64,000 bases of DNA from contig JAPETS010000017.1 of the NCBI GenBank assembly GCA_026023565.1, forward strand, positions 124,001 to 188,000. Reading direction: 5' to 3'. Within the stretch, counting starts at the first letter, position 1. The number at the start of each line of letters is the position of its first letter. This document shows positions 1 to 64,000 of this stretch, one piece after another. Position numbers and translations under genes: made by a program. The notes under the pieces were generated by a model. That model was not told the origin of the DNA, searched no databases, and worked only from the letters and a program-made list of their open reading frames with translations. Source of the DNA: Cirrosporium novae-zelandiae (Eukaryota).

Positions 1-2266
1 AGAAAGAGATACTGGTCCAATTCGGCTAAAAACATACCAACTCGGTCCAACAGTTCATGTTACGACCCAATCGCCCGTGGTCTCAGCGCTATGGCACCCT
101 CTAGGCGTCGATGGGAACGCATTTGTTACTGTGACTGCTGATGCAGCTGTTCGAATATGGGAACTCAGTAAGGGAAACCATTGGTCATTTGACAGCCCTA
201 ATATGGCTATTGATTTACAAAAGCTTGCGGATGCTATTTCGATGGAAGATGATGTAGCGCCGGAGGGGTATGGGAAGAACAAGGGATTCTCGGCAGATGT
301 ATTTGACATGGAAGTTGCATCAGCATGTTTCGGAGGTGCTGGTCTACCGCAAGAAAATGGGTGGAGTAGTATGACTCTCTGGGTTGGAATGAAAACTGGA
401 GATGTATACGCACTTTGTCCCCTACTCCCCTCTAAATGGCAGCCAACTACAACTACTTTGGCAACTCTTTCGGCGGAAGTAGTATCCAAAAACGCAATGG
501 TCCAGGAGGATCCATCTTCTGACGTCATGACCAGGAGGAAGTACGACCAACAATACCATTGGTTGTCAGCAATCGATGATGAGGATCCTCTATTTCTTCC
601 TGGCAGAACAGAATTTTCTTCTGAGGTTGGAGTTTACTCTCGACCAAACCAATCTGGACCGGTGCCAAAACTACAGGGCCCCTTTCAGATCAATAAGGGG
701 GCCTTTGAATACGATTCCGATATCACCGACATACACGTAATTGCTGCTAACCTTGATGACGAATTAATGGATAACCTACACAGTGAGGATGAACAACATG
801 AACTCTCAATCACGACTGTCTGCCTTCTTACAGTCGAAGGTACGGTTCACATATGCTTGGATCTTATAGGCGTTGAGGGAGAATGGCTTCCCCAGAAAAA
901 ATATCATTCCGATCAACCACTTGTCCCCCCGGAACTGCCAAGTCTTACCCTCGTTGAGTCATTAGAGACCCTGCCAGAATCCCATATGGACGAGTCTAGC
1001 TGGCCAATATTTACAGCCGATGTCCAAAGCCCCTATGCATTCTTCGTTACCCACAATGCTGGTGTATCTTATATATCTATATCCGACTGGGTTGCAAAGG
1101 TGGAAGCGGAACTGGATAGCATGGATGCAAGCGGTGCAGCCTTCCGCATGCAAATGCTCACCGAAGGTCACAAAGCCTCAAGGCAACAAATTATCGAATT
1201 TGATAGCGATTCAACATCCACGACCAAGACCTCTCCAGCAGGCTGTATTGTATTCCACGATTCGGGCCTAGGCTATTTTCTCCTGACAATGACTACGATA
1301 CGTCCCTTCGCCGTAACGCTAGACGCACCTGACTCCCAGCCCCCTCTAAACGACGACAATGAGGACTTTGGAAAAGTGACGGAAATACTGACTTCTGCCC
1401 CCCGGCGGCATCCCTTCGAACCACTGGAGTGCCTCTGGTCCGACACGGCTCTCACACAATTCTTGGCCACCTATGTCCCTACCCACCAACGCTCAACTAT
1501 ACACTCTGAAATTCGCCTTTCCCCCGCGACATTGGAAACCATGACCCTTGCGCACCGAGTTCTCAGCGCCGAAACCAATGTCATCGGTCTTGCAGCGGCT
1601 GACCTATTTGTCCGTTGTGAGCGTCTCCGTGATGAGTTCAAAGAACAAGTTCGGAGTGTAGGGGATGTAAGCACCAAAGTGGAAAGAATTGTGGACGAGG
1701 ATGCGGATGATTATGACGAGCGACCTTTGGAGGGTGGAAGGAGGGGAAATGAGGGTGTTGAGAGAAGAATTAGGGATGCGAAGGCCAGGCAAACGGAGTT
1801 GACGGAAAGGTACGATAGACTGAGGAGGAAAGTCGCAAGACTAGGAAGGAAGGAACTGAGCGAAAAAGAACTGAATTGGATGGGCGAAATTCGAGAAATG
1901 GAAAAATCTCTATTTCCACCAGAAGAACGGGAGGGGGCGGAGGATGACTACAACGAGGAGGGGATGGAAGTTTGGAGGAGGTTTGAAACTGTAAGCATAT
2001 CCTTGCTATTTGACTTTATTCCTATTATACTATATTATCCCTAACTCGTCTTATAGGTTCGTGGTCTCGCAGCCCAGCTTGTGGAAGAAGCCCAGTCAGC
2101 GGCCAACAATCAAAACGGCACACCAGAATCGGCCAGCAGTCACTTTGCCATCCCTCCAGAGATCCGCAAGGCTAATATGAACAAAGTGAAGTCTATGCTT
2201 GAGAGAGAGTCGGCCCTTGTTGATGCTGCGACGGCAAGGTTAGAACGGCTGAACCTCTCGTTATAA
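1..2266 (+). CDS. NUP82: Nucleoporin Nup82-like (5' end outside the window); intron 1991-2056
   Basis: Frame is open from base 2 (…IRLKTYQLGPTVHVTTQSPVVSALWHPLG…). Beta-propeller-like N-terminal part (WHP, 'YALCPLLP') is followed by a C-terminal coiled coil. GTAAGC…CTAAC…TAG intron joins in frame to the 2057-2266 exon. Confidence 0.8.
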
Positions 2267-2785
2267 ATGTAACAATGTTATTTCTCGTCATAAGCTTGTG
2301 GAAAGGCGTGGGAAGATTAGGTCCTTGGTTGTTTCAATCAGATATTGTAGGAAAGCGGGAAACTCAAAAGCGTCTTGTCTTTGGTGTGTGATGATAGATG
2401 AAGATAATACTTTGTAGAATCAATGTGATGGTGGTTATAATAAAATAGTGAGGGTCGTCATAGTAAAGTTGGTGGTCCAAACATTGGTCCCCCAAAGCTT
2501 AGCGGGTTAGCTTTCCCGTGGTGCCCATCAAAAGCTTCAAAATTGATGGAGAAATTGGAAAAACTTGATGCCGAAAATCGGAACATCTGGCTCTCATACG
2601 CCAAGTCTCGAAAAGTTTGGAGACTGGAAGGAGGGATCGAAATCAATTCAACATCTATTAATATTTGTATATCTCCCCCATCAAGCTCCTGTGCTTTTCA
2701 TCCCTTCTTTATTCCTCCCCCATTATCATCGTCCTTCTTCCGCCTGTCCGACTCTCCATCTTTTTCCCTCCAGAATAATTTCAAA

Positions 2786-3503
2786 ATGCCTTCATTCTGG
2801 GACACATTAACCGGCCGCAACACCTCCCCATCTTCGCCTCTCCCGACTCAACAAGCACCTACCATCCAACAGCCGTCTCCTTTTGATTCTTCCCGAAACC
2901 AGGATGCTTCTGATCTGCTCGCCTCCGCAATTCCTGATCCCTCACAACTGCACCCTTTAGCTGGCCTTAATCAGGATACACTTGATTACCTCAACCTGGA
3001 AGACTCCGCTCTTTCCACTCTCCCCGGCTCACGTTCTGCTCTTCCGTCGCGCGGCTGGTCCGATGATCTCTGCTATGGTACAGGTGTATTATATCTTGCT
3101 GGTCTGTCTGTGGGAGGCAGCTGGGGTCTAGCGGAAGGTCTAAACCGCTCGCCCCCCGGAGCTCCTCCTAGGCTACGTCTCAACTCTGTACTCAACTCGG
3201 TGACACGAAGAGGGCCATTCATGGGGAACAGCGCGGGTGTGTTAGCACTCGTATATAATATAATCAACTCAGTTCTTGGGAGAGTGAGGGGGAAGCACGA
3301 TGCTGCGAACAGTATCGCGGCGGGCGCATTGAGCGGGATGATGTTTAAGTGTACTAGGGGTTTAAAACCGATGATGATTTCGAGTAGTCTGGTCGCTGGC
3401 GCGGCGGGCGCTTGGGCAGTAAGAAATCTTTGGATTGCCTATTTCGCCTTGGGTATGTAAAATGCTAATATCTCCATAGGTCGCCAGGAGAGCTCTCGCC
3501 TAA
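2786..3503 (+). CDS. TIM23: Mitochondrial inner-membrane translocase subunit Tim23; intron 3419-3479
   Basis: Motifs LHPLAGL, LPSRGWSDDLCYGTG, LNSVTRRGPFMGNSAG, RGKHDAANSIAAGALSG. ATG at 2786; last exon VARRALA*. Confidence 0.95.
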
Positions 3504-4242
3504 GCGCTTTTCTTTAACAAAAAAAAACCATAACCTGGTTTTTCGCATTTGGATAGCTTCTTAAAATGCTCCACCTTGTACGATTTTCCCCATTAACGTC
3601 CATAAAATTCGCATCATGCGTACCTTCGGTTCAGCGGGCGGCGTCGGGAAAAAAATCTTCACTCTGTGGCTCATGATGCTATTATTGATAGCCATTGGGC
3701 TCATGGTTTAGCTGGGAGGGTTGGGATTGTACTTGTATATATAGTTACGCTAGACTTGTTTTTTACGGTGCTGCAATGCTGCTGGCATGAAGGAGGTTTT
3801 AGAGGACTATGAGATGAATTTTAGGGCTCTAGGCTTTATAATAATCCATGATTATTGAGGAATTAAGTCGAGTTTTCCAAGAACTTGGTCCACCATTCAA
3901 TGGTCAGCGAGCCAATCTATAAGTGCTCAGGGCAATAAGTTTTCAACTTGGTTGTCCACCCTATTCAGCTGCTCCCTGCTGTATAAGAATGTAGGTATGG
4001 TTGGATACACACTACTAGGAAGAAGTTGCTCGTCATGGTTGTTTAGTTGATAGTGGCTGCTGATCTTCAGTCCTTAGGCGCGCTAACGGCACTTTTATTT
4101 TTCTACTCCGACATCATTCTTTGAGAATTACATTTTGACCCATGATTGAATATTCCACAACGGGTAATCAGAAATCTCTTCTCACTAGGCTCCAACTCTT
4201 CGGGTACTTTTTTAATCCATATTATGGACCAGGTCTTTACAA

Positions 4243-7200
4243 ATGGAGAACCAAGTAGAGTCACCAGATCTTTCGGCTTCCAACCAATCCAAGGTCAATG
4301 ATGACCTTGATCCTCCAATTCTGATGCCAGAAGAATATTTGAGAAGCATGGGCAAATCATTCAAGTCTACCATATTTCCCCAAAAGAATTCTCAATCAGA
4401 CCCAGGGATGCTGTTTCGGTATGTTCCTCACAGCATTTAGTCATCGAATCGACCAAGCCAGTCCAGACTTGGGCCGAAGGCAATCTGCAATGATTCTTCG
4501 GGCTAGAGATATACATATTCTTGATAGTTCGTTGTGTATACTTGAAATAGAGGTAGATGTTTATTGAACACCGCCAATCATATTGAATGGACAGAATTCT
4601 GAAGGAAATGTCTAGCCTTGATCAATCCTTGATTTCTCGGTGCATTTCTTTTTCACCTTATGTTATATTCTCATCTGCCTCTGGTTCTGGTTTGGTCGGG
4701 CTTGGTTGGTTTGGAAATTTCTATAGGCAAAGAAGACATGTTCTAATCATGCCACAGATCTTTGCGGGCTATGCTTAATAGTTTAATATTTACAGCGGAT
4801 AGCCCCTCCATTGCCATGTCCCATAGGATTGCTGCTTGTCATACTCTCTCCGGCTTCTTAGAGGAGTGCTTAAAGTCACCTTTTCTATATATCCAACAAC
4901 TTGGATTTTCCCAAGATACTGGAGAGACGATATTTTCCATCTATTTAGATCGATTTAATGACTGTCCGGCCAAGCCAATGAGACAACTCCTTTCCACACT
5001 TGCGGCGAGCATCTCAGGCAACCCGGACACGAAAGTTGCGAGGTATCTGCATGGAAAGGTCCTAGAAACCCTACTTCTCCTAATTTTCAACAAGGATTCT
5101 AGCTCTAAAATTAGGCCTGCTTGCCAAGGATTGGCTCTTTTCCTTCGCAAGAGGGTCCTTACTGTTGAAGATGTTATATATGCCATCCGTGACTTACAGC
5201 TAGGTGTCGATGTTCCTACCCTGAAAGGTCCAGATCAGATCGAACTCTGGGAAACCTATGTGGAAACATTTACATTGGGAGCTCTTAGACGAATGGCCGA
5301 AACCGATATGGGTCCTGCTGTAGGTGGCATGCTTTCCACGTTCTTCGGGTTATTGATGCAGAATGGATCTCCCCAGCAAGATTTCTTCCACTCTGCTACC
5401 AGTTTTCCACTTTGGGTAGTTCCAGTAAAGAGAGTAGTCAAGGAGCAGCCCAATGTCATGGACAATTTACAACATCATCTATTCCCTGACTTATTGAAAC
5501 TCAATCGTCCTAGCTTTATTCAATTTATGGGGTCACTGCCTCTAAAGAACTTGATCCTTGGAAAATCATTAGGTGGAGATGATACCGAGGTATCATTGCT
5601 ATTTTGCTTATTACAAGTCGGAAGAGAGCTTGGTTTAATTGGAGCACCTGGTACGCGGCATTATTATTCATATGGGGTGGAAACAATTTCAAACTGACAT
5701 GTCTTAGGAAATGTGTCTAGTAAAATCGAATCAGACAGATTGGCCATTCATGATGGCGTTTTTGGTCACTATCTAGGACACGCTACTTCTAGAGTTCGGA
5801 TTGCAGCACTTTCAATATTGATTAGCACCACCTCTATAACTAAACCTTTTTCTGAAGCTGCCCTTTCGTCGCTGCAACAATATCTGCCTCAATTGCATGC
5901 CGATATTGATGCAAAGTTTAGGAACGATGTACTTAGTTTGTCACGTAAGTTAGTTTTTAGATTACGTGCGAGTACCTCCTATCTAGTCAGACTGGAACAG
6001 CAGCAGGTGAAAGCTGCTGAACCGGTAGATATGACCTTGCGGCAAATTCGTTTCCAAATTAGCTTCTGTCAATGGTACGTGAACTTTTTGACTTTCGAGC
6101 TTCGTTCCACTGCCTCCTACCAACGACATATTGTGGCTCTTAAAGCCCTGATGATTCTGCTACGATCAGATGTAGAAAAGACCCCGAATCAAAACCAGAT
6201 AACGGCTATCAATGGTCGCCTTATGTGGCTACCGGGTATTCAGATCTTTCGACCAGTTCTCGTCCGAATGTTATTTGACTTAATTGTCGATCCGTTTGAT
6301 GATGTCCGGCTCACGGCGACAATGCTTCTGGACTTGGCACCAGAGGAATCGCTATTAGGTCGATCAGATGCCTCTGAACAAAATTCAAAAGACGTGCAAG
6401 ATGTTCGACTCCTCACGATACTTCAACAAGCAGAGGGAATGATGCGACGTACTGGCAGAGCTGACCACTCAGATGGTGTGGCTCGGCTTTACCAGATCTT
6501 ATTCACCAAATGCGAGTTTGGGAAAAGTAATAAATGGTGGCAATCTCGGAGTGCTATAGTTGATCATATTCTTGTAGAATTGGAAAGGGGGGTTCAAGTT
6601 GCTAAGATGAATCTTCGCCTGGCTGTCTCCTCTGCCCCTATCCATGGATATTTGATCGCATTAAGGTGGGTAGAAAATGACTTCTTCAGAATATTTAATT
6701 CTAACCCCTTCTAGGTATATTGTCAGTCAGCCCGACTTTTATTCTCTTATAGAGGAATCGGAGAATACCTATACCTCCTGGCGATCTATACAGGATCGAA
6801 TCATGAAATTCTCTCGAGACATTTGGGAATCTTCATGGGGTATCCTGTGTATAGAATCTCCAGAGGGGCATGAAGAGGATGAAGATGATGATCTTGATAT
6901 AGGAGTCAAGGATACGCTCTCGTTCTCCTGGAGAGCCGTGAAGGAATCAAGGTTTGCAAGCTCTTTCTTGGTTTCATTGATCCGGTCTGATGAAGATAGT
7001 TCCCTATTGCAAGCAATAGTTTCAAACAGCAGCTATGGACCAAATAGTGAGAATGATGGCCTTGGGTTTGAGGATTTCAAATCGGTCGGTGGTCTTTGTT
7101 TCACTCAGTTGGCTGAGCTCCGACATCGAGGAGCCTTTTCCACTGTATCTTCTACTTTTGCTTCTTGCTGCCAGCGATGTATCAAATCGGACGATAAATC

Positions 7201-9956
7201 CGTAGCTGGGCTTCCTTTTTCATGGTATCAGGTATGTTTTATCGGATACATTCACGTTGCTTGCTGATATTGCATAGGATACGCTTAAAGCCATCGATGA
7301 TCAAGCAGCGCAGCTCACACGACGTTCTGCCGGTCTTCCTGCGCTCATTACTGGTATACTCAGCGCCTCTCCACTCGGGAAGTTCTTTAACAACGTTCTT
7401 TCTGACCTCATTGGAATTTCATCTATCGTTGTGACCTCCCCAACTAGTAATGAAGGGCTTCGTCTTCCCCAAGTGCATGCACTAAATTGTCTCAAGGATA
7501 TTGTTGTTCATACAAAACTTGGACCTAATACTGACACCCATTCTTCCCAGCTTCTTGATCTTGCTATCAAATCGCTTGGCTCATCAGTGTAAGTAAAGCT
7601 ATATCCTAGTATAGAAGTTACTAAGCTATATCTAGGTGGGCAATTCGTAATTGTGGCATGATGCTCTTCAAAGCTTTAATAGATCGTATGTCATATAACG
7701 AGGGTTCTGGTCCCGAGAGCAGCATAGTTACTCCCTCCCCACGATTATCGTTTGATAAATATGCCCATATTTCCAAGGCACTGTCATCGCTGTTTAAGCA
7801 GCGCACTCACGAGAGCAGTGATAAGAATTCAGTACGGGGATGCAAAAACATGGCCGACGAAGAACTCATGAATGAACTAGTTTTTCCAGCTTTGGAGATT
7901 GCATCACGTACAAAGTTCTCCGACGATCAAGTCCTTGCTGTCAAGCAAAAGGTTCTGAGAGATTTGGACAGCAATATCTGGCTTATTAGGACGAAGGCCT
8001 CCCGAACATATGCCATCTTGACAAAAGAGATGGATGCGGTTCAGGCTATAAGCGAGATGTTGTTATTTTCCCAGAAAACTTCCAATGCCCTTCATGGCAG
8101 GCTTATATGCATTAAAGAACTTATCCAAAGACTCAGTCTATCAAGAATACAGGAATGGGAGGCGCGGACTTTTGGTCTCCTTCTTGATAGCACTAAGCTG
8201 GTACTACCTCGAAGGAGCTGTATCAACCCCGACACGGAAAAACAAGGCAGACAAACAAAATATAGTCCATTCACCGTCGCTGCATTCATAGATGTTGTGA
8301 ATATGATGCTTGAGCGAAATCTGTTAGCATCAGAAGTTTCTACTCTCAATGACTATCTAGAATTGCTCGAGAAATCTGGATACATTCGGGCAGTACAGGA
8401 ATTATTCACCTCGCTCGATTCTCGTCAACGTGATTCGTTCAATAATATCACACAGTCTCTAGTCATCGGGCATGAAGACCAAAGTTCCAGTCATGCTGCA
8501 ACGCCATCTCTCCGCATTGCAGTTATCTCGAGTCTTGTCTTCTTATCGCTACTCCGGGATGGTGAAAAGGATCTTCTATCCATAGTGGACCCGTTGATCG
8601 AAATAGATCTAGATGCTGCATGCAAAGTCATTGATCAACTAGTTGGTATCAGTTCTCAGCGAAGAGAATTTGATCTCAACCTATGTAACCTTTTCACTAG
8701 AATCATCCTCGGCCATTCGCCTACAGATGTTCAATCTTCTGCGATTAACGGCCTGGCGTTCATTCTAGACAGTCATCTAGTACAACCCAAAGATGGTGTT
8801 CTTCTAGAGAGTTGGATTCAAGAAAAGAAATCGCTTCTGCTAGAACGAATTCTTTCAAGAGATCACTCGTCGCCGATGTTGTTTGACGCAGATTTGCGAC
8901 TTCGGGGATGCCTTCTTGCTCTCGTATGGCAGTCGCATGCCGATCTTGGGAGCATATCGAATCTCGCAGGAGACATCACAGCTTGGATCTCGCTATTGCG
9001 GTTTGCCGGCGATGAAAGAAGCGTAAGCCAATCCATAATCGCTAAAACAAATATCATCTAACCGAGTTTTAAAGGACTTTTCAACAAGATTCAGCGCTGC
9101 TATATCCTTAAAAGCATTTCTTCTTGGTATCCAAAAGCGCAAGACCACCTCTAAACATCATCCCATATTACTCCAGGTCTACCTTACTCTTTATGACGTC
9201 ATGAACGACGACGATGAAGAAATAAGAGACGTTGGAGCGGCGGTAGCTTCAGTCGTTGTAGTAGACGACGCGTCCGAAGGAACAATGCCATTAAACCCCC
9301 TAGCCGCAAGTCCCCAACTCTTAGACTTCCTAACCAAAAACTTTTCCAACTCCCCCGACCTGATGCGCGCAGCCATTACAAGGTTATCCGGAAGCAGCAA
9401 CGCCCCCAACTCTCCAACCAACACCAAAACCGACCCGCTCACCCTCCCATCAGCCCCAGACCTGCTGCAACAAGCTCAGCAGGAAGACACCTCCCTCTTC
9501 GTGGAGGAAAAACAAAACCTTTTCATCGATCCAGTCTTGGAAATCGCTAAATGGTCGAATCTCCTAACCCACCTCTCCTTACCTCCATCTACATCCCCAC
9601 CCCCCACCCTCCTAATCTCCCCCTTCAAGCTCTACATCCATACCGGCCTCCACGCCCTAAAAACCACTCTCGCCTCAACCCCCCCCTCCGGCCCCCTCGG
9701 CTGGACCTCAAAACCCGAAACGTTCGTTCTCGGTTTGCGGTTCCTGCATGCGGCTGGTGTTGGTTTGTGTTGGGCGGAGAAGGAAAAAGAGAAAGAGGGG
9801 GTTGAGATGGGCGATGGTTGGGTTGTTGGGGTGAGAGAGGTGCTGGGGGGGATTCTTGAGGAAGGGGGGAGGAAAGGGGTGCATCCGGCGTGGTTGGAGA
9901 TTGTGGGGGAGGTGTTGGAGGGGAGGCTTGCTATTGGGGTGGCCCCCCCTTCGTAA
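4243..9956 (+). CDS. TRM732: THADA/Trm732-like HEAT/armadillo protein (DUF2428), partner of the tRNA 2'-O-methyltransferase Trm7; multi-exon
   Basis: Motifs SWRAVKES, QLAELRHRGAFS, TRRSAGLP, LPQVHALNCLK, WAIRNCGMMLFKAL, LYDVMNDDDEEIR and LFVEEKQNLFID occur across consecutive exons joined by GT-AG introns (first ones 4419-4594 and 4640-4757). Confidence 0.85.
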
Positions 9957-10920
9957 GGATCAAACCCTCCATCTAAATCCAAATCCCTAACTTCATAGAT
10001 AAATAGATAGATAAATAACTACATCGGGTAAATAGAGATAAATCCTATTCCGTAAATGTATGTATGTGAATCAATCGCTAACAGCAATGTTTTATCTATT
10101 TGTTTGTTTGTTGGCTTTGCTTGTTTGTTGTCGCTTTTTGGTCGTTTGTTGGATGATTGACGATTGACGATTGATGATTGATGCTTGTGTGTGTGTATGA
10201 GGCAGGTAGGCTTCCAGAGAAAATATTAGGTACAATCTTTAGTTTGTTTCATTTCACTGATTGATTGCTATATCATCTATCATGTACTGCACATGTAGTA
10301 TACTAACCTTCGTCTAACTAAACAACAATAACAACAACGACAACAACAATGCTTTGTTTATTGTTCCCTTGTTTTATTGTGTTATTGTCCTGGTGATTAT
10401 TTCCTCTCCCCCTTTGTTTTTCGTTCTTAAGAATTGCCTTCTCATTTGGGATCATTAGATTGAATGACATGACATGTGTCTCCCCGTATGTGGAATTTTA
10501 TGTATACATACCAACGAACAAATAAAACGAACAAACGATTTATTATCAATCCATCCATCTATCTATCTATTACCAGTCTTCCCCTTCCCTTTACACTTCC
10601 ATCTTCGCCCTTTTTGGGGGGGTTATGTGCTTAGGCTTAGGCTTAGGTTCTAATTCTCCTCCTGACTTTTTTGTGTTTTTATTCTTATTCTTGCACTGTA
10701 ATCGAACCTATCTTGGATCTGGAACCTATTTTTCGTTTTTTTAGTTTTCGTTTTTATTGAGAGGTAGGCTGGGATTATCGCTGTTGGGTTGTTAAAAGCT
10801 GCCTAGGAGGTAGGTAGGTAGGGAGGTAGCCCGAAGCAAATACCATATCCCACGAATTTAATCCGTTTATTCAATTCGTCTCCAGGGAGGAACGGAACCG
10901 ACGTGGGTTATCATATTATC

Positions 10921-13043
10921 ATGGCGCTCATATTAATATCTGCCCGATCGTCATCCCAACCCAGCAATGAAACCGCAACCGTCGTTGGTGTGAGTCTTGG
11001 TATGGGATTACTGATTGTATTTATCGTTACCATGTTCCTACACTATATGCTACGCAAAGCATATCGGTTGAGAGTGACGCGGGGGAGACACGCAAGAAAA
11101 TATGAGAAGGAATATAATAGAGGTGGTAATGGTGATATGCAAAGGTACGCGGAGGAAGGGCGGAGAGGAGGGGGAGGAGGAGGGCCTAGAGCTGGTGGTG
11201 GTAGCAGCGGCGAAGGAAGTGAGGGGAGTGGGAAGAAGGGCTTGGAGTCAAGACGTACCGCGGGACAGATAGGGGTGGGGGTGGAAAAGGAAATGAAACG
11301 TGAAAGGCGGCGTATGCCATCTTTAGAGGAAATACCAAGGGAACCTCCCAGAGCGGCGAGGAAAAAACACCGACACCGACACCAGCACCAGCAGCCAAAT
11401 TATTGGGTTGATTCTGGTGGTGGTGATCCAGCAGAGATGATAACTCAACCTCAACGTGGGAGAAATAATAATGGTAGGGTTCCGGCCGTTCGGTATTGGG
11501 ATATGAATACGCTGCCGCTCTACGGTGATGATCCGTCAATGGAATATGAGAATCGGTTTAGGGGGGGTATGCCACTACCACCAGAGATGATGGGCTATGA
11601 TGATGATGATGATGATGATGCATCGGACATGGAAAACGAGCCATCACCTCCGAGGAGGGTGTCGTCGGGGGCCCGTAGTAAGCATCATCATCGTAGGCAG
11701 AGACCACCACCACCGGAAGAAGAAGTGGCGGATTTTCCTCGTCGTCAGGAGGAAGTATTTGTTGGTCCTGAATATTATCCACTATCGTATGGAATGAACG
11801 GAACGAATGGAATGGCGGCGGCGGTACCTACTGAACAGGATTCCCCCCCCGAAGAACAAGAAGGTGGTCTTATGGAAGCAGATTTCATTACCAGAGGGGG
11901 AATAGATCCTAGACAGATAAGGGTTTCTAATAAATTGGGAGCGAGGAGAACCACCATGAGAGGAGGACAAGGACAAGGACGAGGACGAGGACGAGGACGA
12001 GATCGAGGACTACTACAGATGCGGAAAACTCGTGCGGAAAGGATGATTCCGCCTCCTCCTTCTAGGGCTAGGGCCCAGATGGGGATTTCTAGAGGTGGTG
12101 ATGGTGGTTCAGAGGTGGGAGGAAGTATGGATGAAGAAGAGGGTCAAGAACCTCCAAGTTAGTTTTCTCCTGTGAGTTCCTTTTCTCCTGTTTTTTCGGT
12201 TATGGATGCTGTGGTCCTCAAGACAAGGAGAAACTCGTCTATTTGATCTGGTTAAATCTGATATTGGAAATTGGGAAGAGTTGAGGAATAGTCTAGAGTC
12301 TGGGATTATGAACAACACTCCGGATCCTCAAGATCCTCCAGATCCCCTAGAGGTTGCCACAACGGAAGCTCTTCAATCACCTAGTCATTCTCCAGCTGTG
12401 CAAGTTCAATCGCCTATCCCATCTCCTGCTTTCCATAGTTCAGTGCCAGATCCGCCTCCAGATATCAACTCTCCCGAAAGCAGGGCATCTCCAACCACAG
12501 ATCTCCCTCCGATGCAACAGATCAAACCCCAAAGTGAAAGCCCAAAGTGAAAGCACGGAAGATTCCTATTTCCGTCCCATTGATCCAGATGCAGACGATC
12601 AAAGCAAACAGCAGTTAAGAGCAGCTTCGTCAAATACACAGAATATCACCAAGTTAATATCTGGATCGCCCGCTAGGCCTGACGATGAAGTATCAGAGAT
12701 AAAGAGCTTCAGGTCTCAAAGTCCGTATATGATTCATGGATGGTTTAAATCCTCTATCCAAATCCAGTCTCCCATATTATCTCCCCAATCTCGGTCCCCA
12801 GCACTGACAGATCCACTGCCAATGCATTCTGGCCAGATATCTGCAGGGCTCATGTCTCCACAGTCACTAGCCTCAAATCCAGCATCTTCCGCCCCAGTTT
12901 TTCTGGGGCCAACGTCACCGAGGCATGCAAGAATATCTAAAAGCCAACCCCAAAGCTCTATCTCACAGACCAATAGATTGCCTGGTGGCTTTCATGCAGT
13001 GGCTCGGAGGAAAACTTCTATACAGAAAATCATCACACAGTAA
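10921..13043 (+). CDS. Hypothetical low-complexity protein with an N-terminal single TM helix; 3' part disrupted by a frameshift (possibly a pseudogenised allele)
   Basis: ORF 10903-12162 has a hydrophobic stretch (VVGVSLGMGLLIVFIVTMFLHYML) followed by basic residues. A plausible intron 12158-12278 links to the Pro/Ser-rich ORFs 12206-12550 and 12354-13043, which are offset by a 13-bp duplication. Confidence 0.45.
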
Positions 13044-13561
13044 GACTTTAGGACAAGGATTAGCGGCTGAGAAACAAGAAGAGGAAGAAAATAGAAGCCG
13101 ATTATCTCGACATATAAAGAATCGTCGTCTGGAGGCCCAAATTGGCGACGAGGAGCAACGAGAGTGAATGAAGCAAGGCAGGGTCGAATGATGCTGTTGT
13201 CACTGGAAGGTGGCTTCAAAGCTAGCGCCTAAAAAGCGATAAATCTTCATAGGTTCCCTTATAAACATAAATGCATCAATTCGCTGCACACACATAAAGC
13301 GTAAATACCACATAATTTCCATCACAAACTTGCAAAGTGTGTTGTTTGTTAAACCGTGGATCATCTTAGAGGTGTACGAGGTGTTCGGAGAGTTGCCAAA
13401 GTCAAGTGTTAGCCGAAACAATCAACTCCGTCATGGGCGATGCGGATAGAGGTACACAACCCCAGCTTTAACCAGCTTCATCAGCTTCATCTTCACCGTC
13501 CTCCTCTCTAGAAACTAACCTAGTATTCTCAACATATACAGATTATTTTGCGGGTGCAATC

Positions 13562-15775
13562 ATGTGGAGCGACGACGTTGAAGAAGACAATAATCCCTAC
13601 GGCTCCTTTGAACGCAGGGATTCTAATCTCCCATCCTCCCCGCCATCTCGTATGCCACACCCATCTAAAGTCGCGATATTTGGAGAAAAAGTCAACTAAC
13701 TATTGTTCAAAGACCTACAATACGATCGTCCCTTCTCCGTCTCCTCGAATAACTCTTCAAACCCAAACGACTCCCCCGAATTCGTGCCGAGGCCTTCTGC
13801 CTTGAGCGACCCTGAAGACGATGAAGACTATCCGGGCCAGCAGGGGGACAATGGAAGGAAAGGAACATATGATAGCCGGATTGAGCAAATACTTGAAGAA
13901 GATCCCGACCTTCCTATTCTTATAGTCGATGCCGGAAAACATTCTGAGAGTGGAGGGAGTTATATTGTTTATACCATACGTACGGGCGTGGGTACAGCCT
14001 AAAATGCTCATAATACCAAAACACCACTGACTCTTGGTAGGATCTCGAGGTTCGGAGAAGATATTCTGAGTTTTCATCCTTACGGGCGACCTTGGTCAAC
14101 CTTCACCCTACCCTCATTATACCTCCCATTCCGGAAAAGCATACTATGGCCGACTATGCTGCGAAGCCTACCAAAGCAAAGGAAGATACAGGCATCATTG
14201 ACTTGCGCAAAAGAATGCTCGCGGTATTTCTGAATCGCTGTCGCAAAATGAAGGAAGTGCGACAAGATGGAGTCTGGTGGAGATTTCTTGATCCCAATGC
14301 TAGCTGGGTATGTCAGGCTCTAAATCCCCGTTGCGCTGACAGTCTCCGAGAGGATACTAAGTCATTATATAGAACGAGGTTTTACATTCTTATCCAGCTG
14401 CATCGGTACCTAAGAACAATCTAAAGGCGCCCCCGCTTGATCCAGCACATCCAACTCCTGGTCACCAATGGCTTCCAATCCCCGCTTCTTCTGCAAGGTT
14501 AAAGATTTCAATCCCAACTACGACTTCTGGTACCCCCGTTGGTCCTCCGTCTGATTTTCCAACAAGCCCTTCAACTGTAGCACATACAACTCCTGGTCCT
14601 CAAGTCTATGGGCGATTCCCACCCACGACACATAACCTAAGTGAGCAAGAACTTGACCCTTACTTTACAAATTTTGAGTACTCTACTCGAGAGCTCGAGC
14701 AGTTATTACAAGGGAGCGTGGAGAAGGTTAATAAGCGCACCTTGTTACATTTGTCGGCGCTCTCCCAGGACATGGCTGATCTAGGTGCTCGCTACAATGG
14801 CTTTTCGTTGTCGGAGCAATCTCCGACACTTGCTGCTGCAATCGAGCGTGTAGGGCAGGCTGTTGATACTACCTATATTGGCACAGAAGAGCTATCGTCG
14901 ACCTTGGGCGCAACGTTTGCTGAACCGATGCGAGAAAGTGCTCAATTTGCAGGGGTAGTCCGAAGCGTCCTTCGGTATAGGGTTCTGAAGAGAATTCAAG
15001 AAGAAATGGCTCGAGATGAGCTGACGAAAAAGAGGACGCTACTTGATTCACTCGAAAGGAGTGAGCTGGAGGCAAAGAGAATCGAGCAATATCTGAGCAA
15101 TGCGGGGGTTCAAGCTTCCCCTCCAAAGCGGTCGCTCTCAACTAGAAGTAACCCGGACCGGCCCACATACAACCAACGAGAAAGTAGTCCAGTGGACACA
15201 GCGTCTGTTGATTCCGACTTTCCCCCTAATCGAACTGATCTCGCCGCCTCTACACCTTCGGCTGATCAAGGCGCTCCTTACAGGGAAACGGAGAGACCTC
15301 CAATACCCCCCACTACGAACCACAAAAAATCGCCCAGTGGGAATTTTGTGACGAATAAAATATTTGGAAGAATTAGTCACGCTGTGCATGGCATCGTTGA
15401 TGTTGATCCCGAACGTACCCGTCGAGATCAAATAGGGAAGACCAAGGAGAATTTGATACAGGTATACCTTGGGCCACAACATTTATCCTGGATAGTAGAC
15501 TGATATATTGCAGCTCGCCCAAGCGATCGAGGTGGCGCAAAAGGATACGAAAGATGCTAGCGCTGGTGTTCTCAAGGACCTGAAGCGATTCCAGCGGGAG
15601 AAGGAGGAGGATTTGCAGAGATATATGGTAAGAATGCAACGGTGGTCTTAATCTGGAATAATTTTATTAACTGCTATAGGTTGCCTATGCCAAATGCCAC
15701 ATTGCTTGGGCCAAGAGGAATTTGGTAACGTGGGCAGAAGCGAGGGAGGAAGTGGACAAGATTGAAGCCCACTAA
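13562..15775 (+). CDS. SNX41: Sorting nexin Snx41/Atg20 (PX-BAR); multi-exon
   Basis: N-terminus MWSDDVEEDNNPYG; PX motifs SYIVYTIRTG, VRRRYSEF, LHPTLIIPPIPEKH, RKRMLAVFLNRC; BAR region LGARYNGFSLSE, DVDPERTRRDQIGKT. Stop TAA at 15773-15775. Confidence 0.9.
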
Positions 15776-16568
15776 GGTATGCTTGTACTAATATCATCAA
15801 TAAGTAGCCTATTGTTTAGAATGAGTAGGCCATGAAGTTAGAATTTTTACGACAAGATTTTATGGGCAACTGGTAAAGGGACACGGGAATGGGTGCAGGC
15901 AATAGTGGTGGCTTTTTGTTATGTTTTTGGATGAATCCATCAGCCATTATCTCAATGATTAGATATCTGCAGTCGGTGGCCTTTGGTCGTTGTAGGGGTG
16001 TTGTGAATTGTGCGTTGTTGGAATTTGTAGGATACCGTAATGGCATAGGTGATGAAATCCTTGGGCCCAAGATGGTGTTTGCCATGGTTTCAATAGTAGA
16101 GAAATCAAAAAGCCATGGATTGAAATAGTGGATGGATGATCTGTTTGTAGAACAGTGTGATGGAAACAATAATAAATAATCAGTCATTTGACAATGGTCA
16201 AGCACCGAAGAAGAAAGAGGTGTAGTGATGCAAATGTCAGCCAAGCAAAAGTTACAGAACTTACAGCTTAGACGACAGTACATTGCACTTCCCTCTATAG
16301 TCTCCATCCTATCCAGCTTTAATATATCAAACCTTCATCTTCACTTGCTAGCTGTTGTGGGACCCCATTTGGTTTGAAAAAATAAAATAAAATAAAACCT
16401 GTGTCTATCACTTTTGCTCCACATCCTTGGTTCATCTGTCCACAGTCTTTCCAAGGTTATGTTCTGACTAGCCTTCATTTTACGCCTCCACCGCACCACG
16501 CTGTTCTAGAGACTTCTGCAGACAAACAAACTATTATCTACTTTCTTTTGACCAGCAAGGGCAGCTCC

Positions 16569-19500
16569 ATGCTCAGGTCATCTCTGGCAAAGAGACGAAA
16601 AATTTCAGCGCCGGAAGGAACACCTACACAATCTTCAGAAACAGATCCTTCATCCCTCCCACCTTCTGGCCCACAACCCTCACCGAACCTCGAACCCTCC
16701 AGCCGAGACGGAGCCTACCTGCCCTCTGCTCCTCGCTATCTCCCCCCACATTTACACAACGAAATCCAGGAAGACTTTGACCGACGAAGATCCCCCACAC
16801 CGGAGATTCCAAGCGCATCCAGTTCGCCTAGCGCGGCGTATGCGGGACTGTCGTTGAACGGAGACAAGGATTGGGAAATGTCAGAGTTAGATATCAAAAG
16901 TAATAAGCGCGCTTCGCCTGAGGAATATGAGGACGAAGAGAGTGGTTTGATGGTACGTGAGCCGGTTGCAGAGGGAGATGAACAGACCGAGCCGGAGCAG
17001 TCGATGAAAGGTTCTCTATCGAAGATCGCAAAATCCGCTATCGAACATGGGGAGGATATAGATATACGCATGCATTCATCTCCCCCTCGAGAGTCCACCC
17101 CTACTGTAATGATTAACGGCGCCCCGCCCGACCCAGTCGAAACCCTCGAACATGCAGATATAATCATGGCTGAGAGCACAGATGCGGCTTCATCAGACGG
17201 GACGTCCAATACCCCAAATGAGGCCTCATCACGAACATCTGAACAAACGATAGATAGTAGGCCATCCATCGACGAACAAATCGGCACAGTCCTAAGACTC
17301 TCTCAAGAAGAACTAAAAGATGGACAGACAGGGTACTTGGTCTCGGCAAAATGGCTTGAGAGGGTTCTGTCCAGGAGCGCGGAGCATCCTACCAGTGTAA
17401 AGTCTGAATATAGTAAAGAAGCCAGGGAAGGAGAAATAGGGCCTGTCGATAATTCGGACCTCAACCTTATGGCCGATCCACTTGTTCCCCCCTTGAAAGA
17501 TGAAAGGGGAGATGATTTTGTCCATCTTAAACCTGGCCTTAAGATGGGCGAAGATTTCGAAGTGTTACCACAAGAGGCGTGGGACTCGATCATAACATGG
17601 TATGGGCTAGCAAAAGGGTCTCCGGTTGTCAAGCGCTATGCACATAATACCACACCACTTGGTGGAGAACCCAACATACAATACGAACTCCGCCCAGTCT
17701 TATTTTCCATATTGAAGCTTCCTGACCCAAACAACACCAATTATGCAGAACAGTTTATGAAGAGCAGAGTTCCACCGCCCGTGAATATGCTTGCTAGCAG
17801 ACAAGAGCCTTTTATGAAGTGGCTGAAGAGAGCCAAGGAGTTGGCTGGTATCGACATCAAGACCAAAGTCCGAGTCTGGAGGATATTAGGTGGCCTAGGT
17901 CAATCAAATAGATCGGGCATGCTTACTCCGGCCGCGTCGAGAAGTGCATCACCAGCTCCTGGCGTTGAGATTACCGCTTCTGCCGGGGACAAATTGGTCC
18001 TAGATGTGAACGAATTTACGTCCCTGGCAGTTGGCTCACAACGTGACCTGGTCGAGGCGAAGGATGAGACAGCCAATTGTAATTACAATGGGCATTCATC
18101 ACTTGACCACTATGGCCTCAGTGCCGAAGATGTCGTGATTGTCTTGGAAGAGCAAATCGGTGGAGCAGCTGGCGGAGAATGGGCATCTGATACTTCCGGG
18201 CGATCCAAAGGCAAGCATGTTCCAATTAGTGTCACAAAAAATGGTGCTACGGCCGTCCAGGGCATGCAAAAATCAAAATCCGCCACAAATATCAGTCGTT
18301 CGAACTCCCCGGCCACTATAGGCATGACGACGCGAGGTCGGGCTCGAAGAGATGGACGACCAAAAGGCATCACAGGGTTAAATAATCTGGGAAATACTTG
18401 CTACATGAACTCGGCACTGCAATGTGTGAGAAGTGTGGAAGAACTCAGCCAGTATTTTTTGGGTAAGTAGTATCGATTTTATATTTCGATACGAAGCTAA
18501 GAAACATTAGCGGATACGTATAAGCAAGAACTTAACCCGAGCAACCCTCTATCCCACAACGGAGAAGTGGCTAAAGCATATGCCGGCCTGTTACACTCGA
18601 TGTATGGGGATTCTATTTCCTCATCTCTCGCTCCACGGCAATTCAAGAATACGATAGGGCGGTATGGACCCTCTTTCTCCGGGTATGGACAGCAAGATTC
18701 CCAGGAATTTCTACTTTTTCTCTTGGACGGTTTACAGGAAGACTTGAATCGGATTCAGAAAAAGCCCTATATTGAAAAGCCAGATTCAACTGATGAAATG
18801 GTCCACAATCTAGCAGCCCTACGGGAGATGGCTGACAAATGTTGGGATATCTACAAAGCTCGAAATGACTCTGTAGTTACAGATCTCTTCGCTGGGATGT
18901 ACAAGTCAACTCTGGTTTGTCCTGTTTGTGATAAAGTCAGCATAATATTTGATCCTTTCAACAATCTTACCCTCCAATTACCTATTGAAAATGTCTGGAG
19001 CCGGAACCTTGTGTTTATCCCCTATCTTAAAGAGCCCGTCCAGATAACTGTTGACATGGACAAGCATGCGACTATATTTGCACTTAAAGAATATGTCGCA
19101 GCCAAAGTCAATAGCGACGCGAAAAGAATGATCCTTGCCGAAGTATACAAGCACAAGTTTTTCAAGGTATTTGATAATCGAGATACGTTAACCGAGGCTG
19201 GCATGCAGCCAAACGATGAAATTACCCTTTATGAACTCGAATGTGTTCCTTCAAACTATCCAGCGCCGAAAAGGCGGGTTAAAAAATATCCTTACAACGG
19301 TTATAGTAATGGATATGATGAAGAGGATGATATCCCTGATGGTGACTCTCCACTTTCCGATAGAATGGCTGTTCCCGTTTTCCATCGATACGACGATAGA
19401 CCTTCTAGCACTCGACAATCCTGGCGTCTTGGTTGCCTACCCACCTTCATTATCATCACCCGAGAAGAAGCTAAGGACTACGATAGAATACTCCAAAAGG

Positions 19501-21642
19501 TTTTGGGGGCAGTAGGTCCTTTAACTTCGACGGATATTTTTGAGGAAGGATCACAAGATAGCTCCGAGGGACATTTATTGACGGAAGAAGATGGCAACTC
19601 GTCAGTAGATTCGAAAGTCAAAGCTGCTTCTGTTGAAGGGGAAGATGGCTTCGTGGATGTCACGATGAACGGCTCTAATGAGAACGAAAATTCGGTTGAC
19701 AATGCCCAAACGCCCGAAGACACTCGGAGGCTACCAAAAGCCCTTCGGCCCGGAAACTTTATCTCTACGAACCTTCAAACAATGTTCGACATGAAATACC
19801 TAGCTACAAAGGAAGTCATCCCTTCCGGCTGGAGCAGTTTAACGGACGAAAATAAATCTTATCCGACCATCGCTTCGCGTAGAGTACAGCAGAGTAAATC
19901 ACGAAGATTGAAGCCAAAATCGAAGGCCACATTACGGCAAGTATCTGATGGGAGCTCTATGAGCAGCGATGCAGAATTAGATGATCCACCTCCCTTGACA
20001 GATGATCACAACACCCAAGTCGATGCCGATGATAGTGACGCCGATGAGCTCTCAGATGCTTCCTACGATTCAAAGCCGGCCTCTAAAAAAATCGGTAAGA
20101 GCAAACGCCAATCCAAACGAAATGTGATAACTTATTCCCGAAAAGGCAAGAAAATTTCCCTATCTCGTCAGGATCCGAAAGACGCCGGGCCCTTGATTCG
20201 ACTTTGTGAAGGCATTATCCTCGATTGGAGACCCGAAATTTATTCCTCCTTGTTTGGAGGAACGAAGAAGGACGGAGCGGACGAACTCCGAGGTGCTCCA
20301 ACTTGGGAGTATGCTCCCGAGCTTCCAGATCCGACGTTACAAATGAAGCGAGAGTTGAGAAAGAAGCGTCGACAGCAAGGACTAAGTCTTGGTGAATGCT
20401 TGGACGAATTTGGGCGATCCGAAATATTGTCCGAAAATGATGCCTGGTACTGCCCGCGTTGTAAAGAGCATAGGAGAGCTAGCAAAACATTTGAGCTCTG
20501 GACTTCTCCCGATATACTTGTCATCCACCTTAAGAGATTTAGTTCACACAGAAATTTCCGAGATAAACTCGATGTTCTGGTTGATTTCCCCGTGGAAGGG
20601 TTAGATTTAACCGGTCGTGTTGCACAGCCCGAGGACGGCAAGAGTCTAATTTATGATTTATGTGCTGTTGATAACCATTATGGTGGTCTTGGCGGAGGCC
20701 ATTACACGGCGTTTGCAAAGAATTTTATAGATGGTAATTGGTACGAGTATAATGGTGAGTCTATTAACCTTTCTTGAACTAGAACCTAGCTTGCTAATAA
20801 TGTTGGAAGATTCTATGGTTTCAAAGAAAAATGACCCCCACTATGTGGTATCTAATGCCGCATACCTACTATTCTACCGCAGACGTTCAGAGAAGCCTTT
20901 GGGCGGACCATTCCTTGAGCAAGTAGTAAACATGGTACATGACGGACATGCCGCCGAGCAAGAAGCAGGGCCTGCGTCGACTCAGGACTCTCAAACCGAT
21001 TCATCAGCTGGTGCGGGGGAAGGTCGGCGTCTCGGCGACGACTACTCCCATTCGTCGAGCGCTGGATACGGAGTCGGAGCATCTCACCGGCTGGGAGTGC
21101 AAAGTGGTGGTTTGGCAGTCGTGAATCAAGCCCACAGCGATAATGAGGACGATGGGCCCCCCGAATATTCCGCCGAACCGCGTATAGGCGAGGCAATCCC
21201 CATTGAGGGCATGGATGTTGATGAGGGTATTGTAGAGGATGTGAATTATTCTTACTCGGGTCCCTACAATCTTCCTAGCTGGTCATTCAACCGTCTCGAC
21301 GGTTCTTCCGACCGAGATATTTCGACCGTGGCGCCCCCAACTTCGGCATACGGAGACGACGAAGATCTTTTCAAGGATGATGGCAGTATATCCAGCAACA
21401 AGGTAGCAGTGAGCTCCAGCGGATTATCGGACGTGGAGGGTCGACTGGCAGATTTTGCAGATGATGAAGGGACATTGCCCGGAGCCGGATTCGATGACCC
21501 TGACCCGGAAATGTTGCATAGTCTGGTAGATGACGATGTCAAAGAGGTTCCTCCGTTGGTAACTACTGGAGACGATGAGGAAGACTCGGTAGCAGAAGTC
21601 AGAGTTGACGGAGGAGAAGAAGATTTAATCAAGGACGATTGA
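16569..21642 (+). CDS. UBP12: Ubiquitin C-terminal hydrolase (USP/C19 with DUSP domain), Ubp12-like; two introns
   Basis: Cys box GLNNLGNTCYMNSALQC, QQDSQEF, WYCPRCKEH, HLKRF, His box NHYGGLGGGHYTA, AAYLLFYRRR. The start codon choice is approximate. Confidence 0.92.
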
Positions 21643-22227
21643 TTAAATGAAATGAATGGGTTGGGGATTGGGGGGATTATGAATGAATAACGTGGTTTAG
21701 GGATGGGGGATAACTGTTTTAAGTGCTGATGATCAAACAATGATGATGATTGATGCGCATGCCATGCCGGTTGTGGGGAATAATTGAATTGGTCGAAATC
21801 ACGTTCGAATGTTGACAACGCAAAGTTCGGTTTATTACACCACAAGCATCGGATAGAAAACAGAGACGTGGGCCAGAATCTTTTTTTTTTTTTTTTTTTT
21901 TTTTTTCTTTTGGGGGTTTTGGTTTTTGTTTTTTTTGTTTTTCTCTTGTTTGGTAGACGACGTCCTACAAACCTAGTGGGTGGGCGGTTTAAGTATAAGT
22001 ACAAGTACATACAAAAAAAGTCCAGGTATTTCTAGGTATTTCTAGGTATTGATTGAGAAATGGATAACTTAGACTACTAGTCTATGGCGTTTTGTTATGT
22101 AAGAAATGGGTTTTGGTGTTTTGTATTTGGGGTTATTTATTTATTATGGGGGGGGGAGGGTGTAAAGTATCGTACCTAGGTAGATGTTTTAAACAATTGA
22201 TTGTGTGTGGCTAATTATCGTGTTTAA

Positions 22228-22263
22228 GTATTGGTATTGGTATTGGTATTGGTATTGGTATTG
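22228..22263. repeat. (GTATTG)6 microsatellite
   Basis: Six perfect hexamer copies in the AT-rich region between convergent genes. Confidence 0.9.
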
Positions 22264-22572
22264 GTGTTTTTATATGATTAATTACCTATACTTGAGTACG
22301 GGGTATTATAAAAGAAAACGAAAATTGATGGATTAATGAATGTGTGATTTCCGACCTGACCTGATATTTTGTTCTGAGAGGGGAGGAGAGGAGAGGGCTT
22401 CTCCCTAGAGGAGGATTGATTATGTGTTTCTAATTCCCTCCACAGGCTGACTCGTCCACCGAAACAAGTAGGTATGTTTTATCCATCCATATCTAGGCTA
22501 CATATAACTGCATCACTTTCTTATTCATTCATTCATTGATCCATCCATCCATCCATCCACATTTCCACATTC

Positions 22573-23999
22573 TCACACTCTAATAACAATCTTCCCCACA
22601 GCGCTCCCCTCCATGGACAGCTGAAAAGCCTCCTTTGCATCCTCGAATTCATACACTTTAGCCACCACGGGATGGATGTTTTTTGATTCAATTAGTTGGA
22701 GTAGTGCCTCGTCGTGGCTTTTTTTGAAGTTGAATACCCCTCGCACTATTTGGTTTAAGTTAGCAATGGGAACACGTGAACATGTGCGTTTTTGTTTTGG
22801 GTTCCTCCCTCCCGACCTCCCCACACCCCCACATGTGCTTCCGGGGATGTACGGCTCTTGGCTGGGAGAGGAGTAAAGATGGAGGGAGAGCGTTAAACTT
22901 ACTTGTTTTTCCTCCAAAAAGCATGCTCGCGATCAAGTCGGTTTTTTTGGATGGTGTTAGAAACCCAATTAGGCTCACCAAGCCTCCTTGTTTCGTAGCT
23001 TGGAGGGACTGCTCCACGGTTCCAGCGCCGCCTACTTCGATGACGTGGTCCACACCCTTACCATTGGTGAGGCGTAATACTTCGTTTGCCCAATTGGGGT
23101 GGGTACGGTAGTTAATCGTGTGGGTGGCGCCGAAAGTCTTAGCGAGAGCGAGTTTGGTGTTGGATGAGGAGGTCGCAATAACGGTGGCGCCGGCAGCGGA
23201 GGCGATCTGTGGGGTAGGGCTGTTGGCGTGTATGTTTTTTGGGAAGGGAGGGGGGGTGAGACAATGAGTGAGGAGAGGAGAGACAGAGGTAGGTACCTAC
23301 CTGAATGGCAAAACAACTGACACCCCCGGTGCCTTGTGTTAGAACCGTCATACCGGGTCGGAAAGGGGCTGGACCGAAAAATAGTGCGTTCATGGCTGTT
23401 CCGCCAGCGCAGGGAATTGCTGCGATCTCCTCAAGGCTTAGATGTGCGGGTGCTCGGATCAGTTGTTTGTCTTCCTGAGACCCCAAGATATTGTTAGTGT
23501 TGCTTGCAACAATTATTTTTCTTATCCCGATCGTCACAGCCATTATTTGAAGAAATAATGATACATGGTCTTAAATTGGCGAAGGACTGACATAAATAGC
23601 GTACTGTCGAACAGTTCCCTGGACACGATCAGCACCCAACCCCCCCATGGCCTCCGGAGTCGGCATATCGTCTTGATCAATCCAAGCATTCGGATAAATC
23701 ATCACCCTATCTCCAACTTTCCAAATGCTACTTTCCCCAACAGCTTCTACCTCTCCTGCACCATCTGCACAGGGGACAAGATCCTCAAGATGATTACCAG
23801 GGTAGATGGGATCATGGGCAATGACCATCATATCGCGGGCATTGATCGCGGCAGCTCGAATGCGGACAAGGACCGTGTTTGGGCTTAGCTGATCCAGAGA
23901 AGGTTTAGGGACGTTGTTATTGAGACGGAGATTTGATAATACATCTGTTGAATGCCAGTCTGTAGGTTTGGCGTTGTGGATTTGCCATTCTGAAGGCAT
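22573..23999 (-). CDS. Medium-chain dehydrogenase/reductase (zinc-type alcohol dehydrogenase-like / quinone reductase); three introns
   Basis: VRIRAAAINARD, VPCADGAGEV, AAIPCAGGTAMNAL, VLTQGTGGVSCFAIQ, GVDHVIEVGG, GKIVIRV. Exons join in phase (introns start at 23591, 23300 and about 22902). Confidence 0.9.
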
Positions 24000-25303
24000 T
24001 ATGTGAAATAGATAGACTTTAGGACAATTGAAAAAGTATAAAGGATAACTGCAAAGACTGTAAAGATGGTTGTTCTTCACGAACAGTGAATGATATTACG
24101 CGAGTCCGATATTTAGGAGTTTTTAGGGTTTGTATACTTCTCCAGTCGTACCTGTAAAGCCCTTTTCAACCATTCAATTGAGGAAATATAACTGCAAGTA
24201 GACAAGATTATCAAGCAAACACGACATTGTATTTGTCATCCTAGCCAAGTAAATTGCGGAGCATGATTTATAATCCAGTCTTTAATATCTTGACATTTAT
24301 TGTAGGTCGTACGCTGGTGCGGAATAGCACCATTTCAATTGTTTCTGATTCGCTGAGGGGACTATTAGAGTACCCAGGTCTTTAAAATGGTGAGAATAGC
24401 CGCTTGAATAAAAACCCTTGACCAAACACGGTTGATTCATGAATCAACAATAAGGCGAAAAACAGTCAATCAAAACTCAACTTATAAAGTAAACGCAACT
24501 CTAAGGAATGGACCAATTTAAAGGACTTTAGGGTTCATATTTATCATGCCTTGGAGGATAACAGCATGTTTGATAAACAGAATATTTGCATGGGGTCATT
24601 GAGGTGGCTTTCTTCCAGCTGGGATCCTATGAACAGATGGTGACATTGTATACGGTGGTAGTACATATAGTTCCGTAGATCAAAAAGGCAATTTCAGGTT
24701 GGAGGAAGTATGGCACTCCACGGTAGTCGTAATACCTTCAACTATTATTGTCCTACCTGATATGGTTCTTCCAATTTCCTCTGCTGCCCATCTTGTGTGT
24801 CCTCGACATTATTCCTTCAAAATGCCTTTGTGATCCATTTCTCGTTGACATGGAATATGGTATGGGTTATGGGTTATTAATGCTTCATCTGTTCTGTCGT
24901 CTGTAGCAGAATTACCACATCTCTTTTAGTGTAACCCAGTCTTCTGCAATATCATATGTGTCATCTGGATTGGCATCTTGGAATTTCAGAGCTGTAAATG
25001 GAGAAAAAGAATTAGTAAAATAGTAGACTCTATCTGGTGAGGAAACTCACTGTGTTATATTTTGTCGGAGAGGAGAGGTTATAAATCTCCGTTGTTTCAG
25101 TGCAAGGGTTGTGCGGGTGCCTCAGGTATCAATAAACTTAGTAGATGATTGATTAATGGATGTAAAAAGGTCCTTTTTGTTAAAAAGTAAAAGTGACTTA
25201 CTGGGTACTTACTGGGTACTTTCTTCTTTATTGAAGGGAAGGGAAAGGGAAAGGGACCGTGCCTCATGTCGGTAAAGTCGGTAAATGCAGCCTTAATTTT
25301 CAC

Positions 25304-25702
25304 GGCCTTATGGCCTTATTGCCTTATGGCCTTATGGCCTTATTACCATATCGGTTGTTAGCTTCTTCTTTGGCCTCACGTCCTTTACCCAAAGCGCATG
25401 ACTGCAACCGAAAAATCCGTAGTGGCTGTTCTGTCTAGTCCTGCCAATGCTGCCAGTGTCCTGCCAATGCCCTGCTAATGTCTACCAATGTCTGCCACCC
25501 TTGGTTTACCCAGGGTTTACCTTTACTTTCCTCTCGGTTTTTACACCCTTGACCTACTTTAATAACCCTTGGTGCCTTGGTCTCTGAACCATTCCTTGCA
25601 AGCCCCCCCATCCACAGCCTTCCAAAAACCCTTTAAGCATTCAAGCCCCCAAAGCCCTTGCAAAGCCCTTGCAAAGCCCTTGCAAAAGCCCTTGCAAGCC
25701 TT
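25304..25702. repeat. Cluster of short tandem minisatellites (GGCCTTAT x5; CTGCCAATG-like x~6; CAAAGCCCTTG x~4)
   Basis: Direct reading at 25304-25343, 25441-25497 and 25650-25702. Confidence 0.85.
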
Positions 25703-25898
25703 CCCCGTGACGATCGATGGCTGGATGTGACAGCAACATCTCATCCGTTTCTTTCCTGTGACGGTGTCAGCGGTATGTGTCTCTATGTCTCTAGATAAAA
25801 TCAATTCGGATGTTTTCTCATCCCCCTGATCATCTGGATATAGGAGTCAAATCACCTTCTTTCATCATGGCTCCACACTACCTTTAGACTATATCACC

Positions 25899-27441
25899 AT
25901 GCGACACCTCACCCAAAATGATTCGAATTACGGCGCAGCCGGCACCCGTTTACAACCAGCTGAGCCGCTTCATTCGATTTCTACATATAATATGAATCAG
26001 TCAACCCGGATTAATGATGAAGAGGCGAGGGGAATTGTGGCGGCGTTGGAACGAAAGAGAAAACAATTGGACGAAGAAATTGAAAAATTCAGGGCAGAAA
26101 AAGACCGAGAGTACCAGCTATTTGAACAATTACTTAGGAACCAATACAAAAACAAGAAGAGAGAGCTGGATGAAATATCCAGCACCTGGCCCGCTCAAGA
26201 CCAAAACTCCAATTCCTCTGCCCTTCCAGGCATCCATGAGGCAGGATACGAAGGTTCCGCTGCAAGCAAAGCCAGAGCTATTATCGATACCGATGGCCGA
26301 GGAAGATCATTAAAGAGACAAGCTCATAATGAGAATATGCGCTCAACTGATAAAAATGACCAACAGCGGCTAAGCATACAGCTTGACCATCTTCCGCAGA
26401 CTTTTATGCATGACCACCCTGAAAGTTACACCCCAACTCACGATCGTGAGACTGAATTTCGAGGATTATTTACTCCAAGCTATCTTCCATTATTAGATAG
26501 TAGATCACGATCTCGCGAGAAGATCAAACAGGATTCTTCTAACTCCTCTTCAAACACAGTTCTCTTCCATCCCCGCTACCAGGACCACAACACCCCATTC
26601 CACAACGGAGAACGCTCCACCTCAGAGCCCAATTCCGTTTCTCATTCTCCGTTGTCAGTCTCGCCACCCACTGATTCACTGCCTTCTACCCTTGCTCCCT
26701 CTCGACCTCCTATTTTATACCGCTCACTGTCATCGACCAATACGCTAGTCAGCGCGCTAAGAAACCCCCTAAAACACAAGTCAAAACCAAAGAAGCGTGT
26801 TTCAATTCGCATCGACGATATGATTGTCCTCCCAAACCAAAGTATTGAAGACGGTTCAAGCGCCAATATGACTCCATCAAAGCTGTCCCCTCCAGACAGC
26901 ACGACGAGTTCCGGCAGTAAACCCATGTTCACCATTGGTCCTGATGACTCTAGCTCGGAATCCGGAAGTGAAGAGATGATTGAAGATACTGCGGATGAGC
27001 AGTATCTAGGCTCCCATCAGCCAATGTCTCGGTCCGAGACACCAATATCACCTCTGGACCTGAACGAGCCAATCCTTTCAGCTAATGAGGAAGAGGAAGA
27101 GGAAGAAAGATTGCAAGCAACAGTAGAAGAGAAAGTAGAGGCGTGGAAAGAGGATGTAGAGAAATCTTCGCCAGACGAAGGGCCTGGGATGTTTTTGATG
27201 GACGAGGAAGTCGACAGTCAGGAAACAACCAAACATGTCGAGGTTCGTCGATATGTGTATCCGGGGCTGATATTCAAGCCAAGGACTAACGGATGAATTA
27301 CAGGAGGAAGATGCAGATATAGAGATAAATGGTAGATATGATGGGAAAGAGAATGACATAGCGATGGATACTATGACTGCATCTTCTTTACCCATCAACA
27401 TTCCTCGCCCTTCCTTTTCTTCATCGGCCTCATCCCGCTAA
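25899..27441 (+). CDS. Hypothetical fungal protein (N-terminal coiled coil, FTPSYLPLLD motif, disordered Ser/Glu-rich C-terminus); intron 27243-27303
   Basis: 465-aa ORF plus an in-frame terminal exon EEDADIEING…ASSLPINIPRPSFSSSASSR*. Confidence 0.75.
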
Positions 27442-27658
27442 ATGGTTACAGGGAAGTAATGAGAAGGAGAAGGAAGGGGGGGTTTGTGACAACTGGCGGA
27501 CACCGTGACGGCATTTGCTGCAGTTCTATACCCCAGATGTTTATTTTATTTTATTGTTTACTTGGTTCTACATGGGATTTAGGGAAGGAAGGAATGATAA
27601 AGGGGAATATTTAGCTCTTTATAGGGTCTTGAATGGATGGTGGAGATGGACTGAGATG

Positions 27659-27730
27659 GCAAGCTGGCAAGCTGGTAAGCTGGTAAGCTGACAGGATGGC
27701 AGAATGGCAGAATGGCAGAATGGCAGAATG
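27659..27730. repeat. Octamer tandem repeats (GGYAAGCT x4, GGCAGAAT x4)
   Basis: Direct reading. Confidence 0.8.
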
Positions 27731-28069
27731 GATGAAATGCTTGGTGATTGGTGATGGTGTGTAGATAAGATAATGAGATTGATGGATTGATTAATTATCT
27801 AAACTCCGGGAGCCCGATGGAGGCACGTGAAAGGCAATCCTCAACATGATACAAAGTACTTATTTTGGGACTAGCGTGGGAAATTTCCGGAGAAAATGTT
27901 GTTCCATTTTTACTTCGGTGAACGAAGACAATCGGAGTCGGCGAAATCGGCATTTCAACAGATGCATCCCAAAGCTCCATCAGCTTTCCCACTTCCCTCA
28001 ACAATCTTCCCCATTTCTTTAAAATCCCCTCTCTTAACCTCGACAACTCTCCAGTCCTCACAATTCATC

Positions 28070-29574
28070 ATGCTGTCGAGGGCTTCCTTCCGCTTAGCTA
28101 GGGCTATGCCCAGAGCATCTCCCATATCATCCTTCAGAGTTGCTCCTGTAGCTGTTCGCCGGGTTACCACAGATGCCGCTTCGTCGCATACCGAACGGGA
28201 AAATGTTCCTTCAGTAAGTGAACAGTTAAACTCCCAATTGCTGCCAGAATTTAGGGATAAACCTCACATTGCTAACCATATTTTTCCTCCAGGAAGATGA
28301 CAAGCCTTTTGAAATCAAATTATCCGACGAGTCCTTTGAGACCTACGAGCTGGATCCGCCTTCATATGTCCTGAACACTACCAAGAGAGATCTTAAGCAA
28401 ATGTACACTGACATGGTGACAATCCGGTGCGTTTCTAACCTTTACATCTCTCCCGAATAATTCCAGAGCTCAATTGTAGCTAACCAACAATTTTTCCGTA
28501 GCCGGATGGAAATGGCCGCGGACCGCCTGTACAAGGAAAAGAAAATCCGAGGTTTCTGCCACTTGTCTACTGGACAAGAAGCTGTAGCCGTTGGTATTGA
28601 GCATGCTATTTCCAAGAAAGATCATCTCATCACCGCCTACCGTTGCCACGGCTTCGCGCTTATGCGTGGTAGCACCGTAAAGCGGATTATTTCTGAACTG
28701 CTTGGTCGCCGCGGTGGAATTTCCTACGGCAAAGGTGGTTCCATGCATATGTATGCTCCTGGATTCTTTGGCGGAAACGGTATCGTCGGCGCGCAAGTTC
28801 CTTTGGGCGCTGGGTTGGCCTTTGCTCACCAATATGAGGGTCTTGATACTGCGACAGTTGCACTCTACGGTGATGGTGCTTCGAACCAGGGTCAGGTTTT
28901 TGAGGCCTTTAACATGGCTAAGCTATGGAAACTTCCCGTTCTTTTTGGCTGTGAAAGTAAGCTCCTTCTGTCAATTCAATCCCTGGACCAGTTGAATTGT
29001 CTGCTAACATTCCTCCGTAGATAACAAGTACGGTATGGGTACCAGCGCGTCCCGTTCCTCGGCCATGACCGACTACTACAAGCGTGGTCAATATATTCCC
29101 GGTATCAAAGTCAACGGCATGGACGTCCTCGCCGTCAAGCAAGCCGTTGCCTTTGGTAAAGAATACACCGCCGCTGGCAACGGACCCCTCGTCATTGAAT
29201 ACGTCACTTATCGCTACGGAGGTCACTCCATGTCAGACCCCGGAACAACTTACCGGACCCGCGAAGAGATCCAGCGCATGCGTAGCACCAACGACCCCAT
29301 CGCCGGACTCAAGCAAAAACTCCTCGACTGGGGTGTTACATCCGAGGAAGAGCTAAAGACGCTAGACAAGGAGGCCAGAAAGGCGGTAGATGAGGAGGTC
29401 AAGGAGGCTGAGGCCATGGAACCCCCAACCGCTGATGAGGAAACCCTATTTGAAGATGTTTACGTCAAGGGCAGTGAACCTCCTTACCTAAGAGGAAGAA
29501 CCGTAGACGAAACATTTTATTATTCGAGATTGGAAGGCCGTGAGAAGAAGGAATTTGTTACCCAGACTTTCTAG
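28070..29574 (+). CDS. PDA1: Pyruvate dehydrogenase E1 alpha subunit, mitochondrial; three introns
   Basis: Arg-rich targeting peptide, [16 protein letters not shown]-binding [15 protein letters not shown]…[17 protein letters not shown]. Confidence 0.98.
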
Positions 29575-30751
29575 ATGCGTATACGTCTCGTCGCTGTTGA
29601 TTGGTTGGTGGGTGGGTGACCTGACCTGGCATTGATTGTATCCGAACTTGCTAGTAAGATTCATCGCGAGGATACTCAGCTTAGTCAGTCCGGAGACAGG
29701 GGGTAGGGGGATGAAATATCTTAATCGGATACTATTCTCAACTGTATAGTAGCTACTGCAATATGATGTGATGCAATGCGGTGCCCTCTGGAGACTCGAG
29801 ATGAAATGGAATGAAATAGTAGGGGGGAGGAGGAAGGTAAGGGGAGCAAGAGGAGAGGAAGTAATAGCATTTTTAAACCCAACCAAATATACAAAATCCT
29901 ACTTCCTGTTTTTTTTTTTGCCATTGCATGTGTATGATACTTTCTTCCTTTTCTTTTGATCTCGGTGAGAGATGCTCGTAACGTAAACTACGAACCACCC
30001 TCAAGCCTAACCAAAAAAAACCCCCATTAGGGGGGGAAATAAAGAAAAAGGAAGGAATATTTCATCAGCCAAAATCTTTCTACGTACGTCCCTGTTTTAT
30101 TTCTCCTCCCTACTAGAACTATAAATTAGAAGATGATATTTCCCATTTCCAACATATACTCATTGATGCTAATTAATTAATAACAACGACAATAAAACAA
30201 ATCAATAAAGAACCCCTCCTCTCTTCTTTCTTTTTTTTCTCTTAAGATGAAAACACAACGAACAAAATTCCATAATTTGTTTTTTTTTTGTAAAATACTT
30301 GTTTTGTATACTATATATATATATATTACACAGCATATACATACATACATATCTATCTACCAAATATTAAAATCTAACTCAAAAAATTTGTTTGCTTGCT
30401 TACTTACTAAAAAAAAGGGGGAGAGGAGAAGGAAAGATAAGGACTTGGATATTCTTTTTTTCTTTTTTTTTCTTCTTCTTTTTCTTTCTTGTTAATGTAT
30501 AATTAATGAAAAAGGGATTGAATTTGAATCAAGTTGGATAAATGAATGAATAAAGAAAAATAAAGAAAGTATTTTATATGTTTCTTCGAGCCTGAGCCCA
30601 AGTCAACCCACTCCCACCTCCTTTTGTTATGCAGTAAAGGAACCAAAAGGGGCCAACTACAAAAGCGAAGTCATAGATATCCTAAACTAAAACCAAACCA
30701 ACCCAAGTAGCAAATCAATGCCTTAAAAAAACCCCCTCCCCCTCCCCACAT

Positions 30752-31851
30752 TCACACAAACTCCACCTCCCCCCCAACAGCATTCTCTCTCGCCCAATTC
30801 CACACACCATCCATATCGCGACACGATTTCGTAACGGGCAGCTGGGGGAGAGGCTTTTTAGCAACGGGGTCGGATTGCCAGGAGATGGGGGTTATGTCGG
30901 CGTTGCAGAGGAGGGATTGACGGAGCCAGTCTAGGCAGTGGTCTTTTTTTTGTGTTAGTAGTAAGAGGAGGAGAGAGAGGTATTTGCTACCAAAAAAAAA
31001 AAAAAAAAAAACATACCAATATGTTGAGCATCCTTCCCCCCAAAATTCCTCGTTGTCCCGTCACCAAAAAAGTAATCGGTGAACTCGCTTCGATACCGCG
31101 GCACCTCGGGGACATACAAAGCCTTTCTGATAAGATCGACGCAGTGGATCTGGTGGAACACCTCGAGCTGGATGAGGTATTGATCCGGGTGGTCGGGGAC
31201 GGTGAGGGTTTTGCTTTGGAGCTTGGAGGCTTGGGTGAAGGAGATTTGGCTGTGCATGCTTTCTGTGATGGGGGGAGGGGTTTGTTGGTTTGATTTATTG
31301 TGGGAGATTAAAAGGGGGGAGGGGGTAGAAGATAGAGTGGAGAGATCAGGAAAAGAAAAAGGGGATTATGATTATGGCTATGGACTAACCGTTATAAAGC
31401 TCGTTCCATGCGGCGTCAGTTTCGATATCGGGAAGGCCATCAACCCCTTTCGCCATATAGGCTGTGCGGACATGGATCGAATCCTCTTGCACTTTGGTAT
31501 GGTACTCGATGATATCTTGAACCGGCGCTGAAGTAGCCATCCATTAATTTTTTGTCAGAAGGAAGGGGGGGCTCCTAAGTCTCAATCCCACGAAAAGCCT
31601 AAAGGTGAGTAGCACTTACAATATATTTGTGTATTCACGTTCGTGCAATTTCGTAGTTTATGGAGAGCAATGGTTGCCAGCATGGCCAGTATGGAGATGG
31701 ATGAAATTAAGGAGAGGATGGAGATGGCATGTTTGTATAAGAAGGCGCGGAAACCGCGGTTTGCGGGGTGGTGGTGGGTTTGCCATGCCACATCCGCGTC
31801 GCCTTCTTTCAGGAGATGATATGTTTCCACGTCTTGAAGATTTTCTGACAT
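30752..31851 (-). CDS. DUF3328 / UstYa-family oxidase (fungal RiPP tailoring enzyme), membrane-anchored; exons 31851-31620, 31527-31390, 31262-31017, 30942-30752
   Basis: Spliced product has an N-terminal TM helix, IYSPVQDIIEY, TDAAWNELY, LEVFHQIHCVDLIRK, HIDHCLDWLRQSLLCNADITP and CRDMDGVWNWARE. These are the family hallmarks, including two HXXHC motifs. All three introns are GT-AG and phase-consistent. Confidence 0.93.
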
Positions 31852-33735
31852 ATTGGAAAGCGAATGAAGATGGGATCTGAAAAAAAAGGGAGTTTTCAAA
31901 AGGAGTTTCAATAGAAAATGGGAACAGAAAAAGTTGGGGATTCAAAATTCTCAAAGCTGGGGGATATCTATTCATCAGAATTTCCCCGCAACTACGGACA
32001 ACAAGTTCGACGGAATCACAACTTGCTCTAGATCGTTTGGCTTCGTTTGCTGACGTGGTTTCCCCGAGCAAGTGGCGGCATGAGGTAGGATTGGAAATAC
32101 CACTTCGTGTTGATTCAGTTTAGTGACCTGTCCGCATCTTTTATCCATTATCACACAGATCGAGATCAGCATAATATGCCAACTTCCCATTTTGGTTGAT
32201 ATATCCCGTTGAAGGTGGCGACATTGCGGACACGGGTGAAATACGAGCATCATTGGGTGTTTCTGGCACACACCAGATGCACATCACAGAAAGCAGAGTC
32301 ATTAAGACACGACGACAATGGCTGAGGAGAGCATCGGAACCGAATAGTCATACAAGAATGGGTTATGCTACATGAACACGGTAAACAGAAAGCTGTAGGC
32401 TAGAATTAGGGTTTCTGGTACCCTATGGTCCAATTAGTTAAGTCTGAAAGGTGCATGAAAGGACACTCGAATATCCTCGTGTTGCTATACTGTTATTAGG
32501 GCTTGTTAAAGCCATAGACATGATCGCCACGCAAACGAAAGAAATAAGCCTCGAGAAGCCGAGTTTGAGCTAATGCATCAAGGTTGGAATGTGGGGAATA
32601 ATATTGGAAGATCTTGACCGTCAGCAAATAGCATAGTGTGGGGTTCGTTGGTAGAGCTATGAAGCCATATCAGTAATAACTGCATCTGCTAAAGGGGGAC
32701 ATTATTATTTGGTATTAGTACATTTGACTTGAGTTCCTCGTGGACATACTGACAAACAGCAAAGAGACACACTCGTCTTGGTATGGTTTTCTTTCACTTT
32801 TAAATCACAAGTATTGATTTGAATAGATGATTGGGTGCAATATGAATCACGAAATGTACACATCGTGTTGCTGTAAACAATAGTATACTTGGAAACTTGC
32901 TTGCGGAAACAGCTATATAAAAGTCACAGGTTCGAGAATGTACCTAATCGATTAGAAATCTTGAAAATATTACACTATCTCCTAAGTCTAAGCTTATTTT
33001 ACAAAATTCTTGAGCTTAGCCTTATCTTACGTAAGACTTTTTGCAAAATGTGGCAAAACGTGATGTTTAGGTGGTCAGTGAGAAGATGGAGCTACTGCAG
33101 AACGCCGGATGTGATGGGATGAGAAGGGATGAGAGATATAGAGAATGATGTGATTGTCACAGAAAAGATCGACACTCTGAGAGGTGGGAGGATAGAGAAG
33201 AGAGGTACTAAAGGTTCTGTTCGAGTTAAAGACTCATCTCACATAAGCTCCTAATTGAAATATCACCTACTCTTAATACATTTCAACTATTCCTTTGTTT
33301 CAAACCCAAAGCTTGTGCATATGGATATACGTTATTTCAAGAAAATGGGCTTGAAATTCAAGCTCCTCCTGACAACCCTCTAAGGCGGCAAGGTCCTGGT
33401 AGGACGGGGTCAACATCACTTTGTCCACTAGTTATTTAGATCGAATGAACACAAGTCCACGGGATATTAAGATGTGGCCTGCAATTATGCCTCCACACGC
33501 TTCCAGCTTAGGTGTCATAGAGCATCGAGGGTGAAAGACGTTTTGATGATGCGTCTTCCCAGTGACATGAGCGGCGGACAGTATGGATTTTCGTGGTGTA
33601 TTGTGGCTGCCTCTAACGCCCGAGCTTTCATATTTGTGTGATAATTGGTGCACATGCAGAGTTTCAATGCCCCTTCTCAAAGACTGTTGGTATGTGAAGA
33701 AGAGATGGACGTTGTGCTATGAGGAAGGCAAATTC

Positions 33736-33742
33736 TATAAGT
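33736..33742 (+). promoter_or_regulatory. Putative TATA element of the repeat-precursor gene
   Basis: TATAAGT about 115 bp upstream of ATG 33851; supported by position only. Confidence 0.4.
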
Positions 33743-33850
33743 AGGGGAGTGTCTGCCTCGATATCTGCAAAATAGGCATATAATCCTTCCAAGGACTTTT
33801 GAAGAACCAAGTTCTATAACTTATCTTGTCAGCCTAATTTCACAATCACT

Positions 33851-34742
33851 ATGAAGTCAACAGTCTTCGTTGTCCTTGCCTCTGCCCTTATCCAAGGCAT
33901 AGTCCTTGCAGCTCCCACTCCGTAAGTGGCCTATACATTACCATGAGTTCAGCTCTGACAAGTTTGAAATAGTTCACCATGGGAAACCAATGTTGAGAAG
34001 TAAGATATACCCAGTGCTTCCTAATAGCCAAGACATTAACATAAATATAGCGAGAAGCGGTCCCCAGAGGCAGAAGCGGTAGCAGAAGCAGAGCCGTAAG
34101 TAGTATTACATGTTGTTCGTAGTTAAGGCTAAGATTTCTGGAAGTGTTCCATGGGATACTACTCTTGACAAAAAGTGGGACACTACCCTTGACAAGAAGT
34201 GGGACACAACCCTCGACAAGAAATGGGACACAACTCTTGACAAGAAATGGGACACTACCCTTGACAAGAAGTGGGATACGACCCTTGACAAGCGATCACC
34301 ATGGGACACTGCAATCGATAAACGTGCTCCATGGGAAACTAATGTGGACAAGCGTTGGGAGACTAGTGTTGACAAGCGTAGCCCATGGGAAACAAATATC
34401 GACAAACGTTGGGAGACCGATCTTGATAGGCGTGTCCCATGGGATACTAGCCTCCACCGACGTGCTCCATGGGAGACTGATCTTGGTAAGCGTGAACCAT
34501 GGGAAACCGACCTCAGCAAGCGCTGGGAAACCAATGTCGATAAACGTGCCCCGTGGGAGACTAATGTCGATAAACGCTGGGAGACGAGTGTGGACAAACG
34601 TGCTCCATGGGAAACCGATATTGATAAGCGTTGGGAAACAAGTGTGGACAAGCGGGCTCCATGGGAAACCACCATTGATGAAAAGCGCTGGGTTACCTCT
34701 CTCGACAAGAAATCTCCATGGGAAACCGAACTTGAAGGGTAA
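33851..34742 (+). CDS. Secreted Kex2-processed repeat protein (KEP), candidate RiPP precursor with 23 W-[DE]-T-x-[LIV]-[DE]-type cores; exons 33851-33921, 33973-33999, 34051-34095, 34145-34742 (246 aa)
   Basis: Spliced sequence: MKSTVFVVLASALIQGIVLA-APTPSP-WETNVENE-KR-SPEAEAVAEAEPVP-WDTTLD-KK… . It has a signal peptide, three phase-2 GTAAG introns, and 22 more cores separated by KR/KK/RR. Confidence 0.92.
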
Positions 34743-35465
34743 AGTAAGATCCATCCTTGAAGGCAAAAAAGTAATACTGCAGTACTAAATGATAATCCAG
34801 AACCAAGACGAAGAGATGGCCGCAGCAGCCCGAGTTGCTTGAAAAATAAACTGACCATAAGCCAATGTTGGCTGTGAAGAGGCTTTTGAGAATGTTCAAA
34901 TTCAATTGATTTGTAGTTGATGTCTGGGTCTTATGGAATAGCGATTGTCAAAGTTGAATTACAGAGATGGGTGCTAATGCGTGTGTGAAATGTTTGTATC
35001 TGTTACTGTCCTGATTCCACCAGGCAGTGTTGCTATATAGTTTAGAAGAAAATACAGCCACTGTCTTTACCTACGTTCTCTGTTTTCCGCATAATATTCC
35101 TAATAAATTGATATGGAGTAGCAATATTAGTTTGGGAAGCATCATAAAAGAGAAGAATGCTTACTATGGCTTTAAAATAAGAATGCAAATCCATCACAGG
35201 ATCATAAGTGTCAAAGCTGACCAATAGCTAGGTACCCAGGGAGTTAACGCTGAACCACTAAGCTCACATTAAAATAAGAAACCAACTTCGAATAAGAAGA
35301 ATCATGTCTTCAATATCCAGATCAAGTCAATTACTATTTAGAAAATTAGAATTATCACGCTGTCAAGATATTATTTTCAAGTCATAAAAATACATGGGAG
35401 ATCGTTGACGGTTGCTGATCCTGACGCCTCAATCCACCAATCCATTTCGTTACACAGAGCGTTTC

Positions 35466-37134
35466 TTATACCTTGGCCCTTTTACTATCCACAGAGGCTC
35501 CGTCGTCTTCACCATCCTCATCCTCATCTATAATCTTTCTTTTACCTTTCCTCTCCACTCTTTCTACTGGCTCGTCTTTCTTATCCTCACGTGCTTCATC
35601 ATTGCTATCACCTGACTTCTTCTGCCATATACTAACCAATCTTCCGTAGTCCTCCTCTACACTTGTAACAGTCTCCTCTAGTTTCTCAACTCTATCAGGT
35701 TTTTCCAACTGCTTCAGGACATCCTTGTGTTTACGCCATAATCGCTGCTTCACTAGCAATCTCCACCAATAATATCTCCTATCGTTCTCATCTTTTGCTC
35801 GATATTTTTGCGTGAGGGCTTTGATCGGAGAACGATGGGCAGGCGGGATTGTTGTAAGGAGGTATAGTTCAATTAGGCGGGCTAGTTGACGCTGTGATAA
35901 TTTTGTAGCTGCAAGCAGTGGATAAAGGATGTGGGAGGATGGAGATAGAAGAGATGACGGTGAAATACGATGAGCTGGTTTAGTGGGGGTAGTAAGAGTT
36001 ATTTTTGGTAGAAGTGCAGATGATACAAGATTGGTATAATCACAGTAATCACGAAGATCATCAAAAGCCTCGTTAGGGTCCTCAACAGTAAAATCTTCAA
36101 TTGTGGGGTCTAAGAGGACGAATTTGTAGATAGTATTATAGAGGTGAATGCCATGGGAAGCATGCTGGTGCGCAGGAATGATAAGAAATTGGGATATGCG
36201 AAAGCGGGAGGGAAGCTTCGTGGGCGTCGGAGGAGAAGGATCTGGAATATGAAGATCAAGTTTTGCTGACGGTTTTATGAGACATGATTTCTTCCTGGGT
36301 TCTGGTTTTGGGAGCGTCCAGAAGCGGTAGGTGGTGGAATAGCCGACGAAAGAATAAGGTGAGACATTCGTATTAGGTTTGGTTGGTTGAACCTCATAAC
36401 TGGCGTTGAAGGTTAGTAAATATATTTAGGAAATTCCCTTGAAAGAAACTGAGGACATACATAAAAAACACCCTCCATCGTTCTAAAGTCCATTCTTGGT
36501 CATCCAGGTTAATGGATGTCCCTCCTTCGATGAAAAAGGAGATGAGAATCTGAATCCGTTCAACAAGTTCCTGTACCGAAGGATCGGTGAGAAGACCACT
36601 CCAGATTTCGAAATTGCGACCTTTACTTGAATATCTTTGAACAAGTTCTCCAGGGGGCTTAAATGGTATGGATGCTTGTTTCGTTTGGACGAGTTCGTTG
36701 AACTTGGTAGGCTTATCGAATGCGTCTGTAAAGATATGATTAATTTATATCAGAATGGATGTTTGTTTGAACCTACATTTGGGCAACCATTCACTCATAA
36801 TCTCCTTAACATCGGTAGCTTTGGTATCACCAACAGTCTGAAACTTTTTTTTATATGTAATATCGACATTGGGCAACAGGTCATCAGCAGAATACCGAAG
36901 GGCTATATTTAGACCCTGATATCCAAATATTATTTCTTCATCTCCAAAAATCGGGTAGGTGAATCGTGGATGAAATGATGAAAGTGTCTTCAGATCGTCT
37001 TCTGGATTCTCTGAAGGCTGCAGGAGGCTTATGGTAACGGCCTCATTGGCATCAATTGACCCTGTCAGATTGTTAGAATATCCTACGATGATATTTGGGG
37101 ATGTTGTAGACATACATTCGTCATTATCAGCCAT
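35466..37134 (-). CDS. HAT1: Histone acetyltransferase type B catalytic subunit Hat1; multi-exon
   Basis: Spliced N-terminus MADNDEWSIDANEA, FHPRFTYPIFGDEEIIFGYQGL, FFIEGGTSI, RFRISQFLIIPAHQHASHG, TIEDFTVEDPNEAFDDLRD, VKQRLWRKHKD. Confidence 0.93.
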
Positions 37135-37861
37135 GGCTAAAGAATTAAAGATGAGAAATTATTTGCGATGGATGATGGCAAGACGCCGATGGTGTGTTTG
37201 ATAGCTCTGCCTATAGGAGAATTCTCCAGTATTGCTTGCCCAAGATACCTAGGTACCTATCGATTAATAACGAGTCGGATATATCAGAACGTGCATCAAA
37301 GTTTGGCTCCTCTAGTGCGTCTGCGGATTTGAGCGTGGGAGCAGGTGCTTTGACAATGCAAGCTCGGTGTTGCACGCGTTCGCGTTTGAGGTTTCGCGAA
37401 GCTCTTTAGAGAAGCGAGGGAGCTCATAAAGTGTTAGATAATCGTGAGTCGTGACGGTGCAGCGGACTTAATTCTTTTTGAGGAGTCTTGAATAATTGAT
37501 ATAGTAGAATGGAATAACCAAAATATTCTGGTATGATTCGGGATATTTGGGATAGTTGGCTTCGTATTGAAGCAAGAGAAGTCCGACAATCCCACACCTC
37601 CTTGGTTCCTTGGCCGAAGCTTCACACGCCTCATAAAGAAAGAGCCTCAGCCCTACGAAACTCTCCCAATTATTCTAATTGATCCTAATCTTGACAAAAC
37701 CATCTCCCAATCAAATTATATCCTCACCACAAAAGGAGTTATGTTTCTGTTCTTGATAATGTGCCTTGCTATGATCTGAGTTTCAACGAGAACACGTCAA
37801 AAACAATTGGAGATTTTAACATTCTTTGCCGGCGCCTTTGCGCTGAGTAGAGGCCAACAAG

Positions 37862-39253
37862 ATGGAAGGTCTTTTTGTACTTCTCACCCTCTCGGTGGTT
37901 ATGGCTTTAGCGCAAGTTTCTTCCACTCCTTCTAGCCTTGTCAATGCTAATGCTATTTCCTCTAGATCCTTCCTGGCCGGTTCTTTGCCTTTGTCCTTTT
38001 CGCTGTCCCAATCACGCTTACGCTTAATATCTACAATTGGCATGGGAATATTGGTGGGAACATCATTGATTATAATAATACCTGAAGGAGTGGAAACATT
38101 GTATGATGCCAGCTCATCTACACATACTCATCAACAGAAAGATGTAATTGGGGAATCACTGAAAATAAGGTGGAATTCTGCTCAAGCCCGAGGCCTAGTA
38201 GAGCCAGGTCTTTCAATCATACAACGAGCCCAGGACAGTGGTGATATAAAGCTTTTTGATGAAAAATCGGATCTGAAAAAACCGTCTGAATTGACTATTT
38301 CAACAAGTTCGATTAGCCCCTTAAGTGCATCCGAGTCAACACTCTCAACGGTTCAACATTCGTCTACTACCAAATCAGAAGAAAAGAATGTAGATGAGGA
38401 TGAAGAAAAGGAAGAGGGGGAGGAAAATGATAAACACCACGAAGGTCACTCGCCACATGTATGGGTTGGAATATCGTTGATTTCCGGATTTGTTCTGATG
38501 TATCTCATTGACGAGCTTCCCCGACTTGCGACCTCCTCGACGAAAAAGCCACATCCCTACCATATTTCTTTGAATGATCTCGGGCGAGGGTTTCACCGAG
38601 CAGGTTCGCCGTCAAGGGATGAAGAACGAAACGGGTTTCTCGGCTCAGGCCCCTCACGATCTTCACGATCATTTTCTACAACTATGGGCTTGGTAATCCA
38701 TTCCGCAGCTGACGGAATAGCATTGGGGGCTTCTTCTTCTGGAACCAGCACCGGACTAAGTCTAATCATATTTCTTGCTATTATGGTTCACAAGGCACCC
38801 GCAGCCTTTGGCCTTACCTCGGTGTTATTGAAACAAGGCCTATCAAAACGGGAAACAAGAGCTCATCTTGTAATTTTTAGCATGGCTGCTCCATTGGGAG
38901 CACTGGTTACCTGGGTAATTGCAAATGCACTTGGTGGAGGGCGTATGGGCGTGGAAGGGACAAAGTGGTGGACTGGTGTTCTATTATTGTTTTCAGGGGG
39001 AACCTTCCTGTATGCCTCCTCTTCCACAACAATTTATCAACCAAAAACTAACAAATAACCTAGATACGTGGCAATGCACACAATGCGAGATGAAAGCACA
39101 TCCCCTCATCACCACCACGACAGCAGCCATGCAAACGGTTACGCAGACTCCCGAGAATCAGGGCAGGAACCCCGAAGATCTCTCCAAGATGTTCTAGCAG
39201 CCGTATTCGGCATGATCCTACCTTTATTTTTACAATTTGGCCATGCTCACTAG
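37862..39253 (+). CDS. ATX2: ZIP-family (ZIP9/Atx2-like) Zn/Mn transporter; GC-AG intron 37912-37965 and intron 39010-39063
   Basis: GTSLIIIIPEG, GLVIHSAADGIALGAS, IMVHKAPAAFGL, FSGGTFLYVAMH; multiple TM helices. Confidence 0.9.
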
Positions 39254-40433
39254 AATTTTTTTTGATCCTTTCTTGGGTAATTTTGAAATTTTTGGAGTTT
39301 ATGTTCGAATTTTTAGGATGTTTGATACCATTATTATTTTTATATGACCTGGTGAACCATTAGATTCCGTTAGCATTTTTCACAAGGAATGCCCTTTTTT
39401 TTTAGTAACCTGTTTACTTGAGAAGAGGCAGGGCAGACAATTGGGATGGGATGGATGGATGAATGGGATTCCTGTTGAGAGAAATAAAATAAAAAGCTTG
39501 AGATTTCTGGGACTTGACCTTTTTTCTCTCTCTTTTTTTTGGACTCGGTGTGTCATACAGCGAGTACAGTACCGTACCGTAATCCGTCTAGGACTAGTTG
39601 TTTGAATAGTATAGTACGTATAACTAGAGAGGGAGAGAGAGAGGTCTTATTGTTGTTGCTATATTACATAAATACCTAGGTACATACATACAAAACCCCC
39701 AAAGCTGTTGTTTATATCATCTCTCTACCCTTCTCTACTATCTCTTTTTGATAGATAGGCAGATAGATAGCAATTTTCCATTTCCCCCCTTCTTCTTCTT
39801 CTCATCCCTCATGTTTACTTTAGATACCAACCAACCGATAGATTCATTGTTACCATATATATACCATACCAACTACAATCAGTTACCTACCCACTACCCA
39901 TCTATCTAGTCCAACACTCCATTCCAATACAAATTTAAACTTACTTATTTACTTACTATCCTTCCTTTCTTACCCCCGAGAAAGCCTCCTCTCGCCCCTC
40001 TTCTTTTTCATCTATGTCTTCTTTTCGTTTTTTTTTTTTAAATTAAGCTTATTATCACCACTACCACTTCCTCCTCCTTTAACCGTGTTATATTAACATA
40101 TCAACAGCAAACTTCGACTTCAAATATTCCACCTACCTACCCATCCACCCCCCCGCAAAAAAAAGGGGGGGGAGGGGAAGAGATCGAATTCAGTATACCA
40201 GGACCCGTCTATCTCTCTCCCTATCCCTATCTCTTCCTCATCCTAGCCACCACAACCAAGAACTACAACCTTCTTAGCCATCATCCCTCCCTCCCTACCT
40301 TAGGCTAGGGGGAAAAAAAAAGACTTTCTCTCTATACCCCTTTATCATTATCATTATCTAAATCTAACACCACTAAACGTAGATTTAGACTCAGACTTGG
40401 ACTTAGATATCTCAAATGTTAAGAAATACGGGG

Positions 40434-40469
40434 TTTGGTTTGGTTGGTTGGTTGGTTGGTTGGTTGGTT
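40434..40469. repeat. (TTGG)n microsatellite within a low-complexity AT-rich intergenic region
   Basis: Direct reading. Confidence 0.85.
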
Positions 40470-42131
40470 GAGGGATGGTTATGGTTATGGTGCGTGTATA
40501 TATATATACCTAGGGATATATCCATATAAATCCAATCCACCCCGTTCCCCATCCCTCCCATCTCTACAGGTATTTAAGGTTATTAGCAAAGGATTAAGAA
40601 GACTGATGAATAACTAAAACTAAAACTAAAATATCTCTACTGTAGATATCAGTTGCAGTCTTTGAAGTCAGTTGGGATATAGTAACATCTTATGGGTATG
40701 GATGGGTATGGAATTGTAGGTTCTTTTTTTTAAATAAAGGTTGATAGAAAATGGCTAAGGAAGAAGGCTGCCACTGAAGAGCAAACATTTAGAAGATTAG
40801 AAGGATAATATAGAATAGAACTGAGATTATGGTGATGGTTAATTATACAACACCGCAAAAAATATCATCCGTGGGATTTACCGTGCAAATCAGAGTTATA
40901 AGGATTTTGCATAGACACTGCTGCCTCTGACCGCCCACAAATATCCGCCAAGCGAGCACATACACACCAGCTCCCTCTGAATTAAATATTATAACATTGA
41001 ATCCTGCGAAATTCACATCTTAGCTTCTTTTTGGGGTCTGAATATAATTATTTCCCAGCTCGTTTTCCTGTGACAGTGGATATTTCCGATGGCAGTATAT
41101 TAATCACAAGCCTTTCATTGATGTGTGAATAAACCATAAGTTGAATATTTGTTGATTTTATCACTCTTTCTCTTATTCACTATGTGTCACCGATTGCCAT
41201 TTTCACAGGTTGATTATGCTTGCACCCGTCATTTGTATTCCCTGAGTGTTTCCCCGCAGATTCAGTCTTCGTTGGGTCCAGCAATTGGTTGACTTTGTTC
41301 CTATTTGTACCACTGTTTTATAGTCCATTCCATTCCATGATAATGTGGTAGTTGGTAAGAACTAACGTTCTTGGAGCATTCATGGTTCTAATGTGGGGTA
41401 GGCTTTATGTCGGTTAGGACAAAGGAATGGTGAAATGATGTTAATAATTCATAGGTAATAAACTCGAGATGATAATCTCGATTCACTATTCAGGAAGGGG
41501 GTGTTGATTCATTTGTTTTCAATGGTTGTGAATATGAATGAATGTGAATGCGAATATGAATGTGGGGAATGACAACAAAAGTCCAGCTAGGTCCTACGCC
41601 GTGTAATATTGATTACAATCATTACAGTTATTACAATTATTACGCTTACAATGCTGACTAAATAAAACAGGTTGCGGATGGTCTTGGCATTGGAGATGCC
41701 CGAGGCCCCCATAGAGTGCCTGAATGCTTGCATGGATAGCGGAGAACCTCCTCCACCAAACGGTTTGAGGGCTGTCAGAATGGTATTTTTATGATAGCAA
41801 GACCCAAAATTTTAATATTAACGGTCGCTCGTGACCTTTTACCTTCGAACTTCTTACCATCACACACACGCTCACTAAAATTCCGTCTCGAACTATTTCG
41901 GCGGAAGCATAATCTGCAAAGCTCAGACTCAGACTCAGGCCGCGCAAAGTCAAGCGCTGGGCATTTCCCATCATTCTTTTCTTACACGCCTTGTCATAAT
42001 CCAAACATTATCATCCAAAACTTGAGGAATTGCTGCATCAGGGGGCTATTCCATACAATAGCATTGTTTATAGTCCAAAGCCGAAATCCGTCTTGCTGTC
42101 GCGGGACGATCAGGTCCCCCCTCGTCCGATA

Positions 42132-44385
42132 ATGGATTCCGCACACGCTTCTCAACCTCCCATCTCTCAGCGGAGAGCCTCTACGGCTGATTCAAATAGC
42201 GAGGGCTCTCCGAATTCGAAATCCGTTCCCCAAAACCTTAATATCGACATGTCACGCGTCTCCCGTAGAAAGGCCTCGCCACATCGTGGGCGCCCACGAC
42301 CACTTCCTACACCACGTCGAGTCATTGCCTCACCTTTACCACATCCTCTCTTGACTTCGGCTCCCGCGTCCCCTCCTACGCCAGCCCCCAGTCCAACGCC
42401 CCATCAGCGAGCACCAACTTGGACAACTGCAGGTGAAGAGGAGGATGATTTTTTGAGATACGCCCGAACACACTTCCGCCATTTAGATAGAGAAGAAAGA
42501 GAGCGGTTTCTAGCAGAAGTTTTGAATCTTTGCGACAATCACCAGCTCAGCTTTGTACATCATTTTGTGAGCCCAAGATTGAAAAAGGACCCGTTTCAAG
42601 TTTTTCCGAATGAGCTATGCTTGAGGGTGAGAATTACGCTCCTATATAGCCCCTTATCACCTTTTCTACTGTACTAATATCATTCCTAAAATAGGTACTT
42701 GTATTTGTTGACCATCCAAGGACACTCGCTAGAGCTTCCCAAGTTTCAAGAAGATGGCATGAACTACTAAAGGATGACATGACTTGGAAGATTCAATGCG
42801 AGAAACATGCTTATCGACAAATGTCTGAAGACTCCAGCGACGAAACTAGCCCCCTTTACCCTCCACTACATAATCATCTTAGGCCGTTACCCCTCTTTGC
42901 CAAGCCGAGATCACCAAAACGGAACATCGATTCTCTTCTTCCTGGTCCCTCAAACAGTGCTCCGAATCTCTCTACGACTATTGATGGATCTTCAACTCCT
43001 CCCTTATCGACAAAGTATGCTGTTGACACTGATTTAAGTCCAAGATTGGCTAAAAAGCGAAAACCAAAGACCATGTCCTACAGATCTCATTTTAAGCAAA
43101 GATATTTGGTTGAATTAGCATGGCGAAAAGGAGGGCACTGCAAACTCAAACATATTACTCCCGAGCAGGGCGTAGTGACAAGTCTTCATCTTACTTCTAA
43201 ATATATTGTGGTCGCACTTGATAATGCCAAAATCCACGTTTTCAATACCGATGGGGAACATCAAAAGACATTGCAAGGGCACGTTATGGGTGTGTGGGCA
43301 ATGGTACCTTGGGGAGATACTCTCGTTAGTGGCGGTTGTGATCGAGACGTTCGGGTTTGGGACATGTCAACTGGGTCAGTATATCTGTCCTAATCTTGGA
43401 ACCTTTGCTAATGTATTCCAGTGAGAGCCAGTATGTCCTTCGCGGCCATACCTCAACGGTGCGATGCCTCAAAATGTCCGATGCAAATACTGCCATCTCT
43501 GGATCGAGAGACACGACCTTACGAATATGGGACATCAGGAATGGTACTTGTAAGCATGTTTTAGTTGGCCATCAAGCTAGTGTTAGATGCCTTGCCATCC
43601 ACGGAGATCTTGTCGTATCTGGAAGTTATGATACCACAGCTAGAATATGGAGTATATCGGATGGGCGGTCTATTCGTGTTCTTCAAGGTCATTTCAGTCA
43701 GATCTATGCAATTGCTTTTGATGGTCATAGGATTGCTACCGGGAGTTTGGATACCTCTGTTCGCATATGGGACCCTGAGAGTGGACAATGCCAAGCTATA
43801 TTGCAAGGTCACACTTCATTAGTTGGTCAGCTACAAATGAGAGGCGATACTCTTGTTACCGGGGGATCTGACGGGTCGGTTCGTGTTTGGTCATTGGAGG
43901 ATATGGTTGCTATTCACCGCCTTGCTGCTCATGATAATAGTGTTACCAGTTTGCAGTTCGACGATACAAGAATTGTCAGCGGTGGAAGTGATGGTCGTGT
44001 GAAGATTTGGAGTCTCAGAACGGGTCAATTGATTCGGGAATTGAGCCAACCTGCTGAAGCCGTATGGCGTGTTGCATTTGAGCCAGAGAAAGCTGTCATC
44101 ATGGCAAGCAGGTCAAACAGGACCGTGATGGAGGTAAGTGATTGCCCATCTCCTACAAAGGATCATCGCTAATTGTTGATTTTTAAGGTCTGGTCCTTTG
44201 CACCCCCCCCAGAAGAAAATTTATCGGACTCGGAAGGCTCGGATAGCCCGGTGAGCATGCCGGATCATTTACTACCTGAAGCTTCAAAGCAGCAATCTTT
44301 GCCTATAGATCATGATGGGGATCAACCCATGGTGGATGTGTATGAAGATGTTTCTGCTTCTGCCTCTACTTCCAGAGGCAGATGA
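42132..44385 (+). CDS. F-box and WD40-repeat protein (Cdc4/Sel-10-like SCF substrate receptor); three introns
   Basis: F-box DPFQVFPNELCLRVL…ARASQVSRRWHELL, followed by about seven GH…WD repeats (GHVMGVW, GHTSTVR, GHQASVR, GHFSQIY, GHTSLVG, AHDNSVT). Confidence 0.92.
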
Positions 44386-45019
44386 TAAATGTGCACAGGG
44401 CGTTTTCGGGGTTGCTCATAGCGTTACATTTCCGGGGCCGTGGGTATATGGTGCCTAGGACTGGACTTATTGAAACTTTCACAGGAGCACTTTCTATGTG
44501 ACATATGTGCGATGAAGGCAGTTCTTCCTTCGTGTGACACTACTTCGACCAGATTAGGGTTGGATAGGTAGTAATAGAAATACAATCAATCAATAATACA
44601 TGCATGTATACAATTAAAACTACTAGGAAGCTTTGAGGCATATTTCGTGGGCGCTTAGCTTACTCATGCATTTATTTGGATGACAGATGGATTAATACAA
44701 GCAAACACTGCAAATGTGACATCATCCTTCCTTTCCAACAGCAGGAGCTGACTCTCGGCCTTATTCTACCTAACATTATACTTTCAGATAGACAACATGT
44801 CCGGAATTCGGCTGGATTTGCCAATATCAGACAGGGAACTGGCTTACTGACCTTGACGGTATAAAGACCTGGCTGAAGAATGATTGAAATGTGATATATT
44901 TCACTCGACACCAAGTCTGAAGTTTCTTTGTCTTGATAGCAATAAGGAGCTCCTAATCGAAGCTCTAAGCCTCATAGTAGATTACCAGAAGTTGACAATA
45001 ATAGCCTTATCCTATCGAC

Positions 45020-46190
45020 ATGGCAGTTACCCTTCCAAACAAAACAAAGCCGTCGAAACAAATAGAGCTATTTTCACCCCAATATTTTACGGCTTGTGCT
45101 CTTGGGGGAGTAATTGGTACGATCCTCTCCATGTTAGACGTTAACAGACAAAAGCTGACTCTTGGTTTGCAGCATGTGGTTAGTACATGAACAGGCCTCG
45201 CTCAAAAAGGAATGAGTTTAGGGAATTGAGGTTGATGTTGAAACACCGTAGGCCCTACGCATACATTAGTGACTCCTCTAGATCTGGTAAGTTAGACTCC
45301 ATTCTTCTAGGAATAAATTGAATTCAGCTGAGAACATGGCAGGTTAAATGCCGTCGTCAAGTTGACCCAAAGATCTACCGCTCCAATATATCAGCATGGC
45401 GCACTATCTTCGCCGGGGAAGGCCTCCGGGGTGTCTTTTTCGGTTGGACACCGACCTTTGTCGGTTATTGTTTTCAGGGGGGTGGCAAATATGGATTCTA
45501 TGAGGTCTTCAAGCATTTATATGGCGACAAGTTTTTCCCGAATATGAACAAGACGGTTGTCTACCTAGGTGCCTCTGCTTCCGCCGAGTTCTTGGCAGAT
45601 TTAGCATTGTGTCCTTGGGAAGCTATCAAGGTGCGAATGCAAACAACTCTCCCACCATATGCAAATAATTTGAGAGAAGGGTGGTCAAAAATTGTGACAA
45701 AAGAGGGTTTTGGAGGCCTTTACAAAGGGTTATACCCACTATGGGCACGCCAAATCCCATATACCATGGTCAAGTTTGCAACATTCGAGGAAACAGTCTC
45801 AGCTATTTATAGGACCCTGGGAAAACCAAAAGAGAGTTATAATTCTCTGCAACAAACAGGCGTGTCGTTCCTGGGCGGTTATATTGCCGGTATCGGATGT
45901 GCACTCGTATCTCACCCTGCTGATGTTATGGTTAGCAAGCTAAATGCTGAACGCCAAGGTAAGTTGTATTAGCCTTCGCCTTTGGCTGCTTGAGCCGGCG
46001 CTGATTTTCGATAGCCGGTGAGGGGGCTGGAGCCGCTGTTTCTAGGATCTATAGCAACATCGGATTCAAAGGTCTCTGGAATGGGTTGCCGGTGCGGATA
46101 GTAATGCTGGGTACATTGACAGCCTTTCAGTGGCTCATATATGACTCATTCAAGATTTATCTGGGCTTACCAACCACTGGTGGACATTGA
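45020..46190 (+). CDS. PIC2: Mitochondrial phosphate/copper carrier, Pic2-like; includes a 6-nt micro-exon (45173-45178)
   Basis: Spliced [69 protein letters not shown]; ends GLPTTGGH*. Confidence 0.88.
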
Positions 46191-47436
46191 AACGGATGAT
46201 GTTGACCTATAGAAATGAGAGGCGGTGTTGGCGTGATTTTCTTAGGAGTACATTGTTCTGAGAGTCCTCAAGTTTTAAGTATCATGTGAAGATTACCTTG
46301 AAATTAGTAGCGTACCCATAATTCCACAACAAGTTGACTGCGTGATGCCTTTGTCAAAATCTCGTGAAGGTATTCCTCTCCATAGAATATAGTAAAAATC
46401 ATCGGCAATGATATCATCGGAAAATAACGATCTACCGGCCCGATCATCCGCCGATACTCCGATAAAGCTTGGCAGAGCCTCAACACCAAACTTAGTAAAC
46501 GTAAATTGTGTTCAGATCTGACCTCCTTTCATCACAACATCTCCAGCTCAATAGCTAATCCGGCAGAACCAACCGCAACTTTAGAGAGACCTTTGAAAGT
46601 ACCCACCAAGCATTCTGTAAGCTCATCCTGTAGGTGACGGCTGAAAAACAGACAAGCGGAAGGGGTGCTAGGAAGGCAGAGCCCATACGCGTTTGAAACG
46701 GTAAAGCTCACTGGGCTCGCCGCTTTTATTTATTCGGTATGTTCCGTTAACTCTCCCTTCGATTTGCCTACCGTGTTTGTGTTCATCTAACACCTCATGG
46801 CCACTTTCTGGTCCCCTTGGCTCTCTCAACTTCCCTCACCTACTACCTTCTCTTTCAAGTTGTTCTACCATATTCATTTGAGATCGAATCTCTGTCTATA
46901 CATCATGGACGATTCCAGAGAACTACACTCTCTTAGTTTGTGCCAACCAAGGTTTCATGTGTGGTCAATGTCAAAAACTACACGGAGTCTATGGATAAAA
47001 CTCCGCCCTACTATGACTATTGGGACGAGAAAATCTACCCCGACACTCATGAAAGAGGTTACTTTTATCCTGAGAACACTACACCAATTACCGAATTATT
47101 CAACATTTGTCGACACCAGATGAGCTCATGGATATCTGATAATAATTCCAACAAAGGTCCCTAGAGCTACTAGAGAAACTTGAGCTTGAACGCATTTATA
47201 GAGTATATCTCTATACAAGATGCTATGAAATTTCAAGCCGAGGCTAAAGATGCTAGAACTTCTCCATCCATACAGCTAATTTATCTCTTCTCTTGCAATC
47301 ACTCTCATTAATTAGGCCTTGCAACGCTTTCACACTCTATCAATGCTCTAAATTCTAGGTTTTATGCTAATCAATTCCTCAGGAAATCCAGAGTTCTCTA
47401 AGTGAAGTTTCAATCTATCCATCTAGTCCCCACGAA

Positions 47437-48887
47437 ATGCCTGCCGGTGGTAAGTTCTACGTTCGATATTTCATTGTTTAACCTCAACCATTCTTTCGTC
47501 TTCTTGAATTTGATTCCTTTGTGTGGTCTTGGTGTATAACAAATAGTCGAGTCATTCTTCTCAGATTATGTTGACTAATTTCTACTACGCTTGTTTTCTC
47601 TAACCATTCTTACGAAAGTTCTGCGTACTTGGATGCTGCCACGCATGGGTGACATCCTTCGCTCTCTCCCCTTCCTTATTATGATGGGTTCTTCTTCACT
47701 CTTCAGTTTACCGCAACTTAAACGGTTGTTTGCACGTGGTTATTCATTGCAGCTGTATCAAAGATAGCCTTATAATATACCTTGAACGTTTTATCACCCC
47801 CAAAGCACATTTCCTGCATTAGGTTCCTGGCTATTGGTATCCTTGGCACCCATGCTAACCACTTTTGTGTAGGAAACAACCGTACAGAAGATATAAACAT
47901 GGCTCAAGCACTCTCCGGAGCCCCAAATGCTCCTGGACAGAACCTCGCTCCTTCCGTCGAGCTTGCCTATAAGAAGAAATGTGTCGAGTTGAAACGCCGC
48001 TTAAATGAAATCGAAAAGCACAACGATGAACAACGCCGAAAGAAGATGCAGTTAGACACTGGTATCAGAAAGCTCAAGCTAGAAAGGGCAATCTTGTTGG
48101 ATCATCTTGGCAAAGTTGTCGATTTGAATAAGCAGAGCATTCGTAGCTTGCAACCTAATGGACATCCGCGAGAAGTTGACGAAGGAATGGTAGATCAAGC
48201 CCACAATGTGAGTTTTCTTTCTTCTAACAATCCTGCGAGACTCATCAGTGTCGGTAGCCGAAGGAGAGATCTGGTCGCTCAAAGCGCGGCCATCGTCAGT
48301 CCTCTTTGCCAACTCTACTTCCAACACCTGCGGGTCAAGCTCCTACATTCCAAGTACAGACTCCATCCAACATGATTCCTTCTGCGCAGCACGGCACTCA
48401 GATCACATACAGCGCTAATCCCATGGGGGCTCATTCCACACCGAGCCACATGAACCTTCCTCGCACTACCACTTTTGTTCCGATGTCTACTCATTCTAAC
48501 GCTTTGCATACGCAGCGTCCACCGACTCCCCAAGGTCGTCCTCCTAGACCACCAACTCCTCCAGTCCGTCCTAGACCACCTTTCGAAATCTTTGTACGCT
48601 ACCAGCTAGATGAAATGGTTGAAAACGGCCAACGAGTTCCTCCTGTAGATGAAATTGAACCCATATTCCGCCCGAAATGGTCCCAGTTAAGTCTAGAAGA
48701 ACGACAACCATGGGAACAGAAATATGAAGAGCAGATGGGAGCTTACACTAAAGAGTTGGATGCCTTCAATAAGGCCAGGCGCAGCGGAAGAACCGTTGCC
48801 CAGGAGCTCGAGGATTTGGATATGAAAGAGTCGATTGGCGAAGCTGAGGCGCCAGCTGCTGGAGGGTTTACAGCAGTCAATCGCTAA
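47437..48887 (+). CDS. NHP10: HMG-box protein, Nhp10-like INO80 subunit; probable micro first exon MPAG (47437-47449), introns 47450-47872 and 48208-48257
   Basis: N-terminal coiled coil SVELAYKKKCVELKRRLNEIE…LKLERAILL; HMG box PVRPRPPFEIF…KWSQLSLEERQPWEQKYEE; C-terminal GGFTAVNR. An alternative start is ATG 47899. Confidence 0.75.
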
Positions 48888-50198
48888 GCTTGACTGTCTA
48901 TACCCCGCCTAGAATAAGTTACAGGGATATCATCAGAGGCGTTTTCTACCAAGGTTCGGTTGCGATAGTCGGGTAAAGGTTCCATAACACCTGTACATTA
49001 TACAGTCGAAGGCAACAATTTGCTGGATAAGGGTCTACCATAGCCTATAGGCTACATTGGTAATATTTTGTTATAGGCGTGATTAATTTCAAATTTTCAT
49101 CATACAAGAGAAGCGCTTTCTGCTAGATGGTATATTTCTTCTGCTTTATTTTACTCACTATGAGAGGTGCAGATTCTAGATTCCCCACGAGACACCCGCT
49201 CCATAACATCCCTTTAGGATGTCACCCATTCAAGTTCCCCTCATGCATCAGATAATTCTTTCAATCTCCAAATTCACTTTACTTTGTTCGTTCGTTCACT
49301 CATTCACACTGTTGCATGAAGCAAAAAGGTTCTAGATCTTCTTTTGGTGATTCTGGTAGGGCTATTGTGTAATGAATGTTGGGAGTGAAGTTTTACGTTC
49401 ACCGCTTACCCTTGCAACATAAGTAGCCTGCCCTTTCTTCTCACATTGTTCAATTTCTTTCTTTCTGAATTATCTTCCTATCTCTATATATACTATATCA
49501 AGCTAACAATACTATTTTCCATATAAACGACCGGCCATCGAGTTATATTATCGCAACAAAGCCCTTCGCTTGTTTAACTTATCTCACAAAGAATTCCGAA
49601 CCAGCACGAACTAACATGGCCTCATTCTCAACGAGAAATGTCTGAAAGACCTTGGCTGAAATGTTCTGGCATTAATGGTTTCTTTTATTTTGTGGGGGAA
49701 AGGATATATCAAATCGTGATTAGAATATATGAAGCTCTCGACGGGAAACCCTTTCAGATTGCGAAAAGCTCATTGAACATCAAAAAAGTCAAAAACGGTT
49801 GAACAAAGCGATCCTAACGGATATTCAAAACAAAGTGAGCAAACGTTTTCTGCCACTGTCATCGATAAGCCGAAAAGCCTTTTTCCAAACGAAGTCGTAC
49901 TCATGGCTTATATAGCAGAACCAGGATTTTAAAACAATCCTCACTGAACGCCCAGCCCTCGAAGAAAGTTAAGAAAGCAACTTCTTCTCCATTAGAAAAA
50001 ACAAAAGGATGGAGGTACAATATCGAAACTCGTGAGAGCGATGCCAGCCCTAACCTAGCAAGATGCGGACCCCGTGAAAACATGGGCGTTATGGGATACT
50101 TGATCGCTGTTGCTTCTATTTGGGAGAATGCCATGGCTAATGTCTTTCGCTCTACCCATCGCTCTGCTTCAACTTACCGACAAGAACACGAACGCCAT

Positions 50199-50598
50199 CA
50201 GTGTTGTCAATAAACTAGACCGACTCCCTCGGTCTGGTCGGTCTGGAGACGTCGGTCACCTGATTACACAGGGGTCTTATTGGTCAACAAATGATTATAT
50301 AATATGTAAGAAAAGGGTAGAGTTGCTTGATATTCAAGATGGGGGTGGAGATGGAGGTGAGGGTGGGTGGTACGCGCTTTTCTTTATTTACAGCTAATCT
50401 TGCTAGGTACCTAGGTAATTAGAGAAATCGAAAACCTTCGGCACTCGGGGTTATTAATTCCCCCCACCTTATAATTCGCATTTATATAGACCAAATAGAC
50501 CTTGAGCAATCAAGGTCTGGCCGGTCTATCAAAAAGCTCAGTCTAGTCAGTCTAAGGTCTATAGACCGTCTATTTTGTCTAGTCTATTGATAACACTG
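50199..50598. mobile_element. Non-autonomous DNA transposon (MITE-like), 400 bp, with 22-bp terminal inverted repeats
   Basis: Left end CAGTGTTGTCAATAAACTAGAC vs reverse complement of right end CAGTGTTATCAATAGACTAGAC (20/22). Many internal TAGAC/GTCT subterminal repeats; no coding capacity; no clean TSD. Confidence 0.75.
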
Positions 50599-53500
50599 TA
50601 TTCAAATACATATAATCTTCCCAATTAACCAAAAATTATTGCCATGCTCTTCGTAGCCACTCCTAGGCACCTTATTTTCATTCGAAAGTAAAATGGCTAA
50701 GCAGAGAGGTTGAGACCCTAGTCTTGTTATACACATCCCCATACTATACCAATAAATATCCACACACTAAATCTAATGAATTATAGATGTCCCGCGCCAT
50801 TCCGTACAACGAGTTATGGTCGAACAGAGAGCCAACGGGCTGGGCCGCCCAATTTCACCATCCTCCTCCTCGTCCCTTGTCATATAGTAGCGAGGGACTA
50901 TACACAGGCTTCGCTAACATAGTTGGCGTAAGCCTGTCCGCTAGATATTTGGCCACTATTAGACTAGTACGTTTTCTCTCACTTACATCTGATTTCTTTC
51001 TCTTTTTGTATTGACTTTGCCACTTGGATTATTCTTGGCTGGTACTGGCCCAGTCGAAAGCTCTCAATTTGAAATTCACTCCTCAGTTTTGTCCCGAACA
51101 AACAAATGTTTAGTTAGGTCGGATTTCCTTTATCACAATTCACTTCAATAGAGGTATCTATATGATAATAAAGTAAGCATAACTGAAAGAGTGGAGAAAT
51201 TCTTTTGATATCAAACATTTATAGGAATCAAGGCAGGTAGAATATTCCCGTTCATGCATTTGTGTGAGCTTGCTACGTGTACCGCTATATTATCTTTTGG
51301 TATAATTATGGAGGCCCTTCTTTGGAGATGGATGTCGTAACCTTCCTATAACATCCACATTTGGAATTACAGAGAAGCTGCTCAAACAAGTGTCGTCCCC
51401 ACCGTACCAGCGCCGTATCAGACATACATCTTCAAAACCCCTATTTACTGACAGGAGCAGAAGTCAACTACTACCTCTTCAATTACCCTCCTAATACATC
51501 AACTTAAAATGATCCCAGGAATTTAAAAGACTCGTCACGAATCATAATTGTGAATAATGTGGTGTCAGGGGGGAAAGAGTTGGTCGGTTCACCTAACTAC
51601 GGAAAGCAGAATTTCGCAACCACATCAAATAAAGAGAATCCAGATATGGATTTCGCTAGCGTTTCAGCATTGTGGAGGTCTGCTCATAGAGCATAAGGTA
51701 TCTCATTGCACATCCCCAATAATACCTATTCTAACGATACACATAGCTAGCAACGAAGAGCCTCGATTGATATGGTTTAGCCATACACTGGGAGTATCCA
51801 CATCCTACTTGGTGTCTCCCCTTTCGCTCACAACAAATTACTTGCTGAAAGTTCTCTTAAAGAAAAATACTTTCTGTCATTGTCAAACTATTATAACATA
51901 TGACTCATATCAGATAGCTTCTTCCCCTCCTGCTTAGTGACCTTCCACCACCGCTCGAATAGCATATATATTGGTTCTGCACTGTTGGCTTCCACCCTCT
52001 ACCCTGCGAGGTTTCAGCGTATGTGTTGTGGTGATTGATACGGACGAAATAGCTCTGTGGAAGTTGTTGTACGGCTTGTTATTGGGGAAAAAAAGGGAGG
52101 CGTTGTTCCTTATAAGTTATTTTTTTGGGTTCTTCCTTGCTAATACTTTTATAATCAAATTTTCCGGACTGCCACCCGATGTTCCTATTCCCAACACAAT
52201 CCTACATAATAAACAAAAGTCGAAATGAAAACAGTCCAGTCGTGGGGAGATCATTGATCCCGGGTTGTCGAACTCCTAAAACCTAATCAAGGATAGAATA
52301 GTTCATCTAGATGAAGAGCGAAATGAGGCGGCAGCAACAGTTAAATTAAAGGAAATTAAACTCTTTACATCCACGGAGCCAACAAATAACTTAAAATTAA
52401 CATATGAAATTCTTGAAACCCTTTGATATAGCAATGGGAATCCTTTGAAACTTCCATTCATAGAATTCGAAAAACGTCGATTTCTAAAATTGGAAATATA
52501 TTTCTGGTGGAACAATAGGTGGAAGAGTCGCTATGTACTACAGGGGGGAGATACTATAATCAATAATATGTCTCTAAAAATATGGATATTAGGGTAAGTC
52601 AGATGTACCGACTTTAAGACTCCAGATCGGCAATCGACGAGAGTGCTGGATATGAACTCAGCGCATTTCACCAACTCACTATCAAAGTAGTCCTCTGAAG
52701 AACCAGAGGTGAAGTTATCCTATGCATTCTTATCTGTATTCATTGACAATATTGACGGTAGGCTCGAGATGAGGGCATCAAGCTGTCGTCAGGGGCATCC
52801 ACGCCCTCCGATATACTCGTGACTAATCTGCCTGTTTTCACGGCTCGATCTTTGCTGAAACCAAAATATTATTTCAACTGACCCTTAGGTCGTTCCCTGC
52901 GTTTCAAGTATTCTATCACCATGCTCATAAAATATGGCTTATAGTTCTGAGCTATTTTGTTCATTAGACTGAAGACGATGTATGGCCTGTAGACCACTGT
53001 CAGACAGGCACTTGAAGCCTTGCTAAAATCTTTCCACTTTCACCGTCGCCATCGCTGTACCACCTAACTGAATGTTTACGATCATGGCGTATTGTCCTTA
53101 CCCCGAACCATTGCTTCCACAATTAGGAATTTAAGAAGAATAACTAAGAAGCTGTCTAGGATGTTTGGCTTTGAACAGAGCCCCTCCGCCTTCTTTACTT
53201 GTGAAAAAATAAGAAAACAAGTTTATACGGTCCCGGATAAAAATAATAAATATACCTAATTAACTGATATCCCCCGAAATACTCCCAAATTTCGATTATT
53301 TCTAGCAACGATTGCAGATGGTATTATCCGAGACCAAAAGAAAAGCTTGGTCTGGACTATATTCCCAGCAAATAAATTACTGATATTAGCGATATTAGTC
53401 TCACAAAATTATGGAAATACCTTAAAGATGCTTCAGCTGAACTACAGCTTTGGTGTTTGCTTGCCTTGTCAGATACTTGACGAGCAATCTCTCAACAAAC

Positions 53501-56500
53501 TCTATGGGTATTCTTTTCCTCTCCTAGCTGTCATATCTAGGCGCAATAAAAGATCACAAAGCTGTCAGAAAAGAAAAACCGGACAGGCGAGCGAGACTCA
53601 ACACATATGCTACACAACTAAAACCCTTTACGGACCATAACACAAATTATCTACACACGTAAGAATCCCCTCCACCAACACCACCATATAGCAACCAGAG
53701 AAAAGAATCCGGGAAGACATTGGAAAGGAAGCGAACAGCTTGTGTTAAAGTTTTCTGCCTCAACCGATAGCGAATTGGACTTTGAAAGCACCGCAGGAGA
53801 TACTCTGAACTTGCCTGACATCAAAGTGCTACTAGAGACGATTGCTAATGAAGTTCATACAGTCGAGAGCACTGACCTACATCCCACCCACGGAGAAGGG
53901 AAGATGATGAGAAGGGGCATGGTCTTCTAGGCTCTCCGCAGGGGTTAGGCGTCTCGCTACGTTGGTGGGTTCATGGGTTCACAAGCCACCGTAGGCTAGT
54001 GCTCACGATGCAGGTAGCTGAGGTATTACCTAACTAAGTCGACACAGAAAGGGGAAATCGAAAAATCCTTTTTTCTTATTATATTTCTTTAGAGTAGTTA
54101 TCTCCAAATATTTTGCTCGGGGGGTGATGCCGGCCCCACAGTCCGGATATGATGCATTTTTCACATGTGTTGCAATTATCAATATTCTCCACCCACAGAA
54201 AAGCGGCCAAAGTCTTTCTTTATAATCATCGAGTTGTATACACCGTTTGTTACCCATCTCTATATAAAAGTATTCAAACAAGCAGAATGCCCCTGTTGTT
54301 TTCGAAACCATCCTATCCTTTCAAAGTCTCGGTCACCTCCCTAACCCTACCTGCATAGCATATCCACCCCGTACCACCAAACCTCCATCACAGACAAGCA
54401 TAGTCTTCGTCTTCAAATTCCTCTCGGAGCCATCCTGACTCACCCCTTATGATCCCTAGCTACGTCTGTCCCCCCTGGTCCATTCATTCAATCTTTCGTT
54501 GAATGATCTTACTCTACACACTCTTTACATAATAAATCAAGAATGCTATAGTTGTTGCTTAACAATATCCGAGACCTTTGCATATTAGTATCTATCCCCT
54601 TACCCGTCAAAAAAATTTGATTCTTATTGGTCCCGCCCCGCCATCTCTCTCTCTCCGTCGCTTCCTGGGGAGGAGGAGAATGATAATTCATTTGGGTAAC
54701 TTGCCTTCTTCCCCTCGTTCCACCGCTAGATGATGGTATCAATCCCATGAACTTCCCAGCCAATACCAAGCTACGCTAGGTAGTAGAGGCCTTAGAAATG
54801 ACCGTTTTACCTTCCCGAGTGGCTTCCCTACATTTTCTCCTTCTACGCCCTTGTTTTTCATGTTCTCCTAACATTCTCACATTTTACCCCTCTATTCTTT
54901 TTTCATTAACTTTCTGTTACTCGGGCTCTTTTTTTTCCCCAAAGAATCATATTCTGCAGTGTACAGTTCATGATTAATGAAAGTATATATGCCACTCCAA
55001 GTGGGTGCAGCCGGTCCGGCCCGTTCCTGCGGCCGTTCCTGTCTTTGTGGCTCCTCTTCCTGCAGCTATGGCTCCTTTCGTAGGCTCCGGCCCTATGTCA
55101 ATTTCCTCCGACTCGGAACCAGAAAATTGTACATGGGACGCAGTGAATAGGAACAGTAGCTGTGGTTATTTCACCACTTCCAAACACATCGAGGCTAGAC
55201 ATATTCAGATTATTCCACCCTCTAGGCAAAGGCAAACAGCCATATCGATCGAGAGCCTTTCGAAAGGTAAAACATTTCCCGGCAGCGTAGAAAGCTATTT
55301 CTTCGATCCTGGCCAAAATCTTTGATAGGAGACTCTCTCAGTAGGGACTCCTTGCGGGAATGCAGAAATTGCAACATTTCTTTTCCTTCAAAGCCGATGA
55401 TGGTGATTCATTTTATTGTGTCCGCATGTCTCTTCAAAGATGGTAGAAAGGTTGAAATTTTGCATTAGGACAAATTCTCTATTTGAACGTTAATAACCTG
55501 ACTTTAATAGGTGCAATGAGTAAGGACCGCATCATCATCATCACGATCATCATCAGGCTTAGCTCCCGGCCCTCTGGTGGTGAAAAATCAATCTGGAATC
55601 CCCCCACACCAGGAACAATATTTTCTTTTTCCTCCCCAAGTTGTCAAAGTCCCTGTGAGTCTCTCCTTTACCTCATCCTGTCCTCACTTTACCAGTATTT
55701 CTTCCCTGTTTTCTGTTTTTCAAATCATTATCTCTTACTACTTTTCCCCTTCATCATCTACCCCTCTCCCTTATCACTCATTCCGCTCTTACTCCGCATT
55801 TCCTCCATACTCGAACCTTATTGTCTTGTGTTCATGTCTTATTCTCTTTGGATCTTCCCTTTCGAACCAACTCTCAATTTAGTCAAGGCGAGAGCGGCAC
55901 ATCGACTGGATGCCGTCACTTCACTTTTCTCTTCTATTATTATAATTTCTCCAAACTGTTGCTACTGATGCAGATACTCACTATTCTTTGGGAAAAGAGT
56001 AGAACATATAACAATCAATGCCGCTGGAAATAAATCGGTGATCTAACAAGCAAGACAGACGGTCCTTTGAACGTAACTTGCCATGGGATCTTGTGGTCAT
56101 ACTGTAAGATATATTACCCTTTCTCCGTGTTACTAGGGACTATTGGGCTTAAGTATGAGAAGAAAATAAGACTGACCCGCCTCTAAGAAAGTTTGTTGTA
56201 GATTGTATTCCTGTTCCGTTTCCATAATGATGAATGTTCTTTTTTTTGCATTCGTCAATGAGAGAACATATACATGACAGGCAGCTCCAGGATGCATATG
56301 CAAAATTGTGAACACACACAGAGAAAACTTTAATATCATCTTACGCACCGAGCGTACTAGACCAGACAGAGCAAGAGAAGAAAACAACCTGGGAGCTGAA
56401 ATCCGGAGATAGACAGACCCACAATAATCTATGACTCGGAATGAATGCTCTTGACGAGTCCAGGGTTCAGATAGATGCCTAACGTGGAACTCTCTTGCTG

Positions 56501-59206
56501 GTGCACTCTCCTTCCATTGAAATCTATAATACAGAGCACCACTGCATAAGCTTCGTCGACAACGTCTAATTAACTCCGACACGGATAGGATATTGACACA
56601 ATTCAGTACTCAAATTGACCAACTCCCATTCATTCAAAGCCCATATGTCAAATTCATCAAAAGACATTAATTATGTGCACCATTTTGTCAAGGGATAAGC
56701 TAACCCTAGACCAAAAAGGAACATGCAAGTTTCCATCACGCCTATGCAACGATAGCAGAGACCCATATAACCAGCTGCATATAACTTCCGAACGGCTATC
56801 TATCTAAGAGACTCATGTTATATATACATAGCCCCCATTACCCCCCCCCTATATATCGAATGGCGCAGGGTGTGAAGAGACATAGACCCTACACGGTGAC
56901 CGGGTTGGTACCCATCGGTTTACCACCTATATATACCGTTTCACACCACACCATTACAATAGATTTCATCCTAGAGACTCCCAGGAGATTATATTTTCGA
57001 CACTTTCGTTGACATAGTGACTGATAAATATTCGGAACGAGAGTTTCTTTGATCCTCAACATATTTAATTAAAGGAGGAGACACTCGACCTTGGAATGCT
57101 AGCCTAGGGGCGATGATTATAGAAAAATAATCAATAAGCTGCAAAATACTGTACATGAAATACCTGCCCACAGTGGGTGGCATGCATATCTACTAGGTTT
57201 TTTTTGGCCCTCGCCGCTTTCGAATAGCCAGTGACCGTAAAAAATGATAGATTGCCACGCGCACAAAGCTGTTTATCAATTATAAGCTCGAGGCTCGCTC
57301 GTCGTCTGGCACCTTTACGATAATAACCACACGTTTATATGAACCAAAAAAAAATCACCAATGCCAAACTTAGATCTTACCTCACCTTGTCTTACTTTTT
57401 AGTTAGTTAGATGCCCCCTTTGCAGAAGTTAGCTGTATTCATTATCTATTATAAATACTTTCCATTCTTTTTAATACTAAACCGACCATAAAAAAAAAAA
57501 CTGTATTTTCTAGGAAGGGTAAACTGGTAGTAGTAGCTAGAGAGATGGTGAATTGTCGTTATAAAGAATATGCGGGTTTTATTTGAAGAATGGTTGGCAT
57601 AATCTTCTGTAGGGCCTCAAAGCCATAATCTTCTATCGCTAGCCAATAATTTAATATTTCGCTGAGCTTGCTTGCATGCTGTTACGCCATAGCTTTGCCT
57701 CGATCAGGTCGTCCATGCACAACAATCGGAAGCACGAATACATTGATACCTTTAATACGGAGGAGCCACCGACGTTTTGATTTGTTCAGCAAATGTCGGT
57801 AATTACGGCCTAGATTTCCGAGGATTATCAAGACCATTAACTAGTTTATTTATCAGCGTCTGTAAGATTGAAGTATATCATTCTTGAGGAAGTGCATAAA
57901 CTCCTTATTAGACTAAAAATTCGGTGATCAAATTGGCATATTTAGCTCATTAGCTATAGAGGAAGAGAAGGTTCAAAGTGATTGCCTTCAATTCGCTAGT
58001 TGAGAAATGAAAAGGATTTCTCCTCTCAAGCGAATGAAAGAGACTGCTAAAAGTAGTTAATTAAATCGAGACTGTACCTGGCATGGCTATGTAGGAAGTT
58101 GGCGATAACCTGGTTATTTTCCAGTGGACGACCACGGTCCGTAAAGTTATAGTGGAGCTTCTAGTTGCAGGTTCCGCCGCTCGAGCTCCCGTGGGCGGGC
58201 TCCGGCCCAATGTCTATTTACTCTAGCTGCTAGTAAAACCAGAGTATAAACTTCGACGCTCAAACCACATCTTACCACAGGTTAGAAAATGGCTATTCAC
58301 CCTCACTGTAACCCATCTACGTATGCGCAATCTCTTTAGGCATAGTGTACTCCTCGAATCTCAAAGGGGAGGGAGGGATCTTAGGATTGAAATTGATGGC
58401 CCGTATTTGTATTTGCGCTAGCATTTACAAATAGCCACTCTTCGGTAATCGGAACATTCCTGCTGTGACTTACTTTTTGGCAAAAGTGAAACAGCTTTAT
58501 TGGTCCAGCAACGCGCCGCTGTGGCCCGATTCTTGCGATTCTGGTCTGAGAGTATGGAAACTTGAATGAAAATCCTCTAAGAGATGGATGCGACCGACCA
58601 TGTATGGAATTAAGCGAAAGGTAACGAGAGGGTCCTCGATAGGGAAAAGGATGATTGGTGAGGAAATCGGCAAAAACGATAAGGAGATGGCCGGCCAGGA
58701 TAATTCCTGTATATTTCCTGTCCAATGGGAGGGACATTGACTAGTAGGCTGGCGAAAAATGAAGGAGCCCAGTGCGGAGATTGTACAGATGGAAAAAGAG
58801 GCTCCGAAGAGGGATTCCCTTCTTGTTGTTGGACTGCAAATCGTCGGGTGATTGTGGCGTAGCAGATAAGCTTATATTTTCTATTACTAACCCTTGCTGG
58901 TAGCCAGGGCCGCAAGCTAGCGAGACTTCCGCGCCTGTCAGATGAACCCTGATACTGGAAAAGGCTAAATCTAGGAGAAATCGGTGTAACACTCTTGGGC
59001 TCCTAGATGATAACACTGACCCACTGTGGCTCCAACACGTTATACTCATCTGATATAGGTATCGTCGGTGTAGAGGTGGTCTAACATAGTTAGACCATGT
59101 TTTCCATAATTCGTAATTCCTGACCAGAGAATAGTAGACAAAGTATTTTCGTTCTTCGTGCTTTTCATTGTTATTCAACATCACCATTATTATCATCGTC
59201 ATCATT

Positions 59207-60124
59207 ATGCCGTCAATCCAAAGGGCTTTTGCAGATTCCTCCCTAGGTGAAGTTCATTATCGATATCTCCTAACCGACAATGAGCCGAAGAAACGTCCGA
59301 TTGTCTTTCTGCACACGTCCGCCTCGTCCTCCGCAAACTGTGAGAAAATGATGAAAATGTTTGCGCCTCTGGGTCATGATTGCTACGCTCCCGACATGCC
59401 AGGATTTGGGGAGTCGTTCGACCCGGCGGAAGACCCCGTCAACATAGCCTGGTATGTACATGTATACGCAGAGGTGTTTCAGGATATCGGATTCTTCGAC
59501 GACGGCTTCCATATTGTTGGATACCATGCTGGAGCTTCCATCGCGATCGAGATGGAGACACTGTATATGAACGTGATTCGAAGTATATGTATGATTGGGC
59601 CAATAATCATGTTGGATCGGGAGCGGGCAATGATGAGGAAGGATTTTCAGAGCGTATTCAACAAGCCTATACTAGACGGGTCCGGTTTGACCAAGGCATG
59701 GAAATATCTGGCGGAGCTTGGCGTGGGGGACAATGTCGAGTCCAAACACAGAGAAGCTCTTAATCATACAAGAGCATGGAAGGGAAGATACCAGATATAT
59801 AACGCCGTGTTGAATCAGGACTCGGAAGCTGTGTTCGTCCAAGTCAGTTGTCCGGTAATGGCATTGCGTGCACGGGATGACATTTTATGGCCATACTTTG
59901 ACAACGTGCAAAAGATCAGACCAGGAACCAGGGTCGAGGAGATTAAAGGTGCAGATTTCGAACCAGATAGGGATGCGGAGGGAATCTATGAAGAGTATAC
60001 AGACTTTCTGCGGTCAGTGGAGAAATGGGACACCAAGCATGGGATCTCTGTTGAATTCGGCGAGAAAGAGCTTGAAAAGAGAGCTGAACTTGTTTGCATG
60101 CTTTGGAAAGCACAGGCTTGCTAA
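59207..60124 (+). CDS. Alpha/beta hydrolase-fold protein with a non-canonical nucleophile elbow; intronless
   Basis: IVFLHTSASSS, YAPDMPGFGES, FHIVGYHAGASIA, VSCPVMAL. Confidence 0.85.
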   Translation: MPSIQRAFADSSLGEVHYRYLLTDNEPKKRPIVFLHTSASSSANCEKMMKMFAPLGHDCYAPDMPGFGESFDPAEDPVNIAWYVHVYAEVFQDIGFFDDGFHIVGYHAGASIAIEMETLYMNVIRSICMIGPIIMLDRERAMMRKDFQSVFNKPILDGSGLTKAWKYLAELGVGDNVESKHREALNHTRAWKGRYQIYNAVLNQDSEAVFVQVSCPVMALRARDDILWPYFDNVQKIRPGTRVEEIKGADFEPDRDAEGIYEEYTDFLRSVEKWDTKHGISVEFGEKELEKRAELVCMLWKAQAC

Positions 60125-61354
60125 AATGTTGATTTCATGTGAAAACAAAGGAGCAAAAGGCGTAACTCATGGGTGGCATTGTCGATGGAGTTAGTGGGTT
60201 ATGGTTTGATATGGAATAGATGTATATAGAGGTCATAATGATTCACGATAGAGGGTTAGATTAATCCGAGATATATCTCCAAATCTATCTTCTCCCTTAT
60301 TTCAAGATATATTTGCTTGGGATTGTCAGTAATTGATGAAGAAGGAATAATATAATGAGTTGATGAAGACTTGAGTCAACGGCGGAATGGGATATTCGCT
60401 CGGAAAAATCATGTTTGCTTGGTTTGCAGAGTGCTTTACTAGGAAATTGAGGCGTGGGGGTAGCGCAGGTATATTCCTCCGTCCAATGCCATCATGTATC
60501 GGAAGCTATGCTAGCTCCCGAAATCATGTGATGAAGAACAAACATAACAAACATCATTACAACACACAACACTACCAATTGTCATGGTTGCAACTATTCC
60601 CAATTTATATATCCACCTTTGTTCCCTCTTCTAGGTGACGGTTCAATAGTATTCCAAACTCTAGCGATGTTTCTAGGAGTTCTAGTGACGATTTAAACGA
60701 CGAGAATCTCTCTTTGGGCGATAATATAAATGATATGGAACAGCTTGATAACGGCTGCGACGAAGAGACTAACGAAAATGAATCAATTGGGACTGCTTCA
60801 GACTTTGGATAGATCAGATGTTGGTTTTTAAACTAAGAGTTTTCTGTCTTTCGTGTATTATTTTTTGCTTCAAACCTATTAGTATTAATTTAAGCCTTTG
60901 ATTTCTATAAATTCATCTTCAATTCCCACCCCCTATTGTTCATCCTGGCCTTCTGATACCCCAAGGCATATTCCAAACAGCGACGTCTTAGCGTCTTAGC
61001 AATAGTCTGGGAGCTCAGAGGTACATAAAATCGTTCTACAATTGGGAAATAGACTGAATGTAAGTGGGTGTTCTTCTTTTTGCTTGTTGCTATAGCTAAT
61101 TTGAGCTGCAAGGTTTTGCAGGTGTTTAGTTTGTCCGATCGGGTTGATATTTCGACCGCAGCGACCATTGTCGGTACTCCAACATCATGATTTACCTTGA
61201 AGAATCAGACAACATGTGAAGTCTTTGTGGTTATCATTATGATTTAATGTGAAATGTATTTGTAATCAGTAGCTCGATTGCAAGTATATAGTGAGGGCAC
61301 ATCTACCATTTCATAACTCAGAAGTTCTTCTATATCCAATACCAAATACCAAGT

Positions 61355-62368
61355 ATGACCAACAAAACAGTCCTCGTCACCGGTGCCAATGGCTACCTTG
61401 GCCGCGCAGTCTGTCACATCTTCTCCCTTTCAGGATGGACCGTTTACGGTCTGGTGCGCAGTCAGGAAAAGGCGACAGGCCTTGCTCTGGACGAAATCAC
61501 TCCCATCATCGGCTCATCAAGCGATTTGTCTTTCCTGTCCGACAAACTTCAAGACACTGTCTTCGATGTGATTGTGTCTACGACTGAGGATCTAGGAAAT
61601 TACACCCCGCATTTCGAGTCTATCTTGGAGTTGGTCAAAGCCGTTTCTGGGACGGCAAAGAAGCATGGGAAGAAACCGCTCTTACTCTTCACATCTGGGT
61701 CTAAGGATACCGGTGAATCTGGCCTCGAAGGTTCTCCAGACTTCGTCGTTCATGATGAAACTACACCTGATAATAATCAGGTCAAGATCATTGCCCCCCG
61801 TACCGAGAATGCACCTCGTGTCTTCAATTACCAGGATCAGTTCCATGGTGTCGTGATCCGGCCTACTCCCCTCTATGGACACAGCGGTTCATTTTATGGA
61901 CAACTTTTCCATTCTTTCACAACTAATCAGCCTGGCCAAAGTATTGTTATATACGGCGACCCGAAAACGGTCTGGCATGGGGTTCATGTCGACGACTGCG
62001 CTAGGGCATATGAGTTGCTCGCTAGTCAGTTCTACCAGTGTTCTGAGAAGGTGCATGGACAAATTTTCCTTATAGGCAATGAGAAATGGGATACAGTGGG
62101 TGATATAGTGGAGGGGCTTCGGAAGGTGTACGGGGAACGGAAGGTCGAGTGGATGACACCTGATCCAAACAATCAATTTCAGACTCTCATGGCGCATTCA
62201 CAGGCAATTTGCGCAGACAAGATGAGAGCCTTGGGTTGGACGACGAAGAAACCTGCACTCGTTGATTCGATTGACGTGTATGTAGCAGCTTGGGAGGAGG
62301 CAATGAGGATGGAAGATGCAAGGGCCAAAAAAATGTTGGAGATGGTGAATCTGGTGCTCAAAGAATGA
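61355..62368 (+). CDS. NAD(P)-dependent epimerase/dehydratase (atypical/extended SDR); intronless
   Basis: Rossmann motif VLVTGANGYLG, WTVYGLVRS, VIRPTPLYG, VHVDDCARAY. Confidence 0.9.
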   Translation: MTNKTVLVTGANGYLGRAVCHIFSLSGWTVYGLVRSQEKATGLALDEITPIIGSSSDLSFLSDKLQDTVFDVIVSTTEDLGNYTPHFESILELVKAVSGTAKKHGKKPLLLFTSGSKDTGESGLEGSPDFVVHDETTPDNNQVKIIAPRTENAPRVFNYQDQFHGVVIRPTPLYGHSGSFYGQLFHSFTTNQPGQSIVIYGDPKTVWHGVHVDDCARAYELLASQFYQCSEKVHGQIFLIGNEKWDTVGDIVEGLRKVYGERKVEWMTPDPNNQFQTLMAHSQAICADKMRALGWTTKKPALVDSIDVYVAAWEEAMRMEDARAKKMLEMVNLVLKE

Positions 62369-62969
62369 TTGAGGGGAAGTGTAATTCTCGATATTGGAGA
62401 GTATGATTTGGTTATTCTATAGCTAGCTTCCACTTGATGATGATACATATGTCGAGGTAGATAAATCATAGTAGCTGAACACCACGAGTACGCATTGCTT
62501 GAGGTCAGAAATTATCAATCGTAAATTGTTCTTCCTCATCGTGCACCATGCTACTTCTCATATCGTAATGAGTGCTGAAACAAAACAGAGTAAAGGGAAA
62601 GGAAGCTCTCTATGTTAGCGTTGAAATGATGCCATGGCAAAAGGCATTTTGCAATCACAGCAGTATAGAGAAGTGTTATACTAAGATGCTAATGGAAACA
62701 ATAATTGGAGAGTTTATTAAACATTCTACTCTTATAGATGGTACTGGTTTACTATGGTCAAGGATGAGGAAAGCTTGAAATTAGATAAGATATGCTATCC
62801 ACTAATGTATTTAAGCCAAACCACATCTCCCAAGTCCAACGTTTCATTATCACAAATAACTCGGTATTTATGAAACAAAATGATGCTTATGGTCCTTGGC
62901 AAAAGTTTTATATACTCGGAAATCACTGGTATATTCGTATATCAAGTTACAGCTTAATGCTTTAATCTA

Positions 62970-64000
62970 ATGGCTGAATTACAAAAATCGTCAACAGCCA
63001 CCTTTCGGATGTTGCAATCCAACCCCGAACCAGAGGAACCACCGCGCCCAGTAAAACGCGCGAGAGTTACCTTAGCATGCCAGAGGTGCAAGGCAAGGAA
63101 GCAGAAGGTTGGCTCTAAGTCCTGATATTTGGGTTGTCAGTCGTTCGATGCTCTATGGGAGCTTTATGGAAACTCTGCTGACGACTTCTGTTTACAGTGT
63201 GATGGTGCCCATCCAGCTTGCTCAAAATGCAAGGCCCACAAGCTGCCCTGCAAATATATCATACCTAATAAACCAATGCCATTTGGGAAAAATCATTACA
63301 TCAAAGCCCTTGAGAATAAAATTGCTGAATTAAAAAGCTACATTAGAGAAAATTCATTACAATTACAATCGAGTCAGGACGACGTACAGGATGTGCAGAA
63401 CTCTCCCCATTGTCCTTCTGCTTTACAAGATAGCAATCCCCATAGCCCAGAAACAGAAACCTGGCAACCCCAGGAGGAAAATACAACCAATATAACAGAA
63501 GATACTTATGCTTCGGAAAATGATGATAATGAAACCTTTGGATCGCAAAAGGGATTAGATTCCATGGTTGACGTGCTCAGAGATTTGTCGCTAGATGCAA
63601 ATGGCGGTTATATTGGCGCGTCATCTCATGTGAACATAGGGAAACTGATTAGCTCTATAATCAATTCCGGGCGGAGTAAAGACCTTACTGGAAACAGTCA
63701 TGTTCAAGACTCTAGGAACGTTCGTCTACCAACATTGAGTTTAGGAATAGGACAGGAGTGTGAAAGCTTTGGATTCTCAGACGTTCCAGCAGATGTCGCA
63801 GATCGGCTGGTTATTGAATATATGAAACATATTTCCCACCGATGGCCAATCCTTCAGTCTTCGTGGATCCAGAAATTACATCTTAGACGAGACACAATCG
63901 ATAATGTGTTTGAAAAGAGTACCCTTCACCTCATCTATGCCATAGGAGGTTGGTGTCTAGAAACAACTGGGAAGGCCGGAGGATTCTATCCTGAGAAACA
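62970..64000 (+). CDS. Zn(II)2Cys6 fungal transcription factor (3' end outside the window); intron 63108-63197
   Basis: ACQRCKARKQK|CDGAHPACSKCKAHKLPC binuclear cluster, a YIKALENKIAEL dimerisation helix, then an open frame to the window end (GGYIGASS, RWPILQ). Confidence 0.92.

Follow-up and report, generated by a model that had tools for sequence, protein, structure and literature searches.

The window analyzed here is a 64-kb stretch of DNA from Cirrosporium novae-zelandiae in which a UstYa/DUF3328 oxidase gene on the minus strand (30752..31851) and a predicted Kex2-processed repeat precursor gene on the plus strand (33851..34742) stand head to head. As an earlier note on this DNA had it, the start codons lie 2000 bp apart, at 31851 and 33851, and the 1999-bp spacer that separates these divergent start codons (31852..33850) is presumed to act as a shared promoter. 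At E<=0.01, no Pfam family matches any of six ATG-initiated ORFs (41-92 aa) in the spacer, and no DNA motif beyond shuffled controls is common to this spacer and that of the related metagenome locus L002, described below. The flanks are likewise those named in the earlier note, with Pfam matches identifying a PDA1-like pyruvate dehydrogenase E1 alpha gene (28461..29574, plus strand; E1_dh, 1.9e-54 and 1.3e-55) on one side and a HAT1-like histone acetyltransferase gene (35466..37158, minus strand; Hat1_N, 6e-32 on 36745-37158) on the other, both of them housekeeping genes outside the module; no Pfam family matches the ORF at 35466-36425. A ZIP transporter is encoded at 37847-39058, on the far side of HAT1. 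Only housekeeping genes are found within ~15 kb on each side of the gene pair, and Pfam searches of selected long ORFs of the window returned housekeeping families only, besides the one DUF3328 gene and the one precursor; no tyrosinase, methyltransferase, extra DUF3328 gene, or cluster transporter or peptidase was found among the long ORFs searched.

The oxidase and precursor genes

The oxidase gene is intact and comprises four exons (31851-31620, 31527-31390, 31262-31017, and 30942-30752) separated by introns that are all GT...AG, giving a protein of 268 aa. The earlier note had proposed a complete DUF3328/UstYa gene, to be checked by HMMER against PF11807, and this proposal holds: the profile matches the spliced protein at E 3.4e-40 (138.7 bits) over positions 7-220 of 220, while exons 3 and 4 each match it alone (9.6e-10 and 1.1e-13). 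In length, the protein equals an NCBI entry from the same species (P0083, MAG: hypothetical protein M1834_002147 [Cirrosporium novae-zelandiae]), to which exon 3 is 100% identical. The first of two HxxHC motifs (31141..31155, minus strand, residues 160-164) is kept in the proteins P0084 and P0085 and in the oxidases of three metagenome relatives, L001-L003, and the second (30935..31023, minus strand, residues 204-208) is interrupted by intron 3, at a position shared by L001, L002, and L003; in the alignment of the oxidase with P0084 and P0085, both motifs are invariant. A hydrophobic N-terminal membrane anchor is predicted at residues ~45-63 (31663..31719, minus strand), where the top 19-residue Kyte-Doolittle window begins at residue 45 (mean 2.36) and the AlphaFold2 model has a helix spanning residues 29-70, with a block pLDDT of 92 at residues 41-60. 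With such an anchor, the catalytic domain would face the lumen of the ER/Golgi.

The precursor gene, as modeled from its splice sites, also has four exons (33851-33921, 33973-33999, 34051-34095, and 34145-34742) and GT...AG introns throughout, and encodes 246 aa; skipping of either exon 2 (27 nt) or exon 3 (45 nt) would keep the reading frame. By inspection, the first exon (33851..33921) encodes a predicted signal peptide, with Lys2, ~17 mostly hydrophobic residues, small residues, and a terminal A-P-T-P, followed by a phase-2 intron. A pro-region (34051..34151), interrupted by intron 3 (34096-34144), consists of K-R and then seven X-Pro/X-Ala dipeptides in a row (SP EA EA VA EA EP VP) up to the first core of the array. 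Of the 23 cores, which have the general form W-[D/E]-T-x-[L/V/I]-D, 22 make up the array itself (34152..34739), spaced by KR, KK, or RR, and the remaining core is encoded by exon 2, its Trp codon lying at 33980. There are 22 such dibasic sites in the precursor, six of them KK, and an X-Pro dipeptide precedes 12 of the 23 cores, including half of those within the array. Trp at position 1, Thr at position 3, and an aliphatic residue at position 5 are found in 23/23 cores, an acidic residue 2 in 22/23, and Asp at position 6 in 18/23. The earlier description of a plus-strand, dibasic-repeat precursor with acidic, Trp-led hexapeptide cores is correct in the spliced translation. Tandem Repeats Finder reports periods of 24, 54, and 72 nt at 34151-34669. 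The repeats have diverged mainly at synonymous sites, which are near saturation (pS 0.80 versus pN 0.22), and the 15 pairs among six WDTTLD units sum to 48.5 synonymous and 7.5 non-synonymous changes, a pattern that alone leaves the coding strand unfixed because one antisense frame shares the sense wobble positions.

In line with the earlier view that the cores match no characterized precursor, a full-text literature search on five core hexapeptide strings returned no paper, and the core substrings are absent from the available supplements of two precursor surveys. No further precursor homologs were found in two large protein libraries, and when 1.84 billion representatives were searched by phmmer with the window array as query, none of the hits was a Trp-core precursor with dibasic sites. 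The searched public protein collections do not contain the gene, which seems to be unannotated.

Relatives and conserved linkage

Three metagenome relatives of the oxidase were available. Over exons 3-4, the two closest, L001 and L002, are 63% and 60% identical to the window oxidase, and L003 is more distant (54%). Linkage was judged on L002 and L003, which both have flanking DNA, L001 being only 1046 bp long. The 9.3-kb contig L002 is the closest DUF3328 relative having flanks, and its oxidase has the same intron positions as that of the window. It carries a homologous precursor of 130 aa whose 10 cores follow the pattern W-[D/E]-[T/V]-A-[V/I]-D, and the length of its predicted signal exon, the A-P-T-P end of that exon, and the phase of the following intron are all as in the window; BLASTP of this precursor against the window array gives an E value of 4e-17, which is inflated by the repeats. 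The L002 pair is likewise head to head, 1674 bp apart, and its neighbors are a kinase fragment and unassigned ORFs rather than PDA1 and HAT1. With both loci pooled, Trp1, a beta-branched residue 3, and an aliphatic residue 5 are each present in 33/33 cores; Tyr is absent from positions 1-6 of the 23 window and 10 L002 cores, leaving Trp as the sole aromatic residue. Nine of the 10 L002 cores directly follow a dibasic site without X-Pro, and the STE13 signature is therefore no fixed trait of this precursor family.

The earlier note had suggested asking whether the precursor and DUF3328 genes stay linked in relatives. The answer was in favor for L002, the closer of the two relatives with flanks, which has a homologous, divergent Trp-core precursor; in L003, the more distant one, a divergent tyrosinase is present and no precursor was found in 6.7 kb. 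Because the pair recurs in L002 among different neighbors, it appears to act as a conserved two-gene module, with L002 as the one informative relative from which this conservation is drawn.

A candidate dikaritin-type module

To our knowledge, few of the fungal peptides that depend on UstYa proteins are structurally characterized. UstYa-family proteins reportedly install dehydroamino acids in phomopsin, and the asperipin-2a cluster includes a reductase and a transporter. The original definition of dikaritins by Ding et al. includes a tyrosinase, a methyltransferase, multiple DUF3328 genes, and either a transporter or a peptidase. According to Montalban-Lopez 2021, as quoted in PMC12048977, it is the DUF3328/UstYa protein that is the class-defining dikaritin enzyme. 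The recurrence of the precursor/oxidase pair in a distant relative indicates that the window probably contains a small locus, uncharacterized but of a familiar general kind, for a peptide natural product. Since pairs of a precursor and a DUF3328 gene are already common in computational surveys, the locus would be a minimal dikaritin-type variant with no Tyr in its cores.

Among described systems, asperipin-2a of Aspergillus flavus (AprA and AprY) resembles the window in having a Kex2-repeat precursor with a signal peptide (predicted in the window) and one UstYa-family protein, which is all of this family that asperipin-2a needs for ring formation, with no tyrosinase, and it is the precedent for a cluster with a single DUF3328 gene (PMC7329392, PMC9233826, PMC12048977); its cores, however, are Tyr-rich and cross-linked via Tyr side chains, whereas the window cores are Tyr-free. 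The ustiloxin and phomopsin systems (UstA/UstYa/UstYb/UstQ; PhomA, PhomY proteins, and PhomQ) share the secreted multi-core precursor (in the window, predicted to be secreted), the dibasic sites, the UstYa oxidases with two HxxHC motifs, and cores that begin with an aromatic residue and have a beta-branched residue 3 (YAIG, YVIG, YVIP), which are cyclized from Tyr1 to Ile3 (PMC7329392, PMC9233826). They differ in that a tyrosinase, a methyltransferase, and further enzymes are needed alongside 2 to 5 DUF3328 proteins, and in having Tyr cores described as lacking STE13-type dipeptides, in contrast to the Trp-first cores, single oxidase, and absent accessory genes of the window. The epichloecyclin cluster of Epichloe festucae (gigA, gigB, gigC, and kexB) likewise pairs a kexin-cut repeat precursor with one DUF3328 protein, GigB, and deletion of gigB abolishes the cyclic peptides (PMC10540207), but its 9-mer cores have a conserved Tyr, methylated Lys, and follower peptides, none of which are seen in the window, and it includes a dedicated kexin and a methyltransferase, which the window lacks. 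Tyr takes part in the cyclization of all four of these products (PMC7329392, PMC9233826, PMC10540207). The Trp repeat precursors of Umemura 2020 type P-3 (#165, 'W accompanied by P'), known from computation alone, are DUF3328-linked in 4/7 members; they were compared here by description rather than by sequence, and as phmmer found no Trp-core precursor, no close relationship to P-3 is detectable.

Based on the sequence and on yeast alpha-factor and ustiloxin biology, the precursor would enter the ER via its predicted signal peptide and be cleaved in the Golgi after its 22 dibasic sites by a Kex2-type protease, the basic residues would then be trimmed by a Kex1-type carboxypeptidase, and the X-Pro/X-Ala dipeptides would be stripped by a Ste13-type dipeptidyl aminopeptidase, yielding up to 23 acidic, Trp-first hexapeptides such as WDTTLD, WETNVD, and WETSVD. 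The membrane-anchored UstYa-family neighbor, with both HxxHC motifs lumenal, may oxidize these cores in the secretory pathway, and it is by analogy that we infer peptide oxidation or cyclization at this locus. One form this could take is a small macrocycle closed between Trp1 and residue 3, which is beta-branched (always Thr in the window cores, either Thr or Val in those of L002); the model for this is the side-chain link from Tyr1 to Ile3 in ustiloxins and phomopsins. The spacing of an aromatic residue 1 and a beta-branched residue 3 matches that of the Tyr-Ile-cyclized YxI cores, and we consider the macrocycle a possible assignment, though less likely than not. It is likewise doubtful that a single UstYa oxidase makes a Trp1-to-Thr/Val3 beta-carbon macrocycle as part of a portable two-gene module, with a precursor missed by annotation, that has moved between contexts within poorly sampled ascomycete lineages; such a link would be chemistry not known from the dikaritins compared here.

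Weighing the alternatives

We favor, with moderate confidence, the reading in which both genes act jointly on the Trp-led peptides as a minimal dikaritin-type (ustiloxin-like) module. An intact, full-length UstYa enzyme with both HxxHC motifs lies next to a precursor with the features of a Kex2-processed repeat protein, and the two are immediate divergent neighbors, a position in which DUF3328 genes are enriched: in Umemura 2020 (PMC7329392), a Kex2-repeat precursor occurs within 15 genes for 31.8% of 9399 DUF3328 hits, compared with 0.7% for MFS_1, and the DUF3328 peak is at the adjacent gene. Against joint action, the cores lack Tyr, and Trp is no commoner in the 1758 precursors accompanied by DUF3328 genes in that survey (20.5%) than in unlinked precursors (24.5%); DUF3328 proteins also serve non-RiPP pathways (PMC12048977); and L003, the relative with a tyrosinase, yielded no precursor in its 6.7 kb. 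Six of the dibasic sites are KK, the least frequent Kex2 pair in Le Marquer 2019. The same source gives XA/XP as the dipeptides preferred by STE13 and describes X-Pro/X-Ala signatures as absent from known cyclic-peptide precursors and as marking candidates for linear peptide hormones, so that the STE13-type dipeptides at 12 of the 23 cores and in the pro-region also count against the module. The run of X-Ala/X-Pro dipeptides after K-R is exactly the alpha-factor signature, and with its predicted signal peptide, K-R sites, Ste13-removed dipeptides, and tandem array, the precursor would fit linear peptides that are secreted after Kex2, Kex1, and Ste13 processing only and that serve as hormones, pheromones, or interaction signals, the DUF3328 protein being unrelated or acting on another substrate. 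The absence of Tyr and the 78% of Kex2-repeat precursors without a DUF3328 gene nearby (Umemura 2020) would agree with this. We nevertheless regard linear peptides as unlikely, as the adjacency of the oxidase is kept in L002 despite other flanks and X-Pro is missing before nearly all of the L002 cores. Pheromone-type precursors are, in all but three cases in Umemura 2020, without a DUF3328 neighbor, whereas here a DUF3328 gene is immediately adjacent. Peptides of the alpha-factor type are also longer and have family-specific motifs, in contrast to these acidic 6-mers beside a conserved oxidase; the cores are free of Cys, unlike the pheromones of Leotiomycetes and Sordariomycetes, which carry two conserved Cys (PMC6339444), and the MF_alpha Pfam family has no match in the window precursor region at E<=1.

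It is also conceivable, though rather improbable in our view, that the genes cooperate and no ring is formed, with the UstYa protein hydroxylating, desaturating (to a dehydro residue), or halogenating Trp, Thr/Val, or the aliphatic residue 5. Hydroxylation, chlorination, and transacylation are all attributed to this family (PMC12048977), and there is no Tyr for a classical ether link, but the cores combine an invariant aromatic residue 1 with a beta-branched residue 3, just as in the Tyr1 and Ile3 that are cross-linked in ustiloxin and phomopsin, and the asperipin-2a pathway, with its single DUF3328, does cyclize its peptide (PMC7329392, PMC9233826). The repeat ORF itself might be not real or not functional, as a repeat-driven open frame, an antisense gene, or a decaying locus. 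All frames are long and open across the array, one of them an antisense ORF of 250 aa (34106-34858), and the gene is missing from the protein collections searched. Short repeat precursors are, in general, easily missed by annotation. A predicted signal-peptide exon and GT...AG introns join the array in phase, L002 has the same architecture, codon usage prefers the sense frame (0.236 versus -0.02 bits per codon for the antisense ORF), and the repeats keep their core residues despite saturation at synonymous sites, all of which makes the absence of a functional gene very improbable.

If the peptides are linear, the locus adds one more to the thousands of catalogued Kex2-repeat precursors. Under the favored reading of a cooperating gene pair, one oxidase, one precursor, no helper genes, and a conserved Trp1 and residue 3 would make this about the simplest system in which a UstYa protein acts on a Tyr-free substrate, and a Trp cross-link, if true, would extend the known chemistry of the UstYa family and provide a compact two-gene tool for cyclic hexapeptides. 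Public annotation of metagenome-assembled fungal genomes can miss precursor genes of this sort.

The oxidase gene and its divergent repeat precursor

The oxidase gene (30752-31851, minus strand) comprises four exons with GT...AG introns in our splice model and encodes a 268-aa protein that matches nearly the whole Pfam UstYa/DUF3328 profile (PF11807, E 3.4e-40). The protein begins with a single strongly hydrophobic segment and contains two HxxHC motifs, which are thought to make up the UstYa active site according to the accessible text of PMC12048977. The model has the same length as the NCBI protein P0083, and its exon 3 is 100% identical to that record, titled 'MAG: hypothetical protein M1834_002147 [Cirrosporium novae-zelandiae]', a species of the class Xylobotryomycetes. 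An AlphaFold2 model built from a 14-row alignment (mean pLDDT 61.6, pTM 0.44) is confident at the hydrophobic N-terminal segment only and is too weak for fold comparison, and a PDB sequence search with the oxidase gave no match at E<=1. Intron 3 contains a plus-strand A run of about 22 bases (30990-31011), and the interval between PDA1 and the 3' end of the oxidase gene includes a very AT-rich low-complexity stretch (30000-30500, GC 0.286).

A DUF3328 gene on the minus strand and a dibasic-repeat precursor on the plus strand had been described as lying head to head, with start codons 2000 bp apart, between PDA1 and HAT1, and all of these particulars were confirmed. The precursor gene (33851-34742, plus strand) has four exons and encodes 246 aa, starting with a hydrophobic leader (judged by inspection) whose last residues are A-P-T-P. 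The leader is followed by one Trp core, a K-R pair, seven X-Pro/X-Ala dipeptides, and then the array, in which KR, KK or RR pairs stand between W-[D/E]-T-x-[L/V/I]-D units. The whole protein has 23 cores and 22 dibasic sites; 11 of the cores come directly after a dibasic pair and 12 after an X-Pro dipeptide. Exon 2 (33973-33999) is 27 nt and exon 3 (34051-34095) is 45 nt, and skipping either or both keeps the frame intact and alters only the amount of pro-region before the array.

Every frame is open over the repeat, including an antisense ORF of 250 aa. The array repeats have a pS of 0.80 vs a pN of 0.22, and the six WDTTLD units differ by 48.5 synonymous vs 7.5 non-synonymous differences. 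Because the wobble positions of the antisense ORF and the sense frame coincide, this synonymous excess points to selection on the array and not on a given strand. The sense strand was instead chosen from the leader exon, which joins the array in phase after splicing, from codon usage (0.236 bits per codon in the sense frame), and from the same two-part architecture in an independent relative on the metagenome contig L002. The antisense ORF (34106-34858, minus strand) was rejected as a true gene given its codon usage of -0.02 bits per codon, and its weak Pfam match to CED4_WHD (E 4.6e-6, no passing stretch) was taken as a repeat artefact. The precursor found no match to itself in a phmmer search of 1.84 billion protein representatives, and neither the 210-aa sense ORF nor its antisense counterpart has an exact match in public protein sets. 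Unlike the annotated oxidase next to it, the precursor gene is probably unannotated and missing from those sets.

The rest of the window holds ordinary housekeeping genes, and the pair therefore sits in a non-biosynthetic neighbourhood. These include genes for an F-box and WD40 protein (42695-44172), Tim17, Trm732/THADA, a DUSP-UCH deubiquitinase, a zinc alcohol dehydrogenase, a ZIP transporter, a mitochondrial carrier, and INO80F. Pfam searches of selected long ORFs across the 64-kb window revealed neither a tyrosinase nor a methyltransferase, nor any DUF3328 gene or repeat precursor beyond the pair itself.

Relatives of the two genes and their linkage

For the precursor, a word-indexed search of 5.8 billion proteins yielded no hit at E<=1e-3 among 6383 candidates, and phmmer against the 1.84 billion representatives gave 81 matches at E<=1e-3, all unrelated repeat proteins, arthropod-style neuropeptide precursors among them (19 of the 81 were inspected in full, and all were scanned for the motif). 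The phmmer search also brought up the 85-aa protein P0042, which holds five tandem units with P-W-D-T-D-V-D, similar to the window cores, and has neither dibasic sites nor an obvious leader; the likeness could be due to chance or could reflect a fragment of a related array. A metagenome scan with the precursor produced 32 pattern matches, of which none was confirmed, and the best score in the ESM Atlas (0.76) was uninformative. For the oxidase, the only matches from word-indexed searches were the protein itself, a Monilinia cluster at 43% identity, and one further cluster. The assembly of the Monilinia laxa homologue is absent from the Umemura 2020 tables, where an accession look-up of its neighbours gave no result. 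A metagenome scan with an oxidase alignment identified three contigs, L001, L002, and L003, that have the three intron positions of the window oxidase in common with it and whose identity to it over exons 3-4 is 63%, 60%, and 54%, respectively, compared with 55-57% for Monilinia.

L001, at 1046 bp, has no flanks from which to judge neighbours. The earlier note had proposed testing whether the precursor and the DUF3328 gene stay linked in other genomes. Usable flanks exist for two relatives: L002, the closer one, keeps the pair, and L003, the more distant one, does not show it. On L002 (9324 bp), a gene of two exons that encodes 130 aa is divergent from the oxidase at a distance of 1674 bp. This precursor consists of a leader exon and an array exon only, with the leader exon equal to that of the window in length, A-P-T-P end, and phase of the next intron, and its ten cores follow the pattern W-[D/E]-[T/V]-A-[V/I]-D. 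BLASTP of this protein against the window array gave an E of 4e-17, which the repeats inflate. The other L002 neighbours are a kinase fragment and ORFs without assignment, not PDA1 or HAT1, and the window and L002 spacers revealed no common promoter motif (3 shared 10-mers vs 3.5 expected from shuffles). A 237-aa open frame (6019-6732, plus strand) with two H-x-x-H-C strings lies some 1.3 kb past the L002 oxidase on its downstream side; it was rejected as a second UstYa gene, with no Pfam match and a BLASTP E of 0.7 against the window oxidase. On L003 (6752 bp), the oxidase homologue (629-1679, minus strand) is divergent from a tyrosinase (2523-3215, plus strand), and no repeat precursor was found along the contig. 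Here the same clade of enzymes has another kind of partner, in a pairing that is ustiloxin-like.

Proposed processing and chemistry of the cores

Based on the sequence and on alpha-factor and ustiloxin biology, the putative signal peptide would be removed from the precursor, Kex2 would cut the dibasic sites, a carboxypeptidase would then trim the basic residues, and a dipeptidyl aminopeptidase would take off the X-Pro/X-Ala pairs. The A-P-T-P end of the leader would be stripped likewise in both the window and L002, exposing the first Trp. This would yield a set of related acidic hexapeptides whose N-terminal Trp is free, and the oxidase, predicted to be membrane-anchored with its HxxHC domain presumably lumenal, would act on the peptides in the lumen.

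All 33 cores of the window and L002 have Trp at position 1, a beta-branched residue (Thr/Val) at position 3, and an aliphatic residue at position 5. In ustiloxin and phomopsin, as described in the accessible portions of PMC9233826 and PMC7329392, the cores YAIG, YVIG, and YVIP carry a ring between Tyr1 and Ile3, and this same spacing suggests, tentatively and by analogy, that the oxidase may link Trp1 to residue 3. A non-cyclising oxidation of the cores is nearly as likely, as the UstYa family also hydroxylates, chlorinates, and transacylates according to the available text of PMC12048977. The main rival, which we regard as unlikely, is that the cores are plain linear signalling peptides and the neighbouring oxidase is unrelated to them. 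It is consistent with the reported absence of the STE13 signature, that is, the X-Pro/X-Ala dipeptides, from known cyclic-peptide precursors in the accessible part of Le Marquer 2019, and with the statement in the available part of PMC7329392 that Trp is not enriched in DUF3328-linked precursors. According to that same part of PMC7329392, 31.8% of DUF3328 genes have a Kex2-repeat precursor no more than 15 genes away, most often as the immediate neighbour. These statistics, together with the linkage outcome for L002 and L003, argue for a functional two-gene module of oxidase and precursor, a reading that we consider reasonably probable.

Relation to known dikaritins

As judged from its sequence, the locus would work like a dikaritin locus as currently defined, with the DUF3328 enzyme as the defining feature of this ustiloxin-like RiPP class. 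It combines a DUF3328 domain, two HxxHC motifs, cores repeated between dibasic sites, and clustered genes, and it falls outside an older, stricter definition that calls for several DUF3328 genes alongside a tyrosinase and a methyltransferase. Tyr is absent from every core. Thousands of pairs of precursor and DUF3328 genes have already been predicted computationally, so the pairing itself would not surprise a specialist. In line with the expectation that the cores match no characterised precursor, five hexapeptide strings had no match in the full text of the accessible literature. Core substrings were likewise absent from the accessible supplements of Umemura 2020 and Le Marquer 2019, which as accession lists and partial tables constitute weak evidence. 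The accessible literature on 'dikaritin' from 2023 onward and on DUF3328 heterologous expression, in which subscription journals are thinly covered, yielded no dikaritin with a Trp core. The locus is real and probably represents a new form of the dikaritin type that lacks Tyr. It is of moderate interest, for a Trp core free of Tyr, for a two-gene form that is both minimal and conserved, for coming from an unsampled lineage, and for its missing annotation. In economy, the closest systems include asperipin-2a, which likewise has one oxidase in the accessible text of PMC7329392 and PMC12048977, and the epichloecyclin gigA/gigB pair, as far as the available part of PMC10540207 describes it.

Follow-up and report, generated by a model that had tools for sequence, protein, structure and literature searches.

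Gene models and surroundings of the pair

The window, the whole 64-kb stretch of DNA that was analysed, carries on the plus strand a gene of four exons (33851-34742), modelled to encode a spliced product of 246 amino acids (Table 1). All three introns are bounded by GT..AG. The N-terminus reads Met-Lys, about 18 hydrophobic or small residues and then Ala-Pro-Thr-Pro, a putative secretion signal. The precursor contains 23 short cores and 22 dibasic sites (KK, KR or RR) in tandem, with Tandem Repeats Finder scores of 205-235 for the core arrays; in exon 4 the cores are separated by KK, KR or RR, with or without one X-Pro dipeptide. A sequence-only reading had listed 22 cores in exon 4 and a further one, WETNVE(NE), in exon 2. 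The array is confirmed, and the spliced gene model has the same composition: in exon 4, WDTTLD occurs six times, WETNVD and WETSVD three times each, and WDTAID, WETNID, WETDLD, WDTSLH, WETDLG, WETDLS, WETDID, WETTID(E), WVTSLD and WETELE(G) once. Tyr and Cys are absent from the entire precursor and the single Phe lies within the signal peptide, so the cores are free of all three residues, as had been noticed before. The description as a multi-core, Tyr-free precursor of the Kex2 type, a Kex2-processed repeat protein (KEP), is supported.

The adjoining gene on the minus strand (30752-31851) is divergent from the precursor gene and encodes a UstYa/DUF3328 protein. The translation of its four exons is letter-for-letter identical to a database protein of 268 amino acids (P0001, PF11807), and with PF11807 matches in two exons the DUF3328 gene proposed beside the precursor is indeed present. 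The second HxxHC motif is interrupted by intron 3. His and Cys of both motifs are conserved in an alignment of 60 sequences. An AlphaFold2 model with a mean pLDDT of 79.1 places a transmembrane helix at residues 34-68 and each HxxHC motif within a predicted helix, an architecture in agreement with that described for CctR in the accessible part of PMC12435403. A Foldseek comparison of the model with the PDB yielded no match at E <= 1e-3.

The space between the two genes contains no open reading frame (ORF) of more than 94 amino acids wholly inside. One UstYa gene and one KEP are present in the window; the remaining neighbours are housekeeping genes. Among the 44 large ORFs scanned, none was affiliated to a tyrosinase (PF00264), a methyltransferase, a peptidase or a dedicated transporter, and the ORFs scanned had no match to the BURP domain (PF03181).

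Table 1 Exons of the divergent precursor and UstYa genes and the region between them
Feature	Positions	Strand	Content
UstYa exon 4	30752..30942	-	completes HIDHC (204-208); Cys218 and Cys246 conserved; stop codon included; PF11807, E 6.1e-14
UstYa exon 3	31017..31262	-	HQIHC (160-164) and first two residues of the second HxxHC; PF11807, E 1.4e-9
UstYa exon 2	31390..31527	-	gene model
UstYa exon 1	31620..31851	-	disordered N-terminus and transmembrane helix
Intergenic region	31852..33850		1999 bp between the divergent start codons; presumed shared promoter region
Precursor exon 1	33851..33921	+	start codon, hydrophobic signal peptide, Ala-Pro-Thr-Pro; ends in phase 2 before GTAAGT
Precursor exon 2	33973..33999	+	Ser-Pro and first core WETNVE(NE)
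Precursor exon 3	34051..34095	+	Lys-Arg site and bulk of a 14-residue spacer (seven X-Ala/X-Pro dipeptides; its end lies in exon 4)
Precursor exon 4	34145..34742	+	22 cores W-[D/E/V]-T-x-[L/I/V]-x; stop codon 34740-34742

Constraint on the cores and their predicted processing

The 23 cores follow the pattern W-[D/E]-T-x-[L/I/V]-x, with one exception at position 2 (WVTSLD). Trp1 and Thr3 are each found in 23 of 23 cores, and position 5 is occupied by Leu (12), Val (7) or Ile (4), in accordance with the earlier claim that it is always one of these three. That position 4 varies freely was overstated: Thr (7), Asn (5), Ser (5), Asp (4), Ala (1) and Glu (1) are six small or acidic residue types. 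Likewise the label of a combinatorial library adds nothing beyond the ordinary core variation of multi-core precursors. The cores are under selection. Thr3 is encoded by four codons (ACT 9, ACC 8, ACA 4, ACG 2) without replacement, i.e., 182 synonymous and no non-synonymous pairwise codon differences. Across the six WDTTLD-KK/KR units nearly all variation is silent (43 synonymous versus 5 non-synonymous codon differences in pairwise comparison), and all five of the latter are Lys/Arg exchanges in the last spacer. Together with the repeat scores, the synonymous variation at Thr3 and the nearly synonymous WDTTLD units place the core pattern beyond chance.

The spacers hold a signal that the sequence-only reading had not mentioned. 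Counted from Trp back to the dibasic site, or for the first core to an assumed signal cleavage after residue 20, the spacer consists of whole X-[A/P] dipeptides in 23 of 23 cores: none in 11 cores, one in 10, three in 1 and seven in 1. Since these X-Ala/X-Pro ladders are in register, cleavage by Kex2 and trimming of the Ste13 type should expose Trp as a free N-terminus. For KEPs of this kind, trimming by Ste13 has been demonstrated experimentally (PMC9769878). From the grammar of the sequence, the precursor would enter the ER, Kex2 would cut after each KK, KR or RR, a carboxypeptidase of the Kex1 type would strip the basic residues and a dipeptidyl aminopeptidase of the Ste13 type every X-Ala/X-Pro pair. 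The predicted yield is 23 units, released as acidic peptides of 6-8 residues with an N-terminal Trp and 14 different sequences. For four of the hexapeptides in unmodified form, the calculated [M+H]+ is 750.3305 (WDTTLD), 763.3257 (WETNVD), 736.3148 (WETSVD) and 720.3563 (WVTSLD).

The signal peptide, the KR sites and the X-Ala/X-Pro ladders are also features of precursors of the MF-alpha type, as described in the available part of PMC6339444, and could thus belong to an alpha-type mating pheromone precursor of the host ascomycete. A search against Pfam gave no match to MF_alpha or MF_alpha_N at E <= 1, only two chance-level families. Pheromones of the Pezizomycotina show a Trp/Cys...Gly-Gln-Pro-Cys-Trp pattern, which is missing in the acidic hexamers of this locus. 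In addition, the immediate neighbour of the precursor is a UstYa gene. According to PMC7329392, all 227 putative pheromones classed as yeast alpha-factors and 98.6% of the remaining 216 lack a DUF3328 neighbour. We regard a pheromone precursor as very improbable.

Kex2-processed repeats also give rise to wall-attached peptides, as for the repellent Rep1 of Ustilago maydis (so stated in the accessible parts of PMC6339444 and PMC9769878), and the precursor might be a secreted repetitive structural protein or a source of surface peptides, instead of a source of small bioactive peptides. With 6-8 residues the units are short; they are also strongly acidic and lack any hydrophobic stretch. Rep1 is stated in the available text of PMC6339444 to lack the Ste13 signature, and the conserved UstYa partner would be left without explanation. 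A structural role is hardly conceivable.

Recurrence of the gene pair in a second fungus

Relatives of the UstYa protein were surveyed in 80 metagenome loci. The closest relatives include Rutstroemia sp. PQE20057.1 and PQE27045.1, Clarireedia jacksonii KAM3086575.1, L001 and P0007. Neighbourhoods were compared for L003 and L005, the two contigs among the close relatives whose flanks exceed 2 kb in either direction. On the metagenome contig L003 the UstYa protein has 60% identity over residues 124-262, and a precursor of 130 amino acids is encoded beside it with ten Trp-first cores (WEVAVD five times, WDTAIA twice, and WETAVD, WDTAVD and WDTAVQ once each). This pair is divergent as well, with 1688 bp from the precursor start codon (2120) to the tblastn match of UstYa (3809). 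The N-terminal layout of the precursor resembles that in the window, and exon 1 has likewise 71 nt, the same phase and the same end (..GCT CCC ACT CC followed by GTAAG). In a tblastx comparison of L003 and the window only the two genes rose above noise; two matches outside them covered 11 and 20 residues. A second fungus thus has the pair of precursor and UstYa, again divergent and between unrelated flanks. The UstYa proteins of both loci fall into one clade with those of L001 and P0007 (ultrafast bootstrap 95, SH-aLRT 84) in a tree of unnamed or 'hypothetical' relatives. Matches between the intergenic regions of the window and L003 (blastn) were confined to coding sequence, with neither nucleotide conservation nor a promoter motif. 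As the intergenic nucleotides are not conserved with L003, a shared promoter is something we infer.

The cores of L003 set limits to the invariance reported for the window. Trp occupies the exposed N-terminus in all 33 cores of the two loci and position 5 is aliphatic in all 33. Thr3, invariant in the window gene as had been claimed, is not so in L003, where Thr and Val are each found in five of ten cores; the two loci together have 28 cores with Thr3 and 5 with Val3, both of them beta-branched residues.

Further relatives of the precursor were not detected. A word-indexed search of 5.8 billion proteins, restricted to lengths of 108-347 amino acids, found no relative at E <= 1e-3. When the threshold was relaxed to E <= 10, a kinase of Hepatocystis (E 4.9) came up as a single chance match. 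The ESM Atlas returned a bacterial cluster with a score of 0.76, which is not meaningful. The precursor family rests for these reasons on two loci. L005 encodes a UstYa protein of 54% identity with an adjoining tyrosinase, and within its 6.7 kb no precursor with Trp cores.

An unmodified product has to be considered at this point. The grammar for Kex2, Kex1 and Ste13 is complete, the units are very short, and neither more tailoring genes nor export genes were seen among the window ORFs scanned. Alpha-factor and other KEPs with a Ste13 signature likewise have a signal peptide, KR/KK sites and X-Ala/X-Pro ladders in register. Known dikaritin precursors are reported to lack such signatures, which are proposed as marks of peptide hormones (PMC6339444), and linear KEP peptides with minimal modification have been observed in fungi (PMC9769878). 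The precursor may then deliver linear Trp-first hexapeptides, hormone-like or as signals between species, while UstYa acts on another substrate, and the locus would be an ordinary orphan KEP. However, precursor and UstYa stay paired and divergent in the unrelated context of L003, the UstYa proteins of both loci belong to one clade, and the window has one UstYa gene and one KEP. Peptides of the alpha-factor type are unmodified and longer, and their genes hardly ever adjoin DUF3328 (PMC7329392); the match to MF_alpha is absent here. We consider an alpha-factor-like KEP with unmodified products quite unlikely.

Proposed oxidative chemistry and relation to known peptides

A multi-core precursor, an adjoining UstYa gene and the recurrence of both in a second fungus make it reasonable to read the locus as one for modified peptides without Tyr, with an oxidase chemistry other than on Tyr as had been suggested from the Tyr-free precursor. 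With moderate confidence we assign the pair to a minimal two-gene RiPP module of the dikaritin type in a filamentous ascomycete, with Tyr-free Trp-first cores that would be processed as outlined above and oxidised by UstYa. Among the modified peptides of fungi it probably represents an undescribed, Tyr-free branch of a class already known.

The loci of ustiloxin and phomopsin (UstA with UstYa/UstYb, PhomA with PhomY) share with the window a secreted multi-core precursor with dibasic Kex2 sites, an adjoining DUF3328 oxidase gene with two HxxHC motifs, and an aromatic-first core with a beta-branched position 3 (Y-x-I there, W-x-T/V here). In contrast, the cores of the window are devoid of Tyr and no tyrosinase was seen among the window ORFs scanned, one DUF3328 gene stands against two to five, the repeat units comprise 8-10 instead of 13-14 residues, and X-Ala/X-Pro spacers are present that are reported absent there in the available part of PMC6339444. 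The same text finds no Ste13 signature in ustiloxin, phomopsin and epichloecyclin precursors and interprets it as typical of hormone-like peptides that stay unmodified, so its presence in the window precursor counts against the dikaritin reading. So does the length of the repeat unit: 8-10 residues are too few to hold a recognition sequence apart from the core. Known repeats are 13-14-mers in ustiloxin and 27-mers in GigA (PMC10540207), and one mining rule requires at least 10 residues (PMC9632046). The 44 large ORFs scanned in the window also include none for a tyrosinase, methyltransferase, peptidase or dedicated transporter, L005 is without a Trp-core precursor in its 6.7 kb, and the precursor family comprises two loci; all three speak against a dikaritin.

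A single DUF3328 enzyme is sufficient elsewhere. Asperipin-2a (AprA with AprY) has a likewise minimal locus in which one such enzyme performs the macrocyclisation (accessible part of PMC7329392), and AprY is reported to depend on copper and oxygen, as described in the available text of PMC12435403. The asperipin core is rich in Tyr and carries two Tyr-derived rings (PMC9233826, accessible part), whereas Trp is the sole aromatic residue in the cores of the window. A Tyr-free dikaritin is not new in itself, with victorin as precedent: in VicA the ring joins an aromatic terminal residue to an internal aliphatic one. There, following the available part of PMC9233826, the partners are the C-terminal Phe and a Leu, the product is chlorinated and heavily tailored, and the cluster is larger. 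Here the aromatic residue is the N-terminal Trp and further tailoring genes are absent. In the structurally solved DUF3328 macrocycles of the literature consulted, the aromatic partner is Tyr, or Phe in victorin.

Oxidation of the cores would, by analogy, fall to the binuclear-copper domain of UstYa on the lumenal side. In the chemistry that we prefer, the enzyme would attack residue 3 at its tertiary C-beta-H and couple it to the indole of Trp1, be it through N1, through a carbon of the ring or through an oxygen that has been added. A side-chain macrocycle from residue i to i+2 would result, equivalent in position to the ring between Tyr1 and Ile3 in Tyr1-x-Ile3 of ustiloxins and phomopsins, placed between an N-terminal Tyr and an internal Ile in the available parts of PMC7329392 and PMC9233826. 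The alternation of Thr and Val at position 3 in L003 argues against a chemistry that needs the Thr hydroxyl, and a link through this hydroxyl is unlikely; it fits an attack on C-beta, as on Ile3 of ustiloxin. The indole link to Thr3 considered before is accordingly weakened as far as the hydroxyl is concerned, with Val in five of ten L003 cores, and stays compatible with the C-beta of a beta-branched residue. In full, this proposal of Ste13 trimming and copper cross-linking that would yield about 14 acidic macrocyclic hexapeptides with an indole-C-beta link between Trp1 and Thr/Val3, the first Trp-based dikaritins, is tentative, and we doubt it more than we trust it.

The same module and processing might also serve a different oxidation. 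Besides cyclases, the DUF3328 family is described as having members that hydroxylate (CctR), that halogenate (ApnU) or that install dehydroamino acids (PMC12435403; Sogahata 2021, as cited in the literature). UstYa may thus leave the peptide linear and act on an aliphatic C-H of residue 3 or 5 by hydroxylation, halogenation or dehydrogenation, or it may link Trp1 to residue 5. The strict occupation of position 5 by Val, Ile or Leu in both loci agrees with such an activity, and position 5 instead of position 3 could be the true target. The N-terminal Trp two residues before a beta-branched one mirrors the Tyr1-x-Ile3 rings and speaks for a cross-link, and plain hydroxylation offers no explanation why Trp is always first. 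We hold these alternatives to be rather unlikely.

For the indole coupling to C-beta of residue 3, the mechanistic model is found in plants. BURP cyclases, binuclear-copper enzymes, link the indole N or C of Trp to sp3 carbons that are not activated, with a Trp-N-to-C bond in burpitides of the lyciumin type and a Trp-C-to-C-beta bond in the stephanotic-acid/moroidin type (PMC11253845). Burpitides also derive from multi-core precursors, and the four-His dicopper site of the cyclases is said to resemble that of DUF3328; for CctR a resemblance at the metal site is stated in the available part of PMC12435403. The likeness is mechanistic only: the protein families are unrelated, the kingdom is another, and Trp is usually C-terminal in the burpitide ring. 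If true, cross-linking of Trp would be a convergence with the BURP cyclases and its product a fungal counterpart of lyciumin- and stephanotic-acid-type burpitides; an enzyme of this kind would widen the known chemistry of a newly recognised binuclear-copper family. The locus blurs the rule of thumb that KEPs with a Ste13 signature are unmodified signals and those linked to DUF3328 toxins. With two genes, six-residue cores and a second natural allele set on L003 it presents an unusually clean test case, in which natural variation marks Trp1, a beta-branched residue 3 and an aliphatic residue 5 as the fixed core positions.

Prior reports of these cores were searched for in the literature. One of six exact core strings was found, in a paper on an integrin tail motif (PMC2199943). 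The core strings are absent from the supplementary tables of PMC7329392, which in the part available apparently list accessions without sequences and thus carry little weight; the accessions beside the Rutstroemia UstYa genes are absent from these tables, too. Four-letter core fragments did not occur in the supplements of PMC6339444, a set from which the PDF Table S2 was possibly missing. The in-silico classes of Umemura 2020 include, in the accessible part of PMC7329392, Tyr-free KEPs and a type P-3 with Trp and Pro beside DUF3328. DUF3328 genes lie beside 22% of 7878 KEPs at a mean distance of 3.09 genes. KEPs that are Tyr-free or contain Trp beside DUF3328 are already counted there: a DUF3328 neighbour is listed for 1758 KEPs, of which 34.4% are without Tyr and 20.5% with Trp.

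Precursor gene and predicted peptides

The precursor, a Kex2-processed repeat protein (KEP), is encoded in four exons (see table), and the spliced product has 246 amino acids. A typical hydrophobic signal sequence is followed by Ala-Pro-Thr-Pro-Ser-Pro, the first core WETNVE(NE), a Lys-Arg site, a 14-residue spacer and 22 more cores. The sequence-only reading had listed the 22 exon 4 cores, which match exactly, and an exon 2 core, which is the first core of the gene model. Trp1 and Thr3, described as invariant, are so in this precursor (23 of 23 cores each), but Thr3 is replaced by Val in half of the cores of the metagenome contig L003. Position 5 is always aliphatic, as claimed (Leu 12, Val 7, Ile 4), position 2 is Glu (14), Asp (8) or Val (1), and position 6 is Asp in 18 cores. 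Position 4 was thought to vary freely; it is restricted to Thr, Asn, Ser, Asp, Ala and Glu and is therefore variable, not free. Tyr and Cys are indeed absent from the precursor and Phe from the cores; the sole Phe is in the signal peptide.

In front of each of the 23 Trp residues, the stretch back to the prior KK, KR or RR or, for the first core, to an assumed signal-peptide cleavage after residue 20 divides evenly into X-Ala/X-Pro dipeptides: 11 cores have none, 10 have one (SP, AP, VP or EP), and one core each has three (AP-TP-SP) and seven (SP-EA-EA-VA-EA-EP-VP). This Kex2/Kex1/Ste13 grammar is shared with alpha-factor (PMC6339444), and Ste13-type trimming of such precursors was demonstrated by peptidomics (PMC9769878). 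From the in-register grammar, which the sequence-only reading had missed, the mature peptides are predicted to be acidic 6-8-mers starting with a free Trp. At Thr3 each of the four Thr codons occurs (ACT 9, ACC 8, ACA 4, ACG 2), and the 253 unit pairs differ at this codon by 182 synonymous versus 0 non-synonymous changes. Compared pairwise, the codons of the six WDTTLD units show 43 synonymous and 5 non-synonymous differences, each of the latter being Lys/Arg in the last spacer; Tandem Repeats Finder scored the core arrays at 205-235. Judged by its codons, the repeat is under selection.

Exons of the precursor and UstYa genes in the window and of the precursor gene on contig L003
Feature	Coordinates	Strand	Remark
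Precursor exon 1	33851-33921	+	gene model, introns GT..AG
Precursor exon 2	33973-33999	+	gene model, introns GT..AG
Precursor exon 3	34051-34095	+	gene model, introns GT..AG
Precursor exon 4 (last)	34145-34742	+	gene model, introns GT..AG
UstYa exon 1	31851-31620	-	spliced product P0001
UstYa exon 2	31527-31390	-	spliced product P0001
UstYa exon 3	31262-31017	-	spliced product P0001
UstYa exon 4	30942-30752	-	spliced product P0001
L003 precursor	2120-2050, 1999-1678	-	two exons, divergent from UstYa

The UstYa neighbour and recurrence of the pair

The next gene, 1999 bp upstream and divergently transcribed, encodes a UstYa/DUF3328 protein; its exons match Pfam PF11807 (E 1.4e-9 and 6.1e-14). 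The spliced product is identical to database protein P0001 (268 aa), labelled in one source as hypothetical protein of metagenome-assembled Cirrosporium novae-zelandiae (Xylobotryomycetes). Its motifs HQIHC (residues 160-164) and HIDHC (204-208) lie within helices of the AlphaFold2 model (mean pLDDT 79.1), which has a membrane helix at 34-68. The same architecture of membrane helix and two HxxHC motifs is found in CctR, a DUF3328 enzyme for which membrane binding, a dimeric state, a binuclear copper centre and oxygen dependence have been shown (PMC12435403). The second motif is interrupted between His-Ile and Asp-His-Cys by intron 3 (30943-31016), which is 74 nt long and contains about 19 consecutive T. 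The UstYa genes of the metagenome contigs L001, L003 and L005 are interrupted at the same point; from the annotated Rutstroemia proteins P0002 and P0153 this Asp-His-Cys is missing, apparently because their gene models are wrong at intron 3.

The UstYa family is large (2007 representatives at E <= 1e-3), but at E <= 1e-30 it shrinks to 9; the nearest named relatives belong to Rutstroemia sp. and Clarireedia jacksonii. Metagenome contigs with a UstYa alignment gave 80 loci, all searched in six frames for Trp-core repeats, and exactly one, the 9.3-kb L003, carried them. There, 1688 bp separate the precursor start codon from the UstYa tblastn match, which starts at 3809 (+). The 130-aa precursor consists of a signal peptide, Ala-Pro-Thr-Pro and 10 cores (WEVAVD x5, WDTAIA x2, WETAVD, WDTAVD, WDTAVQ), each Trp directly following KR, RR or KK, or AP-TP. 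Exon 1 measures 71 nt in both precursors, in equal codon phase, and ends with GCT CCC ACT CC before the intron's GTAAG. In tblastx of L003 against the window only precursor and UstYa match above noise, two other matches spanning 11 and 20 residues, and the Pfam scan of L003 revealed a kinase fragment and none of the window's neighbour genes. The module thus occurs twice, and its genomic surroundings differ.

Sequence identity of the window UstYa over residues 124-262 amounts to 63 % with L001, 60 % with L003 and 54 % with L005. In a 25-row maximum-likelihood tree, approximate for the locus rows joined from tblastn segments, it groups with the relative protein P0007, L001 and L003 (support 95/84), sister to L005 and the Rutstroemia protein (97/86), and all six rows form a group with support 97/95. 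L005 is the one further close relative whose flanks are available (L001 is too short); its 6.7 kb contain no Trp-core precursor. Within the limits of two cases, the module follows the enzyme subclade. On L005 a tyrosinase gene (632-1679, -; three exon ORFs match PF00264) sits immediately upstream of the UstYa relative and divergent from it, a classical Tyr-type dikaritin arrangement in the sister subclade. Relatives of the window precursor were found neither in a collection of 5.8 billion proteins, even at E <= 10, nor in the ESM Atlas; the UstYa protein is in the former at 100 % identity, thus public records probably lack an annotation of the precursor.

Probable dikaritin-type module and possible Trp chemistry

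The locus is best read as a minimal dikaritin-type module of a KEP precursor and one DUF3328 oxidase, likewise the content of the asperipin-2a cluster. At sequence level, a dikaritin locus is recognized by a signal peptide, repeats with Kex2 sites and a neighbouring DUF3328 gene carrying two HxxHC motifs (as summarised in PMC12048977). The locus has all of these and lacks the Tyr/tyrosinase features of the ustiloxin/phomopsin subtype. DUF3328 genes are reported to be strongly enriched beside KEP genes and to occur almost never beside those of pheromone type (PMC7329392). Against a dikaritin stands the Ste13 signature, which is reportedly lacking in the known dikaritin precursors and is taken to indicate hormones that stay unmodified (PMC6339444), and units of 8-10 residues leave no recognition sequence. 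Accessory genes are absent: no tyrosinase, methyltransferase or peptidase was among 44 window ORFs scanned, and neither a second UstYa gene nor a second KEP was found in the window. Further counterpoints are the family of two loci only, L005 without precursor, and a precursor without detectable relative in protein collections. The remaining window genes are housekeeping, e.g., pyruvate dehydrogenase E1, Hat1, a ZIP transporter and ubiquitin hydrolase. An alpha/beta-hydrolase gene, an NAD-dependent epimerase/dehydratase-family gene and a fragment of a Zn2Cys6 regulator stand side by side at the end of the window (59138-64000) and may mark the border of an unrelated metabolic cluster.

Within the dikaritin-type module, the UstYa enzyme may join the Trp indole to residue 3, which is the favoured site of attack because Thr or Val there (28 and 5 over both loci) is always beta-branched and because Val in half of the L003 cores speaks against a role for the Thr hydroxyl. 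The arrangement also mirrors the Tyr1-x-Ile3 pair cross-linked in ustiloxins and phomopsins (PMC7329392; PMC9233826). Plant burpitides show that copper cyclases can connect either the N or a C of the indole of Trp to an sp3 carbon (PMC11253845; PMC12186524), and their metal site is said to resemble that of DUF3328 proteins (PMC12435403). A modified peptide with non-Tyr chemistry, as proposed from the sequence, is a reasonable reading given the DUF3328 neighbour and the recurrent pair on L003; a link through the Thr hydroxyl is unlikely. The earlier observation was confirmed, its interpretation partly supported and refined. Victorin is a known Tyr-free dikaritin (PMC9233826), and in silico 34.4 % of 1758 KEPs with a DUF3328 neighbour lack Tyr in their repeats and 20.5 % include Trp (PMC7329392), therefore lack of Tyr alone is not new. 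In the open-access papers searched we found no description of this Trp-first hexapeptide core type, of its full Ste13 ladder in a DUF3328-linked precursor or of a DUF3328 product using Trp. The locus is a good, compact candidate for finding Trp chemistry in the DUF3328 family.

Other repeat ORFs beside UstYa relatives

KEP-like ORFs occur on about 11 of the 80 loci, many contigs being only 1-2 kb. L041 and L056 (both 5788-6528, -) carry a Tyr-free KEP about 1.5 kb from the UstYa relative, with six KR-spaced units, X-Pro spacers and a Phe-Pro-Trp-Phe/Met centre. Unrelated repeat ORFs are on L010, L017, L018/L031, L023, L055, L068 and L077; in several of them Trp stands close ahead of the dibasic site (e.g., ...AWWGKKR, ...TWFKR, ...AGWGKR), and others have Tyr. 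The His-His-Lys-Gly-Lys-Gly...Gln-Gly units of a repeat ORF on L064 (~3560-3977, -) recall di-histidine KEP types described in PMC7329392.

Follow-up and report, generated by a model that had tools for sequence, protein, structure and literature searches.

The locus of Cirrosporium novae-zelandiae described here contains a gene that is best explained as encoding a Kex2-processed repeat protein (KEP). A full-length UstYa gene is located 2 kb upstream, and with it a dikaritin-like RiPP precursor becomes a more likely reading of the repeat protein than a plain peptide of the alpha-factor kind. The evidence tips slightly towards the two genes forming a minimal dikaritin-like RiPP pair, in which a precursor processed by Kex2, Kex1, and Ste13 would be oxidised in its core by UstYa. 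The protease steps, taken without the contribution of UstYa, merit somewhat higher confidence. The window, which is the whole 64,000-nucleotide stretch of DNA that was analysed, has a fungal appearance, with a G+C content of 44% and short GT-AG introns. C. novae-zelandiae is classed in Xylobotryomycetes, a little-studied fungal class.

Gene model and signal sequence of the precursor

The precursor gene is located on the forward strand and consists of four exons. Its spliced translation has an unbroken frame of 741 nucleotides, which encodes 246 residues and a stop codon. The predicted exons and introns are:

33851..33921, forward strand: exon 1, with the start codon, the predicted hydrophobic signal sequence (residues 1-20), AP-TP, and the opening two bases of the Pro codon that follows
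33922..33972, forward strand: intron 1, 51 nucleotides, phase 2, GTAAGT...TAG, with a CTGAC branch-like motif identified by eye
33973..33999, forward strand: micro-exon 2, 27 nucleotides, which finishes the Pro codon and continues with SP and unit 1 (WETNVE..)
34000..34050, forward strand: intron 2, 51 nucleotides, phase 2, GTAAGA...TAG
34051..34095, forward strand: micro-exon 3, 45 nucleotides, with ..EKR followed by the dipeptide run SP-EA-EA-VA-EA-E(P)
34096..34144, forward strand: intron 3, 49 nucleotides, phase 2, GTAAGT...AAG
34145..34742, forward strand: exon 4, with VP, followed by units 2-23 and a terminal TAA

The splicing of the precursor is predicted from sequence signals; as the introns share one phase and micro-exons 2 and 3 are 27 and 45 nucleotides long, transcripts that skip a micro-exon without loss of frame are conceivable. 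The three introns of 51, 51, and 49 nucleotides share phase 2, and have the donors GTAAGT, GTAAGA, and GTAAGT and the acceptors TAG, TAG, and AAG. Unspliced read-through at any of the donors would lead at once to an in-frame TAA, and the use of the next AG downstream of the acceptor of intron 2 would cause a frameshift that runs into a stop codon, as judged by eye. Judging from their sequence, micro-exons 2 and 3 are very probably coding. The unit in micro-exon 2 has the same first five residues (WETNV) as units 9, 16, and 17, and micro-exon 3 contains a CAGAAG repeat with 6-nucleotide periodicity at 34065-34092. The first-pass annotation had claimed that the dipeptide register is continuous across the three introns, and this is borne out for the predicted transcript: the four-exon model is in frame, and the grammar of the spacers is intact in its product. 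Within intron 3 there is an ATG that shares the frame of exon 4 and could be taken as a start codon by an automatic gene caller. A TATA-like element is visible by eye approximately 110 nucleotides upstream of the signal sequence.

The N-terminus of the precursor is hydrophobic, with a mean Kyte-Doolittle value of 2.18 for residues 3-20. A simple (-3,-1) rule gives two candidate cut sites, after residue 16 (IQG|IV) and after residue 20 (VLA|AP). These properties are compatible with a signal peptide. The register AP-TP-SP-W, which had been proposed to follow the signal-peptide cut, is obtained only with the second of these sites. With the first, the start of unit 1 would not be trimmable and the register would be broken there. 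The second site is proposed as the more probable one.

Repeat units and spacer dipeptides

KEPs contain at least three similar short peptides between KR, RR, or KK sites; the precursor has 23 units and 22 dibasic sites. The consensus of the units is W-[D/E]-T-x-[L/V/I]-x, and they end in KR, KK, or RR, with KK as the dibasic pair at six sites. The product contains 23 tryptophans, each of which is the first residue of one unit, in agreement with the proposal that tryptophan opens every unit. The first-pass annotation also suggested that a free N-terminal tryptophan is functionally required; what the units show is invariance, which is not limited to the tryptophan in position 1 but extends to threonine in position 3 and an aliphatic residue in position 5. 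The C-terminal ends of the units are less regular than the N-terminal ends. Units 1 and 21 have extra residues ahead of KR, and unit 23 lacks a dibasic site. Tryptophan is the sole aromatic residue of the mature region, which contains no tyrosine, phenylalanine, or cysteine. The predicted peptides comprise 14 distinct acidic sequences, mostly six residues long, and WDTTLD is present in six copies. In linear form, the calculated [M+H]+ is 750.3305 for WDTTLD, 763.3257 for WETNVD, and 736.3148 for WETSVD.

The dibasic sites are followed by tryptophan in one of three ways. Tryptophan comes directly after 11 of the 22 sites; at ten sites it is preceded by a single X-Pro dipeptide (three SP, five AP, one VP, and one EP); and at one site it is preceded by the seven dipeptides SP-EA-EA-VA-EA-EP-VP. 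The STE13 signature, XA or XP right after a Kex2 site, is therefore present at 11 of the 22 sites. Every spacer is of even length and has proline or alanine at each second position. The absence of exceptions that the first-pass annotation reported for the 23 units is thus confirmed at 22 of 22 dibasic sites (11 + 10 + 1). A comparison of the composition of the mature region with the list of spacers showed that all 16 of its prolines are second positions of spacer dipeptides. Among 200000 shuffles of the 14-residue pro-spacer, 62 had alanine or proline at each of the seven even positions (exact probability 1/3432).

Tandem duplication and selection

Two tandem arrays within exon 4 were identified using Tandem Repeats Finder:

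34152..34292, forward strand: 24-nucleotide tandem array, 5.9 copies, corresponding to six spacer-less WDTTLD-KK/KR units
34329..34669, forward strand: 54-nucleotide tandem array, 6.2 copies, corresponding to a block of two units, [X-Pro + W-core + KR] and then [W-core + KR]

The copies of the 54-nucleotide array have 69% matches and 4% indels. Since the units are duplicated copies within the 24- and 54-nucleotide arrays, the number of independent cases of the grammar is well below 23. The alternation of units with and without a spacer is a consequence of the duplication of the 54-nucleotide two-unit block. The DNA pattern of the exon 4 repeat occurs 18 times in the window and was not found in any of 100 shuffles.

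The copies differ from one another in a manner that retains the peptides. The residue ahead of tryptophan is proline in all 12 spacers, encoded eleven times by CCA and once by CCG, and the X position of the spacers is serine, alanine, valine, or glutamate, encoded by seven different codons. Threonine 3 is present in 23 of 23 units and employs all four threonine codons; position 5 is leucine, valine, or isoleucine in 23 of 23 units and employs seven codons. The six WDTTLD units have silent differences only, except for one change of lysine to arginine. In the 20 canonical units, the mean entropy is 1.25 bits at the third codon position, against 0.53 and 0.45 bits at the other two. The entropy of the codon positions, the retention of proline, threonine 3, and the aliphatic residue 5, and the silent divergence together indicate purifying selection on the reading frame, the core, and the spacer proline. 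The codon patterns thus show selection on tryptophan 1, threonine 3, the aliphatic fifth residue, and the proline of the spacer.

Searches for homologues

A word-index search for homologues of the precursor with exon 4 returned 6383 candidates (lengths 108-347 aa), none of which had E <= 0.001. A HMMER scan of 1.84 billion representatives yielded 81 matches with E <= 0.001, and the precursor itself was not among them, which suggests that it is absent from the source annotation. Fourteen of the 81 matches were inspected and rejected as unrelated proteins with other repeats of approximately eight residues, including animal neuropeptide-type precursors. A degenerate DNA pattern covering approximately 2.4 consecutive units matched 22 loci in metagenome contigs, which include few fungal genomes, and none of these loci was a KEP with this grammar. 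The best score in the ESM Atlas, 0.76, belonged to a bacterial hypothetical protein and was uninformative.

In the literature, no record was found of five of the core hexapeptides. Cores of the types WET. and WDT. were not found in the supplementary text of two KEP surveys, in a version that is possibly incomplete, and a literature search for a tryptophan-based UstYa product found none among the papers listed.

The UstYa gene and its surroundings

The UstYa gene and the genes that flank the pair are:

30752..31851, reverse strand: UstYa/DUF3328 gene, four exons (31851-31620, 31527-31390, 31262-31017, and 30942-30752), 268 residues
28461-29571: pyruvate dehydrogenase E1 gene, flanking, housekeeping
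35469-37158: Hat1 gene, flanking, housekeeping
37847-39055: ZIP transporter gene, flanking, housekeeping

The UstYa and precursor genes are adjacent and divergent, with 1999 nucleotides between their start codons and UstYa upstream of the precursor. The 268-residue UstYa product has an identical counterpart among database proteins (P0001), listed in one source as hypothetical and from a C. novae-zelandiae MAG. P0001 covers the full profile of Pfam family PF11807 (E-value 3.4e-40, profile positions 7-220 of 220). A single hydrophobic segment lies at the N-terminus of the protein, which also carries two copies of the H-x-x-H-C motif (HQIHC and HIDHC), as this motif is defined for UstYa proteins in the available text of PMC12048977. 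A protein search found only two relatives besides P0001 itself. The best of them, from Monilinia laxa (P0083), is 43% identical and also contains both motifs.

The surroundings of the gene pair were scanned against Pfam in two sets: 56 open reading frames chosen from the 129 of at least 90 residues in the window, and 146 open reading frames of at least 40 residues from the gaps in the 24-42 kb region. UstYa was the sole secondary-metabolism domain in the window scan (PF11807, 30958-31365, reverse strand). A CED4_WHD line for an antisense open reading frame at 34109-34930 was rejected as a repeat artefact with 0 matched stretches. Neither the 56 window nor the 146 gap reading frames included a peptidase, tyrosinase, or methyltransferase domain near the precursor, and the gap set added no transporter to the ZIP gene already listed. 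The lack of a peptidase gene in the surroundings, one of the claims of the first-pass annotation, is upheld among both sets of reading frames.

Proposed processing of the precursor

In precursors of the alpha-factor type, Kex2 cuts after KR, Kex1 trims the basic residues, and Ste13 trims XA and XP dipeptides, as described in the available text of PMC6339444. According to the same source, the STE13 signature of XA or XP dipeptides after a Kex2 site is found in alpha-pheromone precursors and in other KEPs; KK is a less frequent Kex2 site; and KEX1, KEX2, and STE13 are nearly universal, with at least one of them missing from 15 of 250 fungal proteomes. In one Pichia construct, the variant with tryptophan at the P1' position of Kex2 performed comparatively well (PMC10135057, in part), and the removal of XA and XP dipeptides has been demonstrated by peptidomics for a non-pheromone Coprinopsis KEP expressed in Pichia (PMC9769878, in part).

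By analogy with these systems, a processing pathway can be proposed in which each protease step is putative. The signal sequence would direct the precursor into the endoplasmic reticulum and would then be cut off, most likely after residue 20. A late-Golgi kexin would cut after each of the 22 KR, KK, and RR sites, and a carboxypeptidase of the Kex1 type would strip the basic residues. A dipeptidyl aminopeptidase of the Ste13 type would remove the X-Pro and X-Ala dipeptides, two residues per step, and would probably halt at tryptophan, because Trp-Asp and Trp-Glu are not X-Pro or X-Ala substrates. The outcome would be approximately 23 acidic peptides with 14 distinct sequences, six copies of WDTTLD among them; most would be hexapeptides of the form W-[D/E]-T-x-[L/V/I]-D. 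Finally, UstYa may oxidatively modify the core, perhaps by cross-linking tryptophan 1 to threonine 3 or to the aliphatic residue 5. The proposal that Kex2, Kex1, and Ste13 suffice for maturation stands as far as the match to the published STE13 signature and the lack of a nearby peptidase are concerned; the processing of this precursor is predicted, on good grounds, by analogy. The processing grammar is textbook alpha-factor and KEP biology, of which the precursor is a clean example without a new principle.

A modified or an unmodified peptide

DUF3328 genes are markedly over-represented beside KEP genes. In the portion of PMC7329392 that is available, 22% of 7878 KEPs have a DUF3328 gene within 15 genes, most often as the direct neighbour, and of 9399 DUF3328 genes, 31.8% are near KEPs. 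In ustiloxins, phomopsins, and asperipin-2a, side chains are cross-linked by enzymes of the UstYa family, and the link in ustiloxins and phomopsins joins the aromatic residue at the N-terminus to an aliphatic residue further inside (PMC9233826, in part). At the C. novae-zelandiae locus, a UstYa/DUF3328 gene (PF11807) is adjacent to the precursor, and its product has both of the H-x-x-H-C motifs (HQIHC and HIDHC) of a dikaritin enzyme. The cross-link donor of dikaritins, a tyrosine in the core, is missing, as there is no tyrosine in the mature region. The accompanying genes named by Ding et al., encoding a tyrosinase, methyltransferase, peptidase, or transporter, were not found among the 56 and 146 reading frames scanned, the housekeeping ZIP gene aside. 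Functional clusters described later also lack some of the genes of Ding et al., according to the accessible part of PMC12048977. Given the adjacent UstYa gene and tryptophan as the sole aromatic residue, tryptophan most likely takes the place of tyrosine. The characterised UstYa-linked cross-links named in one review, as far as its text is available, use tyrosine or phenylalanine (PMC9233826). The putative cross-link at tryptophan 1 is proposed by analogy with the link between tyrosine 1 and isoleucine 3 of ustiloxins and phomopsins, and the chemistry of UstYa on these peptides is likewise put forward by analogy.

Several published observations speak against the RiPP reading. The STE13 signature is absent from the precursors of ustiloxin, phomopsin, and epichloecyclin in the available text of Le Marquer et al. 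(PMC6339444), who suggest that KEPs bearing it give rise to unmodified peptides that resemble hormones. In the accessible data of Umemura (PMC7329392), tyrosine is enriched in the repeats of DUF3328-associated KEPs (65.6% versus 38.2%), and tryptophan is no higher with DUF3328 than without it (20.5% versus 24.5%). At the locus itself, the lack of tyrosine, the missing companion genes, the KK pair at six sites, and the second candidate cut of the signal peptide also weigh against it, as does the failure of the searches described above to find a homologous precursor.

These observations give some weight to an alternative in which the precursor is processed in the same way, but the products are linear, unmodified, acidic hexapeptides that begin with tryptophan and serve as secreted signalling or extracellular peptides, with UstYa as an unrelated or chance neighbour. 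The connection of the STE13 signature with unmodified hormone-like peptides and its reported absence from known cyclic-peptide precursors (PMC6339444, in part) are in its favour, as are the mature region without tyrosine and the lack of enrichment of tryptophan among DUF3328-associated KEPs; furthermore, 74% of KEPs are without a DUF3328 gene nearby (both PMC7329392, in part). Nevertheless, UstYa is the immediate divergent neighbour of the precursor in an otherwise housekeeping region. With approximately six DUF3328 genes per genome (9399 in 1461 strains in the available text of PMC7329392), such adjacency should rarely arise by chance, although this is a rough estimate. In addition, the invariant tryptophan 1, threonine 3, and aliphatic residue 5 resemble the spacing of the cross-link partners in ustiloxins (PMC9233826, in part). 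We regard the production of unmodified peptides as a serious though less likely possibility.

Returning to the dikaritin-like pair, we tentatively speculate about a more specific form of it, which we hold with low confidence. The locus may represent a tryptophan-anchored branch of dikaritins, in which a single UstYa cross-links the indole of the tryptophan that opens an acidic hexapeptide to its threonine 3 or its aliphatic residue 5, and in which trimming sites for Ste13 are incorporated in the precursor, so that no enzymes beyond the housekeeping ones of the Golgi are needed to supply the substrate with tryptophan first.

Fate of the spacers and further alternatives

The removal of the spacers can be questioned, since the X-Pro dipeptides might be retained in about half of the mature peptides, where they could, for example, protect against aminopeptidases, or might only aid cleavage by kexin; tryptophan would then not be the first residue of every product. 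After the first site, spacers are present at only 10 of 21 sites and missing from 11, so that a spacer is not needed to expose tryptophan, and the alternation of units with and without a spacer is inherited from the 54-nucleotide block. However, every spacer is of even length with proline or alanine at each second position, including the 14-residue run for which the chance is 1/3432. The retention of proline in 12 of 12 spacers while X drifts fits the substrate preference of a dipeptidyl aminopeptidase and not a role as a cap, and the removal of XA and XP has been observed for another KEP (PMC9769878, in part). The retention of the spacers is thus improbable.

It is far less plausible still that the precursor is that of an alpha-type mating pheromone. 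The alpha-factor of Saccharomyces also starts with tryptophan after EA spacers. The predicted signal peptide, KR sites, and X-Ala and X-Pro spacers constitute an alpha-factor architecture (PMC6339444, in part). However, published alpha pheromones are 9-24 residues long and have 1-16 repeats, and the 23 repeats of mostly six residues are outside these ranges. The peptides are strongly acidic and are devoid of the cysteine, glycine, and proline features of the pheromones of Pezizomycotina. The translation of exon 4 matched 0 Pfam families at E <= 0.001 and therefore none of the mating-factor families, and nearly all pheromone KEPs are without a DUF3328 neighbour, according to the available text of PMC7329392.

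A non-coding or decaying array, or micro-exons that are not joined to the array, would be compatible with the lack of a protein covering the array, the self-match included, in two protein libraries, owing to which the source annotation seems to lack the gene, and with the long open reading frames that the repeats maintain in five of six frames, but it is highly unlikely in view of the strong third-position bias in this frame, the silent divergence of the WDTTLD copies (save one lysine to arginine), the full extra unit in micro-exon 2, the perfect KR and dipeptide run in micro-exon 3, the canonical splice signals, and the signal sequence with the TATA-like element seen upstream.

Comparison with known systems

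The precursor shares a predicted signal sequence, tandem short peptides, and KR, RR, and KK sites with KEPs that have the STE13 signature, as described in the available parts of Le Marquer et al. 2019, Umemura 2020, and the Agaricomycete peptidomics of 2022. The XA or XP dipeptides after the dibasic site and the probable independence from a dedicated peptidase are also common to them. The difference is that the peptides encoded by the C. novae-zelandiae gene are unusually short, mostly six residues, and numerous, with 23 units.

The similarity to MF(ALPHA)1 of Saccharomyces cerevisiae consists of KR followed by dipeptides, which are EA and DA in MF(ALPHA)1 (PMC6339444, in part), and of processing by Kex2, Kex1, and Ste13, which is predicted for the C. 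novae-zelandiae precursor. In contrast to MF(ALPHA)1, the precursor has no long glycosylated pro-region, and unit 1 comes directly after the signal sequence. The repeat junctions have X-Pro instead of X-Ala, and half of them are spacer-less. The peptide is acidic with six residues, whereas that of MF(ALPHA)1 has 13, and the gene has a UstYa neighbour, which is almost never found beside pheromone genes in the available survey text.

With the dikaritin systems (ustiloxin UstA/UstYa/UstYb, phomopsin, and asperipin-2a AprA/AprY), the locus has in common a predicted secreted multi-core precursor with KR sites and an adjoining UstYa/DUF3328 gene with two H-x-x-H-C motifs. As in ustiloxin and phomopsin, the core opens with an aromatic residue and includes an aliphatic one, and the small cluster with a single UstYa gene is shared with asperipin-2a, as far as these are described in the available texts. 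The differences from dikaritins are the tryptophan in place of tyrosine and the lack of a tyrosinase, methyltransferase, reductase, transporter, or peptidase gene nearby. The STE13 signature is a further difference, as the accessible portion of PMC6339444 states that the precursors of ustiloxin and phomopsin lack it.

Significance

The locus is a further example of the known type of KEP and UstYa gene pair. Its less common features are the core with tryptophan as the only aromatic residue, the STE13 signature beside a UstYa gene, and the two-gene layout without another tailoring gene close by. These features make the locus a reasonable target for heterologous expression. The gene is seemingly absent from the two protein libraries examined, which fits the idea that automatic annotation misses precursors that contain micro-exons and are rich in repeats.

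If UstYa changes these peptides, its chemistry would extend from tyrosine and phenylalanine to tryptophan, and such a change would contrast with the published view of KEPs with the STE13 signature as unmodified. If UstYa acts here, the locus would provide a minimal two-gene system for the study of substrate recognition by UstYa. Should the tentative tryptophan-anchored branch of dikaritins prove true, a two-gene pathway in Xylobotryomycetes would give rise to up to 14 related macrocycles per transcript.

Introns of the precursor and local gene surroundings

The UstYa gene, which encodes a DUF3328-family protein and is located close to the repeat-peptide precursor gene, is transcribed from the minus strand, and its intron 3 opens with a run of about 20 T (30990-31015). 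A low-complexity, very A/T-rich stretch lies downstream of the gene (30000-30700). Further genes and open frames in the window include:

25830-27293, + strand, 488-residue open frame without a Pfam match
59138-60121, + strand, alpha/beta hydrolase (Pfam scan)
61295-62365, + strand, NAD-dependent epimerase/dehydratase-type reductase (Pfam scan)
63126-63998, + strand, weak Zn2Cys6 match (Pfam scan)

The 488-residue frame is positioned two genes from the UstYa gene, past the gene for pyruvate dehydrogenase E1, and no tie to the pair of UstYa and precursor genes was seen. The other three are grouped about 25 kb downstream of the precursor and may constitute a separate small metabolic gene group.

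The tandem Trp-first repeats of precursor exon 4 give rise to long open frames on both strands and in several frames (221, 274, and 162 residues; 34104-34947). The Pfam line assigning CED4_WHD to one of them, with zero matched stretches, was rejected as spurious. Among the 81 library matches to the array at E <= 0.001, 14 were inspected, and the best-scoring ones include animal neuropeptide-type precursors with short repeats separated by KR (P0008, P0013, and P0017). Their likeness to the fungal precursor is one of architecture, which is common to both, and kinship was rejected.

Intron 3 of the precursor contains an ATG in frame with exon 4 (open frame 34104-34742), which could be selected by an automatic gene caller, resulting in a protein without the signal peptide. 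A word-index search (lengths of 108-347 residues) and a full HMMER scan of two protein libraries turned up no protein that spans the array.

In the predicted splice model, all three precursor introns (within 33922-34144) are in phase 2; exon 2 spans 27 nucleotides and exon 3 spans 45. The reading frame would survive the loss of exon 2, exon 3, or both. Skipping both exons is predicted to generate AP-TP-VP-W at the junction, so that the grammar of X-Ala/X-Pro dipeptides preceding Trp would persist.
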